Below, piece by piece: positions 1 to 64,000 of a DNA stretch of 64,000 nucleotides. The translations under genes were made by a program, and so were the position numbers. Position 1 is the stretch's first letter; each line of letters starts with the position of its first letter. The notes beneath the pieces are model-generated. The model saw only the letters and a program-made list of their open reading frames with translations. It did not search any database and was not told the DNA's origin. The stretch is from a virus (lineage: Duplodnaviria > Caudoviricetes), in the IMG/VR virus record IMGVR_UViG_3300027917_004314; one strand, 5' to 3'.

Positions 1-3000
1 TTAATCCATTAAGGATAGTTTATAGATCTGGTCGAACCTGCTGGCTTTTTTATCGTCAACTAGGTATTCTATTGCCCGTTCAGTTCTAGATCTCCTAGTC
101 TCTTCGGCTGGTTCCCTAGCAATTTCTTCATAAGGCCATATTCTAGCTTCTTCTGGAGTTTCCTCGCCCATGGCTTCTAACACTGCTGCACGGACAGGGA
201 AGCATTCAATTTTGCTAAGATCTCTTGGAAGTCTCTTCTCTACGAAGAACGGCCAACCTTTGCAGCCAGCTCTTTCTCGTGCGCGTGATCTCTCTGCTGG
301 GTCTTCTATACTTTTGAGCTTTAATCCGATTTCTCTCTTGGTTGCTGGCGGAGAAACCTTTACCTTCTTTCCGAATGACCACGGATTTAAGCCAGGATGT
401 CTTTCTTGTGATCTTTCGACATATTCTTTTTTCCTAGCTTCGTAAATGGCTTCCCTCTCAACAGCTTTAATACCCTTGAGCTTTGGCGCAAATTCTTCTC
501 TCACTTCATCCCAGATATCTTTGTACTTCGGCCTATTTCTAGGGCCGCCGACATCAGTTTCGCCGGTTGGAGTGGCATTTACTTTTTGGCATGTAGCTGA
601 CTTTGGTTTGCCGTTTTTATAAAAAGTAATCGTCACGAGTGAGTATATTGGGGTTCGCATTGGCACTTGGATTATCTCTGGCACCAGCTCGCCGCTGATC
701 AGATCGCGTTTCATGATTGGTTTCTTGGTGCGCGGATCTTTTCTTTCTACCTCTTTACGCCAACTTATCCATTCTTCAACCACAAAGGCCTTTTTCTCTG
801 GCCCGACCACTTCTTCTACCGGCTCTATTGGAGAAGGCTCTGGGACTTCTCGTGGCGGCAACGGTTCTTTGCTCACTTTACCCTGTATCAAACCCATGTT
901 CTTAAACAGAGCATTGTATCGAGTGCTATGTCCCTCTTCAAATAGAGATTTTTGATACTCTTGTTCTTCTTCTGGCAACGTCTCAAATTTTTTGCTTTGT
1001 TCGCCAATAATTCTCTGCTCTCTTTCTTTGAGGTTTTCGCCCATCGGCGCTCTCTCGCGCACTTTCTTTAGTTTTACATGTCCTCCCGTAATACTTGGAT
1101 CAAGGGGCTCGCTGACGTCCCTAAGGCCATTTTCATCCACAAGTACTAGATTTTCCAAAACTACATGACCACTGACCCATAAGTTATAAAGGTTTTTGTT
1201 TTCTGGAAGTTTTAGTCGGCGTCGCTTTTCAGCACGCTCTACGAGTTTGGTACTCTTCCAATCAAACTCGCCGGTTTCGCGGTCAAACGCCATTGAATAT
1301 ACTCTTTTTTCCCTCGTGTTTGGCTCGGTAACCGTAACGGTAACGTATTTTTGTTTAGTTGTATCAGGATAGTCAGGATGGTCGCTATGCATAGCTTTCA
1401 TTAGTACTTTGCTAAAGCGTAGCTCGATTTTCCTTTTCAGGAGGTCTTCAAAACCCATTCTGGATCTCTCTGGCGTGTGGTTGAAACTCTTGTCTAATGA
1501 AGTGGTAGACCATTCATAGTCACCATTCCATTTGAATTCTACCCTATATTTGCCTTTCTCGTTGCCGAAGTCGTCATCGGGAGCCTTTTTTGGCTCCTCT
1601 TTTTTTATTTCTTCCTCTCTTTCCAGTCGAGGAGTAGTTGGCTTTTCTTTTCCGTACCAGTTAGCTATAGGGCCACCCTCTTGAATATCGAAGTAATACG
1701 TCTGCCGGTTGTTTCTAGCATCTGTAACGACGGCGGTAACGATAGTCCCAGGTGGTTTCCCTGCCTTTAGTTGCTCTTCATAAGAAAGCCAGGACCTATC
1801 CCAGCTCCCCGAATCTTCGTTATAGGTAGATTTAGGAGTCACACCACGTACTCCCATATTATGTAGCCCAATTTTTCCTAAGTGGTCTTGTAATGCTTCG
1901 TCAAATGGACGTTGCAATCTGCGGCCGGTTGTAGATAGGGATTTCTGACGACCGCTTGTGTCTTTAAAACTTAAAGTAATGCGGTATTCTTCGTTCGGCC
2001 GTACTTCGAATTCCCCCAGGCCGAATTCGTGTATTCCGGCAATGCCCACTTCTGGCTCTGGTAGTTTTGGTTCTGGTTTCTTCGGAGGAAAATATTTCAT
2101 TCCTGGAGGTCTCTCTGGCTCTAATTTGGGTTCCTCTTCTTCAGGTAGAGCAGATGTCCATACATCTTCTTCTTCGTCATCCTGAGCCAGCTTTAGCATT
2201 CTTTTGACAGCGGAAGCTCTTGCCCCTATTGTTTTATTAAGAATTTCGATTCTCAGCGCAGAGGCCTTAATTGTTTCCGGATCAGCGGGCTCTGGTGGCG
2301 GTGTTTTTTCCATTATTTTTTTCTCTTCCAGTGCCACTTCAGGATTAGTTGATAGGGGAGCACCAGCTTCTTCAGCCTCGAATTTCTTTAGTTCCTCTAC
2401 CAAATTAAACGATGGTTGAGCCAAAACTTTTTGAATTTTTATTAACAAGTCATCTCTATATCTTTTAAATCTTTCTGCTTCCTCCTCTGCGTGTACAATA
2501 TCTGCTTCAGTTTGTGTATATATCTCCATAAACGACTCTAGTTCGCTTCCATACTGAGCACTAAGCGTTTCTGGGGTCGCACTAGGATTAGACTTAAGAT
2601 ATTGCAGTACTCTAACTTCTGGCGGCACATCGATTTTAATCTTAGATGCGGCCTTCTCTGCTTTTTGTAGTGATTTAATCTCTTCTAATCCATGCGGGAA
2701 ATCTTCTTTTATATTTTTTTTGATTCTCTTTTTTGTTGCGGGAGGAACTTCTGGGTTTTCTAAAAGTCCCTTTGCTCTTAGCAACTCACTGTCCATCTCG
2801 GATCGTATAGTTTCGACTTCTTTTAAGAGTGGTTTATATTTTTCCAACTTTTCCACGTATTTCTTGAGTTCTGGCGACCATTTTTTATAGACGGAGTCGC
2901 GCGTTTCATCTGGATTTTGTTCAAAGTAGTGTAGAACTCGCATGCCGGCAGGGCGTCTGTGCCAAAGAGCTGCAATTTGTTTGCGGAGTACAGTCGAAGT

Positions 3001-4278
3001 TCGCTTATGGCGCATGTAGATTGCTTCCATCGCCTTGCGTCTTGCTTTTAGCTTATATTTCTTGAGTTCTGGCAGAAATTTCTCTTTTAAATAGTTTATC
3101 CATGTGGCAAATGCTGGTTTTGTATGTTCCCAATTCCAAGCGGCAATGTCAATACTCTTAAAAGCTGGAGACGAAGATATAGCCTCTTCTGATTCTGTTA
3201 GTTCCTCCCAAGGCTCTTTTCGTTGCATTATGCGTCTAATATCTGCCACACCGGTTCCAATCACCAATGCTGGACCAACCCATCCGTATTGAGACAATAG
3301 CCTTTTCGAGCTTGGTAGTGGTTCACCGTTCTTGTCATATTTTATTTTTTTGTAGATTTCAGGCGGCAATGTCTGCATTAGTTTTGCATTGTAACGATCA
3401 ATCAACAACCTAAATCTTTCTCCAGAAAGGTGCAGTGGTTTGGTAATTTGATCTGTAGTGAAATAGGCCGGTATTTTAAGTGGAATTGGCGTTCCGTCTT
3501 CACTGTATTTTGGCTCGCCGGTTTCTGGGTCTTTTTCTACATTTAATCTGTACCACATGGCGTCTTCCAGAATTTTACGACTATCTGGCTTGACGCCACG
3601 TATAGTTTCATTGCCAAGAGTGGTCTTTCCTTCGTCATTATAGATCTGCAAGGCCATGGCTGGAGTGGGCCTTGCACCTGTTCTGCCGAGATAATGTCTC
3701 AGTTCTTGGATCGCATCAGTGACTTCATAGTCTTGACGCCCTCTCTCAGATTCTAATTTTTGAGAGATTTGTTTATAGATCCGCATACAGTTTTGGCATT
3801 CTATTTTTGTGTTCCCGGTTAATGGATCATATATTGGCCGATTCAGGTAGAAACATCTTGGGCATTCCTTGGCAATAGTTGCCCCAGGTTCGTATACTTT
3901 TCCGCCCGCCGTGAAGCCAAGTTCTCCGTGCATTACTCCAACTTCGTATGCTAGTGTACCTGGCATTACAACTGGAGTTTCTTTAGATAGTTCTTCTTCT
4001 CCTTCTTCTTCTGGTTCTTCTTCAGTTAAACCTGTAAATGCCTCTGGTTTAGCAGACGGTTCTTCTGCTGTGGGTGGGGCTTTTGTTGGCGGAACCACTG
4101 GAGGGGCCTCTTCTGGCGCTTCCTCTGGCACTTCGAGCCCAAACGCCTCACCAAATTCTTTGGCTGCTTCTGGAGATTCCTCCCACTCTTCATCTTCGTT
4201 GGCAGCCAAAATGAGGATATCTTCCAGCATTGCTTGGGTATATATTTCTTTGATGCGGTCAAACCTTTTAATTCCCAT
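1..4278 (-). CDS. Large Glu/Pro/Lys-rich hypothetical protein (1425 aa) with an N-proximal CxxC...CxxC Zn ribbon; possibly an internal virion protein
   Basis: Long open frame ending in TAA at 3..1; GGAG upstream of the ATG on the minus strand; CPRC/CQNC pair; product not recognised. Confidence 0.8.
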   Translation of the reverse strand: MGIKRFDRIKEIYTQAMLEDILILAANEDEEWEESPEAAKEFGEAFGLEVPEEAPEEAPPVVPPTKAPPTAEEPSAKPEAFTGLTEEEPEEEGEEELSKETPVVMPGTLAYEVGVMHGELGFTAGGKVYEPGATIAKECPRCFYLNRPIYDPLTGNTKIECQNCMRIYKQISQKLESERGRQDYEVTDAIQELRHYLGRTGARPTPAMALQIYNDEGKTTLGNETIRGVKPDSRKILEDAMWYRLNVEKDPETGEPKYSEDGTPIPLKIPAYFTTDQITKPLHLSGERFRLLIDRYNAKLMQTLPPEIYKKIKYDKNGEPLPSSKRLLSQYGWVGPALVIGTGVADIRRIMQRKEPWEELTESEEAISSSPAFKSIDIAAWNWEHTKPAFATWINYLKEKFLPELKKYKLKARRKAMEAIYMRHKRTSTVLRKQIAALWHRRPAGMRVLHYFEQNPDETRDSVYKKWSPELKKYVEKLEKYKPLLKEVETIRSEMDSELLRAKGLLENPEVPPATKKRIKKNIKEDFPHGLEEIKSLQKAEKAASKIKIDVPPEVRVLQYLKSNPSATPETLSAQYGSELESFMEIYTQTEADIVHAEEEAERFKRYRDDLLIKIQKVLAQPSFNLVEELKKFEAEEAGAPLSTNPEVALEEKKIMEKTPPPEPADPETIKASALRIEILNKTIGARASAVKRMLKLAQDDEEEDVWTSALPEEEEPKLEPERPPGMKYFPPKKPEPKLPEPEVGIAGIHEFGLGEFEVRPNEEYRITLSFKDTSGRQKSLSTTGRRLQRPFDEALQDHLGKIGLHNMGVRGVTPKSTYNEDSGSWDRSWLSYEEQLKAGKPPGTIVTAVVTDARNNRQTYYFDIQEGGPIANWYGKEKPTTPRLEREEEIKKEEPKKAPDDDFGNEKGKYRVEFKWNGDYEWSTTSLDKSFNHTPERSRMGFEDLLKRKIELRFSKVLMKAMHSDHPDYPDTTKQKYVTVTVTEPNTREKRVYSMAFDRETGEFDWKSTKLVERAEKRRRLKLPENKNLYNLWVSGHVVLENLVLVDENGLRDVSEPLDPSITGGHVKLKKVRERAPMGENLKEREQRIIGEQSKKFETLPEEEQEYQKSLFEEGHSTRYNALFKNMGLIQGKVSKEPLPPREVPEPSPIEPVEEVVGPEKKAFVVEEWISWRKEVERKDPRTKKPIMKRDLISGELVPEIIQVPMRTPIYSLVTITFYKNGKPKSATCQKVNATPTGETDVGGPRNRPKYKDIWDEVREEFAPKLKGIKAVEREAIYEARKKEYVERSQERHPGLNPWSFGKKVKVSPPATKREIGLKLKSIEDPAERSRARERAGCKGWPFFVEKRLPRDLSKIECFPVRAAVLEAMGEETPEEARIWPYEEIAREPAEETRRSRTERAIEYLVDDKKASRFDQIYKLSLMD

Positions 4279-4354
4279 ATTAGTCCACTCCGTATGATTT
4301 TAGATATTAAGATCCATATATATCTATTGTTATTAATAGACTTTTTAAAAGTTT

Positions 4355-4383
4355 TTGACATTTTGTATAGATTTTGCTATCAT
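4355..4383 (+). promoter_or_regulatory. Sigma70-type promoter for the rightward operon
   Basis: TTGACA (4355-4360), 17-nt spacer, TATCAT (4378-4383) in the divergent intergenic region. Confidence 0.7.
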
Positions 4384-4551
4384 TCTTATATTAGAAGTAT
4401 CAATACAATTTTTACTATAAGTAGGATACATATTATTAGACTCAATATTTGTAATAAACACATAGATTACGACGACATATATTTTTGGATAGTTGGGAAG
4501 GTTGGAGTTGTCTCAGTACAACAGTTTTACTGAAAACTTAGGAGCATAAAA

Positions 4552-5304
4552 GTGCAGTATGATTTACAATTACAGAAAGGGGGCCGGCTCGTAGCATCGG
4601 AGTGGGACTCTAACAAGAACGATTTCACTACTAAAGAAGTTAGAGTAGAAGAATTTAGATTCCATTTAAACGACACTATCTGTTTAGGTCACGGCGTCAC
4701 CTTAAGAGACATATTCGCCTTAATATCCAATGACTTGCACTTATTCTGTATGAATACCGGTTGTATGTTTTTGGTGGACTTAGCGAATGAAGCATTATCT
4801 GCTCCCATAATGTGTAGATATGATATAGTCGCTCTCAGACTGGGGTGGGGTGCTATTTTGGACGTTGATGGCGGGAACAATTTTTTCGAATATCATATAG
4901 ATTTTCATGGGTTAAAACAAGGTAATAAACGTTGTGGAGTCCAATTTTTCCCGGCGAATGAGCTTGCGGCGTATCCAATAATATTAGACGAGAGATTTGA
5001 TATTCTTGATGGCCAATCCGACAAAGTTATACTGGAAACTAATAGAAAATTTCACTTACTTGATGTAGTTTGTGGAGTAGTTGATGAATTATCGTATATG
5101 GGCAGCCCAGAAATAAAAAAGTTCGCGCTACAAGAAATAAGGGACACTCAATGGCAGTTTACGTCTAATTCTAAAAAAATAGTAAGTATGTATGAAGAGA
5201 TAGGCAGGCCGTGTACAGCATGTGGAGAGGAAGCAAGGTACCCTTCATTCGGCAAGCCACATGATATTTGTATAAACTGTTTTAATAAAATGAAGGAGAA
5301 TTGA
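4552..5304 (+). CDS. Hypothetical protein with C-terminal CxxC Zn ribbon
   Basis: GTG start with GGAG RBS; CTAC...CINC. Confidence 0.75.
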   Translation: MQYDLQLQKGGRLVASEWDSNKNDFTTKEVRVEEFRFHLNDTICLGHGVTLRDIFALISNDLHLFCMNTGCMFLVDLANEALSAPIMCRYDIVALRLGWGAILDVDGGNNFFEYHIDFHGLKQGNKRCGVQFFPANELAAYPIILDERFDILDGQSDKVILETNRKFHLLDVVCGVVDELSYMGSPEIKKFALQEIRDTQWQFTSNSKKIVSMYEEIGRPCTACGEEARYPSFGKPHDICINCFNKMKEN

Positions 5305-5305
5305 G

Positions 5306-5761
5306 ATGAGAATTTTTGAAGCTTTAAATAATACATTAAAGGAAGCCATGCTGGCCAGAGATCAAAAGACATTGGACGTGGTTAGGGCAATTAAGGCTCG
5401 GCTTGCTGAGTACCAAGTTACAAATGGTTTAGATAGGTCTAAAATTCCAGATGACATTCATATGATTAAGGTTCTACGAGCATATAAGAAATCACTTGAA
5501 AGAGGTATTTCCCAGCTAAAAAAGGGTGGGGAAGCCGCCAGGCCGCTTATAAATTCATATAAAGAAGAAATTGAATTTTGTGAGTTGTATCTTCCTGACG
5601 CCGCAGCACAAAAAGAGGCAATTGTTAAAGTTATTGACGACGCAATGAAGTCTCCCGACCTTAGGAATGTTCCAGTCCTAATAAAACACATTATGACTTC
5701 GAATCCCCATTTTGATGGTAAGATTGTAAAAGACATAGTGTCGGAAAAACTTAGGAGATAA
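5306..5761 (+). CDS. GatB/YqeY domain protein
   Basis: LKEAMLARD..LDVVRAIKA, EEIEFCELYLP pattern typical of YqeY. Confidence 0.75.
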   Translation: MRIFEALNNTLKEAMLARDQKTLDVVRAIKARLAEYQVTNGLDRSKIPDDIHMIKVLRAYKKSLERGISQLKKGGEAARPLINSYKEEIEFCELYLPDAAAQKEAIVKVIDDAMKSPDLRNVPVLIKHIMTSNPHFDGKIVKDIVSEKLRR

Positions 5762-5762
5762 C

Positions 5763-6179
5763 ATGGAAATCCTTTTATCGCAAGACGAACAATTTCTTTT
5801 AGAAAAAGCGTATGACATATTAGAAAAATGGCGTAATATCATGAACGTGGATCCTATGTGGACGATCAAGATTCAGCCGGTAAATAACTTGGAAGAATCC
5901 CTGGCTTTTCTTAGTATGACTCGTGCCGCCAATTATCAGGCCAAAATATGTGTCAATTATGACGTGTTCTCCTATCATGCCGAAACTTTCATGTCGGAGA
6001 TGGAATTGATCATGTGTCACGAACTCATACATCTGGTGACCGAAGACTTTATGCGGACAGCGATGTTGGCAGCCGGATATAACAGAAAACTAATTGACGA
6101 GTTGAAGTACAAATACGAGCAGCTCACATCTAGGCTACAAAAGACTATTCTAAGTTTGACTACAAAGGAGAGTGAATGA
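5763..6179 (+). CDS. Putative Zn metallopeptidase-like protein
   Basis: HELIH (HExxH) motif. Confidence 0.55.
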   Translation: MEILLSQDEQFLLEKAYDILEKWRNIMNVDPMWTIKIQPVNNLEESLAFLSMTRAANYQAKICVNYDVFSYHAETFMSEMELIMCHELIHLVTEDFMRTAMLAAGYNRKLIDELKYKYEQLTSRLQKTILSLTTKESE

Positions 6180-7372
6180 AAGTAATTTTTAGTGCATGCG
6201 GATCTAGGAAAGCAACTGTTAGAATTACGATAGACGCTGGCTCTATAGTGGAATATGGTGGGACATGGACGCCGGGTATAGCTCATTTGACAGAGCACAT
6301 GGTATTTCAAGGTTGCGGCGATTTTGACCAAGATATTTTAAACAAACAGATGGCTTCTCTAGGGGCAGATCATAATGCCGGGACTTGGCACAACAGGGTG
6401 GGGTTCTACGTAGAAGCACCAGCAGAGAACATTAATAAAGCAGTAGAACTTATGGCATTGACGCTGTTAAATAGAACATTTGATCAGGAGTCTTTAGATA
6501 AAGAGAAATTGGTAGTGCTAGTAGAAGAGCGCAACGGCCGAGATGACATCGATGCTACAATTCGAGATAGACTCATATCCTTTCTATGTAAGGGCCCCAT
6601 TGCTGTTCCCATTATAGGTACAGCAGAATCAATTGTGTCAATCTCTCTAGAGGAACTGCAGGCTTTTTATGACCATTACTATAAACCATCCAGAATGTTG
6701 ATGACTATAACAGGTCCAAGTGACTTAAATTGCGATGAATTGGCGAGTCACTTCGGGGGCGATACTGGAAGATTTCTTAGAACAAAAGATAAACACGCTA
6801 ATAAGCATTTAAAATCTAGAAGGCTGGTGTGGCCGGCAGACGTTAAGCAAGCACGAATGTTTATCGCACACAAAGCATTTTCAATGGGAGATGTCCGTAG
6901 TAAAGACTTATATTTTATGTCGCGATTTTTCTCTAACGGCGTAGATTCTAGACTGTTCTATGAACTTAGACAAAAAAGAGGCCTGTGCTATGGAATCGGT
7001 TCATCCATTGTTATTGAAGACGACATAGGATGGTTCATAATTCATACGAAAACATCTGACGAAAACATCCCAGCGTGTACTAGATTAGTCTATAAAGAAA
7101 TTAAGAAATTCTTGGAGAATGGACCCACGGAAGAAGAAATAATTAGGGCAAAAAACAAGTATATTAGCGATATCTATGGATTTATAGAGACATCGTACGG
7201 TCTAAACACAATGTTAGAGATGAGGGCATTCAATAATTTGCCGCCGATCGAGAATTCTATTAATGCTATAAAAAGGATGACGGCTAACAAAATTATGCCG
7301 GCTTGTAGAGAAGTATTTCAAAAAGATAATAGAAAAGTCTTTATTTGCGTGCCACAAGGAGATGTAAAGTGA
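6176..7372 (+). CDS. M16 family (pitrilysin-like) Zn peptidase
   Basis: GIAHLTEHMVFQG (HxxEH), NAGT, SRLFYELRQKRGLCY. Confidence 0.9.
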   Translation: MKVIFSACGSRKATVRITIDAGSIVEYGGTWTPGIAHLTEHMVFQGCGDFDQDILNKQMASLGADHNAGTWHNRVGFYVEAPAENINKAVELMALTLLNRTFDQESLDKEKLVVLVEERNGRDDIDATIRDRLISFLCKGPIAVPIIGTAESIVSISLEELQAFYDHYYKPSRMLMTITGPSDLNCDELASHFGGDTGRFLRTKDKHANKHLKSRRLVWPADVKQARMFIAHKAFSMGDVRSKDLYFMSRFFSNGVDSRLFYELRQKRGLCYGIGSSIVIEDDIGWFIIHTKTSDENIPACTRLVYKEIKKFLENGPTEEEIIRAKNKYISDIYGFIETSYGLNTMLEMRAFNNLPPIENSINAIKRMTANKIMPACREVFQKDNRKVFICVPQGDVK

Positions 7373-8019
7373 CATTAAAAGAACAGGTCCTGGAACTCAG
7401 ACAAAAGTGTTACGATTGTAAGGAATGTCCGCTTGGTAGGAAGTTAGTAGATGATTTAGACCCACACGTTTTTGCCAGTGGTTATGTGAAGTCGAAAGTG
7501 TTTTTCGTGGGTGAGGCACCTGGTGGAGACGAGGTGAAGAATAAACGTCCACTTGTGGGCCGGGCAGGTCAATTTTTCGACAATCGCGTGTTGGGCGTTG
7601 CTGGGATCGAAAGACGCAATATTTTCGCGACCAACGCAGTTTTGTGTCGACCAAATGAGAAAAATCGGACTCCATTACCAGCAGAAATTGAAATTTGTCG
7701 ACATCATTTGGACGCCCAAATATGTCTGTTAGAGCCCAAATTGCTGGTCACACTGGGGAATGTGCCACTTCACAGTGTTTGTGAAACAAAAGGCATCACC
7801 AAGATGCGAGGAAAACTGGTATGGTCAAGAGAATGGTCGAACGGTAAAAGAATTCCTACTCTCCCGGTTTTTCATCCGTCCTATTGTCTACGTGGTTCGG
7901 GGCTTTCGGAGATGGCAGATGATGCTCGTACAATCGGCGTATTATATAAAAAGATAATAGCTGGGGAGGACATTGATGGCGAAATCGAAGAATGCAGTCC
8001 AATATATAGTAGTACGTAA
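7369..8019 (+). CDS. Uracil-DNA glycosylase family 4 (4Fe-4S)
   Basis: CYDCKECPL, GEAPG, CRP, HPS motifs; GTG start overlapping the upstream TGA. Confidence 0.9.
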   Translation: MTLKEQVLELRQKCYDCKECPLGRKLVDDLDPHVFASGYVKSKVFFVGEAPGGDEVKNKRPLVGRAGQFFDNRVLGVAGIERRNIFATNAVLCRPNEKNRTPLPAEIEICRHHLDAQICLLEPKLLVTLGNVPLHSVCETKGITKMRGKLVWSREWSNGKRIPTLPVFHPSYCLRGSGLSEMADDARTIGVLYKKIIAGEDIDGEIEECSPIYSST

Positions 8020-8410
8020 AGACTTAATAGACGAAATGGGTGTCGGGAAAACTGCTGCGCAGGTAGCACATGCGTCTCTTGGTGTGATTGTAGAAAAAGT
8101 GTTAAAAGAAGATATATATCTTATGATTGATGTAGAGATGCCACAGATCATAGATAGACCCGCGACTAATAGTTGGTTCAGGGGCAGATTTACTAAATTG
8201 GTTGTTTATGTGAAAACTAAGCAAAAATTGCTTAATTTAGCAAAAAAACTTGACAATTTGGGTATACGGACTAAATTAATATATGACGCCTGTTTTACTG
8301 TCTTAGAACCAGAGGAAACAGACGGAACCACTCTGACTTGTATGGGAGTGGAGCCAATGTTTAGAGATGACATCCCTAAATGTCTGAAAAAATTACAACT
8401 TTTGGAGTAA
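7976..8410 (+). CDS. pth2: Peptidyl-tRNA hydrolase, Pth2 type
   Basis: VVRKDL..MGVGKTAAQVAHAS, KLVV, T..EP...T.TC.G..P; GGAGG RBS. Confidence 0.85.
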   Translation: MAKSKNAVQYIVVRKDLIDEMGVGKTAAQVAHASLGVIVEKVLKEDIYLMIDVEMPQIIDRPATNSWFRGRFTKLVVYVKTKQKLLNLAKKLDNLGIRTKLIYDACFTVLEPEETDGTTLTCMGVEPMFRDDIPKCLKKLQLLE

Positions 8411-8412
8411 CA

Positions 8413-8748
8413 ATGAACAGCACATGGAGACGCAGCGGATTGAAATATACATGTAAAAAAGAAGCTGGTAGGATACAGGAACACGAGTGCCCGGAATGTG
8501 GGTCTAGATGCGAAGTGGAAAAGGACATAGCAAGACCCCCGATTACAGGTTTTGCTAGTGCCATGTCTTGGCATAGCGTTCCAAAGATTTATGATCTGTT
8601 TTTTTGTCCCAACAATGAAAAGGCGTGGCATCAGAATTTAATGGCAATAAGGGAAGAACTTAGCGAGATAGTGAGCCCTAGTCTTAGGACATTAATAATA
8701 GAAGACATTGCAACAATACTTATAAGACATAAAGAGGAAATAAAATGA
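8413..8748 (+). CDS. Hypothetical Zn-ribbon protein
   Basis: CPECGSRC; ATG after the Pth2 stop with GGAG RBS. Confidence 0.65.
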   Translation: MNSTWRRSGLKYTCKKEAGRIQEHECPECGSRCEVEKDIARPPITGFASAMSWHSVPKIYDLFFCPNNEKAWHQNLMAIREELSEIVSPSLRTLIIEDIATILIRHKEEIK

Positions 8749-9230
8749 CCATGAAAAGAGAAAATTACATATCATGGCACCAATTCTTTATGGCGATAGC
8801 AGAACTGGCTTCATTAAGGTCTAAAGACCCAAATACTCAGGTAGGTGCGTGTATAGTAGATGAGGACAATAAAGTCATTAGTGTAGGATATAATGGTTTT
8901 CCGAATGGGTGTTCTGATGATGAGTTGCCGTGGAGTATTGGGACAAATTTTTTAAATTCTAAGTACACATATGTTGTTCATGCCGAGCAGAATTGCATAA
9001 TAAATGCTAAAAGAGATTTAACTGGCACAATTATGTATGTTTCCCTATTTCCATGTAACGAATGTGCAAAATCTATAGTGCAGGCCGGAATTAAAAAGGT
9101 ATATTTCTTGCGTGACAAATACCATGATAGAGATTTTACGATTGCTGCCAGAAAGATGTTCGATTTGGCTGGCGTGGAATACGAACAGCTTGAATTTGAC
9201 GGCGTTAAAATAAATATAGATTTGGAATAA
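8745..9230 (+). CDS. dCMP deaminase
   Basis: SKDPNTQVGAC, GYNG, HAEQN, PCNEC. Confidence 0.93.
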   Translation: MTMKRENYISWHQFFMAIAELASLRSKDPNTQVGACIVDEDNKVISVGYNGFPNGCSDDELPWSIGTNFLNSKYTYVVHAEQNCIINAKRDLTGTIMYVSLFPCNECAKSIVQAGIKKVYFLRDKYHDRDFTIAARKMFDLAGVEYEQLEFDGVKINIDLE

Positions 9231-9235
9231 TATGT

Positions 9236-9577
9236 ATGAGAGTTTTTTTAGTATTAGGATGTTGGGGCCGAGAATACGGCGGTTTCAAAATCTGCAGCGG
9301 AGTAACAAACAAGATCCTTGACATAACCAAGGACTCCGAGTTGAACGTGGCGATAGCCCAATATCTTGACTCTCATTTTCACATGTTTGACAGGCCCCTT
9401 TATAACAACGTGCATACTGCCATCTGGAACATTCAAGATAAATTTAGCACCAAAGGCAAACCTGTCTTTCAAGACGTCGTATTTAGGAGTATGGAGGAAT
9501 TTTGCGTTGCACATTCTAAATGCGGGCTGTTTTTGCGTTTAGAATTAGAAGAAGGTGATCATTATGAAAAAGAGTAG
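9236..9577 (+). CDS. Hypothetical protein
   Basis: ORF fills the operon gap; no motif recognised. Confidence 0.65.
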   Translation: MRVFLVLGCWGREYGGFKICSGVTNKILDITKDSELNVAIAQYLDSHFHMFDRPLYNNVHTAIWNIQDKFSTKGKPVFQDVVFRSMEEFCVAHSKCGLFLRLELEEGDHYEKE

Positions 9578-10016
9578 TAAAACTGCATATTTAGCGGGAC
9601 CAATGGAGAATTTGAAGGACGAGGGTCTTGCATGGAGGCGAAGGTTTAGTAGGGCTCTAAAAAAAATAGGTATTGATAGTATAATACCTAACGACGAAGA
9701 AATACAAATTAAACAAGAGTACAATCTTCCAGAGCTGAAAAAGACTGACATCGACAAGTATATCGAGATAATAAGATCATTCATTGAAATGGATCTGAAA
9801 TTTGTTGAATCTGTGGATATGTTAGTTGTAAAGTGGGAAGGCGAGATGTCGTCTGGTACTTTCCATGAAGTCGGATATGCTTACCAACTTGGAACGCCTT
9901 GTTATCTCGTTACTTCGAAGGCGTTGCACGAAGTACCAGGATGGTTTTTATCCTGTTTTACAAAGGTTTTCAGCGAATTAGATGTCTTGATTTGGTATCT
10001 TAAAGAGAGGCAATAA
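9564..10016 (+). CDS. Nucleoside 2-deoxyribosyltransferase-like / nucleotide N-glycosidase
   Basis: YLAGP, D..FV..VD, SSGTFHEVGYA. Confidence 0.75.
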   Translation: MKKSSKTAYLAGPMENLKDEGLAWRRRFSRALKKIGIDSIIPNDEEIQIKQEYNLPELKKTDIDKYIEIIRSFIEMDLKFVESVDMLVVKWEGEMSSGTFHEVGYAYQLGTPCYLVTSKALHEVPGWFLSCFTKVFSELDVLIWYLKERQ

Positions 10017-10017
10017 T

Positions 10018-10509
10018 ATGGGTGTCATATTTGTTGTAGATATAGACGGCACTGTATGTAATTCTAATAAGCGCATGTTGGAAATAATTGCTAAGTACGG
10101 TGTGGAAGAGAATTGGTCCCAAGAAACGATCGACGATTTTTTAACTGAAGAAAAGATAATGGCAGACGAAGTCATGCCAGGCGCCGAAAAGTTACTAGAT
10201 TTGGCAATACGCTGTAAAGCGAAGATTGTATTTCTAACAGGTAGAAATGAATGTGCTAGGAATCTCACTAGAAAATGGTTATCTGCTAAGATGGACGTTT
10301 CCGATGATGTCCCTCTTCTTATGAGGCCTTTGGATAAAAAGAACGGACATACTGCTGATTGTAAAGAGGAAATGTTTTGTTCAGAAGTCTTGGCAAAGAA
10401 TCCAGACGCTACGTTTATTTTCTTTGAGGATGATGAAACTACGGCACTTAGATACGCTAAGTATGGTTTAGTACTGAAATCGCCAAAATGCTGGGAATGT
10501 ATCGAGTAA
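10018..10509 (+). CDS. HAD-superfamily phosphatase (similar to the PNKP 3'-phosphatase domain)
   Basis: DIDGT, LTGR, LLMRP, K, FFEDD. Confidence 0.8.
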   Translation: MGVIFVVDIDGTVCNSNKRMLEIIAKYGVEENWSQETIDDFLTEEKIMADEVMPGAEKLLDLAIRCKAKIVFLTGRNECARNLTRKWLSAKMDVSDDVPLLMRPLDKKNGHTADCKEEMFCSEVLAKNPDATFIFFEDDETTALRYAKYGLVLKSPKCWECIE

Positions 10510-10512
10510 CAG

Positions 10513-11217
10513 ATGAATATTTCGCAGACGTATTTCGGTCACGAAGCAAAGACCTCGCCGACTACCGATAAAGAAAAGATACAAATATTTAAGAGGCATT
10601 TGGAAAGAATAAAGACGACATCTATTAAAGCCTTCACAGAGTTTGCTATCATAAGGTTGCCAGAATATTTCTGGACGCTTCCTGCCTCCACCACCAATCT
10701 TAATCATGCTGCAGGTGAAAGTTTAATTGACCATGTTATGGGTTGTTTATATATTTCACGACAAGTGTGCGACGCCCAATTTAAAGACCATTGGACTCAA
10801 AGACAAAAGGACCAACTTGTATCTGCGCTTATCCTACATGACGGTTGGCGGTGTGGCATAGAAGGTAGTGAGTACCGTATTACGCAAGAAATGATAGATG
10901 AGAAAAGCATAGATCAAAAATTGCTCGGGGCCTTAAAAACTACTCCCGAGCACCCAGAAATAGGATATCGTCAATTACTTCTACTTGTACAGGAGTTCAA
11001 TCAGAAAAGTGGAGAAACAGGCGGGATTAGTTCTAGGAATGTATCGATGATTTTAAAAGCCGTAAGGTATCACTATGGGCCGTGGATGGAAGTAAAACAT
11101 AAGCCGTTTTCGTTATCGTGGCCATATGATTCGGTGGTGATGCAGGTGCATAATATAGACTTTCATCAGTGCCATAACATGATTTATATTACAAGAGGAG
11201 ACCAAGACCATGGATAG
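10513..11217 (+). CDS. HD-domain phosphohydrolase
   Basis: H...H...LILHD...H...HYGPW...HNID pattern. Confidence 0.7.
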   Translation: MNISQTYFGHEAKTSPTTDKEKIQIFKRHLERIKTTSIKAFTEFAIIRLPEYFWTLPASTTNLNHAAGESLIDHVMGCLYISRQVCDAQFKDHWTQRQKDQLVSALILHDGWRCGIEGSEYRITQEMIDEKSIDQKLLGALKTTPEHPEIGYRQLLLLVQEFNQKSGETGGISSRNVSMILKAVRYHYGPWMEVKHKPFSLSWPYDSVVMQVHNIDFHQCHNMIYITRGDQDHG

Positions 11218-11665
11218 TCCATTTCATGCGGTTATCAAAGTAAAAAAGAATAATCCAAAAGCAAAGATTCCTGAGTACGAGACTATCGGAGCAGTTGGCA
11301 TGGACGTGTCTGCGTGCATAGATGAACCCCTGGTTATATATCCTGGTTGTCACGCCATAGTGGACACCGGTTTGCAAGTAGAGGTGCCCATGGGATTTGA
11401 ACTACAAGTTCGTCCTCGATCTGGACTAGCAGCAAAAAATTGTATTACTGTACTAAACTCTCCAGGAACCATAGACCAAGATTTTCGTGGTAATCTTATG
11501 ATTATACTTATTAATCTTGGGTCTCGGTCATTTACTGTAGAGTCAGGAGACAGAATCGCGCAACTAGTATTATCTCCAGTTACACGTGCATTAATCATGA
11601 CAGTTGGCGAGCTAGATGATACTAAGCGTGGAGAAGGCGGGCTTGGGTCTACAGGAGTAAAATAA
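11210..11665 (+). CDS. dut: Trimeric dUTPase
   Basis: AVGMD, RPRSGLA, NSPGTIDQDFRG, GDRIAQL, RGEGGLGSTG. Confidence 0.95.
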   Translation: MDSPFHAVIKVKKNNPKAKIPEYETIGAVGMDVSACIDEPLVIYPGCHAIVDTGLQVEVPMGFELQVRPRSGLAAKNCITVLNSPGTIDQDFRGNLMIILINLGSRSFTVESGDRIAQLVLSPVTRALIMTVGELDDTKRGEGGLGSTGVK

Positions 11666-11667
11666 TA

Positions 11668-11937
11668 ATGTTAGGTACAAGAGTATTAGGTAGAATGATA
11701 TTAGGTGGAACAATGTTAGAAAAAAAACGGATCATCCCGCGCGACGAATTTGTAGTAAATGTAGATGGTATGGAATGTCATGCAACTACTAGAAATAATT
11801 GGTTGTTTGCCAGTGAATTTCATGAGATTACAGAGGAAGATTTAAAGGCTTTAAAGAACGGCGATTGCTTGGCTTTGAACATTGACAATGAATTTGTATG
11901 TTTTATTATGCTAAAAGAGGTGGCGAATGAAGATTAG
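11668..11937 (+). CDS. Hypothetical protein (start may be 11713)
   Basis: ORF in the operon; no motif. Confidence 0.55.
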   Translation: MLGTRVLGRMILGGTMLEKKRIIPRDEFVVNVDGMECHATTRNNWLFASEFHEITEEDLKALKNGDCLALNIDNEFVCFIMLKEVANED

Positions 11938-12496
11938 AACAGGATTCGTTAGTAATAGCAGCTCATCGAGCTATACTTGTAATGTATGTGGTTTCAGCGA
12001 GCATTTGTGGCAAGCCCCAGAGGGATTTAAATATTGCGTAGCAGGTCACGGATTGTGCGAGAAGTGCTATGAAATAAGTGATTCACTAGCAGAGGAATTA
12101 TCTAAACTTTCGTCGGAGGAAGTCTTAACAAGGCTTGGATTTGATATTAAATATCATCCAGATTTACTAGAGCAGCTTAAAAGTTGTAACAATGACCACG
12201 ATATTATACGTGATTTACTTAGCGAGGACGAATTGATAGAAGAACTCTGTCCAGTCTGCCAACTGGAAGTCATTACAGACGCAGATATGAAGAGATATCT
12301 CATAAAAATATCTGGCATAAAGCCAGAAACGGTTTTTGCACATGTGAAATCACAAAACAAGAGAAGGAAAAAGTTATATGATCATGAGTATGTGACGTAT
12401 GTTTGCAACAAGTTGGCTAAAAACACTATAGAGTTGGCAAAAGAGATCACGACAAAATTTGAAGATTATAGTTCATTTAAAGGATTTATAAGATGA
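11927..12496 (+). CDS. MKIR-FVSNSSSSS family protein 1, Cys/His Zn-finger type
   Basis: N-terminus MKIRTGFVSNSSSSSY; CNVC, C..GH..CEKC, CPVC. Confidence 0.85.
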   Translation: MKIRTGFVSNSSSSSYTCNVCGFSEHLWQAPEGFKYCVAGHGLCEKCYEISDSLAEELSKLSSEEVLTRLGFDIKYHPDLLEQLKSCNNDHDIIRDLLSEDELIEELCPVCQLEVITDADMKRYLIKISGIKPETVFAHVKSQNKRRKKLYDHEYVTYVCNKLAKNTIELAKEITTKFEDYSSFKGFIR

Positions 12497-12879
12497 AGTT
12501 TCGATCTGGATTCGTTAGTAATAGTAGTTCTTCCAGTTTTGTTGTGGTAGGGTGGAAGACAAAAGATCCCAACGGTTGCATCACAGCCTTAGCCAAAGCA
12601 TATCTTAACGAGGAAGCCCAAAAAAAGGTGAATGACGCCTTAGAAGAGGGAGATCCGTACGATGCTGCATATATCATTGGGCGTGATACAGACATGAATA
12701 AATTTGACGTAATTCATTTAGAAGAAGAGCATGAGTATTTGATTGGAGCAGTGATTCCCATACCTGAAGATAACTTACAAGAAATAGATAATGCAGACGT
12801 AGAGAAAGTAATCGGTAATATGCTACAAGTCCTGATGTGGGACATGCCGAAAACATATGCTGGAACTATATACAGCTAG
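12493..12879 (+). CDS. MKIR-FVSNSSSSS family protein 2
   Basis: N-terminus MKFRSGFVSNSSSSSF. Confidence 0.85.
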   Translation: MKFRSGFVSNSSSSSFVVVGWKTKDPNGCITALAKAYLNEEAQKKVNDALEEGDPYDAAYIIGRDTDMNKFDVIHLEEEHEYLIGAVIPIPEDNLQEIDNADVEKVIGNMLQVLMWDMPKTYAGTIYS

Positions 12880-12889
12880 GGATAGAAAA

Positions 12890-13369
12890 ATGAAAATAAG
12901 AGACAGTTTTGTTAGCAATAGTAGTTCAACTAGTTACATCATCAAAATACATAAAGAAAAATCTAAGAAATGCCCAACATGTGGCCGTGGTAATGACCTT
13001 GACTTGTTGGAAATTATTAGGAATGGCGACCACCTCGATAGTAAAATTGGTTACGACACAAAGGAAGACTACATGAGAGAACTAGAATTCCAGATGCGTA
13101 GGGTGAAAAAAGATATCGAAGAGTTCGCAGCGCTTGAGCCAAACGAGGTGCCTGAACGATTTAGACGTAGTGCGGCTTCTGCTAAGGAGCTTTTAGAATG
13201 GTCGCATCGGGAATTAAAAGAATTGAGGGATGAGTATGATCAAGTCGCTGCAATTGAAGGTGAAGTGGTTGCGGTCGACATAGGCTATCATGATGAAATC
13301 GTGAAGTATGCTTTCGAAGCCGGACAGAAGGATGGAAGCATCGAAATTATATCGAGTATGGTGTTTTAA
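12890..13369 (+). CDS. MKIR-FVSNSSSSS family protein 3
   Basis: N-terminus MKIRDSFVSNSSSTSY; CPTC; start moved to the motif Met. Confidence 0.85.
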   Translation: MKIRDSFVSNSSSTSYIIKIHKEKSKKCPTCGRGNDLDLLEIIRNGDHLDSKIGYDTKEDYMRELEFQMRRVKKDIEEFAALEPNEVPERFRRSAASAKELLEWSHRELKELRDEYDQVAAIEGEVVAVDIGYHDEIVKYAFEAGQKDGSIEIISSMVF

Positions 13370-13370
13370 G

Positions 13371-13805
13371 ATGAAGATAAGACAAGGATTTGTTAGTAAT
13401 AGTAGCACATCGAGTTTTGTGTGTGCTGCGTGTGGCGGCTTAGAAGCTGGCAGGGATATGTGTATTAATGACTTTGAAATGTTTTGTTGTGAAAACCACC
13501 ATTATATACATGAATCGTGTGCCGGATGGCCAAATCTGGAGCCTCCAGAAGAGTATGTGAGAAGCTATATGGAAAAATATCACTCTGGCGATAATATCAC
13601 AGAGGAACAACTCGCGGATTTGAAGTACGAGTATCTCTACGAAATACCACATATGTTGTGTCCAGTATGCAACTTTAAAAAACTGTCCGCTAAAGATGAA
13701 TTAGCATATTATAGATATAAACTAGGCACCACGAAAGAAAAAACTCTTGAAGAAATTTCCAAGGAATTTGTACATTATAAGGATTTTTGCAGCAAGATCT
13801 ACTAA
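13371..13805 (+). CDS. MKIR-FVSNSSSSS family protein 4, Cys/His Zn-finger type
   Basis: N-terminus MKIRQGFVSNSSTSSF; CAAC, CC..HH..HESC, CPVC; similar to protein 1 along its length. Confidence 0.85.
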   Translation: MKIRQGFVSNSSTSSFVCAACGGLEAGRDMCINDFEMFCCENHHYIHESCAGWPNLEPPEEYVRSYMEKYHSGDNITEEQLADLKYEYLYEIPHMLCPVCNFKKLSAKDELAYYRYKLGTTKEKTLEEISKEFVHYKDFCSKIY

Positions 13806-13980
13806 TAATATAGCATTATGATGTATACCTTTTGGGATCTGTCCGCGAGCTTGGCTTTTGGGACTTCTTAGATCTACGAGGTGGCATCGGACTGAAGTAA
13901 ATAGGTTTATGTTTGGGGAACTCGTCCATTTCCGCACGAAACTAGAATAAACGCCATTTTGTGGAAATAAGGAGAAAACA

Positions 13981-15429
13981 ATGAAGTTATCAGCTAAACT
14001 TGCAAAGAAGAAGTACGACCATAATAAAGACAGTGAAACTCACCTATTAGTAGAGTTAGAGGCACCGAAAGTAGAATGGGACAAAGACCGTGCCCCGATA
14101 TGCATAGTTCCTGTTCTTGATGTAAGCGGTTCTATGAGGGGTCAAAAACTCGACTATCTACGAAAAGCTTGTCGTAAACTTGTAGATCACCTCTCCCCAG
14201 GCGACTTAATTGGAATGGTTGCTTATGACACCGAGGTCTACGAAGTCGCTTCAATTAAAGAAATCACTCAGGAACACAAGAATCACCTTAAAAAGGAAAT
14301 ACTCAAATTGAGTGCTGGCTCATGCACCAACATGTCAGGAGGCATGGCCCGTGCACTGCAATGGATCAACGAAGCAAATCTCAGTAAAGAAGTAATTTTA
14401 AGAGTTGTCGTGTTTACTGACGGCATGGCCAATGTTGGTGTTACCTCGCGGGCTTTGCTAGATTTTACTAAAGAACTAAAAGGCAAGGCCACGGTTTCTG
14501 CCTTTGGGTTTGGAAATGATTGTGATCAAGAATTGCTGGCAGATATCGCTAACATAGGGGATGGCAATTACGCATTTATTGATTCGCCAGATGCGGCTAT
14601 GACTGCATTTGCAAGAGAACTCGGCGGATTGATGTCTACCTATGGGCAAGAACTGAAAGTTACAATTAAACCAGATAAAAACAATGAGGTGCTAGAGATT
14701 CTCAACGACGAAGACGTCACTGAGGATGAGGGTGTAACGTGTGTACATATCCGAGATATCCTTGGAGAAGAAAAGAAATGGGTAGTAGCTAAAGTCAAAC
14801 TAAATGAGGTTGAGAAGCCATTGCCCAGGAATGTTAGTGCATTTAAAATAGGACTAAGTTTCCGCAATAAAGATGGGGAAATACAGACGCTTGATGATAC
14901 AGCGGTTAAGGTGCAGTTTTGCAAACCTGGCGAGGAGCCGGAAAACGAAGACAAGGACGTTGAGTATCAAAGAGATTGCTTATTGGCAGCTCACGCACAA
15001 GACCAAGCAGAAATGTATGCCAGGAAAGGAAATTTCGCACAGGCGAGACTTACTCTCGAGAATTGTAGTGCTAATCTATCTAACAGTGGTATTAAAAGTC
15101 TCGTTAACGATATGAGTTGGAACTATGCCGATTCCGGTACATATGGTTCCACTAGAGGTGTAACTAATGCTGTACGACATAGCCTTAAGAAAAAGAGGCT
15201 ATCATATACGTCAGCTGGCGCTCAGACCATGTGTAGCACTGCAGGAGCACAAAGTACTGAAACAATAGATAAATTCGAACAGCTTTTTACTTCTGACGAT
15301 GGTGATGTAGAAGACGACACATCCTCGTCCGACTCAACTGGCACGACTGATGGCACGTCAGACGTAGTTAGTTGGACTACAGATGACGGAAGTAGCACTA
15401 CGAAGAAGCGTAGTAACACGGATTGGTAA
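13981..15429 (+). CDS. von Willebrand factor A domain protein with a Ser/Thr/Asp-rich tail
   Basis: MIDAS DVSGSM, TNMSGG, FTDG.ANVG, FGFG; AAGGAG RBS. Confidence 0.88.
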   Translation: MKLSAKLAKKKYDHNKDSETHLLVELEAPKVEWDKDRAPICIVPVLDVSGSMRGQKLDYLRKACRKLVDHLSPGDLIGMVAYDTEVYEVASIKEITQEHKNHLKKEILKLSAGSCTNMSGGMARALQWINEANLSKEVILRVVVFTDGMANVGVTSRALLDFTKELKGKATVSAFGFGNDCDQELLADIANIGDGNYAFIDSPDAAMTAFARELGGLMSTYGQELKVTIKPDKNNEVLEILNDEDVTEDEGVTCVHIRDILGEEKKWVVAKVKLNEVEKPLPRNVSAFKIGLSFRNKDGEIQTLDDTAVKVQFCKPGEEPENEDKDVEYQRDCLLAAHAQDQAEMYARKGNFAQARLTLENCSANLSNSGIKSLVNDMSWNYADSGTYGSTRGVTNAVRHSLKKKRLSYTSAGAQTMCSTAGAQSTETIDKFEQLFTSDDGDVEDDTSSSDSTGTTDGTSDVVSWTTDDGSSTTKKRSNTDW

Positions 15430-15440
15430 GGGGGGTGATT

Positions 15441-15644
15441 ATGTATATTTGTAATCATTCGTACAACTGTAATTGTTGTTGTCATTGTTGTTCTTTTCAT
15501 TGGGACTGGTATTTCTGTACACGTTGTCATAGCTGGGTCCGTTACGGACACACTCACAAGCCAATTAAGATTGTACTGCCAGTTGAAATAAAACTGTTAC
15601 CTAGAAAAACAGTAGCAAAATCAAGGAGTAATGACGACTGGTAA
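15441..15644 (+). CDS. Small Cys/His-rich protein (67 aa)
   Basis: GGGGGTG RBS; 9 Cys and 6 His in the first 39 aa. Confidence 0.6.
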   Translation: MYICNHSYNCNCCCHCCSFHWDWYFCTRCHSWVRYGHTHKPIKIVLPVEIKLLPRKTVAKSRSNDDW

Positions 15645-15650
15645 TACATG

Positions 15651-15690
15651 TGGCCCCTGACTCTATGTTTAAGCATGGGGTTAGGGGCCA
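15651..15690 (+). promoter_or_regulatory. Long RNA hairpin (18-bp stem with 4 G-U pairs, UUAA loop)
   Basis: TGGCCCCTGACTCTATGT / GCATGGGGTTAGGGGCCA pair continuously when G-U is allowed. Confidence 0.7.
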
Positions 15691-15705
15691 TTACTACTAA
15701 TTATT

Positions 15706-15945
15706 ATGAGTAATGACATGAACTATCGGATGTTTTTGCTCAAATTGGCAGATCAGCTTGATGAGGAAGGGAAATTTCAGAAAGCTGACATTGTTGATAA
15801 GGACTTTGAGGAATTCCTGCGTCTCCTCGAAGAAGGGAAATTAGACTTCGACTTTACATACAGTGGTGGAAGTCGTGATCCTAGAGGTCCGTATAGTAGC
15901 AGGGGCCGTGAGCTTCCAGCTGTAGGGGTGCCGGGGCCGCAGTAA
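15706..15945 (+). CDS. Hypothetical protein carrying the LAxxLDxxG...ADxxD helical motif
   Basis: LLKLADQLDEEGKFQKADIVD. Confidence 0.7.
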   Translation: MSNDMNYRMFLLKLADQLDEEGKFQKADIVDKDFEEFLRLLEEGKLDFDFTYSGGSRDPRGPYSSRGRELPAVGVPGPQ

Positions 15946-15959
15946 GAGGCAAGAACTAT

Positions 15960-16574
15960 ATGAAATTATTCTCTTTTTTAAAGAAAAGAGATGTTCAGGT
16001 ATTTCCTTCCAAGAAGTTAGAAAAAGTAGCTAACAGCGTTGTCAGATTTTTAGAAAAAACTCCCTACCATTCTTTTCCGATTTCCAAATTTGTGGGTTGT
16101 GGTGTATATGCTCTATACTATCGCGGCGATTTGGAAATCTATAAAAATCTGACAAATAGTCAATGCAAACCAATATATGTAGGTAAAGCTGTGCCAAAAG
16201 GCTGGCGCAGTGGTAGGACATCTGTGGAGAAAAAACCTACAAATCTATGGAAAAGAATACAAGAACATTCTAATAGCATCTCTCAAGCAAGTAATCTTCA
16301 TTTATCAGAGTTTGAGTGTAAATACATCATCTTGGACACTGATTTGATAGCATTTGCTGAAGCAAAACTTATCAGAACTTATAAGCCCATATGGAACTGC
16401 GTCGTGGACGGCTTTGGAAATCACCATCCTGGCACTACTAGATTTACGCAGGCGAAGCCGGACTGGGATGTGTTGCATCCAGGACGTCCATGGGCTGCTA
16501 AGATGACTGGGGCATCATCTACTAGTGAACAAATTATAGAAAAGATAGGAGGATTTTTAGATGAAAACCAATGA
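15960..16574 (+). CDS. Eco29kI/Cfr42I-family GIY-YIG endonuclease
   Basis: GVYALYY, PIYVGKA, R..EH..SI, E..LI..YKPIWN..VDGFGNH.PG..R..Q....WD.LHPGR.WA. Confidence 0.85.
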   Translation: MKLFSFLKKRDVQVFPSKKLEKVANSVVRFLEKTPYHSFPISKFVGCGVYALYYRGDLEIYKNLTNSQCKPIYVGKAVPKGWRSGRTSVEKKPTNLWKRIQEHSNSISQASNLHLSEFECKYIILDTDLIAFAEAKLIRTYKPIWNCVVDGFGNHHPGTTRFTQAKPDWDVLHPGRPWAAKMTGASSTSEQIIEKIGGFLDENQ

Positions 16575-16797
16575 GGCTATAGCCGAAATTGTTGAAACAT
16601 TGGACGGATTCACAAGGTCTATGAGACAAAGACAAGAGTGGCTAGAGTGGGCGCGAGGGAAGCGCCTCGACAGTGCCGAAGCTATGATAAATCATACAGT
16701 CTTAATTGTTAAGGAAGAAGCGGAAGTATTTATGATGTCTAGCATTATTACGGCAATTAGACAAATTGTAGAGAGAATTGATAAAGAGGAAGGATGA
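16561..16797 (+). CDS. Hypothetical protein
   Basis: GGAGG RBS; coupled ORF. Confidence 0.65.
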   Translation: MKTNEAIAEIVETLDGFTRSMRQRQEWLEWARGKRLDSAEAMINHTVLIVKEEAEVFMMSSIITAIRQIVERIDKEEG

Positions 16798-17540
16798 AAA
16801 TATATGTAGATGAGGTTGGGTGTGCCAGCATAGCTGGGCCCGTATTGGTGTGTGCAGTGGCACCCAAATTAATTAAGCCGGTAAAAGGAGTGGCGGATTC
16901 TAAGCAGTTGAGCAAGAAGAAAAGGGAAGAACTATATCCGTTGCTTAAGAAAATACCCCACTCGTTTGCCACTTCTTCACCTGGTCGAATTGAAGAGATT
17001 AATATCCATTGGGCAAAGTATGAGGCGATGCGGAAGGCGGTTGAATCTCTGATGCGCAAATGTTCCGTTGGGGCGGAACAAGTAACGAAAGTTATAATAG
17101 ATGGTCCATTTGAAATACCAGGCTTAAATTTACCACAAGAGCCAGTTGTCAAAGCCGACGCAAAGATTTGGCAGGTAGGCGCCGCTTCTATATTGGCAAA
17201 GGTGAAGCGTGATAGGATGATGGCTAAATTTGCTGAAGAAGAGAAATATAGCCATTACGATTGGGAAAATAATGCTGGATATTATACGCCAAAGCACAGA
17301 ATGGGCATAATACTTCATGGGCCAACGGATTTACACCGCAGGAAATACGAGTATTTTAAATATTGTTTATCTCGCCACAAGAAGTATAAAGAATTTATTA
17401 AGAATGGCCAGACCGCCGACGACTATTTTGAATGGGAGATAGAACAGGCCGCTGGATCGAAAAAATCCGATTATATGATGTGGAAAGAAGCCAAGGAAAA
17501 TAGGTGGAAACAAATACCTTTTAAACTGGATAAAAAGTGA
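16794..17540 (+). CDS. rnhB: Ribonuclease HII
   Basis: VDEVG...AGP, DSKQLS, IIDG, VKADAK, AASILAKVKRD, NNAGY.T..H. Confidence 0.92.
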   Translation: MKIYVDEVGCASIAGPVLVCAVAPKLIKPVKGVADSKQLSKKKREELYPLLKKIPHSFATSSPGRIEEINIHWAKYEAMRKAVESLMRKCSVGAEQVTKVIIDGPFEIPGLNLPQEPVVKADAKIWQVGAASILAKVKRDRMMAKFAEEEKYSHYDWENNAGYYTPKHRMGIILHGPTDLHRRKYEYFKYCLSRHKKYKEFIKNGQTADDYFEWEIEQAAGSKKSDYMMWKEAKENRWKQIPFKLDKK

Positions 17541-17549
17541 ACTAATAAG

Positions 17550-17780
17550 ATGAAAGATGAAAAGTTGCCCGAGAAGTTAGAATTAGCCAATGCGGAGATC
17601 AAAAGATTGCAGAAACTGCTAGGCGTTCCGTTTCCGCCGAGAGATGTCATAAAGAAATTAGTCGAGGCGGCCGAACATCTTCTCCATGATCATAATTGTG
17701 ACGCTCATGGATATGAAGAGACCATGCAAGCCGTAGCCGTTGCTAAGAAATGGTTGAATAAAAGGAGTAATGTCTTATGA
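17550..17780 (+). CDS. Hypothetical protein
   Basis: ORF in the operon. Confidence 0.6.
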   Translation: MKDEKLPEKLELANAEIKRLQKLLGVPFPPRDVIKKLVEAAEHLLHDHNCDAHGYEETMQAVAVAKKWLNKRSNVL

Positions 17781-18145
17781 AAATTAGGCTTAGTTTTGTA
17801 AGTAACAGTTCAAGTAGTTCATTTGTAATTGTAATACCCAATAACTTTGATGTTGATAAAATTACAAATGAAGAAATTGACAGGTCTTATTGGGAAAGTA
17901 AGAAATATATATTAGACGATGGGTCCATTAATTATGACAGGATTAAGAAAGGCCTTGGATGTGCTATTGTACAAGGTGGTTTGTACAACGAAGATAATTA
18001 TGAACTTTATGAGTTTGCTATAGATTTGCTGCGCAAATATTCTATTATTTGTTTTAATACCGGGCCAGATTGTGGTGAGATTGCTTTCGTCAAACAATCA
18101 GATCTCGAACGTAGCCTTAAGGAATTCAACGAGGAAAGTGGATGA
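17777..18145 (+). CDS. MKIR-FVSNSSSSS family protein 5
   Basis: N-terminus MKIRLSFVSNSSSSSF. Confidence 0.85.
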   Translation: MKIRLSFVSNSSSSSFVIVIPNNFDVDKITNEEIDRSYWESKKYILDDGSINYDRIKKGLGCAIVQGGLYNEDNYELYEFAIDLLRKYSIICFNTGPDCGEIAFVKQSDLERSLKEFNEESG

Positions 18146-18321
18146 AATGCCCTATTTGTGGCAGTCTCGAAATAGTGGGAAAGTATTTTCCGTTTTGTTC
18201 AGAACGCTGCCAATTAATAGATCTATACTCGTGGTTTAACGGAGATTACGGTTTTTACGAACCGGTTCCAATACCAAATGTAGAGGACGATGACGATTCA
18301 GATCCTTCTTGGGGGAATTAA
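18142..18321 (+). CDS. yacG: YacG-like DNA gyrase inhibitor (59 aa; absent from the ORF track)
   Basis: Hand translation MKCPICGSLEIVGKYFPFCSERCQLIDLYSWFNGDYGFYEPVPIPNVEDDDDSDPSWGN; CPxC...PFCSxRCQLIDLxxW is the YacG signature; ATGA overlap upstream, TAATG overlap with gyrB. Confidence 0.85.
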   Translation: MKCPICGSLEIVGKYFPFCSERCQLIDLYSWFNGDYGFYEPVPIPNVEDDDDSDPSWGN

Positions 18322-21128
18322 TGGCCAGAAGAAAAAAGCACGACGATTATAAAATAACCGCGCTTGAAGGCCTTGCTGCAGTGCGCAAGGTGCCAGGAAT
18401 GTATATTGGGGATACAGACAACGGTGAGGGGTTTCATCATATGCTGATGGAAGTGTTGGATAATAGCGTCGATGAATATCTTGCTGGCCATTGCAACAAA
18501 ATCGTTGTCACATTGCATAAAGATGGTTCTGCTTCTGTTGGAGATAATGGGCGTGGCATTCCTGTATATTATATGAAGGAAAAGAAAATGACTGCTCTTG
18601 AAGTCGTTTTCAGGACATTACACGCTGGCGGTAAATTTGATGATTCCAATTATAAGGTTAGCGGCGGTCTACACGGAGTTGGTGTGTCGGTTGTAAATGC
18701 CTTGTCTGCTCGACTTAAAGTAGTGGTTAGAAGAGATGGTAAAGAATATTCTATGATATTCGAAAAAGGTAAAAAAGTCGAGGATATAACAGAACAAACA
18801 TATAAGGGAAAGGAATCTGGCACTTTTATAAGATTTGCGGCGGACTTAGCAATTTTTAAGGGTGTAATTAGATTTGATCCATCTGTAGTAAGAAAGAAGC
18901 TTATGGAATTGTCGTTTCTTTGTCGCGGATTATCTATTGAATTCATCGACGAAATTAAGGACAAGAGCGAGTTATTTGGCGGGGAAAATGATATGTCCGG
19001 CTTCATAAAATATCTCTCAAAAGGTAGACTATTAGAAGACCCTATTATTTTTACTAAAGACGTAGAACTTAATGACAAAATAATCGTTGTTGATATTGCA
19101 ATGCAGTGGACCAACGGCAGTTCGGATGCCGAAATTTACAGGTATTATACCAATAATATCCCCAACGCAGATGGCGGTTCACATATGTTTGGATTCAGGG
19201 CTGGACTTACTAGGACAATGAACAGCTATATTTCAAACTCTGATTTGCCAAAGTCGCTTAAAATTTCCTTATCGGGAGATGACATTAGGGAAGGGCTAGT
19301 TTCTGTAGTGAGTATAAGGTACCCAGACCCTAAATTCAACTCACAAGTCAAGAGTAAACTTGTCTCTGAAGATGCTAGGACAGCCGTAGAAAGCACCATA
19401 TCGGATCAATTAATGGGATATTTGGAGCAGAATCCCCCGATTGCAAAGAAGATAATTACGAGGTGTGTCAACTCTTACAAGGCTCGTGAGGCAGCGCGTA
19501 AGGCTCGTGAGGCAGTGAGAAAGTCATCATTAGAGTCTGGCGCCGGGTTGCTTCCAGGCAAGCTCGCAGACTGCCAAGAGAGGGATCCTGAAAAGTGTGA
19601 GTTGTTTATCGTGGAAGGAAACAGTGCAGGCGGATGCTTTGCTGGCAATACTAAAGTTTCTTTAACCGATGGTAGAGAATTATCCATGAAAGAATTAGTG
19701 GACGAATTTAACTCGGGCAGACAAAATTATTGTTATTCTGTCGAGGAAAATGGAAGTGTGTGTATACGTCCAATCAAAGATCCGAGAATAACGCGCAGGA
19801 GCTGTTCGGTTATCGAGCTTACTTTAGAGAGTGGGGAAACCATTGTTTGTACGCCCGACCATAAATTTATGTTGGTCGATGGATCCTATGAGCGGGCAGA
19901 CAAGTTGTGTGATAAAAGTATAATGCCTCTGTATAGAAAAATGTCTAGAATAGAAGGTCGCGTCACGATATCCGGCTATGAAATGGTGTGGGATAGAAAC
20001 ACACATAAGTGGATATTTACACATGTGCTAGCAGACAAATATAACCAACTAGCTCACGACATTGGAAAAAAAGCGAAGAATGAATGTCTACATCATATAG
20101 ACTTTATAAAAACTAACAACGATCCGACAAATATCAGGAGAATCGATAAAGACAAACATTTGCAACTGCATTATGAGAATCTTAAAAGAACTTTACATAG
20201 ACCGGATGTAATCGAAAAGTGTCGTCAACTGAAGCGCACTCCCGAATTTCGTAAGAAAATGAGTGAAAGGATGAGGAGGCCGGAAACGGCCAGGAAACTT
20301 TCGATGAATGCCAAATTACAATGGCAGGACGAAGAGCATAAAGCATACATGGTTGAAGCCGTTAAGAAATATAATCATAAAATCGTTAAAATTGTTCAAT
20401 TGAAGAATAAAGTCGATGTGTATGACTTTGAGGTGCCGGGGACCAACAATTTTGCATTATCTTGTGGCGTATTCGTACATAATTCGGCTAAACAAGCTAG
20501 GGATAGGCGATTTCAGGCTATTTTGCCATTGCGCGGCAAAGTCCTTAATATTGAGAAAAAGGAATTCAAAAATTTGGTCGATAATAAGGAATTAGCCAGT
20601 CTTATAGCGGCGATAGGAGCTGGAATTGGCAAATCTTTTAATCCAGATAACATCAGATATAATAAAATTTTGATTATGACTGACTCAGACGTTGATGGTG
20701 CTCATATTAGGACATTGCTACTTACTTTCTTTTTCAGGCAAATGCCACAACTTATTGTTAATGGTAATCTTTTTATTGCGCGCCCACCTCTATATAAGCT
20801 AACATATAGAAACAACACGCATTACGTCCAGGACAATAGCGAATTGAAGTCGTTTATAAAGCGGCACAATATAAAACGGGAGAAAATCGGCAACGGCTTC
20901 TCGTATAAGGGCGTGAAATTACAAAGATTTAAGGGTCTTGGGGAAATGAACCCGGCTCAATTGTGGGAGACGGCTATGGATCCGGAGACCAGAAAGATAT
21001 CTGTTGTGACGATAGATAACTATATAGAAGCAGACAAGATTTTTGGAATACTGATGGGCAATGACGTAGGCCCTAGGAGGGATTTTGTACAAAATAACTC
21101 GGACTTAGCTGAAAATATTGATATATAG
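18321..21128 (+). CDS. gyrB: DNA gyrase subunit B precursor with one intein
   Basis: LEGLAAVRKVPGMYIG, EVLDNSVDE, DNGRGIP, GGLHGVGVSVVNALS, PGKLADC, EGNSAGG|SAK, PLRGK, IMTDSDVDG, QRFKGLGEMN. Confidence 0.95.
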   Translation: MARRKKHDDYKITALEGLAAVRKVPGMYIGDTDNGEGFHHMLMEVLDNSVDEYLAGHCNKIVVTLHKDGSASVGDNGRGIPVYYMKEKKMTALEVVFRTLHAGGKFDDSNYKVSGGLHGVGVSVVNALSARLKVVVRRDGKEYSMIFEKGKKVEDITEQTYKGKESGTFIRFAADLAIFKGVIRFDPSVVRKKLMELSFLCRGLSIEFIDEIKDKSELFGGENDMSGFIKYLSKGRLLEDPIIFTKDVELNDKIIVVDIAMQWTNGSSDAEIYRYYTNNIPNADGGSHMFGFRAGLTRTMNSYISNSDLPKSLKISLSGDDIREGLVSVVSIRYPDPKFNSQVKSKLVSEDARTAVESTISDQLMGYLEQNPPIAKKIITRCVNSYKAREAARKAREAVRKSSLESGAGLLPGKLADCQERDPEKCELFIVEGNSAGGCFAGNTKVSLTDGRELSMKELVDEFNSGRQNYCYSVEENGSVCIRPIKDPRITRRSCSVIELTLESGETIVCTPDHKFMLVDGSYERADKLCDKSIMPLYRKMSRIEGRVTISGYEMVWDRNTHKWIFTHVLADKYNQLAHDIGKKAKNECLHHIDFIKTNNDPTNIRRIDKDKHLQLHYENLKRTLHRPDVIEKCRQLKRTPEFRKKMSERMRRPETARKLSMNAKLQWQDEEHKAYMVEAVKKYNHKIVKIVQLKNKVDVYDFEVPGTNNFALSCGVFVHNSAKQARDRRFQAILPLRGKVLNIEKKEFKNLVDNKELASLIAAIGAGIGKSFNPDNIRYNKILIMTDSDVDGAHIRTLLLTFFFRQMPQLIVNGNLFIARPPLYKLTYRNNTHYVQDNSELKSFIKRHNIKREKIGNGFSYKGVKLQRFKGLGEMNPAQLWETAMDPETRKISVVTIDNYIEADKIFGILMGNDVGPRRDFVQNNSDLAENIDI
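19635..20483 (+). mobile_element. Intein (283 aa) with an HNH homing endonuclease
   Basis: Block A CFAGNT, block B TPDH, block F VYDFEV, terminal VHN followed by Ser; HHIDFIKTNNDPTNI HNH motif. Confidence 0.93.
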
Positions 21129-21150
21129 CCCTTGGTCTATACCCGCTATA

Positions 21151-21168
21151 TCTACTAATATATTAGTA
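21151..21168. promoter_or_regulatory. TCTACTAATA motif inside a perfect 16-bp palindrome, upstream of the fibre gene cluster
   Basis: TACTAATA-TATTAGTA at 21153-21168; motif recurs in other intergenic regions. Confidence 0.45.
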
Positions 21169-21212
21169 ATCATTATAGAAAAAGATCTATAATTGGCGGG
21201 AGGATGATCTAA

Positions 21213-23432
21213 ATGGCCACAGCCGTAATCCAAATCAATACTGCTACCGGGAGTAGGAGCGACTTAACCCTTGGCGTGCAAGTCAATCTTAACGATGCTG
21301 GGACCGGAGCTATTGTCAGGCTCTGGGAGTTTCTATCTAGGCCGCCCGGCTCTAGCGCAACTCTCAATAATCCTACTTCCAAGACGCCGGATTTTACGCC
21401 AGATGTGGTAGGTTCCTACAGGATTAGATTAACGGTTAATAGTTCTGTAGTAGATATAGCTATAGGCGCAGTCCGTACGACCAATCTTAGTTTGCGTGTC
21501 CCCGCTACGGGCGAAGAAGATGAATTCGATGAGTCAGGGAATACCGACGGCTGGTCTTCTTCTATGCACGAGGCGTTGCTCGCAATTGATACGGACTCTG
21601 TCTCAGCAAAGACGCCCACAGCACATGCAGAATCCCACCAAGATGGATATTCTGATGAACTTACGGTACAGGACTTAGGTTCTGGTGCTGCTGCATCAAA
21701 TCAAATATTAGTTTCTGATGGCTCTGGCGGTTGGTCTGTGTCTGCAAAGCCTAGTCTGGATGAGACCTACAATGAGGGAAGATATATCTTTGTAGATAGT
21801 GGGCCGGTAATATTAGCCGCGTCAGACGGCAACGCCTTACAGATGGACGGTTATTTGACTCTCGTCCAAATCCTTGAGCCTGGTTTCGTGCCAGTGAGCG
21901 GCATTTTATATACTAAGAATATAGATGGCTATGTAGATTTATTTTTCAAAGATAATTATGGGTATGGCGTTCAGATTACCGGCGATGGCTATCTAGACAC
22001 GTTCGGCGGTGTGCGCGGAGTCGGCTTATTTGAGCAGAGCGGTGATCCTACTCCGGAGTCACAGAAGGGTTTTATTTATTCTGGTGATGAAAGTGGTAGG
22101 ACGGAACTATTTTATATGGATAATTATGGATCTGTTGTTCAGATAACAAGCGATGGCTATCTGGACGTTTTTGAAAGTGTTCCTGGAGTTGGATTATTTG
22201 AACAAGGATCTGATCCATCGGCTGCTCCGCAGAAAGGTTTTATTTACTCCAAGGATGATAGTGGAACGACAGAGTTGTTCTATATGGATAATTATGGTGT
22301 CATCACACAGATCACCAACGATGGTTATTTAGATACATTTGAGAGTGTACCAGGAGTCGGGATGTTCGAACAGGCTTCTGACCCTGCAGCTGCTCCCGAC
22401 AAAGCTTTCATATATTCAAAACAAAGTGGCGGCGGAATAACAGAGTTATTCTTTATGGATAGTAATGGCTCTGTAACGCAGATGACGAACGATGGTTATG
22501 TTAGTGGGACGGCCGCTTCAGGTTTTACAGATCTAAGTGATACCCCAGCTTCTTATAGCGGTGAGGCAGGTAAATATGTAGTAGTAAATGATACAGAAGA
22601 TGGCATTGAGTTTGGGATCATTGACGGTGGTACTGGGTTAGTAGATGGCTACTTGCCGATGCCAGAAAAAGCTTCTGACCCTCCGTATGAAGATGGATAT
22701 GGTAGCATTTATACCAAAGATGTAAGTGGTATCACGGAGATGTTTTTTATAGATAATCTTGGGACAGTTACACAAGTGACCTCTGATGGGTACATTGGCG
22801 CAGAGGTACAGGGAGATGGCTATGATGAATTGGCGCCATCTGATACTAATGGCACAGAAACGTCTCTATCACTTTCTGAGTGGCCAGTAGTAGAGCCAGA
22901 CATGCCGTCTGGATACGCCCTTGATATGTTTATCAACGGCCAAAAGATGCGCTACGTTGAGACCTTGGACGCCTATGAAACTGAATTTACATATGACCCC
23001 TCTTTGAATAAAGTTGAGTTTCTTGCATCTGGTACTGCTGGCACTTGGTATTGTGCACGGTATAGGACTACTACGGGTATTCATCCGCCACCAGCCGATG
23101 TAGCCACGATATTTACCAGCGTGGTATTGGATCAAGACCGCACGAGTTCAATAGTAAATAAGTCTGGGCGCAATACCGTAGCTTTCGATATTGAATTAAC
23201 AGCTGCCGACGGATATTCTTTCGGTACGGAAGGGACACTCAAAGTCATAGCTGGAAATACCGCCAGTATTGATGGATATGATACACTCGATGTCCCGCAG
23301 TGGACAGTAGAAGTAGATGGGTACGTGAAACTGGAACTGGAGACCGGATTTACCCATGTTGGATTGTTTTTCGATCACACATCTGACGATGGTTACGGCG
23401 ACACAATTTCGGCTTCTGTAGCGGTGAGTTAA
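21213..23432 (+). CDS. Virion fibre/adaptor-like protein with tandem 56-aa DGY repeats
   Basis: N-terminal PKD-like segment (FTPDVVGSYRIRLTV); 15 DGY motifs; GGAGG RBS. Confidence 0.7.
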   Translation: MATAVIQINTATGSRSDLTLGVQVNLNDAGTGAIVRLWEFLSRPPGSSATLNNPTSKTPDFTPDVVGSYRIRLTVNSSVVDIAIGAVRTTNLSLRVPATGEEDEFDESGNTDGWSSSMHEALLAIDTDSVSAKTPTAHAESHQDGYSDELTVQDLGSGAAASNQILVSDGSGGWSVSAKPSLDETYNEGRYIFVDSGPVILAASDGNALQMDGYLTLVQILEPGFVPVSGILYTKNIDGYVDLFFKDNYGYGVQITGDGYLDTFGGVRGVGLFEQSGDPTPESQKGFIYSGDESGRTELFYMDNYGSVVQITSDGYLDVFESVPGVGLFEQGSDPSAAPQKGFIYSKDDSGTTELFYMDNYGVITQITNDGYLDTFESVPGVGMFEQASDPAAAPDKAFIYSKQSGGGITELFFMDSNGSVTQMTNDGYVSGTAASGFTDLSDTPASYSGEAGKYVVVNDTEDGIEFGIIDGGTGLVDGYLPMPEKASDPPYEDGYGSIYTKDVSGITEMFFIDNLGTVTQVTSDGYIGAEVQGDGYDELAPSDTNGTETSLSLSEWPVVEPDMPSGYALDMFINGQKMRYVETLDAYETEFTYDPSLNKVEFLASGTAGTWYCARYRTTTGIHPPPADVATIFTSVVLDQDRTSSIVNKSGRNTVAFDIELTAADGYSFGTEGTLKVIAGNTASIDGYDTLDVPQWTVEVDGYVKLELETGFTHVGLFFDHTSDDGYGDTISASVAVS
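21981..22487 (+). repeat. Three tandem coding repeats (168, 168 and 171 nt)
   Basis: xDGYLD.F..V.GVG.FEQ..DP...P.K.FIYS.....TELF.MD..G...Q.T units start at 21981, 22149 and 22317. Confidence 0.9.
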
Positions 23433-25436
23433 ATGTACCGCAATAGTAAATATGGCATTGTGACCGATCCTATTTCTGGGGGAGTTGAAAAGCTAGCTAG
23501 CACGCCGTTGGTGCTGAACAACGAATCCCCAACACCACTTATAAGACTTGTTGGTGTCGATGCAGATGAAGAGACACATACTTGGCCAGACCGTTTGCAT
23601 GATAGTTATTGGTTTGTAGAAACTGGCGATGGTTATTCACCATCTTACGGCATAGTAGGGCCAACTGGTACTGGAGAGTTGGGTGTGCGTGGTTCTGGTA
23701 CCAACAGATCTATGATAGCAAATGATATTACCTACGGCAAATTTCCAGCCGGCGATTTTGCATATGAAATGGTAATTTCGAGAAGAGATCCTAGTGCTTG
23801 GGGCATCTTTTTTAGTGACTTTAATTGGCCGTTGGCTGGCATGCATTGTAGTTGCAATAACGCTGCGAACACGATATATCTGCGTTTAGACGATGGTAGT
23901 ACTTTTAAAGTAATATCGTCAGAAGCCAATTCCTCACCAGATGATGCTTTTCATGTATTAGCACTTGTACAATATGAAGATGGCTACGGCAAAGGTAGAA
24001 TATATGTAAACGGAATCAGCGGTCCTGAAGGAGACCTTGATGGTTTGGGGGATTTCGAATCAGTTAACAAAATGAGACTTTTTGTACGATTTAGTATTGG
24101 TTCTTATTTTGATCACAGCACTCACGTTATACATCTGTTGCAGCTTTGGCATTTTCAAGATATTGGGTCGCATACCGCCGATGACATAGCTAAAGAACGA
24201 GCTGCTATAGCTATGGGTCTTAAAACTTTGCATAATCATGATGACCCGGTGCCTCTTATTATGTCTACAAGGGCAAGTAGTGCTACAACACAGCGTGTGC
24301 TTCTAGATACTGTCAATAATTCTGTACGTTTATTTAAAACTGGGCATAACTGGGTGCGTTCTGAGACTCAAGAGGATACAGAAGCCGGATTGTTATTGCC
24401 GGGTTACCGACTGGAGCCTACCACTTCAAACGTATGCCTTCAGTCCGAAGACTTAACTCAGACGTGGACACACCTTAGAGCAGATCATGTAGATACCAGC
24501 ACAACGATACTGCCCGATGGAGAGGGCTCTTCCTTTGATTGCATTCATGAAGACGGTACAGCAGCCCAAAATCATTATTTTACACAGGCTGGTTTAACCA
24601 CAACCGCAGATCTCTGGACTTATTCGGCATTCGCCAAGATGGTCAATCGCCGTTGGATCGCTTTACGACTGGTGCTCACAGAAAATCAGATTGTTTGGTA
24701 TGATCTTCAGGACGGTGTGACCGGCCCTAACTATGTAGGTACTCTTGCAAGGGGAATGATCCCTTACGGAAATGGATGGTGGAGGTGCTGGTTCTCGTTT
24801 ACAGGAGAGGCGGCGGCCAAACCCCTTTTCGTCTACGTTGCGGACAAGGCAGGCGATCCTGGTGATAATTGGCCTGATTCATTTGACGGCGCGGACCAGG
24901 ATAGTTTTTTCTTCTGGGGAAGCCAGCTTAACCAAGGACCTTTATCAAGTTATATCAAGACTACTACCACATCTGTGCAACGTGTTGCCGATGGATATCT
25001 CGCATGGAGCACTTACGTACCAGATAACTTTACAGCGATGATTACATTCAGTATGCCTAGCCACACGCCAGACTCTGATGTCGATATGCTATATATTGAT
25101 GATGGCTATTCTAGTGATAACCGCATCGTTGTTACGTTTGAAGGTAATTCTGGTAAGCTCAAGGCATACACAATGGTGGGCGGAGTGACAAAAGCTATTG
25201 TAGTTCCTAATAAAATTGTAACTAGTAGTAAAACACACCGTGCAGGACTCAAGTATAGCAAAGGAAAACTAGGACTCATTGTTGATGGTATAGAAGCAAT
25301 AGACAGTGACATTCATGTTCCAGGAATGAACAGAATAAGTATACAACCGAGCGGCGCATTAGTATCGTTACAATGGCGCAATAAATGGGTGACAGGGCAA
25401 CCACGTCCGATTCAGCCAGACGTTATTAAATTGTAA
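23433..25436 (+). CDS. Virion spike/fibre-like protein with LamG/ConA-like domains
   Basis: EPTTSNVCLQSEDL..TW, GWWRCW, WGSQL..G..SSYIKTT..SVQRVAD pattern of phage fibre domains. Confidence 0.65.
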   Translation: MYRNSKYGIVTDPISGGVEKLASTPLVLNNESPTPLIRLVGVDADEETHTWPDRLHDSYWFVETGDGYSPSYGIVGPTGTGELGVRGSGTNRSMIANDITYGKFPAGDFAYEMVISRRDPSAWGIFFSDFNWPLAGMHCSCNNAANTIYLRLDDGSTFKVISSEANSSPDDAFHVLALVQYEDGYGKGRIYVNGISGPEGDLDGLGDFESVNKMRLFVRFSIGSYFDHSTHVIHLLQLWHFQDIGSHTADDIAKERAAIAMGLKTLHNHDDPVPLIMSTRASSATTQRVLLDTVNNSVRLFKTGHNWVRSETQEDTEAGLLLPGYRLEPTTSNVCLQSEDLTQTWTHLRADHVDTSTTILPDGEGSSFDCIHEDGTAAQNHYFTQAGLTTTADLWTYSAFAKMVNRRWIALRLVLTENQIVWYDLQDGVTGPNYVGTLARGMIPYGNGWWRCWFSFTGEAAAKPLFVYVADKAGDPGDNWPDSFDGADQDSFFFWGSQLNQGPLSSYIKTTTTSVQRVADGYLAWSTYVPDNFTAMITFSMPSHTPDSDVDMLYIDDGYSSDNRIVVTFEGNSGKLKAYTMVGGVTKAIVVPNKIVTSSKTHRAGLKYSKGKLGLIVDGIEAIDSDIHVPGMNRISIQPSGALVSLQWRNKWVTGQPRPIQPDVIKL

Positions 25437-25456
25437 GGATGGTGTTACATTAAACA

Positions 25457-26512
25457 GTGAAACTTCAACCATTCCAAATCAATGACGGATATTCTAGATT
25501 TGTAGATCTAATAGACACTCCCAGTGTGCTTACTGGTGAGAGTGGTAGCGCCATCGTTATTAAAGGGACTGAAGATGGTTTGGAATTTGGGTCCGCTGTT
25601 GGTGGTGGTCTTACTGACGGCTATTTATCTTTGCCGGAAATAAGCGATCCGGCCACTGAGGATGGCTATTTATATGTCTATGCCAAAGTCGAGGACGGGT
25701 ATGCGGAATTGCACTGTATGGATAGTTATAATTTATCAACGCAATTGACGAGCAGGGGTAGTTTGTTTACAGTAAGCTCTGATTTAAGTGCTCCACCATT
25801 GGTTCCACACCCATATGACGATGAATTTGAAAGCACTACCCTTGATGCGTCTTGGACAGAGGATTTCGACTCTTATGGTGCTGGGTCCGGTTACCCAATA
25901 GATCCATATTTAAGTCTATCTAGCGGGTATGCTAGGAGACTTATACATACAGATCGGGAGAAATCTTGGTATTTAATACAGACACCAGGAAACAACACGG
26001 ACCATCGACTATATAAAGCATGTACTGTTCCGACCAATATGTTCGTCTGGATGCGCTCTCGTTTTTTGCAGCGCTCTGCCGCTTCAACTGACGCACAAAT
26101 CTCATTGTCTCTTGAGTCTTCTACTGATGGCGTACCAGATGATTATTCTAAGTTTAGGGTATATCATAAAGGGTATAATAGCGGATATTCTTTAGAAGTC
26201 GTAACAGAGGTAGACGACGGAGGTCCGACTAACTCCGGTATGATACATGATTGTACTGGAGAAGAACAGGGATACGACTATATCGGTATTAGTAAAAGAG
26301 GCACTCAATATACTGCCTGGGCTTTTAACGATACTGGCCAGTCATATTGTTTCTGGACTGCTACTATAAGTCCGTCCACGCATCTTATCGATACCATAAT
26401 AATAAAATTTCGCAGTACATCAAGTGCTGGTACTCCTGGCACAGGAATTTTTGGTGTTGATTTTCTACGAGTATCAGACAACGCTACGTTTCTGCCTGGG
26501 CGACACAGATAG
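25457..26512 (+). CDS. Putative receptor-binding/lectin-like protein, paralogue A
   Basis: Shared N-terminus MKLQPFQINDGYS; DDEFESTTL..W; C-terminus FLPGRHR. Confidence 0.65.
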   Translation: MKLQPFQINDGYSRFVDLIDTPSVLTGESGSAIVIKGTEDGLEFGSAVGGGLTDGYLSLPEISDPATEDGYLYVYAKVEDGYAELHCMDSYNLSTQLTSRGSLFTVSSDLSAPPLVPHPYDDEFESTTLDASWTEDFDSYGAGSGYPIDPYLSLSSGYARRLIHTDREKSWYLIQTPGNNTDHRLYKACTVPTNMFVWMRSRFLQRSAASTDAQISLSLESSTDGVPDDYSKFRVYHKGYNSGYSLEVVTEVDDGGPTNSGMIHDCTGEEQGYDYIGISKRGTQYTAWAFNDTGQSYCFWTATISPSTHLIDTIIIKFRSTSSAGTPGTGIFGVDFLRVSDNATFLPGRHR

Positions 26513-26538
26513 ATTGTGGAGGTATGTAAACACAAACT

Positions 26539-27600
26539 ATGAGATTACAACCACTTCAAATAAACGACGGATATTCTAAGTTTACCGATCTACTTGATAC
26601 TCCAAGCGATTATATTGGAGCAGCCGGAAAAATTGTAGTTGTAAATGGACCTGAAAATGGATTTGATTTGTCTTCTGCAGAAGGTGGTCTTACTGATGGG
26701 TATTTGCCATTGCCAAGTATTGAAACAGATCCCCCAAGCGAAGACGGCTATGGTAGACTCTACACAAAGATAATAGATGGATACGTAGAATTACATAGTA
26801 TGGATGATTCTGGAGTGTCTAGGCAAATAACTAGCAAAGGTAGAATTATCCCAGTTACTAACTCTCTGTGGATTCATCCTGCAAATCCACATCCTAATGA
26901 TTTAGAATTTGAAAGCACTACCTTTGACGCATATTGGACAGAGGATTTTACAGTATCTGGCAGTGCCATAGATCCGTATGCTAGTTTTAGCGATAACTCG
27001 AGAAGACAAATACACACAGACAGGGAAAAATCTTGGTATTTGATACAACCAAAGACTGGTGGAACAGAACAACGTATATATAGACCATATGACCTACCCA
27101 CAAACATATGTATATGGACACGAGGCCGTACAAATGTCGACGGTGATCTTTTCGATGGTACAATAGTTAATAATGCTAGTTTTTATCTAGGTCTCGTTTC
27201 TTCTTCTGGTGGCACTCCCGACTGGCAGTCTTATCTAAAATTATGGCTTAATTTTGTAGTTGATGACACACCAGATTCGCCATGCATCGCTTGGGAAGAT
27301 AGATTAGATGGTGGTTCAGTCGCCTTTGATAACAAGAATTATATATCTTGGAAAGCACAGGGTTTTCATTATGCTGCGATAAATAAGGTCGGGAATTGGT
27401 TTTATTTACTCGTTTTTAATGATTCCGGCCAGATGCTTTACATCGATAAGTTTGATTTTAGTGAAGCTTCATATCCACTTAATATGATAGTGTGCGGATT
27501 TAAAAATGCTAGCAGTCTTGGTCCGGGCAATACTATCATGGGGTTAGATTTTATACGCTTCGTAGAAAGTGATGTATTCTTACCAGGAATGCACAGGTAG
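26539..27600 (+). CDS. Putative receptor-binding/lectin-like protein, paralogue B
   Basis: MRLQPLQINDGYS; DLEFESTTF..W; FLPGMHR. Confidence 0.65.
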   Translation: MRLQPLQINDGYSKFTDLLDTPSDYIGAAGKIVVVNGPENGFDLSSAEGGLTDGYLPLPSIETDPPSEDGYGRLYTKIIDGYVELHSMDDSGVSRQITSKGRIIPVTNSLWIHPANPHPNDLEFESTTFDAYWTEDFTVSGSAIDPYASFSDNSRRQIHTDREKSWYLIQPKTGGTEQRIYRPYDLPTNICIWTRGRTNVDGDLFDGTIVNNASFYLGLVSSSGGTPDWQSYLKLWLNFVVDDTPDSPCIAWEDRLDGGSVAFDNKNYISWKAQGFHYAAINKVGNWFYLLVFNDSGQMLYIDKFDFSEASYPLNMIVCGFKNASSLGPGNTIMGLDFIRFVESDVFLPGMHR

Positions 27601-27618
27601 AGGAGGTCTTTAGAGTCT

Positions 27619-28668
27619 ATGAAACTTCAACCATTTCAAATAAGTGATGGGTATTCTAAGTTTATCAATCTAACTGACACGCCTAATGAATACGCTGGAG
27701 ATAGCGCCAAAGCACTTATAGTCAAAGATACCGAGGACGGCTTAGAGTTTGGTACTGCTTCTGGTGGTGCACTTACAGATGGATATTTACGTCTTACAGA
27801 AAAAGATACTGATCCGTCCTCATTATCTGACACCGGAAATGTATACTCGAAAAAAGTAGATGGATACTCCGAATTATACTATATGGATAATTATGGATTA
27901 ATTACTCAGCTTACCAACAAAAGCAGGGTATTTATTCCTACAAACGAACTATATACATATCCTACTAACCCTCATCCACAAGATGATGAGTTTGAAAGTA
28001 CTACTCTTGGTTCGGTTTGGGCAGAAGATTTTACCGCATCTGGAAGTATTGACTACGATGCTGATTTTGCTGCTGGCAATTGTCGTCGCCAGATACATAC
28101 AGATTATGAGAAATCTTGGTATTCTATTCAACCTCCATATGATAGTGCAAGTAAACATCTACATAGATACTATTCTATGCCAACCAATGTATTTATATGG
28201 GCGAGAGTAAAGTTTGAAAGACGTCATGATACTTCTGTAGGTGATGATGATCAAATAATTGGCATGGCTTTAACAGATACAAGTGCTGGGGCCCCACGTT
28301 GGAACTCTTTTATTAAAGTGTGGCTTAATGAACAGGATGCCGGCCAAAGCAACGTTGAAGTAAACTTCCAGTATAACAGCCTTGATAAAGGAACCTATGA
28401 AGGCATTACTGCAAACCAACAAGAGCAAGGGTTTGACTACATTGGTGTACATAAAGTGGGTACTGTGTATTATGTATGGGTGTTTAATAATGTGGGTCAA
28501 GGACTTTGTTTGTGGAATTACGACATGCCAGCTCCAAATTTCTCGATAGATCGAATAGTTTTTATGTTCAAGTCTAGTAGCACTCTCTTCCCAGGAAATT
28601 ATATAGCAGGTATTGATTTTATTCGTTTTGTTGAAAGTGCTACTTTTTTGCCCGGAATGCACAAATAG
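27619..28668 (+). CDS. Putative receptor-binding/lectin-like protein, paralogue C
   Basis: MKLQPFQISDGYS; DDEFESTTL..W; FLPGMHK. Confidence 0.65.
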   Translation: MKLQPFQISDGYSKFINLTDTPNEYAGDSAKALIVKDTEDGLEFGTASGGALTDGYLRLTEKDTDPSSLSDTGNVYSKKVDGYSELYYMDNYGLITQLTNKSRVFIPTNELYTYPTNPHPQDDEFESTTLGSVWAEDFTASGSIDYDADFAAGNCRRQIHTDYEKSWYSIQPPYDSASKHLHRYYSMPTNVFIWARVKFERRHDTSVGDDDQIIGMALTDTSAGAPRWNSFIKVWLNEQDAGQSNVEVNFQYNSLDKGTYEGITANQQEQGFDYIGVHKVGTVYYVWVFNNVGQGLCLWNYDMPAPNFSIDRIVFMFKSSSTLFPGNYIAGIDFIRFVESATFLPGMHK

Positions 28669-28685
28669 AATTATTAGAGAAAAAT

Positions 28686-29798
28686 ATGAAGCCAATATAT
28701 TTAGACAATCATGCTACGACACAAGTGGATCCACAAGTCTTAGATGCTATGTTACCATATTTCACAGAGGAATATGGTAATCCTGCCAGCAGAACTCATA
28801 GATATGGTTGGAAAGCCGAAGAAGCAATAGAAAATGCCAGAGAACAGCTAGCCAACCTTATTAACGCAGACTCAAATCAAATAATTTTCACCAGCGGTGC
28901 TACAGAATCGAACAACATGGTTATTAACCATTTCGACAATGATTATTGTATTTCTACTGCCATAGAGCACAGTTCCATTAAAAATGTACTTAAAGATTGG
29001 TGTGTTGATGAAATAGCGGTCAATCAAGACGGGACTGTCGACTTAGATCATTTACACGACATACTACGTGAAGCGACGTATTTCAATGCCGCATTTGTAA
29101 TGGCGGTAAACAATGAAATGGGTACTATCCAACCCATAGAGATCGTTAAATCAATGGTAAAGGATATAAAGGTCCACTCAGATATGGCCCAAGCCTTAGG
29201 AAAAATTAATATCGATGTACAAAACTTAGACATAGATTTTGCTTCTTTTTCGGCCCACAAAATATACGGTCCAAAGGGTGTTGGTGCTTTATATATTAAA
29301 GAGCCTGAGGGTTTTAAATCACTAATACAAGGCGGCGACCATGAGTTTGGACTGCGAGCTGGCACGCCCAATGTGCCGGCAATAGTCGGGTTTGGAAAAG
29401 CGTGCGAAATTATTCAGACAGAGTCTGTACATAAAATTGCATCAAGAATATTATCCATGAATTTAAAATTGAAGTCTCTTCTCAGGGAGTTAATTCCAGA
29501 TATCATTATCCATGAGTTTCCTAAGGCAGTATCAAATACGGTACACATAGCAGTACCTTGCCAGGATATGGACGTCTTTATGTCTGCTTTAGAGCCAAAT
29601 GTTTCAGTTTCGTTTGGCAGCGCCTGTATGTCACTGCACGACGCCAATTCGTATGTTCTAAAAGCTGTAGGGATACCAGAAGAAGAGGTGCTTAGATCTA
29701 TACGCATAGGTATAGGAAAGTTTAACACAAAAGAAGAAATGGAACTTGCTGCCAACTATATAGCTGAGGCCGTAAGAACATCCAGTGAAGGAGGATAG
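28686..29798 (+). CDS. iscS: Cysteine desulfurase (IscS/NifS group I)
   Basis: YLDNHATT, YGNPAS, FTSGATESNN, EHSS, SAHKIYGPKG (PLP Lys), RAGT.NVP, GSAC (catalytic Cys). Confidence 0.92.
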   Translation: MKPIYLDNHATTQVDPQVLDAMLPYFTEEYGNPASRTHRYGWKAEEAIENAREQLANLINADSNQIIFTSGATESNNMVINHFDNDYCISTAIEHSSIKNVLKDWCVDEIAVNQDGTVDLDHLHDILREATYFNAAFVMAVNNEMGTIQPIEIVKSMVKDIKVHSDMAQALGKINIDVQNLDIDFASFSAHKIYGPKGVGALYIKEPEGFKSLIQGGDHEFGLRAGTPNVPAIVGFGKACEIIQTESVHKIASRILSMNLKLKSLLRELIPDIIIHEFPKAVSNTVHIAVPCQDMDVFMSALEPNVSVSFGSACMSLHDANSYVLKAVGIPEEEVLRSIRIGIGKFNTKEEMELAANYIAEAVRTSSEGG

Positions 29799-29799
29799 C

Positions 29800-30162
29800 A
29801 TGAAGAAGCTAATAAGTCTGGTAGTACTATTATTTCTAGTTGCGTCGTGTAAACACTACGGAGTCCTAGATCATCATAAAATAAAGTCAGACGTATATAT
29901 TGATACAGACTACTCCTGGATTAACAATAGACCCGTTAACAACAGGGTGAAAAGTCTAAGGGCAGTAACTGTAAGAATAATTAATAGAAAGTATATACCC
30001 GTAGAAGTGAGTGTGGAGTGCCGGTTTAGAGAAGGCGGGGAATTGTTTGGAGAAACGACCACTTTGGTAGGTGCTCGCAATGACAAGACTGTGATGATCC
30101 GTGGCTATGCTAGAGCCCCGGTTTCAGAGTGGGCGACTTGTTCTATAGCGCATATAAGATGA
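29800..30162 (+). CDS. Putative lipoprotein
   Basis: MKK, hydrophobic stretch, lipobox LVAS-C. Confidence 0.65.
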   Translation: MKKLISLVVLLFLVASCKHYGVLDHHKIKSDVYIDTDYSWINNRPVNNRVKSLRAVTVRIINRKYIPVEVSVECRFREGGELFGETTTLVGARNDKTVMIRGYARAPVSEWATCSIAHIR

Positions 30163-30644
30163 AATTGCTATATATATTAGTCATAGTGCTATTGTTTGGT
30201 TGTAATTTTGGAGAACTGCCGGAAACGTCACAGGGTTGTAAGATAGATCGCAGAGGAATCCCAGGTTTGCCTTCAAATAGTGAACATTCAAAAGCGTTAG
30301 ATATCCTTATATACAGCGGGAGAAAATATTTCAATGAAGTGCAAATCCGCGATACTCTAAAACTCATTACAATAGAGTGGTGGAATACTATCGCTACTAA
30401 CCCTTCCACCGGACAGTTAAACACAGTGGTAATATATGATGGATATCCCTATAGTGGGTTAACAATTGGAAACCTTTGTAAGATAGCTTGGAGGGGCAAG
30501 TTATTTCGCAGCGCATTTATTCACGAAATATTACACGTGATGGGTACGCGTATTCTGGGTGATCCAAATCCAAACCATACGAATGAAACACTGTACAATG
30601 TCGAGATCGAGGCGAACAAAAAACTCTTCGAACAGAATCTTTAA
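30159..30644 (+). CDS. Putative lipoprotein with an HExxH metallopeptidase motif
   Basis: Lipobox LFG-C; FIHEILH. Confidence 0.6.
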   Translation: MKLLYILVIVLLFGCNFGELPETSQGCKIDRRGIPGLPSNSEHSKALDILIYSGRKYFNEVQIRDTLKLITIEWWNTIATNPSTGQLNTVVIYDGYPYSGLTIGNLCKIAWRGKLFRSAFIHEILHVMGTRILGDPNPNHTNETLYNVEIEANKKLFEQNL

Positions 30645-30722
30645 TGTCTCGCAAATATTAAATTTTTCAGGCGCCGGCCGGCGCTATGTCGACTTTTTAC
30701 GAAAATTGGACTGAAAATTAGC

Positions 30723-31406
30723 ATGGCTAAAAGAAAGAGAAAGAGGAAATTCACTAAAGCGCAGCTTAACACATTATATGAATGTTGGAAAGACGCGGAC
30801 AATTACAAGGACAGGGCAGCTTTAATAGAGGTGCGGCTACCCAACATTCCAATATTATCTGCACTTAAAAAAATGCGTAGTTTAGCCCGCACTGATTCCA
30901 AGTGGCTGCGGTGGGCTACTAGAAAGAAGAATGAGAAGGAAAAGGAAAAGTTAGCAAAAAAGAAAGCGCGAGAAAAAAAGAAAGAAGAGATACTGAAAAG
31001 ACGACTCGCTAGAGAAGAACGCAAGAGAAAAGAGAAGGAAGAAAAGAAAGGCAAAGGTATCAGGGAGAAAATTCGAAGCCGGCTATCCACTGATCATTAT
31101 GAGGCTATAAAGAAACGGGCTGATCCACAATTCTTTTTCTGTAACGGCACACATCAATACGTGTATAATGTATCGTGTATTTTCAGGATATTTAGCGAAC
31201 AACATGAATTTTCGCCGGGTGGACCATGTGACAAGTGTTCTCGTATGGATAAATATGTACCAGTCCTTATGGAGGTGATTAAAGATGGCGGACAGAAAAG
31301 AACTAAACCAAATAAAGCCAGCAAGGGGAGGGGTAAAACTCAAATCAAAAGCCCCAAAGTTGAAGAGACAGGAGCCAGAAAAGCCAAAAATAGTAAACAA
31401 CGTTAG
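30723..31406 (+). CDS. Basic coiled-coil hypothetical protein
   Basis: K/R/E-rich central region; Cys cluster. Confidence 0.7.
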   Translation: MAKRKRKRKFTKAQLNTLYECWKDADNYKDRAALIEVRLPNIPILSALKKMRSLARTDSKWLRWATRKKNEKEKEKLAKKKAREKKKEEILKRRLAREERKRKEKEEKKGKGIREKIRSRLSTDHYEAIKKRADPQFFFCNGTHQYVYNVSCIFRIFSEQHEFSPGGPCDKCSRMDKYVPVLMEVIKDGGQKRTKPNKASKGRGKTQIKSPKVEETGARKAKNSKQR

Positions 31407-31860
31407 CCCAGAGGAAACAGACGGATATATCGAGCCGCCGACCGAAGAGGCGGCTAAACTTATTGCTAGACTAAATAATGCCAAACAGGAATTGATAGGC
31501 GTGATGAGAGAATTTAATAAATTGCTCAACGTGAAAACTTTACCTATCAATAAATCTGCTCAAGATAAAGAAGAAGAGGCAAAGATTATTCACGAGTTGA
31601 TAAGGGCTGCTACAGCTGTAGATGCCATTAATCCTAGTCAACAAGAAGGCGTACTCAGTTTAAGTGTATTTGCTACTAGATTAAGCCTCTTGTTGAGAGA
31701 CGCGGGTAATAAACTTGCATATGAAGTTCAGAAGTTAGAGGAGAGGGTGTCAACGCTGGAAAGCCAAGGCATAACTAAGGAAGAGAATGACCACGCCAAG
31801 GAATATATACTTAGAGAAGCAGAGAAGCTTGGTCTAAAAATATCCATCGAGGACGACTAA
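31285..31860 (+). CDS. Hypothetical coiled-coil protein
   Basis: GGAGGTG RBS; overlaps the upstream gene by 122 nt. Confidence 0.7.
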   Translation: MADRKELNQIKPARGGVKLKSKAPKLKRQEPEKPKIVNNVSPEETDGYIEPPTEEAAKLIARLNNAKQELIGVMREFNKLLNVKTLPINKSAQDKEEEAKIIHELIRAATAVDAINPSQQEGVLSLSVFATRLSLLLRDAGNKLAYEVQKLEERVSTLESQGITKEENDHAKEYILREAEKLGLKISIEDD

Positions 31861-31861
31861 A

Positions 31862-32047
31862 ATGGCAAACTCCTATGATTCCGTAATCGCTAAAATTTTA
31901 GTAGAGTTGGATGCCGAACATGCGGAGTACCAACGACTCTATAGGAGAGTCAATGGCCTAGAAGATCGCATGGCCAAACACATTTATGAACTACAAAAAG
32001 ATCTGTGTGAGAGAATACGGAGAGAACTAGCTAACAAAAGGAGATAG
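31862..32047 (+). CDS. Hypothetical coiled-coil protein
   Basis: Coupled ORF. Confidence 0.6.
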   Translation: MANSYDSVIAKILVELDAEHAEYQRLYRRVNGLEDRMAKHIYELQKDLCERIRRELANKRR

Positions 32048-33109
32048 ATGAATAGGGATACTGCAGTCAAATCCCTTAACACGCTATTTAAACAATTAAA
32101 GATCAAGGCAGAAATTAAACAGTGTAAATTGGAAAGCACATTCCTAACATTTGACATAACCCTAAATCCAGGCGGCACTTTCAGGCAACTCGAGAAATTT
32201 GCAACGGAAATCGCCTTATCATTAAAAGCTCTTTCTGAGCCGTTAATTTATCCTATAACAAAAGAAGGAATAATTAGGATGGAAATTATGGTATCCGAGC
32301 CGGATACTATACCATTTAATGATATAGTCGATTCCAAAGAGTTCTTAAATTCTAACGCCACATTACCGCTAGGCTTGGGTAGATGCAGAAATGGATCGCC
32401 GTTGATAGTAGATCTGGCCAAAATGCCGCACCTACTTATTGGTGGTGCGACTGGCTCCGGAAAATCCATTGCATTACAGGTTATAATTAACAACTTATTG
32501 CTTAATAAAAATCATTACATTAACTTCGCACTTATTGATCCCAAGCGTGTGGAATTTTCATATTACAGTAAATTGCCCAATTTGTATGGACCGATAGCTC
32601 GTAATGTGAAAGATTCGATGGAGATGTTAGGGAATTTAATAGAAGAAATGGAGAAGAGATTTTCCAAACTGGAGAGGCACAATTGCAGGGACATCACGAC
32701 ATACAAAGGCAAGATGCCATTTATCATTATAGTCGTAGATGAGTTGGCTGATCTAATGATGGCCTCAAAAAAGGGCACGCAAGATCTGATATGTCGACTT
32801 GCACAGAAGTCACGTGCGTGTGGAATACATCTGGTAGTTGCTACTCAAAGGCCGTCTGTTGATGTGATTACTGGCTTAATCAAAGCCAACTTTCCGGCAA
32901 GATTAAGCTGCCAAACGAGTTCGGCGGTTGATAGTAGGATTTTACTGGACAGGTGTGGTGCTGAGCGACTTATTGGCAAGGGCGATGCTATTATTAATTG
33001 CTCTGAGTATAATTTTAGAAGATTTAAGGGGGCTTTTTTGTCCGAACAAGATATAATAGATAATGTACGAGCCAGAAGATCGTGGTGGAGTCGGATATGG
33101 AATTCATGA
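32048..33109 (+). CDS. FtsK/SpoIIIE-family ATPase (motor domain only)
   Basis: MPHLLIGGATGSGKS, LIDPKRVE, VVDELADL, RLAQKSRACGIHLVVATQRPSVDVITG.IKANFP.R. Confidence 0.9.
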   Translation: MNRDTAVKSLNTLFKQLKIKAEIKQCKLESTFLTFDITLNPGGTFRQLEKFATEIALSLKALSEPLIYPITKEGIIRMEIMVSEPDTIPFNDIVDSKEFLNSNATLPLGLGRCRNGSPLIVDLAKMPHLLIGGATGSGKSIALQVIINNLLLNKNHYINFALIDPKRVEFSYYSKLPNLYGPIARNVKDSMEMLGNLIEEMEKRFSKLERHNCRDITTYKGKMPFIIIVVDELADLMMASKKGTQDLICRLAQKSRACGIHLVVATQRPSVDVITGLIKANFPARLSCQTSSAVDSRILLDRCGAERLIGKGDAIINCSEYNFRRFKGAFLSEQDIIDNVRARRSWWSRIWNS

Positions 33110-33741
33110 GTGGAGATCCCAACGAAGCCTGGAAATTTAAGAACGTCGTCATTTCTAAAGTTCCAATAGTTCCACTTATGAAAAAATACGGAATGCAACT
33201 TGAGTGCAGGCAAACTGGCCAGGAGTTTACTCATAGAAGTTACTGTCCATTCCACAGGGGTAAGGGCACCGACGGGAGAGAAAGAACACCATCTATGTTT
33301 ATATCGGATAGAACAAATTCTTTTTTTTGTTTCGGCTGCGGAGCTAGCGGATCTGTGATAGATTTCGTCAGTTTGATAGATGGCACTCCTCCACTAGTAG
33401 CGTTACAAAAATTGGCGAAAGATGTTGGACTGTTAGATAAAGATGGTCAGTGGGATGAACTTCAGCTAAACGCGCTAGAAGAAATTACACCTTCTTTCGA
33501 TCCAATGAAGACCATAGAACCCTACTTATTCGATATAAGTGAGTCCATGAGGAAATATATAAAGCAGTTTGCCAGGGAAGAATATTTTGAAAAGGAATTT
33601 AAATGGATAGAGAGAGTTGGCGAAAAAGCCGACGAATTTATTTCTAATATTGGATATGAAGATTGGGAGTATGCTAAAGAGTTATCTGAGAAGATAATCA
33701 GAAGTATTAATAAAAGAAGCAAGAATAGCGGTGGACAATGA
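33097..33741 (+). CDS. Stand-alone CHC2 zinc-finger protein (DnaG Zn-binding domain); start 33097 or 33106
   Basis: CPFH....ERTPS......FFCFGCGASGSVIDFV......AL..LA. Confidence 0.85.
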   Translation: MEFMSGDPNEAWKFKNVVISKVPIVPLMKKYGMQLECRQTGQEFTHRSYCPFHRGKGTDGRERTPSMFISDRTNSFFCFGCGASGSVIDFVSLIDGTPPLVALQKLAKDVGLLDKDGQWDELQLNALEEITPSFDPMKTIEPYLFDISESMRKYIKQFAREEYFEKEFKWIERVGEKADEFISNIGYEDWEYAKELSEKIIRSINKRSKNSGGQ

Positions 33742-34937
33742 AAGTAGTCATATTAGGTGATACACATTTTGGAGGTGGATATTCCCTTGGAAAGATAGAC
33801 TCACATAGACAGTTGAACACCAGGCTTATAGACTTTTCAAATACATTTAATTATGTTGTTGATTATATGATTGATAATGGAGTAAGACACTTCATTATAA
33901 CTGGAGATGTATTCGAATATAGGAGGCCGCAAGCCTCTGAATTAAGCCTATTTTCAGAAAAAATATATAGATTGTCTGAGCTTGGTATACATACGCATAT
34001 TGTAATTGGGAATCACGACTTAATACAAGAACAGCGTGCTACTACTATTGACGTGTTGAGACGTCTTAAGTTACCGAAGGTACACGTTTATGCAGACATT
34101 GATAGTGTAGCATGTGATGATGGTGATACATCTGATATCATTAACTTTATATTCTTTCCTTTTAGAACCAAGAGGATGTTGGATTGTAAAACAAATGATG
34201 AGGCAGTTAATAGGCTTAGCGACAGGCTGCGATATGAGATACGTGGCATTTCCAAAGGACCCAAGATATTGGTCGGCCATTTTATGCTTCAAGGTACGAT
34301 GCTAGGTAACACCGTCCTGGAAGGCCATGGAGGAGAAGTAGTGTTGCCACAATCAATGTTTAAAGGCCTTGACGCTGTTGTGATGGGTCACATACATCCA
34401 CACCAAATCGTTAAGAAAAGTGGGCCGCTGATAACATATGTCGGATCAATGGAGCGCAAAGACTTTGGCGATGCAAAAGACCACAAGTATTTTCTGTTAG
34501 TGGAAACCTGTAATGAAGATATAGCTTTTAAATTTGAGAAGTTGCCGGTAAGACCAGTTTACGATATTACAATAGACCAATCTCTCGTCAAAGAGAGTGT
34601 TACCAATGGCTGCATCAGATTTTTAAGAGACCACGCCAAGCGTAACGAAATGCTTGGTGCTATAGTAAGAATCAATATATTTATTAATGAAAAATCTTTG
34701 TATGATCTCGATAAAGATATGATAAGAGCTTTTCTCAAAAAATTAAATGTACATAATTGCGTTAATATTCATACACAGGTTGTTACCAAGAGGCAATTGC
34801 GTAAATCTACAATTACTGAACGTATCGATCCACTTAAATCTTTCATAGAGTATCTAGACTTAGTTGAGGATCGACAAATGCGAGAACAGATGAGACAAGT
34901 GGGAAGTAAAATTATCAAGGAAAGGCGTGTTACATGA
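33738..34937 (+). CDS. sbcD: SbcD/Mre11-like nuclease
   Basis: GDTH, TGDVF, GNHD, GHF, MGHIH, YVGS. Confidence 0.9.
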   Translation: MKVVILGDTHFGGGYSLGKIDSHRQLNTRLIDFSNTFNYVVDYMIDNGVRHFIITGDVFEYRRPQASELSLFSEKIYRLSELGIHTHIVIGNHDLIQEQRATTIDVLRRLKLPKVHVYADIDSVACDDGDTSDIINFIFFPFRTKRMLDCKTNDEAVNRLSDRLRYEIRGISKGPKILVGHFMLQGTMLGNTVLEGHGGEVVLPQSMFKGLDAVVMGHIHPHQIVKKSGPLITYVGSMERKDFGDAKDHKYFLLVETCNEDIAFKFEKLPVRPVYDITIDQSLVKESVTNGCIRFLRDHAKRNEMLGAIVRINIFINEKSLYDLDKDMIRAFLKKLNVHNCVNIHTQVVTKRQLRKSTITERIDPLKSFIEYLDLVEDRQMREQMRQVGSKIIKERRVT

Positions 34938-37165
34938 TTCCACTCAAATTGACTCTAGAAAATTTTATTTCCCACGTTTATTCTGAACTAGATTTTACAC
35001 AATTCAACGTAGCTCTATTAGTAGGAGCGCACAGCGGAAATCCTGACATATCGAATGGTGTGGGTAAATCGGCTATTTTCGATGGTATGAGGTGGTCTCT
35101 TTACGGAAAAAGTCGTTTTAGTACTAAAGATAAAGTTATAAAAAGGGGGAAAGCATCCTGTAAAGTAATGTTTGAATTTGAATCAAATGGCCAACACTAC
35201 AGGATAATACGACAGCTTAATAAAAAATCTGGCATAAGCGATGTCTCTTTCTCTAAAAAGATAAAAGAAGAATGGGATTCGGACGGCCTCAGCTGCGATA
35301 CTGCAACCATGACCAATCGTAAGATTATAGAGGTTATCAATATGAACGATGATACGTTCGTGAATTCTAACTACTTTAGACAAAATGACATTTCTGGATT
35401 TGCTTCCGCTAGCACCTCGAAGAGGAAAGAGATACTTAAAGAAGTGCTACAGATTGGTATTTGGGATGACTTTTTCAAGATCGCTAAGAACGCTGAAAAA
35501 AACTTTTCTTCGCAAAAAGACGCGCTAGAAGAGCGGATCAAATTTATTGGCGACATAGACGCCCAAAAACTAGCAAATAACAATAAGGTTAAAGAGTTAA
35601 AAATTTCTGTATTGAACATTCGCGGCAGAATGGCTGTATTAGAAAGTCAGCTTAGAGAGAAAAAAGAAAAAGTCACCAAGTTAGAGATAGAAATGGCGTC
35701 TATCAATAATATGACCAGTGCGGGCCTGCAAGAGGAGGCTGCTAGAATTGCATCCAAGGTGAAAGAATTAAAGTTGCGCAGAACCAAGCTACATAGCGAA
35801 GTTAAAACAAACAACGAACAATTTGCAAAGATAGAGCTTGACTGTATGCATCTGGACAAAAAGATATTAGAACTGTTATATGACATAGCCTTGGTATCTC
35901 ATAAAGATAACGACAACAATAGAAATAAATTTGTCCAATTGGCTAAAAAAATGCACCTACGGGGGCCTGGTAAATGGGCTACATATCCAACTTCTAAATA
36001 CAGTCAATCATCTCTAAATAATAAGTTAACTCAAATAGATAAACACAAATCTACCATTAGTCAATTAAAACAAAAACTTAAAAACTTAACGTTACTAGAA
36101 CCCGGAAAAGAATGTCCGACATGTTTAATTGAAGTTAAAAATCCCAGAGGCGTGACTGCCAGAAGGAAAGCAAAAGAAAAATTCCTAAAAAATATGATAG
36201 ATGAAGAACAAGTATTTATAGATGCATTGAGTGATTCTATCAAGGAAGAACAGGCCGCCATAGACAAAGCAAACGAGGCACGCATTGAGGTGGAGAGGCT
36301 GGGTTTGGTAATAGCGAAAAGAATGTCTGCCCAATCTGACATCATGAGAAGGAATGAAATGATTCAGATGGAACTTAGCGATATTTCAGCAAAATGGGCT
36401 TCGCTTAAACAAGATAAGCAAACAGTTCTATCGATTGCGGCGACACATAAAGACGATAGTAAGATGGCAATGGATCTAAGTAAAGCCATAGCCGAACGTA
36501 ATAGTACAGCCACTAAAGTAGACGAAATTAGGAAGCAAATGTTAGAGTTGAGCGTGGAACTCGGTCATCTAGAAGGATACGGCGAAGACTTAGAGAGAAG
36601 GCTGTCAGAAAGAAAAGCGTTGACTGACCAAAAAGATAAACTTGTCAACAGCATAGATGTCTACTCGAATGTTGCGAAAGCCTTTAGTCGTGATGGCATT
36701 CAAGCTATTATAATGGAAAACGTTACAGAAGATTTGCGCAAATATACGAATTCCATATTAAAACAGATTTGTAGTGAACAGATGTCTGTGGATTTCGTTA
36801 CGCAGAAACAGACCAGTTCTGGTACTTGGAAAGAGTATTTTGACATTAAAATTTCCATAGGCGGTGACATATTGGATTTTGACGACCTAAGTGGTGGAGA
36901 ACAAGTCAGAATGTCCATTGCACTACGCCTAGCATTGAGCCAATTGTTGATGAGGCGCGTTGGCAGTAATGTTAAATTCCTGCTCCTTGACGAGGTGGAT
37001 CAAGCATTAGATAAACAAGGCATAGAAGCTTTGTCAGAAGCTATTAATACTTTGTCTAAAAGCCTTAAGATATTGGTGATTACACACAATGAATCAATGA
37101 AAGAGAAGTTCGATAACATTATTACTATACAGAAAGGTCCTTCTGGGAGTATTCTGAAACAGTAA
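34934..37165 (+). CDS. sbcC: SbcC/Rad50-like SMC ATPase
   Basis: NGVGKS, coiled coils, CPTC zinc hook, LSGGE, LLLDE, ITH. Confidence 0.9.
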   Translation: MIPLKLTLENFISHVYSELDFTQFNVALLVGAHSGNPDISNGVGKSAIFDGMRWSLYGKSRFSTKDKVIKRGKASCKVMFEFESNGQHYRIIRQLNKKSGISDVSFSKKIKEEWDSDGLSCDTATMTNRKIIEVINMNDDTFVNSNYFRQNDISGFASASTSKRKEILKEVLQIGIWDDFFKIAKNAEKNFSSQKDALEERIKFIGDIDAQKLANNNKVKELKISVLNIRGRMAVLESQLREKKEKVTKLEIEMASINNMTSAGLQEEAARIASKVKELKLRRTKLHSEVKTNNEQFAKIELDCMHLDKKILELLYDIALVSHKDNDNNRNKFVQLAKKMHLRGPGKWATYPTSKYSQSSLNNKLTQIDKHKSTISQLKQKLKNLTLLEPGKECPTCLIEVKNPRGVTARRKAKEKFLKNMIDEEQVFIDALSDSIKEEQAAIDKANEARIEVERLGLVIAKRMSAQSDIMRRNEMIQMELSDISAKWASLKQDKQTVLSIAATHKDDSKMAMDLSKAIAERNSTATKVDEIRKQMLELSVELGHLEGYGEDLERRLSERKALTDQKDKLVNSIDVYSNVAKAFSRDGIQAIIMENVTEDLRKYTNSILKQICSEQMSVDFVTQKQTSSGTWKEYFDIKISIGGDILDFDDLSGGEQVRMSIALRLALSQLLMRRVGSNVKFLLLDEVDQALDKQGIEALSEAINTLSKSLKILVITHNESMKEKFDNIITIQKGPSGSILKQ

Positions 37166-37200
37166 AACCTATCAATTTTCTATTATTTAAAGGAGTTGGC

Positions 37201-37761
37201 ATGCATATGAATATAGGTTTGATCGGTGCCCCTGGATCAGGAAAAGATGAGGTAGCGAAATTTCTTGTTGAAAAACGTGGGTTTAGAAGACTAGCGTTTG
37301 CAGATCAAATAAAAGCCAGTTATTTCGCTGAAATAGGGATAACCGATGAAGAATTTAAGGCTGCTAGGGGTACTGCTATAGAGACAGTATGGCGAGGTGG
37401 TCTGTGGGATTATAGCAGTGGAATGAAATATGCGCATGGGGATCGCTATTTTATCGATCCGGTACTTATTAAAATGGAAGATTCGGTTGAGCCGGTGGTG
37501 ATTTCGGATATAAGGACCAGTGAAGAATTCAACGCTGTCAAGAACCTTGTTCAAGTGGTGTTAGTAATTAAGGATTTTGAGGAAGATTTTTATCCCATCG
37601 ATGGAATTAAGGAGACTAGCGGAATCGCTTTGCGTCATTTATTAGGGTATCCAGTTATATATAACAGTTATGATAATTTGGATGGTCTTCACAAGGAAAT
37701 CGAAAGACTGTATGATATACTCTCAATCCACGGAGGAATTAATGGATCCGCAAGACTATAA
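37201..37761 (+). CDS. Deoxynucleoside monophosphate kinase-like protein
   Basis: GAPGSGKD, LAFADQIK, VISDIR..EE. Confidence 0.75.
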   Translation: MHMNIGLIGAPGSGKDEVAKFLVEKRGFRRLAFADQIKASYFAEIGITDEEFKAARGTAIETVWRGGLWDYSSGMKYAHGDRYFIDPVLIKMEDSVEPVVISDIRTSEEFNAVKNLVQVVLVIKDFEEDFYPIDGIKETSGIALRHLLGYPVIYNSYDNLDGLHKEIERLYDILSIHGGINGSARL

Positions 37762-37829
37762 CTTACCCGATTGTACTTGGGGCACTCAATAATTTCCTAA
37801 AAACGTTGGGTGCCCTTGGGAGGTGCCCA

Positions 37830-38009
37830 ATGATAGTAAAGAATTTTGCAGCTTCAACGCTACAAAAAGCAGCTAGAAAGGCTCTTGATTTTTGGTACAA
37901 AGAATATTTTGACCGATGCACCCTGATCGAGTTTTTACACAAATGTACCTGGAAAAGAGTAAAAGGTGGTTTTATAGTTGTCTATAAAGGCCCAACAGAG
38001 GAACAATAA
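37830..38009 (+). CDS. Hypothetical protein
   Basis: GGAGG RBS before ATG 37830. Confidence 0.6.
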   Translation: MIVKNFAASTLQKAARKALDFWYKEYFDRCTLIEFLHKCTWKRVKGGFIVVYKGPTEEQ

Positions 38010-38026
38010 GGAGAGCGTTGTCATAA

Positions 38027-38929
38027 ATGGCCGTTATTACAATTACTGCTTCTGAGTCCACCACACAATTGGTGTCTGGTATACCACAAGTGGTGTCATT
38101 ATTAACCAATACTCCAGCCACTGTTTATTTTACGACTGACGGAACAGAGCCTACCATTTTATCGGAGGTATACATCGGCCCTATAGAAATGCCCACTACT
38201 GTGTCCGTGCGTTTAAGGGCCTTAGCTGTCAGCGGCGCAGACACTGGACTTTTGGATGTCACTTATTCTACAGATAGCACAAAGTTGTCTCATAGCAGAA
38301 GAACTGAGGATTTGGGAATAGGAATTGCCGTAGATGCCTACGGTGTAGACTCGGTATTGACTGACGGTTACGGTCCGGACGAAGATAATTACGTCGTTGT
38401 GCCGGTCAGGTCATCCGATGAGGAGTTAGTCGACCTTGAGATCAAGTACTCGCGCAGAGGGTTGCCGCAGATAAGTCCTGGAACAATTGTAACTTTAGGG
38501 CCGATGTCAGAGACTCAGAGAGATAAGTCGTCTGCTGTTGATGAAGAGGCAAGCTCACCAAATGATCAAAACTCGTATTTTAATCCTAAGTCTCTCTATA
38601 TTGTGATGGATGGCAGAGATGGCTATGATGATCAGTCCATATATCCCATAAATCGGCCTTATGGAAGTACTATGGATATTACAAAGTATTTGCAGGGCAA
38701 AACGTTGTACGAGCCACAGCCGTATGTATCTGGCGGTCTTGTGAGAACATTATATGATGCAGACAAAGGCCTGTCTGTGTCATACTATTTCGACCATAAC
38801 GAAACGCGATGGATTAAAAGTATCCAGAACTTTGAACCAAGCGAGGTGCCTGTTGGCATTGGTTCTAGGAGACAACAAGGTCCGCCACTGGTATTTAAGT
38901 GGATTTACAATAAAAGAAGTATGATATGA
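38027..38929 (+). CDS. Hypothetical protein with an N-terminal Fn3-associated (chitobiase C-terminal-like) domain; possibly virion
   Basis: VYFTTDGTEPT...VY.GPI......LRALAV. Confidence 0.6.
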   Translation: MAVITITASESTTQLVSGIPQVVSLLTNTPATVYFTTDGTEPTILSEVYIGPIEMPTTVSVRLRALAVSGADTGLLDVTYSTDSTKLSHSRRTEDLGIGIAVDAYGVDSVLTDGYGPDEDNYVVVPVRSSDEELVDLEIKYSRRGLPQISPGTIVTLGPMSETQRDKSSAVDEEASSPNDQNSYFNPKSLYIVMDGRDGYDDQSIYPINRPYGSTMDITKYLQGKTLYEPQPYVSGGLVRTLYDADKGLSVSYYFDHNETRWIKSIQNFEPSEVPVGIGSRRQQGPPLVFKWIYNKRSMI

Positions 38930-39714
38930 TGGTAGAACAAGAATTAGAAAAAGAGAAGGATATAGATAGAGATGACTTAATTCTCACTCTTTCTGCGTCT
39001 AGAGTTAAAACTTACCAGCAGTGTCCGAGAAAATACTATTACAACTACATCGAGAAGTTGCCCAGGAAAGACTGGTTGCACTTTGACCTTGGTACGCTTG
39101 TCCATGGCGTGTTAGAATATTTTCATGCAAATTTTAAAACGGACGCCAGAAGAAGTGCTTTAAATCTCAAGAGAACGATGAAAGAGTCTTTCAAAAAATA
39201 TCGCGAGCACATGGAAGAAGAGAAACCATTGGACCATGGCGTTTTAATTGAGGCTAGAGATTTGTTGGCAGACTACTTAAAACGAATGGAATCAGATGGT
39301 ATTGGATCAGAAATCATAGCGCTTGAAGATGATTTTCATATTGAGCTGACAAATGAATTTGGCGTCCAGGGATATGTAGATAGAATAGATCAAGATGGTG
39401 ACGGCGTGTTACATATCAAGGATTACAAAACAAATAGGAATCCGAAATATCTGGAGCCATTTCAGCTTAGAACCTATGGTATTTACTTATTAGATAGATT
39501 TCCAGAAGTAGATAAGTTCAGGGGATCATATATTATGATGAGATTTGGAGGGATGCTCGTTTCCTACGATTTCAATCGTGAAGACGTAGAAAAGACGAAA
39601 AAGCAGCTGATTGAATATGCACAGCGTATTTCTGAGGAAGAACGCTGGATGGCAAAGCCTTCTAGATTATGTGACTGGTGCGATTTCAAAAATCCGTGCC
39701 TCAACACTTGGTGA
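38926..39714 (+). CDS. PD-(D/E)xK RecB/AddB-family nuclease with probable Fe-S ligands
   Basis: SASRVKTYQQCP, GYVDRID, IKDYKT, QL..Y, CDWCDFKNPC. Confidence 0.85.
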   Translation: MMVEQELEKEKDIDRDDLILTLSASRVKTYQQCPRKYYYNYIEKLPRKDWLHFDLGTLVHGVLEYFHANFKTDARRSALNLKRTMKESFKKYREHMEEEKPLDHGVLIEARDLLADYLKRMESDGIGSEIIALEDDFHIELTNEFGVQGYVDRIDQDGDGVLHIKDYKTNRNPKYLEPFQLRTYGIYLLDRFPEVDKFRGSYIMMRFGGMLVSYDFNREDVEKTKKQLIEYAQRISEEERWMAKPSRLCDWCDFKNPCLNTW

Positions 39715-39717
39715 ATT

Positions 39718-40284
39718 ATGAAAACATTAAATATTCGCAAGGGAAAGCATTTTACTGGGAAGGCAAAAGTCTTTGATAAAGAAATTTATATAGATACTAA
39801 CGACGGCGCCGGCTTTCATGAAGTATTCCAGGAAATGGAAGAACTTATAGAAATGTTATCTAAAGGACATCTTGGTCCTGGTTTCGAGCGCATGTGGGAT
39901 ATAGAAGATATGAAACAAGATGTATCGTTGTCCATGCTGGAAGCAATTGTAAAGTACAATCCAGACAGTGGAAAATTGTCCACTTTCCTGTGGGCCGTAG
40001 GCAGAAATAAAGCTATTGACAACTATCGTAAAGCTGCTATTATTAGGGGGAGAATAAAGTATTTAGACTACATCGAAAAAGCGATGCCATATACCTACGA
40101 CCCCGGTATAAAAATAGAAGTTTTACAACGTTCGGAAAGTTGGGGCGATAAGTGGAAGACCATTATGCTCCGGATTTTCATTAACGGTGATCAAATATCT
40201 GAAGTGGCCAAGGATGAAGGTTTTACACCTTGGGGGCTTACTAGAGCTGTAAGAAGGAAGTTGAAAGAAGCAAGAAAAGTATGA
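39718..40284 (+). CDS. Phage RNA polymerase sigma factor (regions 2 and 4)
   Basis: DMKQDVSL..LEAIVKYNPD.GK.STF......N..ID..RK; C-terminal HTH. Confidence 0.7.
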   Translation: MKTLNIRKGKHFTGKAKVFDKEIYIDTNDGAGFHEVFQEMEELIEMLSKGHLGPGFERMWDIEDMKQDVSLSMLEAIVKYNPDSGKLSTFLWAVGRNKAIDNYRKAAIIRGRIKYLDYIEKAMPYTYDPGIKIEVLQRSESWGDKWKTIMLRIFINGDQISEVAKDEGFTPWGLTRAVRRKLKEARKV

Positions 40285-42332
40285 CAGATGAACAAATCAA
40301 AAATTGGCTAGCTAGACATGGCGAGAAAATTGAGCCAGATTTCGTATTCGAAGAAGAAAAAGCGGAAGCAGCTCAAAGGTCTGTGGTGCATGACGGTAGC
40401 TGGCCAGATCCCAAAAGACCGGGCAATGCCGGCATATTCTCTGGGATTTCTTTTTCTAAAAATGAATTTAATCGCGTTGTGGGCGATCCTGACAATTGGG
40501 AGGCAATTCTAAGTGATGATGACCTGTACAATCAATGGATCCTCCCCAACGCGATTTTATTATTCGCCAAGACTTGGTTTGACAGAATAAAATGGAAACC
40601 ATCTATACACAAATCCGTGCCGTTTCCGTTATTTTCTGACAACGAGCGTAGTACGGCTGTCATGGCTAAACAAGAGTTGGAGCACACTCCGCATGGCAAG
40701 GCTAGGATTGCAAAGATAATGGCCAAGGCATCTTCAGCCCTAGAAGTATATTTGTCGGGCAGGTGGCTTGAAAAAACAAAATATTTAAAGAAACCGGGTG
40801 CATATATAATAGAATCGATAAGAAACGATGTAATACGTGAAATTGGCACTGATATGGGGTACAAGCTAATACCTACGTTAGCATGCCCATATTGCTTGGC
40901 GCCAGGCAAATCAGATTCTTATAAAGTACCGTTAATTAGGCATTCTTTTAAACAATATTCTTGTCCCAAATGCGTAGACGATTCTAATAACCTAGAATTG
41001 GAAATACAAAATGCTGGCAGGAAGCATAGAGGGACACTCGCCGCAGAGAAATTTGAGAAGACAAGACAGTTTAAATATTTTATTGGAGTTACATGTGTTT
41101 GTCCAAACGACAAATGTAGAGGCAAGTTTGTTCCATTAACATGTGTCAATACTAAAATATTTAATCCAGAAAGATACCGCATCAATGGTGCGCTTAAGGG
41201 TCTGTGTATTTCAAGAGATATTCAGTCGTTTAAGAGGCCCCCTAAAATCCTAGAGGATTTTCCATTGGTGTGTCCACATTGTGATACAGAGTTCACTCCG
41301 AGAAGTGCTCTTACAAGTAAATCTGGTTTCAAGAAAAAATCAGGTCATTTAACGGGATTACCTACGATATATATCTGGGTTAAAAAAGAAGCAAATACGC
41401 TAGATGAACCTATGTATGACAACCATTTAACAAGAAAAGATGGGTTGGTGGCAAAATCAGAAGATCTTAATAGTCATATTAATGCCAAACAACGTGTCAG
41501 CCTGTTGATAGGTGAGATAATTATCCGTGCGGCCAGGGTTAATAACAAGTCGTTTGACGGCCTCATGACTTTATATTTTTATAAAGCAGCAATAATATGG
41601 ATGGACAAATACTGGGAAGATGCATCTAGGTATTTCTTTGGATGGTTTGAATACGAAAGAGATCTCAGTGCTAAAGAAATGGCCCGTAATCCTGGAAAGA
41701 CCAAAAAAAAGATGACCAATATTTGTAGAGGTTCAGAGGTCACCATCCATCTATCGTTTTTTCAAGAGTGGCTAAAAGTCATTGAAGAAAATATAGAAAA
41801 GATACGCGAGGTTAACCCAGACATTAAAAAACTTAAGGATCTGAAATGGTTCTGTCGGCCGCCAAAATTTAGTGGTGGGCCAGAGTCAAACTTTATATCT
41901 GATGTCGACGACAAATTAAAAATCGCAAATAAGACAAGTATAAAGCCCGTTAGTTCGTGGGACGGCATGCCCAGACTTGCTAAAGTGCTGGCAATCTATA
42001 AAATGAAAGATGGTGTCGTTAATAGAACAAAAAATTATATATCTGATGTAAGAGGAATTGGATGGCATTCTATAGATCTAGTACCAAATACTTCTCTAAA
42101 GGTAGGAGAAAAAGTAAAAGTGAAGGCGCTAATGATGTCTGGGCATCCGACACATACCCCAATACAAAGAATCATTCGATTGAGATCCATTACTCTTAAA
42201 AATATTATAGATAGAATTTTACGTGAAGAAGCTGCGGGCGACACAGATGTATTGTTTTGGAAATCATGGAAGAACAGAGTGAAAGCAGCTAAAGAAAAAG
42301 TTGGCCATATTGTTAGGAGCTATAATGACTGA
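40281..42332 (+). CDS. Hypothetical multi-Zn-ribbon protein (683 aa)
   Basis: CPYC, CPKC, CVCPNDKC, CPHC. Confidence 0.8.
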   Translation: MTDEQIKNWLARHGEKIEPDFVFEEEKAEAAQRSVVHDGSWPDPKRPGNAGIFSGISFSKNEFNRVVGDPDNWEAILSDDDLYNQWILPNAILLFAKTWFDRIKWKPSIHKSVPFPLFSDNERSTAVMAKQELEHTPHGKARIAKIMAKASSALEVYLSGRWLEKTKYLKKPGAYIIESIRNDVIREIGTDMGYKLIPTLACPYCLAPGKSDSYKVPLIRHSFKQYSCPKCVDDSNNLELEIQNAGRKHRGTLAAEKFEKTRQFKYFIGVTCVCPNDKCRGKFVPLTCVNTKIFNPERYRINGALKGLCISRDIQSFKRPPKILEDFPLVCPHCDTEFTPRSALTSKSGFKKKSGHLTGLPTIYIWVKKEANTLDEPMYDNHLTRKDGLVAKSEDLNSHINAKQRVSLLIGEIIIRAARVNNKSFDGLMTLYFYKAAIIWMDKYWEDASRYFFGWFEYERDLSAKEMARNPGKTKKKMTNICRGSEVTIHLSFFQEWLKVIEENIEKIREVNPDIKKLKDLKWFCRPPKFSGGPESNFISDVDDKLKIANKTSIKPVSSWDGMPRLAKVLAIYKMKDGVVNRTKNYISDVRGIGWHSIDLVPNTSLKVGEKVKVKALMMSGHPTHTPIQRIIRLRSITLKNIIDRILREEAAGDTDVLFWKSWKNRVKAAKEKVGHIVRSYND

Positions 42333-43656
42333 GGAACAAGTACAAAAAACAGAAGAAGAACAGGAAAAATGGCACCATGTTGCCACCGTTGAGGAACTTG
42401 GTGGTCTGAGCAGAAAAGTGCATATTGTTTACGATATAGAAGGCGTTAAAATGGCTACAGATAAAGCCATAGACTTGATAGGAAAAAACACCCAAATAAA
42501 GGGATTTAGACGTGGTAAGGCTCCAAGGCCACTGGTAGAAGTACACTGCAGGGAAGAAATTAAAAAGATGGCGTCCACAATGCTGTCCCAAGAAGGATAT
42601 CTACATGCCTGTTACGAGAATAAATTTTGCGCTATGACAGAACCAAGGGTTGAGAACTCTGAGTTCAGTATAGGTGGTACGTTTTCATGTGATATATTTT
42701 TTGAGATTAGGCCTTCTATTACCCCGACGGGTTATATTGGTCTACAACTTGAGAAGGAGTCTGTCGACAGAGAAGAGATTATTCAACGCAGTTTAGAAAA
42801 TGCCAGACAACAACATGCAAGTGAAGTAGAAGCAAGTAAGGTGGAAATTGGATCAATTGTTACATTGGATTTTAAAGTGCATAGGGACGGGCAAGAACTG
42901 TCCTCTGGTACTGACCACAGGTTTATGATAAGTGCTGGTCAAGAGTTGCCATTTGGCGAGAACCTAGTTGGTAAAGAAGTTGGGGCAAATCTGTCGGAAA
43001 CCATCGTTTTGCCGGAAGGATATAAGAACATGGGCGGGGAATCAGCTACCGTTGATATGACAATTAAAGGCATATTAAAACTAGTTCCTCCATCTGATCA
43101 AGAATTAGTAGAACGAATGGAAGCACCATCGTTTGGAGAGCTAATTGATATACTCGGAAAACATGCCGATCAGGAAATTACTGTTAAAAACCAACAATCA
43201 CTAGAAGAACAAATAATAGATAAGTTGTTAGAATTACATGAGTTTGAAGTGCCGGAGAAATGGGTGGACGACGAAGAGCGGTATATGCGTTCTCAATTAG
43301 GGTTTCAATCTGATATGGACCCGGAGATGAAACAGCATATTAGATCCATGGCAGACAGGAATGTTAGAAGAACGTTTATCTTGGATGCTATATATGATGC
43401 TGAACCAGATCTTAAATTAAAGGATGAAGAATTTGAACAACTGTTGAAACAAGAAGCTCAGGCAAGGAATGTAAGCAAGTTAATCGTAAAGAAAGAGCTT
43501 CAAGAAAAAGGCATGATGGATGCTGTTTACGGCATGTTAAGACACAAGAAAGTTATGGGCTTGATATTAAGTCAGGCCATAATTATTAATAAGGACGGAG
43601 AATTGGAGAAGGCTGCCGAAGACTCGGAGAGTATTCCTGATAATCCATTAGGGTAA
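42325..43656 (+). CDS. tig: Trigger factor-like chaperone/PPIase
   Basis: IKGFRRGKAP ribosome-binding signature, FKBP-like middle domain, helical C-domain. Confidence 0.8.
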   Translation: MTEEQVQKTEEEQEKWHHVATVEELGGLSRKVHIVYDIEGVKMATDKAIDLIGKNTQIKGFRRGKAPRPLVEVHCREEIKKMASTMLSQEGYLHACYENKFCAMTEPRVENSEFSIGGTFSCDIFFEIRPSITPTGYIGLQLEKESVDREEIIQRSLENARQQHASEVEASKVEIGSIVTLDFKVHRDGQELSSGTDHRFMISAGQELPFGENLVGKEVGANLSETIVLPEGYKNMGGESATVDMTIKGILKLVPPSDQELVERMEAPSFGELIDILGKHADQEITVKNQQSLEEQIIDKLLELHEFEVPEKWVDDEERYMRSQLGFQSDMDPEMKQHIRSMADRNVRRTFILDAIYDAEPDLKLKDEEFEQLLKQEAQARNVSKLIVKKELQEKGMMDAVYGMLRHKKVMGLILSQAIIINKDGELEKAAEDSESIPDNPLG

Positions 43657-43666
43657 GAGGTGAAAA

Positions 43667-44044
43667 ATGGCAACAAGAGCTGTACAGGGTTTTGGAATAT
43701 CTGCATTTACAGTGAAACGAGACAAAATAAAAGTAGTGTTAGCGGCCAATAAGGACGATATACGTGCTGGAGATGGTGGCATCCCCGACGTGTTAGAGTC
43801 GCTAGAATTGCATTCCACGGCAGCCGACTCGTCTGCCGTTAGTGTAGCTTTGAGGAACTCCAATGAGGCTGCTACTACCAGCGCGTACGATTTAACGGTT
43901 GTAAGTTTTGTTGTAAAACAAGACAAGATGAAGATTGTTCTAGAAACTAACAGAGAAAACGAAGGAGATGGTGATTTGGTCCGCGCATTGGGTGTTCATT
44001 CTGCCGAGAACCAAGAAGTTGAACTTACCATGCAAAGGCCATAG
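43667..44044 (+). CDS. Hypothetical protein
   Basis: GAGGTG RBS. Confidence 0.7.
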   Translation: MATRAVQGFGISAFTVKRDKIKVVLAANKDDIRAGDGGIPDVLESLELHSTAADSSAVSVALRNSNEAATTSAYDLTVVSFVVKQDKMKIVLETNRENEGDGDLVRALGVHSAENQEVELTMQRP

Positions 44045-44053
44045 ATATAACGT

Positions 44054-44371
44054 ATGGAACAAAAGCTTAAACAACTTGGTATAGTTAAAATCAAACCCAA
44101 GAATTGTTCATGTAGTTACGATGCGTATGTATACCGACTGCCAATAAGGCTTGGGATTGAGATAATAGACTTTCTGAAACCACTAGGAAGTCCCGCACTT
44201 TCATTCGATAAAACCAGTTTGCTTAAAATAGAGAACAACGATTATATTATTACTGGGGTTAAAAGGCTCAGGGAAGTCAGATTTTCTATTAAAAAAACGG
44301 GCAAAGCTGTCCCGTTGCAAACATTTGAAGGAGCACTTATAAGCTATGTAGAAAAACATAAAAGGAAGTGA
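44054..44371 (+). CDS. Hypothetical protein
   Basis: ORF in the operon. Confidence 0.65.
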   Translation: MEQKLKQLGIVKIKPKNCSCSYDAYVYRLPIRLGIEIIDFLKPLGSPALSFDKTSLLKIENNDYIITGVKRLREVRFSIKKTGKAVPLQTFEGALISYVEKHKRK

Positions 44372-44374
44372 TTG

Positions 44375-47300
44375 ATGTCTAGAGAGTTTGTTAATCTCCA
44401 CGCTCACACCAATTTGGGGTCGATGCTGGATGCTCTGTCGTATGTAGACGATCTATTTAACAGGGCAGATGAACTGGGACAAAAAGCCCTAGCTATTACT
44501 GATCATGGAACTCTTGGTTGCCATTATGATGCATTTCAAGCCTATAAAAGAACCGGGATCAAGTTTATTCCAGGATGCGAAATGTATTTTGTGCGTTCAT
44601 ACGACTATTTGCCTGCAGAGGGCAAGGGTAGTAGAAAAAAGACCGAGAAAAGAAAACATATAGTTCTATTAGCGCAAAATGAAATTGGCTATAAAAACCT
44701 GTTAAAAATAAACTTTGAGGGTTTTAAACAGCATGTAATAGTAATGGGCAGAGTTTTCCCTAGAGTGAGTTGGGAAGAACTTGAGAAGTATTCGGAAGGT
44801 ATTATAGCGACCTCTGCGTGTGGCAGTGGGATACTCGCTGAACACATTTTTAAAGGAGAGCTTGATAAAGCTATAAGTGCAGCTTTGCGTCTGCAAAGAA
44901 TATATAACGACAGATTCTATATAGAAATCCAACCACACAGCTTAAAAGATGATCGGGTGGATCAAATATTTCTTAACAATCAACTTATAAATATTGCACA
45001 GAAACTTGGCATAGAGTTGGTTGTTGGTGTTGATGCCCACTACATAACAAGAGACTCCGAGAAAATTCATGACGTATTATTGGCAATTAACTCCAAGAAG
45101 CCGGTTGATGACCCAACTAGACACAGATATGGTATAGATGAATTTTACGTCAAGTCTGGCGACGAGGTATACGATTTCTTAGAAAAATACCATGGGAAAT
45201 CTGTGGCCACGGCAGCTGTAGAAAACACAGTCAAAATAGCGGCTACATGTGATTTGCCAGACTATATGGAACCGAGCGGTAACCATTTGCCGATATTTAA
45301 TCCGTGTGGTGAGTCAGATTTCAAAGAGTTTTGTGAGTGGGCTGAAACGACAAGAATACCAAAAGACATGGCTCTAGATAAGAAATATATGAGATATAAA
45401 GTTGTCAGCGGTTTCAAGCAAAAATTTGGCCACATGTCAGAGGCAGACCAGAAAATTAGGTGGGATAGAGTCAAGAAAGAACTCAAAATCTTAGAAGGAA
45501 ATAACTTTTCTTCTTATATGCTGGTGACTGCCGATTTCATCCAGTGGGCTAAAGACCATGACATTTTATGTGGTGTGGGCCGTGGGAGCGTGGGCGGATG
45601 TATCGTTGCGTATCTGTTGGGGATTCACGGCGTAGATCCTATAGAATATAATTTACTATTTGAAAGATTTCAAAATGCCTATAAAAAAGATTTACCAGAT
45701 ATAGATACAGACTTCACCTCAGCTGGAAGAGACATGGTCCAGGAGTATGTAAGGAAAAAATATGGGTATGATCATTGTGCACAAGTATCTAATATTAATA
45801 CGTATACTCCTAAAAATGTGATACCTGATCTTGTCAAATCTATGAGAAATGTAATGCCAAATCTCATAGGAAAAGATCAGTATTACGTAAAAGTAGCTGA
45901 AGCTATTAAGGCGGCCATTCCGGAGGCAGACGAAAATAAGAAAAGAGTTAAAACCCTAGAAAGGGCTATGAGTCTGTCGTCAGACTTAAGAGATTTTGCA
46001 GCCAAATGTCCAGAACTCATGGAGTACGCAGATGCTATTATTGGAATGCCAAAAGAGTATTCCACCCATGCGGCTGGAATGGTGGTATCTGACATACCAA
46101 TCGTTGAGTTTGCGCCGCTTAGAATTGATAAAAACGGTGTAGTTGCTGTACAATATGAGAAAAACAGGTGTGAAAGCCTTGGTTTAGTAAAAATGGATTT
46201 CTTAGCTATCTCAACTTTGGATGTAATAGATGAAACACTTAAGAACATTCGTAGGCTAGGTATTACGGATGGCCCCAGACAGATGGAGGATATTCCGTTA
46301 GATGATGAAGAAACCTACAAAATGATCCAAGGTGGCCACACCAAATGCGTGTTTCAACTGGGTAAATCTGGTATGATGGTAGCTCTGTGTAAAAAAATTC
46401 GTCCTAAGAATATACTGGATATCGCGGTAGTTAATGCTTTGGGGCGTCCGTCGTCGACCCATGAAAGGCAGGAATATATAAACCGCAGGTTTGGAAAAAA
46501 GGAGATATCTTATCTACACTCGAGTCTAGAAAATTGTTTGTCGCAGACCTATGGGCTGTGTATAATGGAAGAGCAATTGATGGATGTGGCTAAAGACGTA
46601 GCTGGATGGGATCTAAACAAAGCCGACGGATTGCGTAAGTTGACCAAATGGAAGGGTAAAGACCCAAAGTTTGCATTGCAGCTGGAGGCTGATTTCATCG
46701 AAGGAATGATGAAGAAACATTCTACTAGTCTAGAATTGTCTAAAGAAGTATGGGATAAAATTGTAGAAAAGTTCAGTGGATATGGATTCAACAAAAGTCA
46801 TGCTGTTTTCTATTCAATTAATGGATATATTACCGCCTATTTGAAATGTCACTATCCTGCAGCATTCCTGGCTGCATATTTGAAAGTTAAGACAGCCAGG
46901 GGTGGCATCAATAAAGACGATGAAATTAATATGGCGAAGATGGAGTGCCGGCGTCTTGGCGTAAGGATTGTGCCTCCAGATATCAACAGGAGTAACGCTG
47001 GATATGAAGTTTTAGACGCAGATACTATTGTTATGGGTTTTGCGGCTATCAAAGGAATGGGCGAGAAGGCAATAGCACAGGTTATTAATAACCAGCCCTT
47101 CTCATCTTTTAGAGATTTCCTACACAGAGTGGATGCGCGCGTTGTTAATAAAACCAAATTAGAGGTTATGGCGAAGGCCGGTTGCTTTGATTCTTTTAAG
47201 ATCTCAAGAAGGGATATCCACGACGAAGGCAAAAAAGTCAGGGATAAGATGAATATTTTCATTAGGAAGAAGGTGAAGGATGGATATCAGTCTGACATGG

Positions 47301-47749
47301 CTGTTGAAGAGTTTCCTATTAGAATGCCTGGTCAGGAGTGGTCTCAGCAAGAGAAATTGCGTCACGAGCAAGAAGTTCTAGGTGAGCTTGTGTCCGGCTC
47401 TCTTACTGATTTGTTTCCAGGATTTTTTACAGGATATAACGTGACTCCTATTTCTAGACTTAGAATGCTGCCAGATCGGCAACAAATCGTTGTAGAGGTG
47501 CTTATAAAGGCATTTTTACGTGAATTCAATATTAAGACTGGAAAATACAGAGGATTGCCAATGGCCAAATATTTGGTGGAAGACACCATTGGTACAGAAA
47601 CAGAGCTTACAGTGTGGCCAGATCAATACGCTAATGCCAAAAAAATGCTCAAAGTAGGTCGACCTATCAGGGCAATTTGCCAAGTTAGTGAATTTAATGG
47701 AGTAAAATCACTAATGTTAAGGGAGATAGAAAAAGTGTACGGAATGTAA
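44375..47749 (+). CDS. dnaE: DNA polymerase III alpha subunit
   Basis: PHP motifs LHAHT/AITDHG/DAHY, GRGS, PDIDTD, STHAAG, VKMDFL, GYGFNKSHA; no intein seen. Confidence 0.95.
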   Translation: MSREFVNLHAHTNLGSMLDALSYVDDLFNRADELGQKALAITDHGTLGCHYDAFQAYKRTGIKFIPGCEMYFVRSYDYLPAEGKGSRKKTEKRKHIVLLAQNEIGYKNLLKINFEGFKQHVIVMGRVFPRVSWEELEKYSEGIIATSACGSGILAEHIFKGELDKAISAALRLQRIYNDRFYIEIQPHSLKDDRVDQIFLNNQLINIAQKLGIELVVGVDAHYITRDSEKIHDVLLAINSKKPVDDPTRHRYGIDEFYVKSGDEVYDFLEKYHGKSVATAAVENTVKIAATCDLPDYMEPSGNHLPIFNPCGESDFKEFCEWAETTRIPKDMALDKKYMRYKVVSGFKQKFGHMSEADQKIRWDRVKKELKILEGNNFSSYMLVTADFIQWAKDHDILCGVGRGSVGGCIVAYLLGIHGVDPIEYNLLFERFQNAYKKDLPDIDTDFTSAGRDMVQEYVRKKYGYDHCAQVSNINTYTPKNVIPDLVKSMRNVMPNLIGKDQYYVKVAEAIKAAIPEADENKKRVKTLERAMSLSSDLRDFAAKCPELMEYADAIIGMPKEYSTHAAGMVVSDIPIVEFAPLRIDKNGVVAVQYEKNRCESLGLVKMDFLAISTLDVIDETLKNIRRLGITDGPRQMEDIPLDDEETYKMIQGGHTKCVFQLGKSGMMVALCKKIRPKNILDIAVVNALGRPSSTHERQEYINRRFGKKEISYLHSSLENCLSQTYGLCIMEEQLMDVAKDVAGWDLNKADGLRKLTKWKGKDPKFALQLEADFIEGMMKKHSTSLELSKEVWDKIVEKFSGYGFNKSHAVFYSINGYITAYLKCHYPAAFLAAYLKVKTARGGINKDDEINMAKMECRRLGVRIVPPDINRSNAGYEVLDADTIVMGFAAIKGMGEKAIAQVINNQPFSSFRDFLHRVDARVVNKTKLEVMAKAGCFDSFKISRRDIHDEGKKVRDKMNIFIRKKVKDGYQSDMAVEEFPIRMPGQEWSQQEKLRHEQEVLGELVSGSLTDLFPGFFTGYNVTPISRLRMLPDRQQIVVEVLIKAFLREFNIKTGKYRGLPMAKYLVEDTIGTETELTVWPDQYANAKKMLKVGRPIRAICQVSEFNGVKSLMLREIEKVYGM

Positions 47750-47757
47750 AAAAGTAC

Positions 47758-47786
47758 TTGACAAATCTATCAATATGAATTAAATT
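47758..47786 (+). promoter_or_regulatory. Sigma70-type promoter
   Basis: A-tract, TTGACA (47758-47763), 17 nt, TAAATT; the spacer contains TCTATCAATA. Confidence 0.55.
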
Positions 47787-47811
47787 AATAGTTACAGGGA
47801 GGTGTTTTTAT

Positions 47812-48441
47812 ATGTTATGTACATCATGCGGATCTGAGGTTTTGCCATCATTTAAGCATGCTATAGCTCGCAACGAATGCCCAGCATGCGGCGGCCTCAT
47901 TATGGGTGAGGAATTCCTCGCCGCTGTGGAAGACGTCGGCAGAACAGTTTTAGAGTCAGCTTCTGTGAGGGAAGAGACGGCTCATAATATTGCCCTGGCA
48001 ATTGTAGCCAAATATAACTTAGATATCGGCAACTTAAACGTTCAACCGTCAGTGCCGGCCCGTCGTGCGCAGCAAGCACAGCCTGCGCCCAAGATTGCTC
48101 CTCCTAGTGCCATGAGGCAAGCAATAGAGAAGGAGTTTGGCGAGGTTGTCTCTCCAGAGGTTCCTCAAGGCATATCCGATGTTGAGCGCGAGAGAATTAT
48201 GGAGGAGGCGGTTAGGAAAAAATACAACATGGTTGATCACGCTACTGTAGACGAACTGCAGGCAGAAGCTGATAGAGTTTTCCCTCCAACTCCATCGTCC
48301 GGTGAAGTTGTCGGATTAGATTCTATTTTTTCAGAAGGAGCATCTAATCCGGTACTGGAAGAAGAAAGATTATATAGACTTGCAAAACAAAAAAGAGCTA
48401 TGGAAGGTGGCGGCGATAGCGCATTTCGCAGGAGCAGCTAA
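47812..48441 (+). CDS. Hypothetical protein with an N-terminal Zn ribbon
   Basis: CTSC...CPAC; GGAGGTG RBS. Confidence 0.75.
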   Translation: MLCTSCGSEVLPSFKHAIARNECPACGGLIMGEEFLAAVEDVGRTVLESASVREETAHNIALAIVAKYNLDIGNLNVQPSVPARRAQQAQPAPKIAPPSAMRQAIEKEFGEVVSPEVPQGISDVERERIMEEAVRKKYNMVDHATVDELQAEADRVFPPTPSSGEVVGLDSIFSEGASNPVLEEERLYRLAKQKRAMEGGGDSAFRRSS

Positions 48442-48737
48442 TGAGCATCCGAGTTGTGGATTTTAAGCAACTGGATATGACCGACGAAGAATTTGCCTAT
48501 TACAATCAACTAGTTGAAGCGTTTTCTGGTGGTAACTATTCAGGTAAAGAACAGTTCCATGACATGTTTGACGTGGATAATGATGGGTGTATTACTATAA
48601 TACGTCCACCAATCGGTAAAGAGGTTGGGTGGGCAATTCTTGTATTCTTGCAGAATTTGATGATTAATCAACGTCTTAGACGATTAGAAAGATGGGTTAG
48701 GAGCTTGAAAGATGAGCAGAGCAGTACTGACATTTAG
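48441..48737 (+). CDS. Hypothetical protein
   Basis: TAATG coupling. Confidence 0.7.
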   Translation: MSIRVVDFKQLDMTDEEFAYYNQLVEAFSGGNYSGKEQFHDMFDVDNDGCITIIRPPIGKEVGWAILVFLQNLMINQRLRRLERWVRSLKDEQSSTDI

Positions 48738-49230
48738 GGACTCTCTAAATATAGATAACTTCGATCCCTTGTCTATAGATATAGCGGAATTCACAGCACT
48801 TGCGCAATCTATGCCCAGGGATGCCAATTTAGACATACCGAACGCTGAGAAGTTAGCAGCCAAATATCTAAGGGCTGCGGACAGATGCAGTGAAATATTA
48901 TCTACACTTACGCTGTTAGAAGCCAGGGCAAGGGTACATAGAAATACTACTAAGCAAAGGCTATTTCTTGCTGCCAGAGATGTAGGACATACAACTGTCA
49001 GAGATAGAGAGGCATTTGCAGAAAGTCATCAGGATTTCATCGATGCCGAACATGGCTATAATGAAATATATGTAGTTAAGAAGAATTTTGAGAATAGACA
49101 TGAGTGGTTTCTTAAAGCGCATCAATATATGAAAGAGCGGTTAAGAGGAGAATATAGACATCAGCGTTCTGCTGGTTTCCAGGCAGTTGTTGATGACGAT
49201 GATAAACCATACGGTGAAAAGCAATGGTAA
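48712..49230 (+). CDS. Helical hypothetical protein, possibly a UvsY-like recombination mediator
   Basis: All-helical pattern and position near SSB/RecA; function is inference. Confidence 0.5.
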   Translation: MSRAVLTFRDSLNIDNFDPLSIDIAEFTALAQSMPRDANLDIPNAEKLAAKYLRAADRCSEILSTLTLLEARARVHRNTTKQRLFLAARDVGHTTVRDREAFAESHQDFIDAEHGYNEIYVVKKNFENRHEWFLKAHQYMKERLRGEYRHQRSAGFQAVVDDDDKPYGEKQW

Positions 49231-49517
49231 TGGTAAAAGAGTTTGATATGGACATGCATGTAGGCGGAGGGGCAAAGCCCCCCTTCTACAAAATATTAAT
49301 GGGAAACAACTACGGCAGTGGTTCTGTTTTTATAGTTACCAAGAAAGTTGATCTAGTTAGATCATCGAATAATGGTATGTTAGACGTGACGGGGTTTTGG
49401 ACAACGAATAGTGATGAAGATATAGATAATCTCGACAACAGATCAATATGTTCAATAATAATCCCAATAAGCAATATAGGTTATATCGAAAACTTAATGT
49501 ATAGGCCGCGTATATGA
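49224..49517 (+). CDS. Hypothetical protein
   Basis: ORF in the operon. Confidence 0.55.
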   Translation: MVMVKEFDMDMHVGGGAKPPFYKILMGNNYGSGSVFIVTKKVDLVRSSNNGMLDVTGFWTTNSDEDIDNLDNRSICSIIIPISNIGYIENLMYRPRI

Positions 49518-49622
49518 TGTTAACGTTGAAGAAACTTAGGTGTTGTTTCTACGGCAAATTACATCAAAAACTTAACATCCCGACTATGTGCAAGGAGCAC
49601 CAAGGGAAACTAGGAGGATAAT

Positions 49623-50315
49623 ATGGCCGAAGTAAAATATGGACAGCTTGCAAGCTGGGACGACGGAGACGTTTCCGGTCCCAACGATTTTATGAATCTG
49701 GTGGAAGGATCTAACAACGTAAGAGTTGTAACTAATCCTTATCAGTTCGTCGTTCACTGGACTAAGGATGCTAGCGGTTCTAACCGCAAGATCCGCTGCG
49801 CAATTGACAATTGTCCTTTGTGCAGATCCGGAGTAAAATCACAAACTCGTTGGTATATTGGGGTCATTGACCGTGCAAGTGGTCAGCCCAAGATTCTCGA
49901 GATCGGAAGCCAAATTTATAAAGGTATTAGGGATTATATCAGCTCAGACGAATGGGGTGAGATGATCAAACACAGCTGGGGAGAGATCATGGCATATGAT
50001 ATTAATGTCAAGCGTGGGCCGAAAGGAACACAGCCTCTCTATTCAGTTATGGGTAGCCCTAAAATGAAGGATATCACTGATGAGGAATCCGCCATGGTAG
50101 AGGGCTTTCTTGAGAGAGTAGACATCGCGAAGTTCACTCAGCCACCAAAGCCTGAAGAGGTAGCGGAAAAAATGGGTGCTTCTCCCGGTGGCAATGGAGC
50201 TACTCCTGCCGGTCAGCAATATGCTGTCGGCACTCAAACTGTCACCAACACTGAGGCTGGTGTTAAGCCAGCTATCGAAGACGACACCTTCGATTTCGGA
50301 GACGAAGACCTGTAG
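49623..50315 (+). CDS. T4 gp32-like single-stranded DNA-binding protein
   Basis: H...C....CPLC Zn site, aromatic beta-strands, acidic tail EDDTFDFGDEDL; GGAGG RBS. Confidence 0.7.
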   Translation: MAEVKYGQLASWDDGDVSGPNDFMNLVEGSNNVRVVTNPYQFVVHWTKDASGSNRKIRCAIDNCPLCRSGVKSQTRWYIGVIDRASGQPKILEIGSQIYKGIRDYISSDEWGEMIKHSWGEIMAYDINVKRGPKGTQPLYSVMGSPKMKDITDEESAMVEGFLERVDIAKFTQPPKPEEVAEKMGASPGGNGATPAGQQYAVGTQTVTNTEAGVKPAIEDDTFDFGDEDL

Positions 50316-50325
50316 TCTAAAACAT

Positions 50326-50369
50326 ACCAGCGGGGTTCCAAACTTTACGCGGCCTGGAACCCCGCTGGT
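50326..50369 (+). terminator. Perfect 15-bp inverted repeat after the SSB gene (terminator or mRNA stabiliser; no clear U-tract)
   Basis: ACCAGCGGGGTTCCA (50326-50340) / TGGAACCCCGCTGGT (50355-50369). Confidence 0.65.
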
Positions 50370-50385
50370 TCATTTGCAGGTGACC

Positions 50386-50997
50386 ATGGTTAAAGACACC
50401 AAGATTAAATCCATCGAGTTGGATGGAGGTTTTAAAGTAGCATACATGTCGTCTAGGCCACCGCGTCTGGAGGCCAAAATTATATTTGATCGAGACCACA
50501 TAAGCCAAAAATTAATCTTTACTATAATGGATATTTCTCACACCCACGGATTTGGGTGCTCCAGGCCACGGTTCGGGGGTATCGATGATCCAGACATGGT
50601 ATTTTTAATTGGTACTGTCCTACCATCTTCACGATCCCTGGAGAAGTATCTCACGCGCCTCAACGATTGTCTTATAGAGATGAGAGAATTCGCACAAGAA
50701 TTTATGCGCCAATTGGACTTTAGTAGGCTCGATATCTCAATGTTTAACGATATGGTAGATTTGGAAATATACCCAGAACAATTAGCAGCTCTTAGAGATC
50801 AATTGTATAATGGCTCATGGGAAACATTTTGCGAGGCCATGGAAGAAGAAGGCAGAGATGATATGGCTGATGTGGCATTAAAATGTATGAAGTTTGAAAA
50901 TCAAAACGACAAAGATTTGGGGTTTGTGGGACATAAGCTTGGACACATATTGGACCTGTTAGGTAGCCAAGAGAGTAATGCGGTGGAGATAAACTGA
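50386..50997 (+). CDS. Hypothetical protein
   Basis: ATG after the hairpin; the track's longer 5' extension overlaps SSB and is probably not real. Confidence 0.7.
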   Translation: MVKDTKIKSIELDGGFKVAYMSSRPPRLEAKIIFDRDHISQKLIFTIMDISHTHGFGCSRPRFGGIDDPDMVFLIGTVLPSSRSLEKYLTRLNDCLIEMREFAQEFMRQLDFSRLDISMFNDMVDLEIYPEQLAALRDQLYNGSWETFCEAMEEEGRDDMADVALKCMKFENQNDKDLGFVGHKLGHILDLLGSQESNAVEIN

Positions 50998-50998
50998 T

Positions 50999-51625
50999 AT
51001 GGCAAAGAAAAAGTCGGTTATAAAAGACAAGTTTGTCAAATTGCCGCGACGTAGATTATATGGAACAGGAAAAATTAGAATATTGGGGTTAGATTGTAGT
51101 TCTACCACGGTCGGCTGGGGCCTTATCACTTTGAATAAAAGCGGCCCGTCACTAGTGGCATATGGACATATAAAACCTTTAAAGGGTAAACATAGTCTTT
51201 TGGAAAAGCTAGATGATGTTCATCGTAGAATAGCAAATCTATGTTCTGATCTTAGCCCCTCCCATATAGCTATCGAAGATATATTATTATATATGAAAGG
51301 GAAGTCCGGTGCTAAAACCATAACTACTTTAGCTGTGTTTAATCGAATAATAGGGCTATCCGCATACCAAAATTCCGAAGCAAAGATTAAATTCTATTCT
51401 GTACAAACCATTCGGAAAATGATTAGAGATGCGTGTGATGGTACGACGGATCGTATATCGAAGAAAGACTTGCCTCATATTATCCGAACATGGTTAGAAC
51501 CAGGGTTCGAGGACGCTGTGAACAGTAAAGGTGCTGTAGAGGGCGAGACTTACGATGAGGGTGATGCAATCGCAGCTGCATGGTGTTGCGGGTTAGATCT
51601 AATGAAACAAGGTATGTCGAAATGA
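50999..51625 (+). CDS. ruvC: RuvC-like Holliday junction resolvase
   Basis: [26 protein letters not shown]. Confidence 0.78.
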
Positions 51626-52650
51626 AAGATCCTTATGAGATTTTGGGTGTCGAGCCTGGTGCGTCGGAAGATGAGATTAAGAAAGCATATAAAAATCTTG
51701 CCCTCAAGTGGCACCCGGATGTACATCCAGACGACAAGGAGGACGCAGAAGAAAAGTTTAAAGAGATTAGTTCAGCATATGAAGTTCTAAAGAACAACAA
51801 TTGGACGAAACCTCCTGAAGGTTTTTCTTTTGATGGATTGAACATAGATTTTAATACTATGTTCAACCAATTTTTTTCTGGTTCCCGATTTACCGATATT
51901 TTTGGTTTGGGGAACTCTACAGGTCCATTTGGAAGGGGCCGCCCTAAACAACCAAAAATGCGCACCGGTAAGATAATGATTTCATTGGAAGAAGCATATA
52001 ACGGTTGTACGAAGAACCTTGATGTGATATGGAAAGAAGCTTGTGAAGAATGCGATGGTATTGGAGTAAAATTGAAGGACGCTTATTGTACGCGTTGTAG
52101 CGGCTATGGACAGATTAGGGTACAGCGCGGGTCAATGTTCCTTGGGACTACCTGTGCAAATTGTAATGGTTTCGGAAAAGAAATCGATTCCGCGTGTTCT
52201 AATTGTAATGGTAATCGTGAAATTAGGAAGTCAAAAAATATAACTCTAAGCATTCCGCCGTTCACGGCGCATGGCACTACAATTACTCCAGAGAGAATGT
52301 TTTCTATCCTTGTACTATACAAGCCGCATTCAGAATATGAATTGTCACGTAATATGGTAGACGTTAGCAGCAATACTACTATCGATATATTTAAGGCAAT
52401 GTTAGGGGGCACAGTCAAAGTTAAAACCCTGTCAGGAGAAAAAAATATAAAAATTTCGCCTACGTGCCAGCCGGGGACCACTCTTAGGATTAGAGGCGCT
52501 GGTATGATTAGTGGTGGCCGCGTGGGTGATCATTACGTGCAAGTTAAAGTGAAGTTGCCAGAAGATCTTACAGTGGAACAAAAGAGCTTGTTGCAAAAGC
52601 TTGATGCCACTACAAAAGGAGGAGAGAAAAATGGCAAAGAAACAGGATAA
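51622..52650 (+). CDS. dnaJ: DnaJ chaperone (J-domain, four CxxCxGxG repeats, C-terminal domain)
   Basis: [24 protein letters not shown]; [32 protein letters not shown]. Confidence 0.92.
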
Positions 52651-53782
52651 TTTAGAGTCCATATGGACACAGATGGAAAAGCTTTATGGTGATGACGGCT
52701 TGGCAGAAATAGAGGATATAGAGTCATTGCCATCTGGAAGTTATGCACTAGACGATGTCCTAGGCCTTTGGGGCAATGCAAGGGGCAGGTTGGTACAATA
52801 CGCTGGCAAAAAAAGTAGCGGCAAAACGCTAATGAGTCTGATGGCCGTAAAGGAATGGCAGAAACTAAACCCTAAGAATTGGGCTTATTTCATTGATGCG
52901 GAATGTACATTTGACAAATCGTGGGCGCAGAAACTTGGTGTTGACACCAGTCCAGCTAGACTGCGCATTTTGAAATCGAATAATGGTGCTGAGATTTTTG
53001 AGAAGCTGTGTGGAGTGCCACACAAAGAACCCGGCAAGTCTAAAGTTAAGCCTGGATTACTAGACATCATTAAAGAAAGAGGTGGTGCCGATACAACCGG
53101 ACTTGGCATTATAGTTCTAGACAGCATTGCAGCAGTAGCCCCACCGTTAGAAATGGCCAGTAGGTCTGGAAAGAGCAACATGGCCTTAATGGCTAGGTTC
53201 CTTCCGCCCGAATTGCGCAAGCTTATACCATTGTTAAGTGAAACTGGTGTAATGTTTATAGCGATTAATCAAGTGCGTACTAATCCAGGACAGTTGTATG
53301 GGGATCCAACGCAGACTCCTGGTGGAGCGGCATGGGATCATCATTGCTCTACTATGGTACATTTTACCATGCGAGAGGCAAAGGATGCAAAGATAATTGG
53401 TGACGAGGGCGTACCAATTGGGCATATTGTAATGGCAAGAATAGATAAAAATAAAGCTGCGCCTCCTTTTAGAAAGTGTGAATTCAGAGTAAAATACACC
53501 GAAGGCGTTGTAGATAGACATATAGAGATAGGACAGCTGGCCATACAATATGGTGTAGTAGAGCGCCCAAACAACCGTGTATATCTATATGGCGGGGACA
53601 AATATATAGGAAAAGACAATTTCTTTGATGCAATCAGGGCAAATGGATTATCATCGGAATTGTTTGGTAAAGTTAAAGAAGCTAAAGAATCTGGCGTTTC
53701 AGTTAGAAAAGACAATGTTGAAGCGGCCGAGGAAGAACAATGGGCCGATGTATCACCATCGGACGTCATAGAGGAGGAATAA
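52631..53782 (+). CDS. recA: RecA/UvsX-family recombinase
   Basis: [45 protein letters not shown]. Confidence 0.9.
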
Positions 53783-54109
53783 ATGCTTATAAATTGTACG
53801 ACAAAAGGATGTCTACAGCAAACTGAAGCAAAACTTAACAGGGACACTGGAGAGGTTATCTGCGATAGTTGTGGCAATCCGATCTCCAACATCACTTCAT
53901 TTACTAAGAAAGCCCTTAACAGTGTAGGACAAGTGCTTCGTAATCAAACCAAGAAAGCATTTCAGGCTCTTTGCAACCAATGTAAAGTTCACAGAGAGCT
54001 TTACATCGAGGGAGACAAGGCGTATTGCAAGACTTGTGGTTCACACGTACCTATTAGCGCCGCGTTTCTGAAAGGCCTAAAGCTTCATTTGAGCCAAGAA
54101 AAGGAATAA
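53783..54109 (+). CDS. Hypothetical protein with four CxxC-type pairs
   Basis: CTTKGC, CDSC, CNQC, CKTC. Confidence 0.75.
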   Translation: MLINCTTKGCLQQTEAKLNRDTGEVICDSCGNPISNITSFTKKALNSVGQVLRNQTKKAFQALCNQCKVHRELYIEGDKAYCKTCGSHVPISAAFLKGLKLHLSQEKE

Positions 54110-54111
54110 AT

Positions 54112-54882
54112 GTGGACAGCAGTGCAAGTAAGATTTTTGCACGGGTAGCAAAATTTTGCCACGGACGCCTCTTGAAAAATGAAGAGGTGATGGCATATCT
54201 GCTCGAAAACAGGCAAATACAAAAAGAGTTCATAGATAAGTTTCAAATAGGGCTGTTTCCTCAAGATTTAAGAGAACTTTTCGAGAAAGAGGATCCCAAG
54301 CAACTAAGAGAATTAGATATAATATATCACGCCTCATATAGCAGATTTAAGACTCAAGACCTTGTTATGCCAATTAGAGATGTCTACGGGAACTATATAG
54401 CCATTGCTGGTAGGACCAGATTACCAGAAAAAGAGCGTGGTGGTATACCTAAATATATGAATTCCATATATAAGAAAAGCCACCACCTTTTTGGCCTAAA
54501 CTTTGCCAAGAGAGATATCTTGAAAAAAGGAATAGTATATGTAGTAGAAGGGTACTTTGATGTTATCGCATCTCATCAGAACGGGATGGGTAATGTGGTG
54601 GCAGTTTGTGGTAAATACCTGTCTACTAGGCATATAGCATTGCTATCTAGATATACAGATCGTATCACGCTGTTATTTGATAATGAGGAAGAAGCGCAAC
54701 AGCGAGCCAAGAATATTGTTGATAAAAAACAATATAACGGCATAATGCTTACCGCCGCTAATCCTTTTCCGAGTGATGTCAAAGATATAGATGATTATTT
54801 CCTGGAGCACTCTGTCGAAGAATTAATGGCAACCTTGAAGTCGGAAGGAGACTATGGTAGTATTAGACCCTTATGGGAATGA
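54112..54882 (+). CDS. dnaG: DnaG primase catalytic core (RNAP-like + TOPRIM), no Zn finger
   Basis: R.I.....KFQIG, MPIRD..G..IAIAGR, PKYMNS, LFGL, VVEGYFDV, LLFDNE. Confidence 0.85.
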   Translation: MDSSASKIFARVAKFCHGRLLKNEEVMAYLLENRQIQKEFIDKFQIGLFPQDLRELFEKEDPKQLRELDIIYHASYSRFKTQDLVMPIRDVYGNYIAIAGRTRLPEKERGGIPKYMNSIYKKSHHLFGLNFAKRDILKKGIVYVVEGYFDVIASHQNGMGNVVAVCGKYLSTRHIALLSRYTDRITLLFDNEEEAQQRAKNIVDKKQYNGIMLTAANPFPSDVKDIDDYFLEHSVEELMATLKSEGDYGSIRPLWE

Positions 54883-54904
54883 CAAGTCAACAGAGGTGTC
54901 GTGT

Positions 54905-55348
54905 ATGGCGCGCAGACGCAACAAATCTGATTCTTACCAGTATAAAATCGTCGAGATAGCTGTGGACCCAAATGTTATGAATGATCTTCCATTTATGGAC
55001 AGTTTGGGTTCGCAGCTTAACTTGGCTAAGTATTCTGAGAGGTTCTACGAATTGAGGCAACAATTGTTAAAAGAGGTGTTAAGGATAATCAAGACGGACC
55101 TTACAGAAAGACAATGTGAGGTCGTGACGTTAAGATTACAAGGGCTAACGCAAATACAGATCGCAGAACAGCTTGGAATACACCAAACAACGGTTCATAA
55201 GCTCCTGATGGGCAATATAGACTACGCAAACGGCAAGAAACGCTATGGAGGAGCCATTAAAAAGTTAAAGAAAATCTGTTATAAAGACGAAAAAGTACTG
55301 AAAATACTCGAAGAAATGGATGATATAAGGGCCAAGGATGATGAATAG
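54905..55348 (+). CDS. Sigma70 region-4-like HTH protein
   Basis: LTERQCEVVTLRLQGLTQIQIAEQLGIHQTTVHK. Confidence 0.75.
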   Translation: MARRRNKSDSYQYKIVEIAVDPNVMNDLPFMDSLGSQLNLAKYSERFYELRQQLLKEVLRIIKTDLTERQCEVVTLRLQGLTQIQIAEQLGIHQTTVHKLLMGNIDYANGKKRYGGAIKKLKKICYKDEKVLKILEEMDDIRAKDDE

Positions 55349-55652
55349 AAACGAAGTATATACTCTTGTATACAGGGGTAATTTTGGATCCGTGAATTTC
55401 ATGTGTTTTATTGATAGAGAAAAAATGAAAAGAGAAATGTTGAGGCATCTGGGAAAAGGAGACGATTGCTATATAGTCCCTGGAGTGGTTGAACTTGTCG
55501 ATTTCAATGTTAGACATGACGAAGATGGCCATATCCAGAGTGTCCATATGGAGGATGAGCCAGATTATGTTGTGCCGACTAGAGTTGCTACCGTCGTAAT
55601 TGGCAAGGGATTGGCTGACTATCCCGACGAAAATAGGAAATGCTCACAATAG
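55338..55652 (+). CDS. Hypothetical protein
   Basis: ORF in the operon. Confidence 0.6.
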   Translation: MMNRNEVYTLVYRGNFGSVNFMCFIDREKMKREMLRHLGKGDDCYIVPGVVELVDFNVRHDEDGHIQSVHMEDEPDYVVPTRVATVVIGKGLADYPDENRKCSQ

Positions 55653-55837
55653 AATTAGTATCTGATTCAGAAGTTTTTGAATATGGCCCGGGACAAAGCG
55701 TATTGGTGTACGTAAATGAAAAGCAATTTATACAAGTCATGGTGGCTAAAGTGCTAAACTGCACTTTCTTTTATATCCATATTAACGGTAAAAAGGAAAA
55801 GATTAATAAAGTCAGAATTATATACAAAGCCGTATAG
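55640..55837 (+). CDS. Hypothetical protein
   Basis: ORF in the operon. Confidence 0.55.
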   Translation: MLTIELVSDSEVFEYGPGQSVLVYVNEKQFIQVMVAKVLNCTFFYIHINGKKEKINKVRIIYKAV

Positions 55838-55862
55838 TTCTCTGAGTATGAGATTATACTGA

Positions 55863-55893
55863 AGCCCAGGATTCCTTTTGGGCTCTTTTTTTT
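55863..55893 (+). terminator. Rho-independent terminator closing the replication operon
   Basis: AGCCCA...TGGGCT stem followed by C and T8. Confidence 0.8.
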
Positions 55894-56183
55894 GTTCCGC
55901 ATATTTTTATATAAATGGGATTAGTGCGTCTATTTTAATAGACGACTCAGTGCGTCATTTTAATAATTTCGGGCACTTGCGTATCTTTTCTCTAACATTT
56001 CACATACTTAAGTAATAAGTTTGTTATAATATATTTTATATCTGCCATCTTATTATCCCATCTTAGCATCTCTTGTCTACATTTCACTCTCTTGTTTCTA
56101 TCAATACATTGACATTATTGGTGAATGTGTTTTTTAACACTACACTTGTACGCTTAGCAAAGCTAATCTTGGAGGCTATGCAT

Positions 56184-57341
56184 ATGGAGAAATTTACGAT
56201 AGATCTCTCGGAAATCCAAAATATTATAGACGCGAACGATCAGACAAACAGGTTGCCCGTAGAGGGCAATGAACACCGGATGATCAGGGTGGCTTTTGAC
56301 TTTTTTCGTTTAAAAGGTGACGAGGCAGATGACCTATGGCAAGTACAGTCTTCTGACGACGGCGAATTTCTTGTTCGTACCTATTCTTTACCAGACGAAG
56401 AAGAAGACCGAGCCAAAACATCTTCTTGGTCTGTCTTCGCTGATAAAGACTGTGCAAATCTTACGATAGCCTACCAAGGTGTGCCGATTACCAGACTGGC
56501 AGCAGAGGATTATGGAGCAGAAACCCCTGAGGATGGAAAAATTCTTCAGGGTATTCTTTTTAATAGACTATCTACAGACAGCAATTTTGTGCAGAATTTA
56601 ATTGCCAGTTTACCAGAATCAAAAAGAGAGGCTTTTAAAACCATTCTCTCAAAATACTCTGACTATCAAGAATATTTTGAGACCAAGATGGAGGCCGCCG
56701 GAGTTTCTGACCCGTCTGAAATTCCAGAAGAACAAAGGAAAGAGTTTTGGGAAGAAGTGGATGAAGGATGGGAAGCAGAGCAAGAAGCGGACGGCCCATT
56801 GTTAATGGAACAAAAAGTTGAACAATGGAAACAGATGTCTCCCAAAGATAAATCTTTAGTCATCCCTGGCTGGGAAGAAATGACATATAGACAGCTGATG
56901 GGAGAAGTTGGCAAGCTTCCGGTGGTTACGCCGGGGGAAGTGAAGGTCACGCCTACTGCTCGCCAAGAGAAATGGATGCAGGAGCAAGAGCGTAGACGCA
57001 AAGAGATAGCTAGGCAATGGGCTGAAAAGGTTAAGAGGCAGCGTGCTATGAAAGAGATGATGAAGAGCGTTAGAACTACCGATCCTTTGGGCGGATTGGA
57101 AGCCGAACCTTTCAAAGCAGATGATGTAGATCCTGTTCTTGCCGCCATGGAAGAACGAATGCGCAAACAGGCAGAAGAAGAAACTTGTCCGCAGTGCAAG
57201 AAAGACCTAGAAGAGTGTAAATGCGAAAATGTTTTTTGGAACATTTGTCCAGAGTGTGTTGAGCCATGGTGGAAGTGTAAATGTAGATGCGACAAATGTA
57301 GGAAGCCATATAGAGATTGTAGATGCTATAAGATGATGTAA
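56184..57341 (+). CDS. Hypothetical protein with a Cys-rich C-terminal tail
   Basis: GGAGG RBS at 56171-56175; tail CPQC..CKC..CPEC..CKCRCDKC..CRC. Confidence 0.8.
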   Translation: MEKFTIDLSEIQNIIDANDQTNRLPVEGNEHRMIRVAFDFFRLKGDEADDLWQVQSSDDGEFLVRTYSLPDEEEDRAKTSSWSVFADKDCANLTIAYQGVPITRLAAEDYGAETPEDGKILQGILFNRLSTDSNFVQNLIASLPESKREAFKTILSKYSDYQEYFETKMEAAGVSDPSEIPEEQRKEFWEEVDEGWEAEQEADGPLLMEQKVEQWKQMSPKDKSLVIPGWEEMTYRQLMGEVGKLPVVTPGEVKVTPTARQEKWMQEQERRRKEIARQWAEKVKRQRAMKEMMKSVRTTDPLGGLEAEPFKADDVDPVLAAMEERMRKQAEEETCPQCKKDLEECKCENVFWNICPECVEPWWKCKCRCDKCRKPYRDCRCYKMM

Positions 57342-57363
57342 ATATAATTGGAGGCGATTTATA

Positions 57364-59037
57364 ATGACTAATTTTGGTGCTCTCAAAAGTCAGGCAGAAC
57401 TTTTGCTAGCGAAATTAGAACAGGGGAAACATTATAAAATTGGCGATCTTAATGCAAGACTGCAGCAAGCGGCCGATGAAAATCCGCAGGATGTTGTAAT
57501 AAAATCGGTAGCTAGCGTTATAGAGGACGCCTATAATAAAAATCCTGTGGCTCTGGTGAGCCAGGGGGATATGGAGAAACTTTACAACGAGTTGGTTGGC
57601 CTTAATGCAACGGGCACACGATTTCGGGAGGTTTTAGGAGACCTCCTATTATCTGAGATATCTGAAAGAGATGTCACTAATGCTGGCCATGTGAATAGTC
57701 TGCGTGATCCAGAGACTAAAGCTATTGGATACGATGTAGACGAAGAGGTTAAAACGGGGTTGGATCAACTATTTCAGATTGGATCTGATAGGTATAATCC
57801 TCAACTTGCTGCGGGTGCCAAACAAAAGGTTGAACTTGAGTTGAGATATCTAGGATTTGACAACTCCAGGGTCCGACTTGCTGGTGGAAATTCTCGATTT
57901 CTAATATTTGCTGCAGATTTAGACACAAATCGTGGTGCTATTAGGGTTTATGTACCGGCAGAGTCTTCTGGGACCAAATTCCCAAGTATCTTTGTGGCTG
58001 GGGACAGGTTTAAGGATTTGACCGCCATAGACTTAAAGGCACATTTAGAAAGAGCATCATACCATGATATTCGGCTGCCAAAAGTTTCTTCTATTCTATA
58101 TTCATTGGATCTAGCAATCAAAGCAAATCAACAAGATGTTTCTGAGGAAGATTTTAGTAAAGTTGTGTCGGCTATGCCACAAGAAAACGGGAGCGAAGGG
58201 GTCTCGAGTCCTGGTCTTTTTGCTAATCTGCCTGATCAAAAAGACAATATTAAAGACATTGAAATCCCGGTAACACCAGTTCCAAGGGAATTGAAAGTTG
58301 TTGCCTCCGACCTTGAGGAAAGTGTTATGGAAGCTGCCGTTGGATATCCACAAGCTGCTGTACGACTGGCTAAAAGAATGATTATAGCAGAGCTTATGTC
58401 TATGGGATTTAAGGGATCGCAGATCAGAGTGGCGTCCCCAACCCATGATGGTTTTATTTGCGAAGCTACATTGAACACACCGAAAGGTAAATTCAACATA
58501 GAGGTTCCAATTGAAATGAGCGGAAATGTTCCACTTCTACCTACCGTTTTTGCTAAAAACGATTATGTTGCAAAGTTTAATGCCGCAAACCTACATGCCT
58601 TAGCCATGCAAGAGGCTGGATCTGCCGATGTGTCAGTTAATCGCGACGCTGAACTATATGCCATGTCGCTTTATGAACTTAAAGATGTGGTTGTACGTGC
58701 TGCAGCTAACAAAGAATTTGATATATGTGATGAAGTTATGGAAATCGTATCTCAAAGGTTTGATGCAGATACATATCGTTCTGTCGTAGCAGACTATCAA
58801 GCTGCACTTGCGGGTGTTGAGCAATCGCGAGAGAACCTAAAGCGATCTTTCGATGACAGCGATCAGTTTGTTCGTACGCCTAATTCGTTGTACCCCATCC
58901 ATAAAAAGTTGGGGTTGCCAGCGCATGAGTTAGTGAGGGATGAAAATGGAACGTATCATAAAAAATCCACTTATAAGGCGCAGAAGGAAGCTGAAGGAGG
59001 CTTCTTTAGCACTGCTAAAGTACTAGTAGGTGACTAA
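57364..59037 (+). CDS. Hypothetical protein, probably virion-associated, with an internal domain duplication
   Basis: Two similar ELxxxGF...D/TLxTxxG...VP.E...P.xF segments. Confidence 0.75.
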   Translation: MTNFGALKSQAELLLAKLEQGKHYKIGDLNARLQQAADENPQDVVIKSVASVIEDAYNKNPVALVSQGDMEKLYNELVGLNATGTRFREVLGDLLLSEISERDVTNAGHVNSLRDPETKAIGYDVDEEVKTGLDQLFQIGSDRYNPQLAAGAKQKVELELRYLGFDNSRVRLAGGNSRFLIFAADLDTNRGAIRVYVPAESSGTKFPSIFVAGDRFKDLTAIDLKAHLERASYHDIRLPKVSSILYSLDLAIKANQQDVSEEDFSKVVSAMPQENGSEGVSSPGLFANLPDQKDNIKDIEIPVTPVPRELKVVASDLEESVMEAAVGYPQAAVRLAKRMIIAELMSMGFKGSQIRVASPTHDGFICEATLNTPKGKFNIEVPIEMSGNVPLLPTVFAKNDYVAKFNAANLHALAMQEAGSADVSVNRDAELYAMSLYELKDVVVRAAANKEFDICDEVMEIVSQRFDADTYRSVVADYQAALAGVEQSRENLKRSFDDSDQFVRTPNSLYPIHKKLGLPAHELVRDENGTYHKKSTYKAQKEAEGGFFSTAKVLVGD

Positions 59038-59040
59038 ACA

Positions 59041-59808
59041 ATGTCGTACAAATTAGCGCAATCAGCAGGCGAGGGCACTGTAACTGTAGAGGATATAAGG
59101 AAAACCCCATACTATCAACCAACGCAAACCGAGAGAAATCTAAGTAATGCTCATGCTTACATTCTATCTTTGGTTAGAGCGCTACGACATAGAGATTCAA
59201 GAATTAGGGAACAAGCACTTGTTGGGCTTGAAAAATACATGCAACCGTTCGGAGATTTGGTAAATAGAATAATCCGTGGGGCTTCGTCGGTGGATGAACT
59301 TATTAGTATTGCCGATGATCTAGACAAAATGGGAGAACACCGGCTGGCCGATAAAGTTGATAATATATTGAAAATTAATCAGTTTAAGGAAGCTGAATCT
59401 AATGTATTACGCTTGACAAAGATCGCTAACTATATGGACAGTATTGGGTTATATAAAGCGGCTGATAATATTGATGAAGCTCTAGAGTATGGATTTTTTC
59501 CAAGAGAAAGAGTTTCTGGAGAGGAATCAAAGGAACCTGAGCCAGTGCAGCCTCCGCGCGAAGGGTCTTTATCTACTAGATATTGCCCTGACCACATAGG
59601 AGTGCAAGCAGCTCGCATTTCCGAACGCGCATATCAGTGTCCAATTGATGGAAAGGTTTACAACTACGAATTAGGTTATGAAAATTATCAAGGACAAAAA
59701 GTCCCGGGCGGAAGTGTAGCGGCACAAACTCCAACTAGCAGCGATTATGGCGGCATTCCTATGAGGATATATGATAGCCGTCAGTCAATTCTGAATAAAG
59801 TAAATTAA
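59041..59808 (+). CDS. Hypothetical protein with two LAxxLDxxG...ADxxD motifs and a CxxH/C Zn site
   Basis: IADDLDKMGEHRLADKVD, IANYMDSIGLYKAADNID, CPDH...CPID. Confidence 0.78.
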   Translation: MSYKLAQSAGEGTVTVEDIRKTPYYQPTQTERNLSNAHAYILSLVRALRHRDSRIREQALVGLEKYMQPFGDLVNRIIRGASSVDELISIADDLDKMGEHRLADKVDNILKINQFKEAESNVLRLTKIANYMDSIGLYKAADNIDEALEYGFFPRERVSGEESKEPEPVQPPREGSLSTRYCPDHIGVQAARISERAYQCPIDGKVYNYELGYENYQGQKVPGGSVAAQTPTSSDYGGIPMRIYDSRQSILNKVN

Positions 59809-59825
59809 TAATAAAAAGGTGTTTC

Positions 59826-59880
59826 CGCCCGATAGATCCTCGCAAATCAAAATACGAGCATCTATACGGGCGTTTTCTTT
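59826..59880 (+). terminator. Imperfect long hairpin followed by a U-rich tract
   Basis: CGCCCGATAGATCCTCG / CGAGCATCTATACGGGCG, then TTTTCTTT. Confidence 0.6.
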
Positions 59881-59891
59881 GAAGGTGTTTA

Positions 59892-60644
59892 ATGTCATTT
59901 AGAAAAATACTCTCTCATCCAAATAGGACAATGATAATACGGATGTTGACCCAAGGTCAGGGAGTTAGGGCAGTCGCAAAGGCGGTTAAAGAATTACATC
60001 CAAGTGATAGGAAGTTGCACGTGTCAGTGCCAACTCTACAAAAATTTAGGAAAGAGAAGCTGAATTTGGATGGAAAAGCTTTGGAAGCAGTAAAACAAGC
60101 TGCTAAAGAAAAAAAAGAGATGAAAGAAGCCAAAAAAGAGGATACCGAGCTTAGAAGGATTCCCATTTATAAGGAGAAGTTGCAAGAGGCGATAGATCTA
60201 CATGTTGATATCCCACAGCAGTTGCGTGAACTTCTGGTTCTAGTAAAGGCGCGTGTTGAGGATCTTTTTGATAAATCGTCCAAGGGCGAGCTGTCCGTAA
60301 ATGAAGAAGCCAATCTTCATAAATATTTTGCTAGCTGGACAGCTACTATTCAACAGTGGGCGAAATACGTAGATAAGATTGCCGAAAGTTCTATAGACGC
60401 GAATATTAACATTACCGTAATTGAGGACCAAGTGTCGGTTATTAGAGAAACAGTGCGCGAAGTTTTAGAAGAGACAGACCCAGATTTAGCCCTAAAATTC
60501 TACGACAGGCTAAGTTCTAAGATGTCAGATCTTACGTACAAGAGAAAAAGAGAAAGTGTTAAAACGATACACACCGAAACCAAGGCGGCTTTAGAGGCGC
60601 ACATTGAGGAGGCAGAAATAGAAGATGCCAATAAATTACGCTGA
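59892..60644 (+). CDS. Hypothetical protein with an N-terminal HTH and helical body (terminase small subunit-like architecture, unproven)
   Basis: IIRMLTQGQGVRAVAKAV...VSVPTLQKF. Confidence 0.65.
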   Translation: MSFRKILSHPNRTMIIRMLTQGQGVRAVAKAVKELHPSDRKLHVSVPTLQKFRKEKLNLDGKALEAVKQAAKEKKEMKEAKKEDTELRRIPIYKEKLQEAIDLHVDIPQQLRELLVLVKARVEDLFDKSSKGELSVNEEANLHKYFASWTATIQQWAKYVDKIAESSIDANINITVIEDQVSVIRETVREVLEETDPDLALKFYDRLSSKMSDLTYKRKRESVKTIHTETKAALEAHIEEAEIEDANKLR

Positions 60645-62169
60645 CGATCTCTTAATAAATATGTCCGATGCTGGTATGACTTCTGATTTGCAACAGCTTG
60701 TATATGACGATGCTAGGGCAATGTCGGATGTCGGTGTGGAAAATGACAGGGAAAGAAACCTGTTTTTTTACTTAGACCATTTCTGCGATGATTTGTGCAA
60801 TGAATTCGGATACTCGACTTTTGATGCCAAAGATAGGAACAATATTATTTCCTTGTCTTTCAGATTTTTAAAAGGTAAGGATGATATAGACTTAACTAAA
60901 ATACGTGAAGCAGTATATACGGCGCTAAAGAAAATATTTACAAAAAAGGCCTATCCTAATATAATGGGTGTTCATGAGTCTAACGCAAAACCAAGAAGGG
61001 ATGTGAACAAATGGGTAAAGGCTCTTGGGGAGATATATACAGCCATGAGAGAAGGTAAAACCAGAGAGTCTGCTAGTCAAAAAGTAATGGAGGGATGGAG
61101 CCCAATGGAAAAATTGGATTTTGGTGCATGGGCCAGGTATTATGAATCAAAAGATCATGAGAAATATGGCATTAAGAGAACTGCTGCTCCAGTTGAAATT
61201 CCTACTCTAGAACAAGAAATTCCTCAAGAAACGCCTGAGCAGGTGATCACACCAAAAAAAGGAAAGACTCCAGAAGAGATGAAAGCTGCTCTAATTAGCA
61301 GACTAAATGCCGCTGAGAAACTTTTATATCGGTTTGTTAATGTGTGGCCCAACGATGTGTATAATAGGCTACATCAGGGCTTATCGGATCTAAAACGAGA
61401 AATAATGATACTTAGAAGTGCATCGATGATGCAAGATTGTATCATCAGAACTGCTGGTATGTGGGAGTTAAACGGATTTATAGAAGGCGCCGACATTCTA
61501 AAAAAAGTTGCTCAGCCACCAGAGGACCTGACTTCTCAGATTGAGAGGGCCTTGAGTGGTCGAGAATACGAAGGAAAGCCGGCTGTTCCGGAAGCACCGT
61601 TGCCGCCAGGTGGTGACATGGACTTTGGGGCTGGAGAACCAATGCCGCCGCCCGCAGAGTTGGAAGGTCTAGAAGGGATGGAAGTACCAGTTGGTGCTGG
61701 CGAAGAGCTGCCACCACCAGAAAAGCCACCGGAGTCGCCAAAAGAAAAACTAGAAGAAGAGGAAAAACCTACATTAGACGAAGAGGAAAATCCCTTTGCT
61801 GGTAAAACTGTGCAAGATGTTTTAGAAGTTCTTGAGCCGTTAGCCAAGCAGTTAAGAGAGAGGCAGTTTGTTAGGGCTCTAGCGAAGGCTGATATGATAC
61901 TCGATTCACTGAATATTGCTTCGCATTTCCCAGAATTGGGAGAGGCTACGGCCAAAGCCCTGGAGTTAAATATATATGTAGGTACTAGAATAAACAAGAT
62001 AGTAGAAAAGCTAAAAGGTGGTCTTAGAGAGGGAGAGAAGGAAGAAAAAGAAAAAATGCCGCCAGCTGTAGAGATGGAAGAGTTGGAAACTCCAAAGAAA
62101 AAAGTGGAGGAAGAGGCATTTGAAGTAACTGAAGAAGCCGCGCCAGCGTCTACGCCAAGAGGTAGATAA
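60625..62169 (+). CDS. Hypothetical Glu/Pro-rich protein, probably virion-associated
   Basis: Long ORF with acidic Pro-rich linkers. Confidence 0.78.
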   Translation: MPINYADDLLINMSDAGMTSDLQQLVYDDARAMSDVGVENDRERNLFFYLDHFCDDLCNEFGYSTFDAKDRNNIISLSFRFLKGKDDIDLTKIREAVYTALKKIFTKKAYPNIMGVHESNAKPRRDVNKWVKALGEIYTAMREGKTRESASQKVMEGWSPMEKLDFGAWARYYESKDHEKYGIKRTAAPVEIPTLEQEIPQETPEQVITPKKGKTPEEMKAALISRLNAAEKLLYRFVNVWPNDVYNRLHQGLSDLKREIMILRSASMMQDCIIRTAGMWELNGFIEGADILKKVAQPPEDLTSQIERALSGREYEGKPAVPEAPLPPGGDMDFGAGEPMPPPAELEGLEGMEVPVGAGEELPPPEKPPESPKEKLEEEEKPTLDEEENPFAGKTVQDVLEVLEPLAKQLRERQFVRALAKADMILDSLNIASHFPELGEATAKALELNIYVGTRINKIVEKLKGGLREGEKEEKEKMPPAVEMEELETPKKKVEEEAFEVTEEAAPASTPRGR

Positions 62170-62937
62170 ATGAAGCTGTCTGAGTTGCTGCGAGAAATTG
62201 GCAGGTTAGCAAAGGAAAACGAAATATCCGAACCATATGTGGTCGGCGGTCTTCCAAGAGATAAGATGTTTGGAATTCCTAGCAATGTAAGGGATGTAGA
62301 TATTACTACTGGTGATAACGGATCATTCGCTCTAGCAATGGCGTCCAGCAGGGAGTGGCCAGACGCAAGGTTTAGGTCATATAATGATGGACATTCGTCT
62401 ATAGATTTTAAAAATATAAGACTGGATTTTTCAAATAATTTCGAACTTCCAGGAATAGAAAAGACTTTGGAAGATAAAGGTATCAAGAATCCGTCTGATA
62501 TGCACAAAGAACTATATAGTAGAGACTTTACAATCAATACTTTGCTGCAACCAATGGATTTAGATAAAGAGCCTGTAGACTATACCGGTCTGGCCAAAAA
62601 AGATATAGAGAACAGAGTTCTAAGAACTCCTGTAGATCCAGAATTAACGATTGGATACGATGCGCGCAGGATACTTAGGGCAGTTAAACTTTCTGTGCAA
62701 TTTGGTTTAGCAATAGAATCTGAGCTTTCACAAGCTATAATAAAATACAGGGGTAGCATTAAAGAACTTCCAATGTCTTATGTGAAAAGGCAGGTTAACC
62801 AAATGCTTAATTTGGATGCCAAGAAGGCATTGGATATACTTGCTGAGCATAAATTATTACCAGTTATTCCGTTAAGCAGACTGATGACGTTAGAGTTGGC
62901 TAAGAATCGTATGGTACAACATCTGCTCGAACACTAG
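62170..62937 (+). CDS. Short class II tRNA nucleotidyltransferase / poly(A) polymerase-like protein
   Basis: YVVGG.PRD, DVDI, RDFTINTL, D..G...DI, R.LRAVK; only 255 aa. Confidence 0.85.
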   Translation: MKLSELLREIGRLAKENEISEPYVVGGLPRDKMFGIPSNVRDVDITTGDNGSFALAMASSREWPDARFRSYNDGHSSIDFKNIRLDFSNNFELPGIEKTLEDKGIKNPSDMHKELYSRDFTINTLLQPMDLDKEPVDYTGLAKKDIENRVLRTPVDPELTIGYDARRILRAVKLSVQFGLAIESELSQAIIKYRGSIKELPMSYVKRQVNQMLNLDAKKALDILAEHKLLPVIPLSRLMTLELAKNRMVQHLLEH

Positions 62938-62947
62938 GAGATGCGTA

Positions 62948-64000
62948 ATGTCTAATTCTTTCGCTAGAATGTTAAAAATTGCCGAGATGTTATACGATGT
63001 TGGAGATTCTGAAGGTTTTGAGCGGTTGTGCGTTCAATTGAACGCATATTTTAAAAAGTGCGCTCATTTTGAACCCTTGAATGATGGCATCACTCCGAAT
63101 CCGTGGAGGCATAATATGGACTATGCCGAGTGGGAAAATTCGCCGTATTATGGAAGCATGACAGAATTTATGGAGAAATTTCCTGGTGGCATTCCAGATT
63201 GGATTAAGTGGCGTCGTGAAACGCAAAAACAAAGAAATCTTATGTGGAGTAAAATATCTGCTAGGCGAGATAACACTAGAATAAAGATAGCAGCCGATAA
63301 AATTGCGCTTGTATTAAAAGCATGGTCTAAAAGGTTAAAAGACATTGCAAGGGCAGGAGCTGTAGCATATATAAATGAGATGGAGACCAGTGCAAAAAAG
63401 TGGTCCATACAGGTTAATAAATGGCGTTATATTAAAAACGATTTAGAACCATTCTTAAAAATTTTAGATAGATATATAGATGAAGAAATAGAATCTAATA
63501 ATTTGAGCGCAGTGGTTATCAGTTTGTATAAGTTTAGGAATACTCCAAAGTATAAACGGTATTCGGATTTATTCTTTAACATGATAAGTCAGATAACAGA
63601 CAGCGCTTCTGAAAGATTTTTTAATTATTTGAACGACATGGAAACAAAGTTTATGCAAGTAGCTGAAGATGAGCCGCTATGGCCAGATCCTAAATTGTTT
63701 CCAGATGATCCTGAAGGCATGTTTGAACCCACACCATTTGAACCAACTGAGGAGGAAATTGAAGAATCGCAAAAACCTACAGTTGAAGAGGAGCGGGCAC
63801 AAGCCAGGCAACTTATTGAGAAGGTATTAGAGCTGGTTACTAAAGAGGAAGCCGAAATGCTTCTCAAAGAGAGCGCTCCCAAAAAGATAGTCGAAGCTAA
63901 GTTTGTGCCTGTGGGGCCGGATGACACAAAAAAGTTTCCTAAAGAACCACACTTGTGGTCTGACGAGGGCCTCAAAAAATTTAAATCAGTAACAGATTTT
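62948..64000 (+). CDS. Hypothetical protein, truncated by the window edge
   Basis: Hand translation MSNSFARMLKIAEMLYDVG... stays open to 64000. Confidence 0.75.
   Translation, partial: MSNSFARMLKIAEMLYDVGDSEGFERLCVQLNAYFKKCAHFEPLNDGITPNPWRHNMDYAEWENSPYYGSMTEFMEKFPGGIPDWIKWRRETQKQRNLMWSKISARRDNTRIKIAADKIALVLKAWSKRLKDIARAGAVAYINEMETSAKKWSIQVNKWRYIKNDLEPFLKILDRYIDEEIESNNLSAVVISLYKFRNTPKYKRYSDLFFNMISQITDSASERFFNYLNDMETKFMQVAEDEPLWPDPKLFPDDPEGMFEPTPFEPTEEEIEESQKPTVEEERAQARQLIEKVLELVTKEEAEMLLKESAPKKIVEAKFVPVGPDDTKKFPKEPHLWSDEGLKKFKSVTDF

Follow-up and report, generated by a model that had tools for sequence, protein, structure and literature searches.

A YacG-family zinc ribbon beside an orphan gyrB in a clade of huge phages

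Introduction

Until now, YacG has been viewed as a regulator that bacteria encode on the chromosome to control their own gyrase; the phage proteins known to inhibit gyrase are unrelated peptides. What, then, is a gene for a YacG-like protein doing immediately upstream of gyrB in a phage genome, and on which GyrB would its product act? The locus lies within a 64,000-nucleotide stretch (hereafter the window) of IMG/VR record IMGVR_UViG_3300027917_004314, a record of 161 kb that is approximately 40% complete; an identical yacG gene is also carried by a 461-kb contig. The presence of terminase, portal, sheath, and baseplate genes identifies the source genome as that of a phage. This phage is very large, uncultured, and derived from marine sediment. 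A search of sequencing runs recovered the sequence from DNA runs only, in marine sediment with one small share in wetland. No close relative was found in the GenBank phage collection, in which TerL identity was about 25% and the best GyrB matches were contaminating bacterial contigs.

Results

Organization of the locus

The features under study are all encoded on one strand:

16794..17540, + strand: RNase HII gene (Pfam RNase_HII), left synteny anchor of the yacG-gyrB block
17777..18145, + strand: upstream ORF P0005, 122 aa, function unassigned (ORF call)
18131..18135, + strand: GAGGA, Shine-Dalgarno-like, 6 nt 5' of the yacG ATG (read from the sequence)
18142..18321, + strand: yacG-like gene P0001, 59 aa (Pfam, PDB match, AF2 model, purifying selection), with a C4 zinc ribbon (C3/C6/C19/C23), a single helix (21-32) that ends at W31, then F38 and an acidic, W57-containing tail
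18311..18316, + strand: GGGGGA, Shine-Dalgarno-like, 4 nt 5' of the gyrB ATG, within the yacG coding sequence
18321..21128, + strand: gyrB, P0002, 935-aa precursor, about 652 aa when spliced (Pfam, NCBIfam, alignment with E. coli GyrB)
19635..20483, + strand: intein, 283 aa, GyrB residues 439-721 (Pfam Intein_splicing; NCBIfam N- and C-terminal intein models)
21213..23432, + strand: 739-aa protein P0003 with Asp-Gly-Tyr repeats, directly 3' of gyrB

The yacG start codon, ATG (18142-18144), and the TGA that closes the upstream ORF run into each other as ATGA, and the yacG TAA (18319-18321) has one base in common with the gyrB ATG (18321-18323) as TAATG. A Pfam search assigned the upstream 122-aa ORF to no family, and an identical copy of it occurs in L002. 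RNase HII occupies the equivalent position in five related loci (L007, L098, L099, L164, and L165), and in L007 a protein resembling P0003 comes after gyrB.

YacG family membership

The 59-aa product is a genuine zinc ribbon of the YacG family. It scored 51 bits (E 1.2e-13) against Pfam YacG, PF03884, for which the cut-off is 25.5, with residues 1-50 aligned to model positions 1-49 of 52, and its sequence matched the PDB entries 4TMA_I and 1LV3 (E 3e-6). The AF2 model reached a pLDDT of 79, with values above 90 for residues 1-30, and its four best PDB matches were all YacG chains (4TMA I, K, J, and L; probability 0.97-1.00, TM 0.52-0.65); the Foldseek E values of only 0.01-0.1 are attributable to the small size of the protein. 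Scores against the NCBIfam YacG equivalog models fell short of their cut-offs (NF002362, 45.4 vs 79 bits; NF001638, 34.8 vs 83 bits), and the protein is accordingly a family member below the NCBI equivalog standard.

Conservation extends to the residues through which E. coli YacG contacts gyrase. The zinc cysteines C3, C6, C19, and C23 are invariant in 11/11 aligned sequences. W31, which aligns with E. coli W40, is present in all ten clade YacGs and in 69/69 metagenome homologues, a sample chosen by a pattern that included Glu at the E21-equivalent position. Seven positions past W31, F38 corresponds to E. coli Ile47, and every clade member has I or F at this site, while the tail Trp (W57 in the window) is kept in 4/10. 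The ORF is more than a chance reading frame, given the Pfam match, the homologues at the equivalent place in nine other loci, and a substitution pattern of 0.11-0.33 non-synonymous differences per site vs 0.65-0.90 synonymous ones. YacG nevertheless diverges faster than GyrB: the window and L006 share 61% identity in YacG but 92% in GyrB.

A prior reading of the DNA made without database searches (the sequence-only reading) had picked out a 59-codon ORF set in ATGA and TAATG overlaps, with four cysteines and an acidic, Trp-containing tail, and had assigned it to YacG. Exactly this 59-residue peptide is encoded at 18142-18321 (+), the cysteines and Trp57 are in place, and the Pfam score bears out the family. 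The description of the gene as unannotated applies to an ORF track with a 60-aa cut-off and not to the JGI gene calls, which list it with PF03884.

The phage GyrB and its intein

The phage GyrB is of the short type that has no proteobacterial insert and shares 51% identity with E. coli GyrB. It contains the Pfam domains HATPase_c, DNA_gyraseB, Toprim, and DNA_gyraseB_C and scores 837 bits against NCBIfam NF011501 (cut-off 796); the catalytic residues E432 and D788/D790/D792 align with E424 and D498/D500/D502 of E. coli GyrB. The intein, whose boundaries were set by alignment with the intein-free GyrBs of E. coli and L007, interrupts the TOPRIM motif (EGNSAGG / C...HN / SAKQ). It begins at C439, ends at H720-N721 before S722, matches both the Pfam and the NCBIfam intein models, and has a weakly HNH-like middle part. 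In the GyrB tree, the clade sequences form a single branch (SH-aLRT 100) and are thus monophyletic. A long stem leads to this branch, whose distances to Pseudomonadota, Myxococcota, and Acidobacteriota are about equal, a position that points to no particular host.

Linkage of yacG to a gyrB without gyrA

Throughout this huge-phage GyrB clade, yacG precedes gyrB in the same orientation (10/10 loci, covering 54-92% GyrB identity), and gene order is conserved all the way from RNase HII to SbcCD. Scans of IMG/VR with a single protein, either YacG or the GyrB N-extein, were blank, and the relatives were found by alignment-based or relative-based queries. Among controls, yacG occurred at 0/63 bacterial gyrB loci and gyrB at 0/73 other yacG loci; a contig scan with P0022 (labelled Patescibacteria MAG), which missed that contig itself and gave only bacterial gyrB at 42-54% identity, supplied a set of control loci. 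There are also other viral contigs whose records contain yacG but not gyrB.

Although the pair is conserved, its direct overlap is not: the two genes overlap only in the window and L006, and one to three genes, mobile ones in most relatives, intervene in 8/10 loci. The sequence-only reading had proposed translational coupling. The yacG-gyrB overlap on which it drew is present here and in L006, but the overlaps were rejected as special evidence of coupling because 30/70 gene junctions in the window overlap and the relatives do not conserve this one.

Neither the window nor the 161-kb record as a whole yielded a gyrA (PF00521). Likewise, searches with PF00521 and with E. coli GyrA residues 1-525 (E up to 10) returned zero candidates in four clade records (G000, G006, G007, and G008; 1.24 Mb), including G006, at 442 kb and a CheckV rating of 100%. 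The gyrA search was positive in 12/14 control genomes and 4/4 other gyrB-bearing virus records, and because it reads through stop codons, recoding would not hide a gyrA. Four unrelated gyrB phage records from IMG/VR contained gyrA in 4/4 cases and yacG in 0/4, whereas the gyrA-less clade records contained yacG in 4/4. With yacG beside gyrB clade-wide and no gyrA, the locus is thus an orphan gyrB plus yacG module. Since the phage gyrB has no phage gyrA partner, the spliced GyrB would need a host GyrA, and the phages of the clade probably take this subunit from the host.

These results agree with most of what the sequence-only reading had put forward. It had seen no gyrA in the window and conceived of a hybrid of phage GyrB and host GyrA, an idea made serious by the absence of gyrA from the window, the record, and three relatives; it had also raised the question of whether the pair recurs among huge phages, as it does at all ten loci. 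It knew of no described phage yacG-gyrB operon, and no published module of this kind was found in the literature searched. Its overall interpretation, namely an inhibitor paired with a replacement GyrB or a brake on the phage's own gyrase, is supported.

The docking surface

In E. coli YacG, the late tryptophan W59 docks between the GyrA winged-helix domains. Mutations of W40 or I47 abolish or weaken GyrB binding, and near-normal inhibition is retained without the tail (PMC4083091). The Kd of E. coli YacG is 30-45 nM for GyrB alone and for the TOPRIM domain alone, which makes an unpaired orphan subunit plausible as a partner.

On the GyrB side, the pocket residues H505, L509, F513, R516, F777, and L780 are identical in 46/46 clade GyrBs, and Q517 is found in 44/46. 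E. coli ParE, which is uninhibited by YacG (PMC10886550), differs at V461, L513, V515, K516, H517, and M777. We found no escape substitutions in the phage GyrB pocket, where F513, R516, Q517, and F777 are of the GyrB and not the ParE type. With ParE-type changes absent and the pocket kept, the phage GyrB bears no escape signature that would point to resistance to YacG. Conservation of the Trp pocket was, in turn, rejected as proof of a YacG-sensitive phage GyrB because the pocket is near-universal in bacterial GyrBs from many phyla.

Two peripheral contacts have departed from the proteobacterial state across the clade: Y515F is present in 44/46 clade GyrBs, and acidic D481 is lost in 42/46. 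In addition, K447R is present in 45/46, and D426 is variable. The altered region is the zinc-finger docking surface together with the QRDR loop. Y515F, the loss of D481, and K447R could lower the affinity for YacG, and Y515F is also common in bacterial GyrBs (29/33 Acidobacteriota).

A compensatory charge swap, pairing the K30-to-E21 change in YacG with the loss of D481 in GyrB, was considered and dropped, as Glu occurs at that position in other homologues and the sample was pattern-selected. Prediction of a complex of YacG, the two GyrB TOPRIM extein pieces, and zinc scored 0.50, with a control at 0.35, and speaks neither for nor against binding.

Discussion

We slightly favor, with a probability of roughly 0.42, the view that YacG acts on the GyrB translated from its own mRNA, or on the hybrid of phage GyrB and host GyrA, over the view that it shuts off the host enzyme. 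By homology with E. coli YacG, the phage protein would dock on the GyrB TOPRIM domain, with W31 and F38 entering the two hydrophobic pockets occupied by W40 and I47 of its E. coli counterpart, and docking would keep gyrase off DNA. After intein removal, the mature phage subunit would assemble with host GyrA. As a roughly stoichiometric cap, YacG may hold the orphan subunit or the hybrid DNA-free and non-cleaving until it is engaged on DNA, thereby serving as a brake, holding factor, or safeguard, much as E. coli YacG does for its cell's own gyrase. Several points count against this reading. The near-universal pocket means that its conservation says little about sensitivity, and the three peripheral changes could reduce affinity. 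Moreover, making an inhibitor together with a sensitive target seems self-cancelling, and the phage's carriage of gyrB is left without explanation.

A substantial, if minority, possibility is that YacG stops the gyrase containing host GyrB, while a YacG-tolerant phage GyrB takes over host GyrA, so that the hybrid becomes the sole active gyrase. This arrangement can be likened to a toxin plus resistant target at the protein level, and only the subunit on which YacG docks would need replacement, which would make gyrA dispensable. A single idea would then account for the orphan state of gyrB as well as for the yacG that always accompanies it, in line with the contrast in the records searched between gyrA-bearing phage gyrase loci (yacG 0/4) and gyrA-less ones (4/4). 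The viral contigs with yacG and no gyrB in the record also fit, as do the much faster evolution of YacG than of GyrB and the clade-wide changes in the docking surface and QRDR loop (Y515F, loss of D481, K447R, and variable D426). Furthermore, YacG-like genes in small prophages, P. aeruginosa vB_PaeP-D14I (PMC10449497) and the Stromatodesulfovibrio provirus SNV1 (bioRxiv 10.64898/2026.08.12.739948), have been read as encoding host-gyrase inhibitors. However, the phage GyrB carries no substitution known to accompany YacG insensitivity, Y515F occurs in many bacterial GyrBs, and the gyrA/yacG contrast compares a single clade with two or three lineages. The extended form of this proposal, in which a clade of 300-460-kb sediment phages gave up gyrA and hijacks host gyrase subunit by subunit, is entertained equally tentatively.

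It is unlikely that the YacG fold performs a job unrelated to gyrase here, for example as a replication-module zinc ribbon that binds nucleic acids or proteins, with its place beside gyrB being inherited gene order. The RNase HII-SbcCD synteny does reduce the ten loci to one ancestral arrangement, insertions between yacG and gyrB are tolerated with both genes retained, and the NCBIfam equivalog score is low (45 vs 79 bits). Nonetheless, the residues conserved in the clade beyond the zinc ligands are those with which E. coli YacG binds gyrase (DL..W and a hydrophobic residue 7 later), and we know of no function of the YacG family other than gyrase inhibition. Less probable still is a complete phage gyrase plus regulator, whose GyrA-like subunit would be too divergent, split, or encoded in genome parts outside those searched: the window's record is only about 40% complete, the 461-kb contig with the identical gene lies outside the searched set, and CheckV completeness is an estimate, but 1.24 Mb, including a genome rated 100%, held zero candidates by either query while the controls were positive.

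The fixed position of yacG beside gyrB in a gyrA-less clade of huge phages implies mixed phage/host gyrases, of which no description was found in the literature searched. It also offers a natural setting in which the same inhibitor would encounter two versions of GyrB within one cell. If the phage GyrB is spared, the pair would map the determinants of GyrB insensitivity to YacG, whose site on GyrB has also been struck by small-molecule screens. If, on the preferred reading, the phage GyrB is sensitive, YacG would emerge as a factor that holds an orphan subunit.

Comparison with known systems places these possibilities in context. The phage protein resembles E. coli YacG (PF03884; 1LV3, 4TMA) in family by HMM, in sequence, and in predicted fold, with the four zinc cysteines, the P-F-C-S-x-R-C-Q-L-I-D-L-x-x-W core, equivalents of W40 and I47, and a late Trp in an acidic tail. 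It differs in having a shorter inter-knuckle loop without W18 and in the replacement of K30 by E21. Whereas proteobacterial yacG resides in a coaE/zapD context (PMC4083091), the gene studied here is phage-encoded and adjoins gyrB. The descriptions of the prophages vB_PaeP-D14I and SNV1 include no gyrase gene, whereas in the present clade, with genomes of 300-460 kb, yacG is fixed beside a phage gyrB. Igy (LUZ24 gp9) and Gip (CGP3 prophage) are phage proteins of about 50 aa that inhibit gyrase reversibly (PMC10886550). However, their folds are unrelated to YacG, Gip binds GyrA, Igy is thought to be a DNA mimic, and neither is accompanied by a phage gyrase subunit.

Producers of gyrase antibiotics such as aminocoumarins achieve self-resistance via a second, insensitive gyrB copy. 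The replacement scenario resembles this in that an inhibitor of GyrB is co-inherited with an additional gyrB copy. In aminocoumarin-type cases, the inhibitor is a small molecule acting at the ATPase site, and the resistance substitutions are known. By contrast, the core pocket of the phage GyrB is unchanged, and only the peripheral Y515F, D481 loss, and K447R are present. Finally, Bacillus megaphage G encodes a complete phage gyrase, with gyrA and gyrB (PMC12484599). Megaphage G and the IMG/VR records G009-G012 are similar to the present clade in having a bacterial-type GyrB in a large phage; in them, gyrA lies beside gyrB and yacG is absent, whereas in the clade described here it is yacG that accompanies a gyrB without gyrA.

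A YacG family gene overlapping phage gyrB

The genome is that of a phage, as its 161-kb IMG/VR record (G000; CheckV about 40% complete) encodes a large terminase, a portal, a prohead protease, a tail sheath and a baseplate wedge. The window is a single long same-strand run of genes that serve replication or resemble bacterial ones (DnaE, FtsK, SbcCD, RNase HII, trigger factor, DnaJ). The bacterial-type trigger factor (42301-43656), DNA polymerase III alpha (DnaE; 44372-47749) and DnaJ (51580-52650) lie amid many family-less ORFs. An Eco29kI-family restriction endonuclease gene (15960-16574, 204 bits) is located two genes upstream of RNase HII and occupies the same position in the related locus L098. 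Identical YacG and GyrB are borne by a 460,921-bp contig, and the DNA was found in marine-sediment sequencing runs.

17777-18145: 122-aa ORF of unknown function, upstream neighbour of yacG
18142-18321, + strand: yacG-like ORF, 59 codons
18321-21128: gyrB
19635-20483: 283-aa intein, interrupting the GyrB TOPRIM motif between EGNSAGG and SAKQ

The small ORF and its peptide were recovered as the sequence-only reading had given them, together with both overlaps: the yacG ATG shares bases with the TGA of the 122-aa ORF (ATGA), and the yacG TAA has one base in common with the gyrB ATG (TAATG). Shine-Dalgarno-like motifs precede yacG (GAGGA) and gyrB (GGGGGA), and the N-termini of relatives back the gyrB start at 18321. 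Overlapping junctions are found at 30 of 70 in the window.

The 59-aa product belongs to the YacG family as a new member. The proposed Pfam check returned a YacG (PF03884) match over residues 1-50 at 51 bits (cut-off 25.5, E 1.2e-13); two NCBIfam YacG equivalog models also match, both under their cut-offs. Among solved structures, the only significant sequence matches were E. coli YacG, free (1LV3) and gyrase-bound (4TMA). An AlphaFold2 model built from 11 homologues reached a pLDDT of 79 (above 90 for residues 1-30), and its best four PDB matches were the four YacG chains of 4TMA. Purifying selection acts on YacG (pN 0.11-0.33 vs pS 0.65-0.90).

E. coli YacG residues and their window counterparts
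C9, C12, C28, C32: C3, C6, C19, C23, kept
P26: P17, kept
Q33: Q24, kept
D36: D27, kept
W40: W31, kept
I47: F38, hydrophobic character kept
W59: W57, kept
W18: V12, changed
K30: E21, changed

According to the 4TMA study, E. coli YacG has an invariant W40, binding is lost in W40V and reduced in I47A, and the tail past residue 52 is almost dispensable (PMC4083091). That the protein has a function unrelated to gyrase is improbable.

The yacG-gyrB pair in a huge-phage clade

The window GyrB has about 45 short homologues at 54-83% identity, carried by contigs no longer than 442 kb; the next matches down are bacterial GyrBs, at about 50%. Placed in a tree alongside 73 bacterial sequences, the 44 clade rows group as a single long-stemmed branch (SH-aLRT 100). 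A yacG-gyrB survey of huge phages had been proposed, and each of the ten clade loci surveyed has yacG upstream of gyrB in the same orientation.

Genes between yacG and gyrB in the ten clade loci
Window, L006: nothing
L007, L164: MazG
L098: DUF723 endonuclease-like gene
L099 (= G008): MazG and DUF723
L097: 282-aa ORF
L100 (= G006): methylase-NgoPII-methylase cassette
L165: ORF and methylase
L167 (= G007): about 2.8 kb without annotation

The window's tight overlap represents the pair without insertions and is not conserved. In relatives, the gap is an insertion hot spot for DUF723 endonuclease-like genes, MazG and a methylase-NgoPII-methylase restriction-modification cassette (L098:5389-6273, L099:8897-10011, L100:6835-9970, L165:5682-7441, L007:4058-4423). 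Directly downstream of gyrB, a large protein without a Pfam family (21213-23432) is filled with Asp-Gly-Tyr repeats, and a similar protein follows gyrB at L007:6421-9015.

In contrast to the ten clade loci, no YacG match was found in 63 bacterial gyrB loci (10-kb flanks, 1.13 Mb total), nor gyrB in the flanks of 73 metagenomic yacG loci (22 of them flanked by 2.5 kb or more on each side). The two genes thus form a module that is specific to the clade and has been retained for long, and since the ten loci are syntenic over the whole block, they represent one kept ancestral arrangement rather than ten independent events. Proteobacterial yacG is found with coaE and zapD (PMC4083091).

A GyrB with 65% identity to the window's, P0022, comes from a 180,056-bp NCBI contig labelled as a Patescibacteria-group MAG; because it falls inside the phage clade, the contig probably belongs to a huge phage and was grouped with a bacterium in binning. 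Four other viral contigs (L008-L011; IMG/VR, 13-155 kb) carry YacG homologues at 40-49% identity; neither gyrB nor gyrA occurs in their records, but as these are only 19-64% complete, the homologues are solo genes only tentatively.

An orphan gyrB

The absence of gyrA claimed for the window extends beyond it: PF00521 gave no candidate in G000 or in the clade relatives G006 (441,904 bp, CheckV 100%), G007 (340 kb, 84%) and G008 (302 kb, 75%), all with yacG. E. coli GyrA residues 1-525 likewise had no match in these four records at E up to 10. Four more distant gyrB phages (G009-G012) all carry gyrA within a few kb of gyrB, and none has yacG; G012 is rated 100% complete with terminal repeats. 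Hence, the clade carries an orphan gyrB together with yacG. A clade gyrA that was simply missed is very improbable: three of the records are partial, but G006 is rated complete, and the same search detected gyrA in 12 of 14 control genomes. The cleavage tyrosine of type IIA topoisomerases is located in the GyrA-type subunit, and an active enzyme built from the phage GyrB would therefore require host GyrA.

The window GyrB precursor (P0002) is of bacterial type (51% identity to E. coli GyrB); it lacks the insert domain of proteobacteria and has intact catalytic residues (E432, D788/D790/D792). Its intein has a weak HNH_3 match (E 0.43). Of about 46 clade GyrBs, at least 12 (782-1175 aa) contain Intein_splicing domains, while close relatives such as L007 and L097 have none, which indicates that inteins are often gained and lost in this gene. 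A second Toprim-domain match (38.7 bits) lies apart from gyrB in a 256-aa ORF (54112-54882) with a counterpart in G008. At E. coli D426 and K447, the two classical GyrB quinolone-resistance positions, the window GyrB has N434 (19620-19622) and R738 (20532-20534); the former position is D in 28, N in 7, S in 5, Q in 2 and E in 1 of the clade sequences, and Asp in 72/73 bacterial ones.

Which GyrB is the YacG target

Residues contacted by E. coli YacG were tabulated in 46 clade and 73 bacterial GyrBs.

E. coli GyrB contact residues in the clade
H505, L509, F513, R516, F777, L780: identical in 46/46
Q517: identical in 44/46
M461: M, L, V or I
Y515: F in 44/46
D481: acidic residue gone in 42/46
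K447: R in 45/46
D426: variable

E. coli ParE is not inhibited by YacG and departs from these residues at six contact positions (V461, L513, V515, K516, H517, M777); by this comparison, the phage GyrB is GyrB-like and bears no known escape signature. As the core pocket is almost universal over bacterial phyla, with Y515F common in Acidobacteriota, its conservation is only weak evidence for sensitivity of the phage GyrB.

Our leading, still tentative reading (probability roughly 0.4) is that YacG targets the phage's own GyrB or a phage-GyrB/host-GyrA hybrid enzyme. It could serve as a brake, holding factor or safeguard, like its role on E. coli's own gyrase; free GyrB is bound by E. coli YacG at 30-45 nM. 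Alternatively, YacG may silence gyrase containing host GyrB while the phage GyrB is spared. This would elegantly account for the carriage of gyrB alone and for yacG accompanying the gyrA-less state; however, it requires an insensitive phage GyrB, whose contact residues lack any known escape signature, and we regard it as slightly less likely than the first reading. The earlier interpretation is supported in its testable parts; the inhibitor/replacement pair and the built-in brake are both candidate mechanisms, and the phage GyrB has no recognizable resistance substitution.

Comparison with known systems

The literature searched yielded no description of a phage yacG-gyrB module or of an orphan phage gyrB that functions together with host GyrA. 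The gene arrangement seen in these huge phages, an orphan gyrB accompanied by yacG, is a new form of a known type of system. YacG-like genes have also been reported in a P. aeruginosa prophage and a Desulfovibrio-type provirus, where they are read as presumed host-gyrase inhibitors. The phage peptides Igy and Gip inhibit host gyrase and are unrelated to YacG. Unlike the gyrA-less clade, phage G encodes both gyrA and gyrB (PMC12484599).
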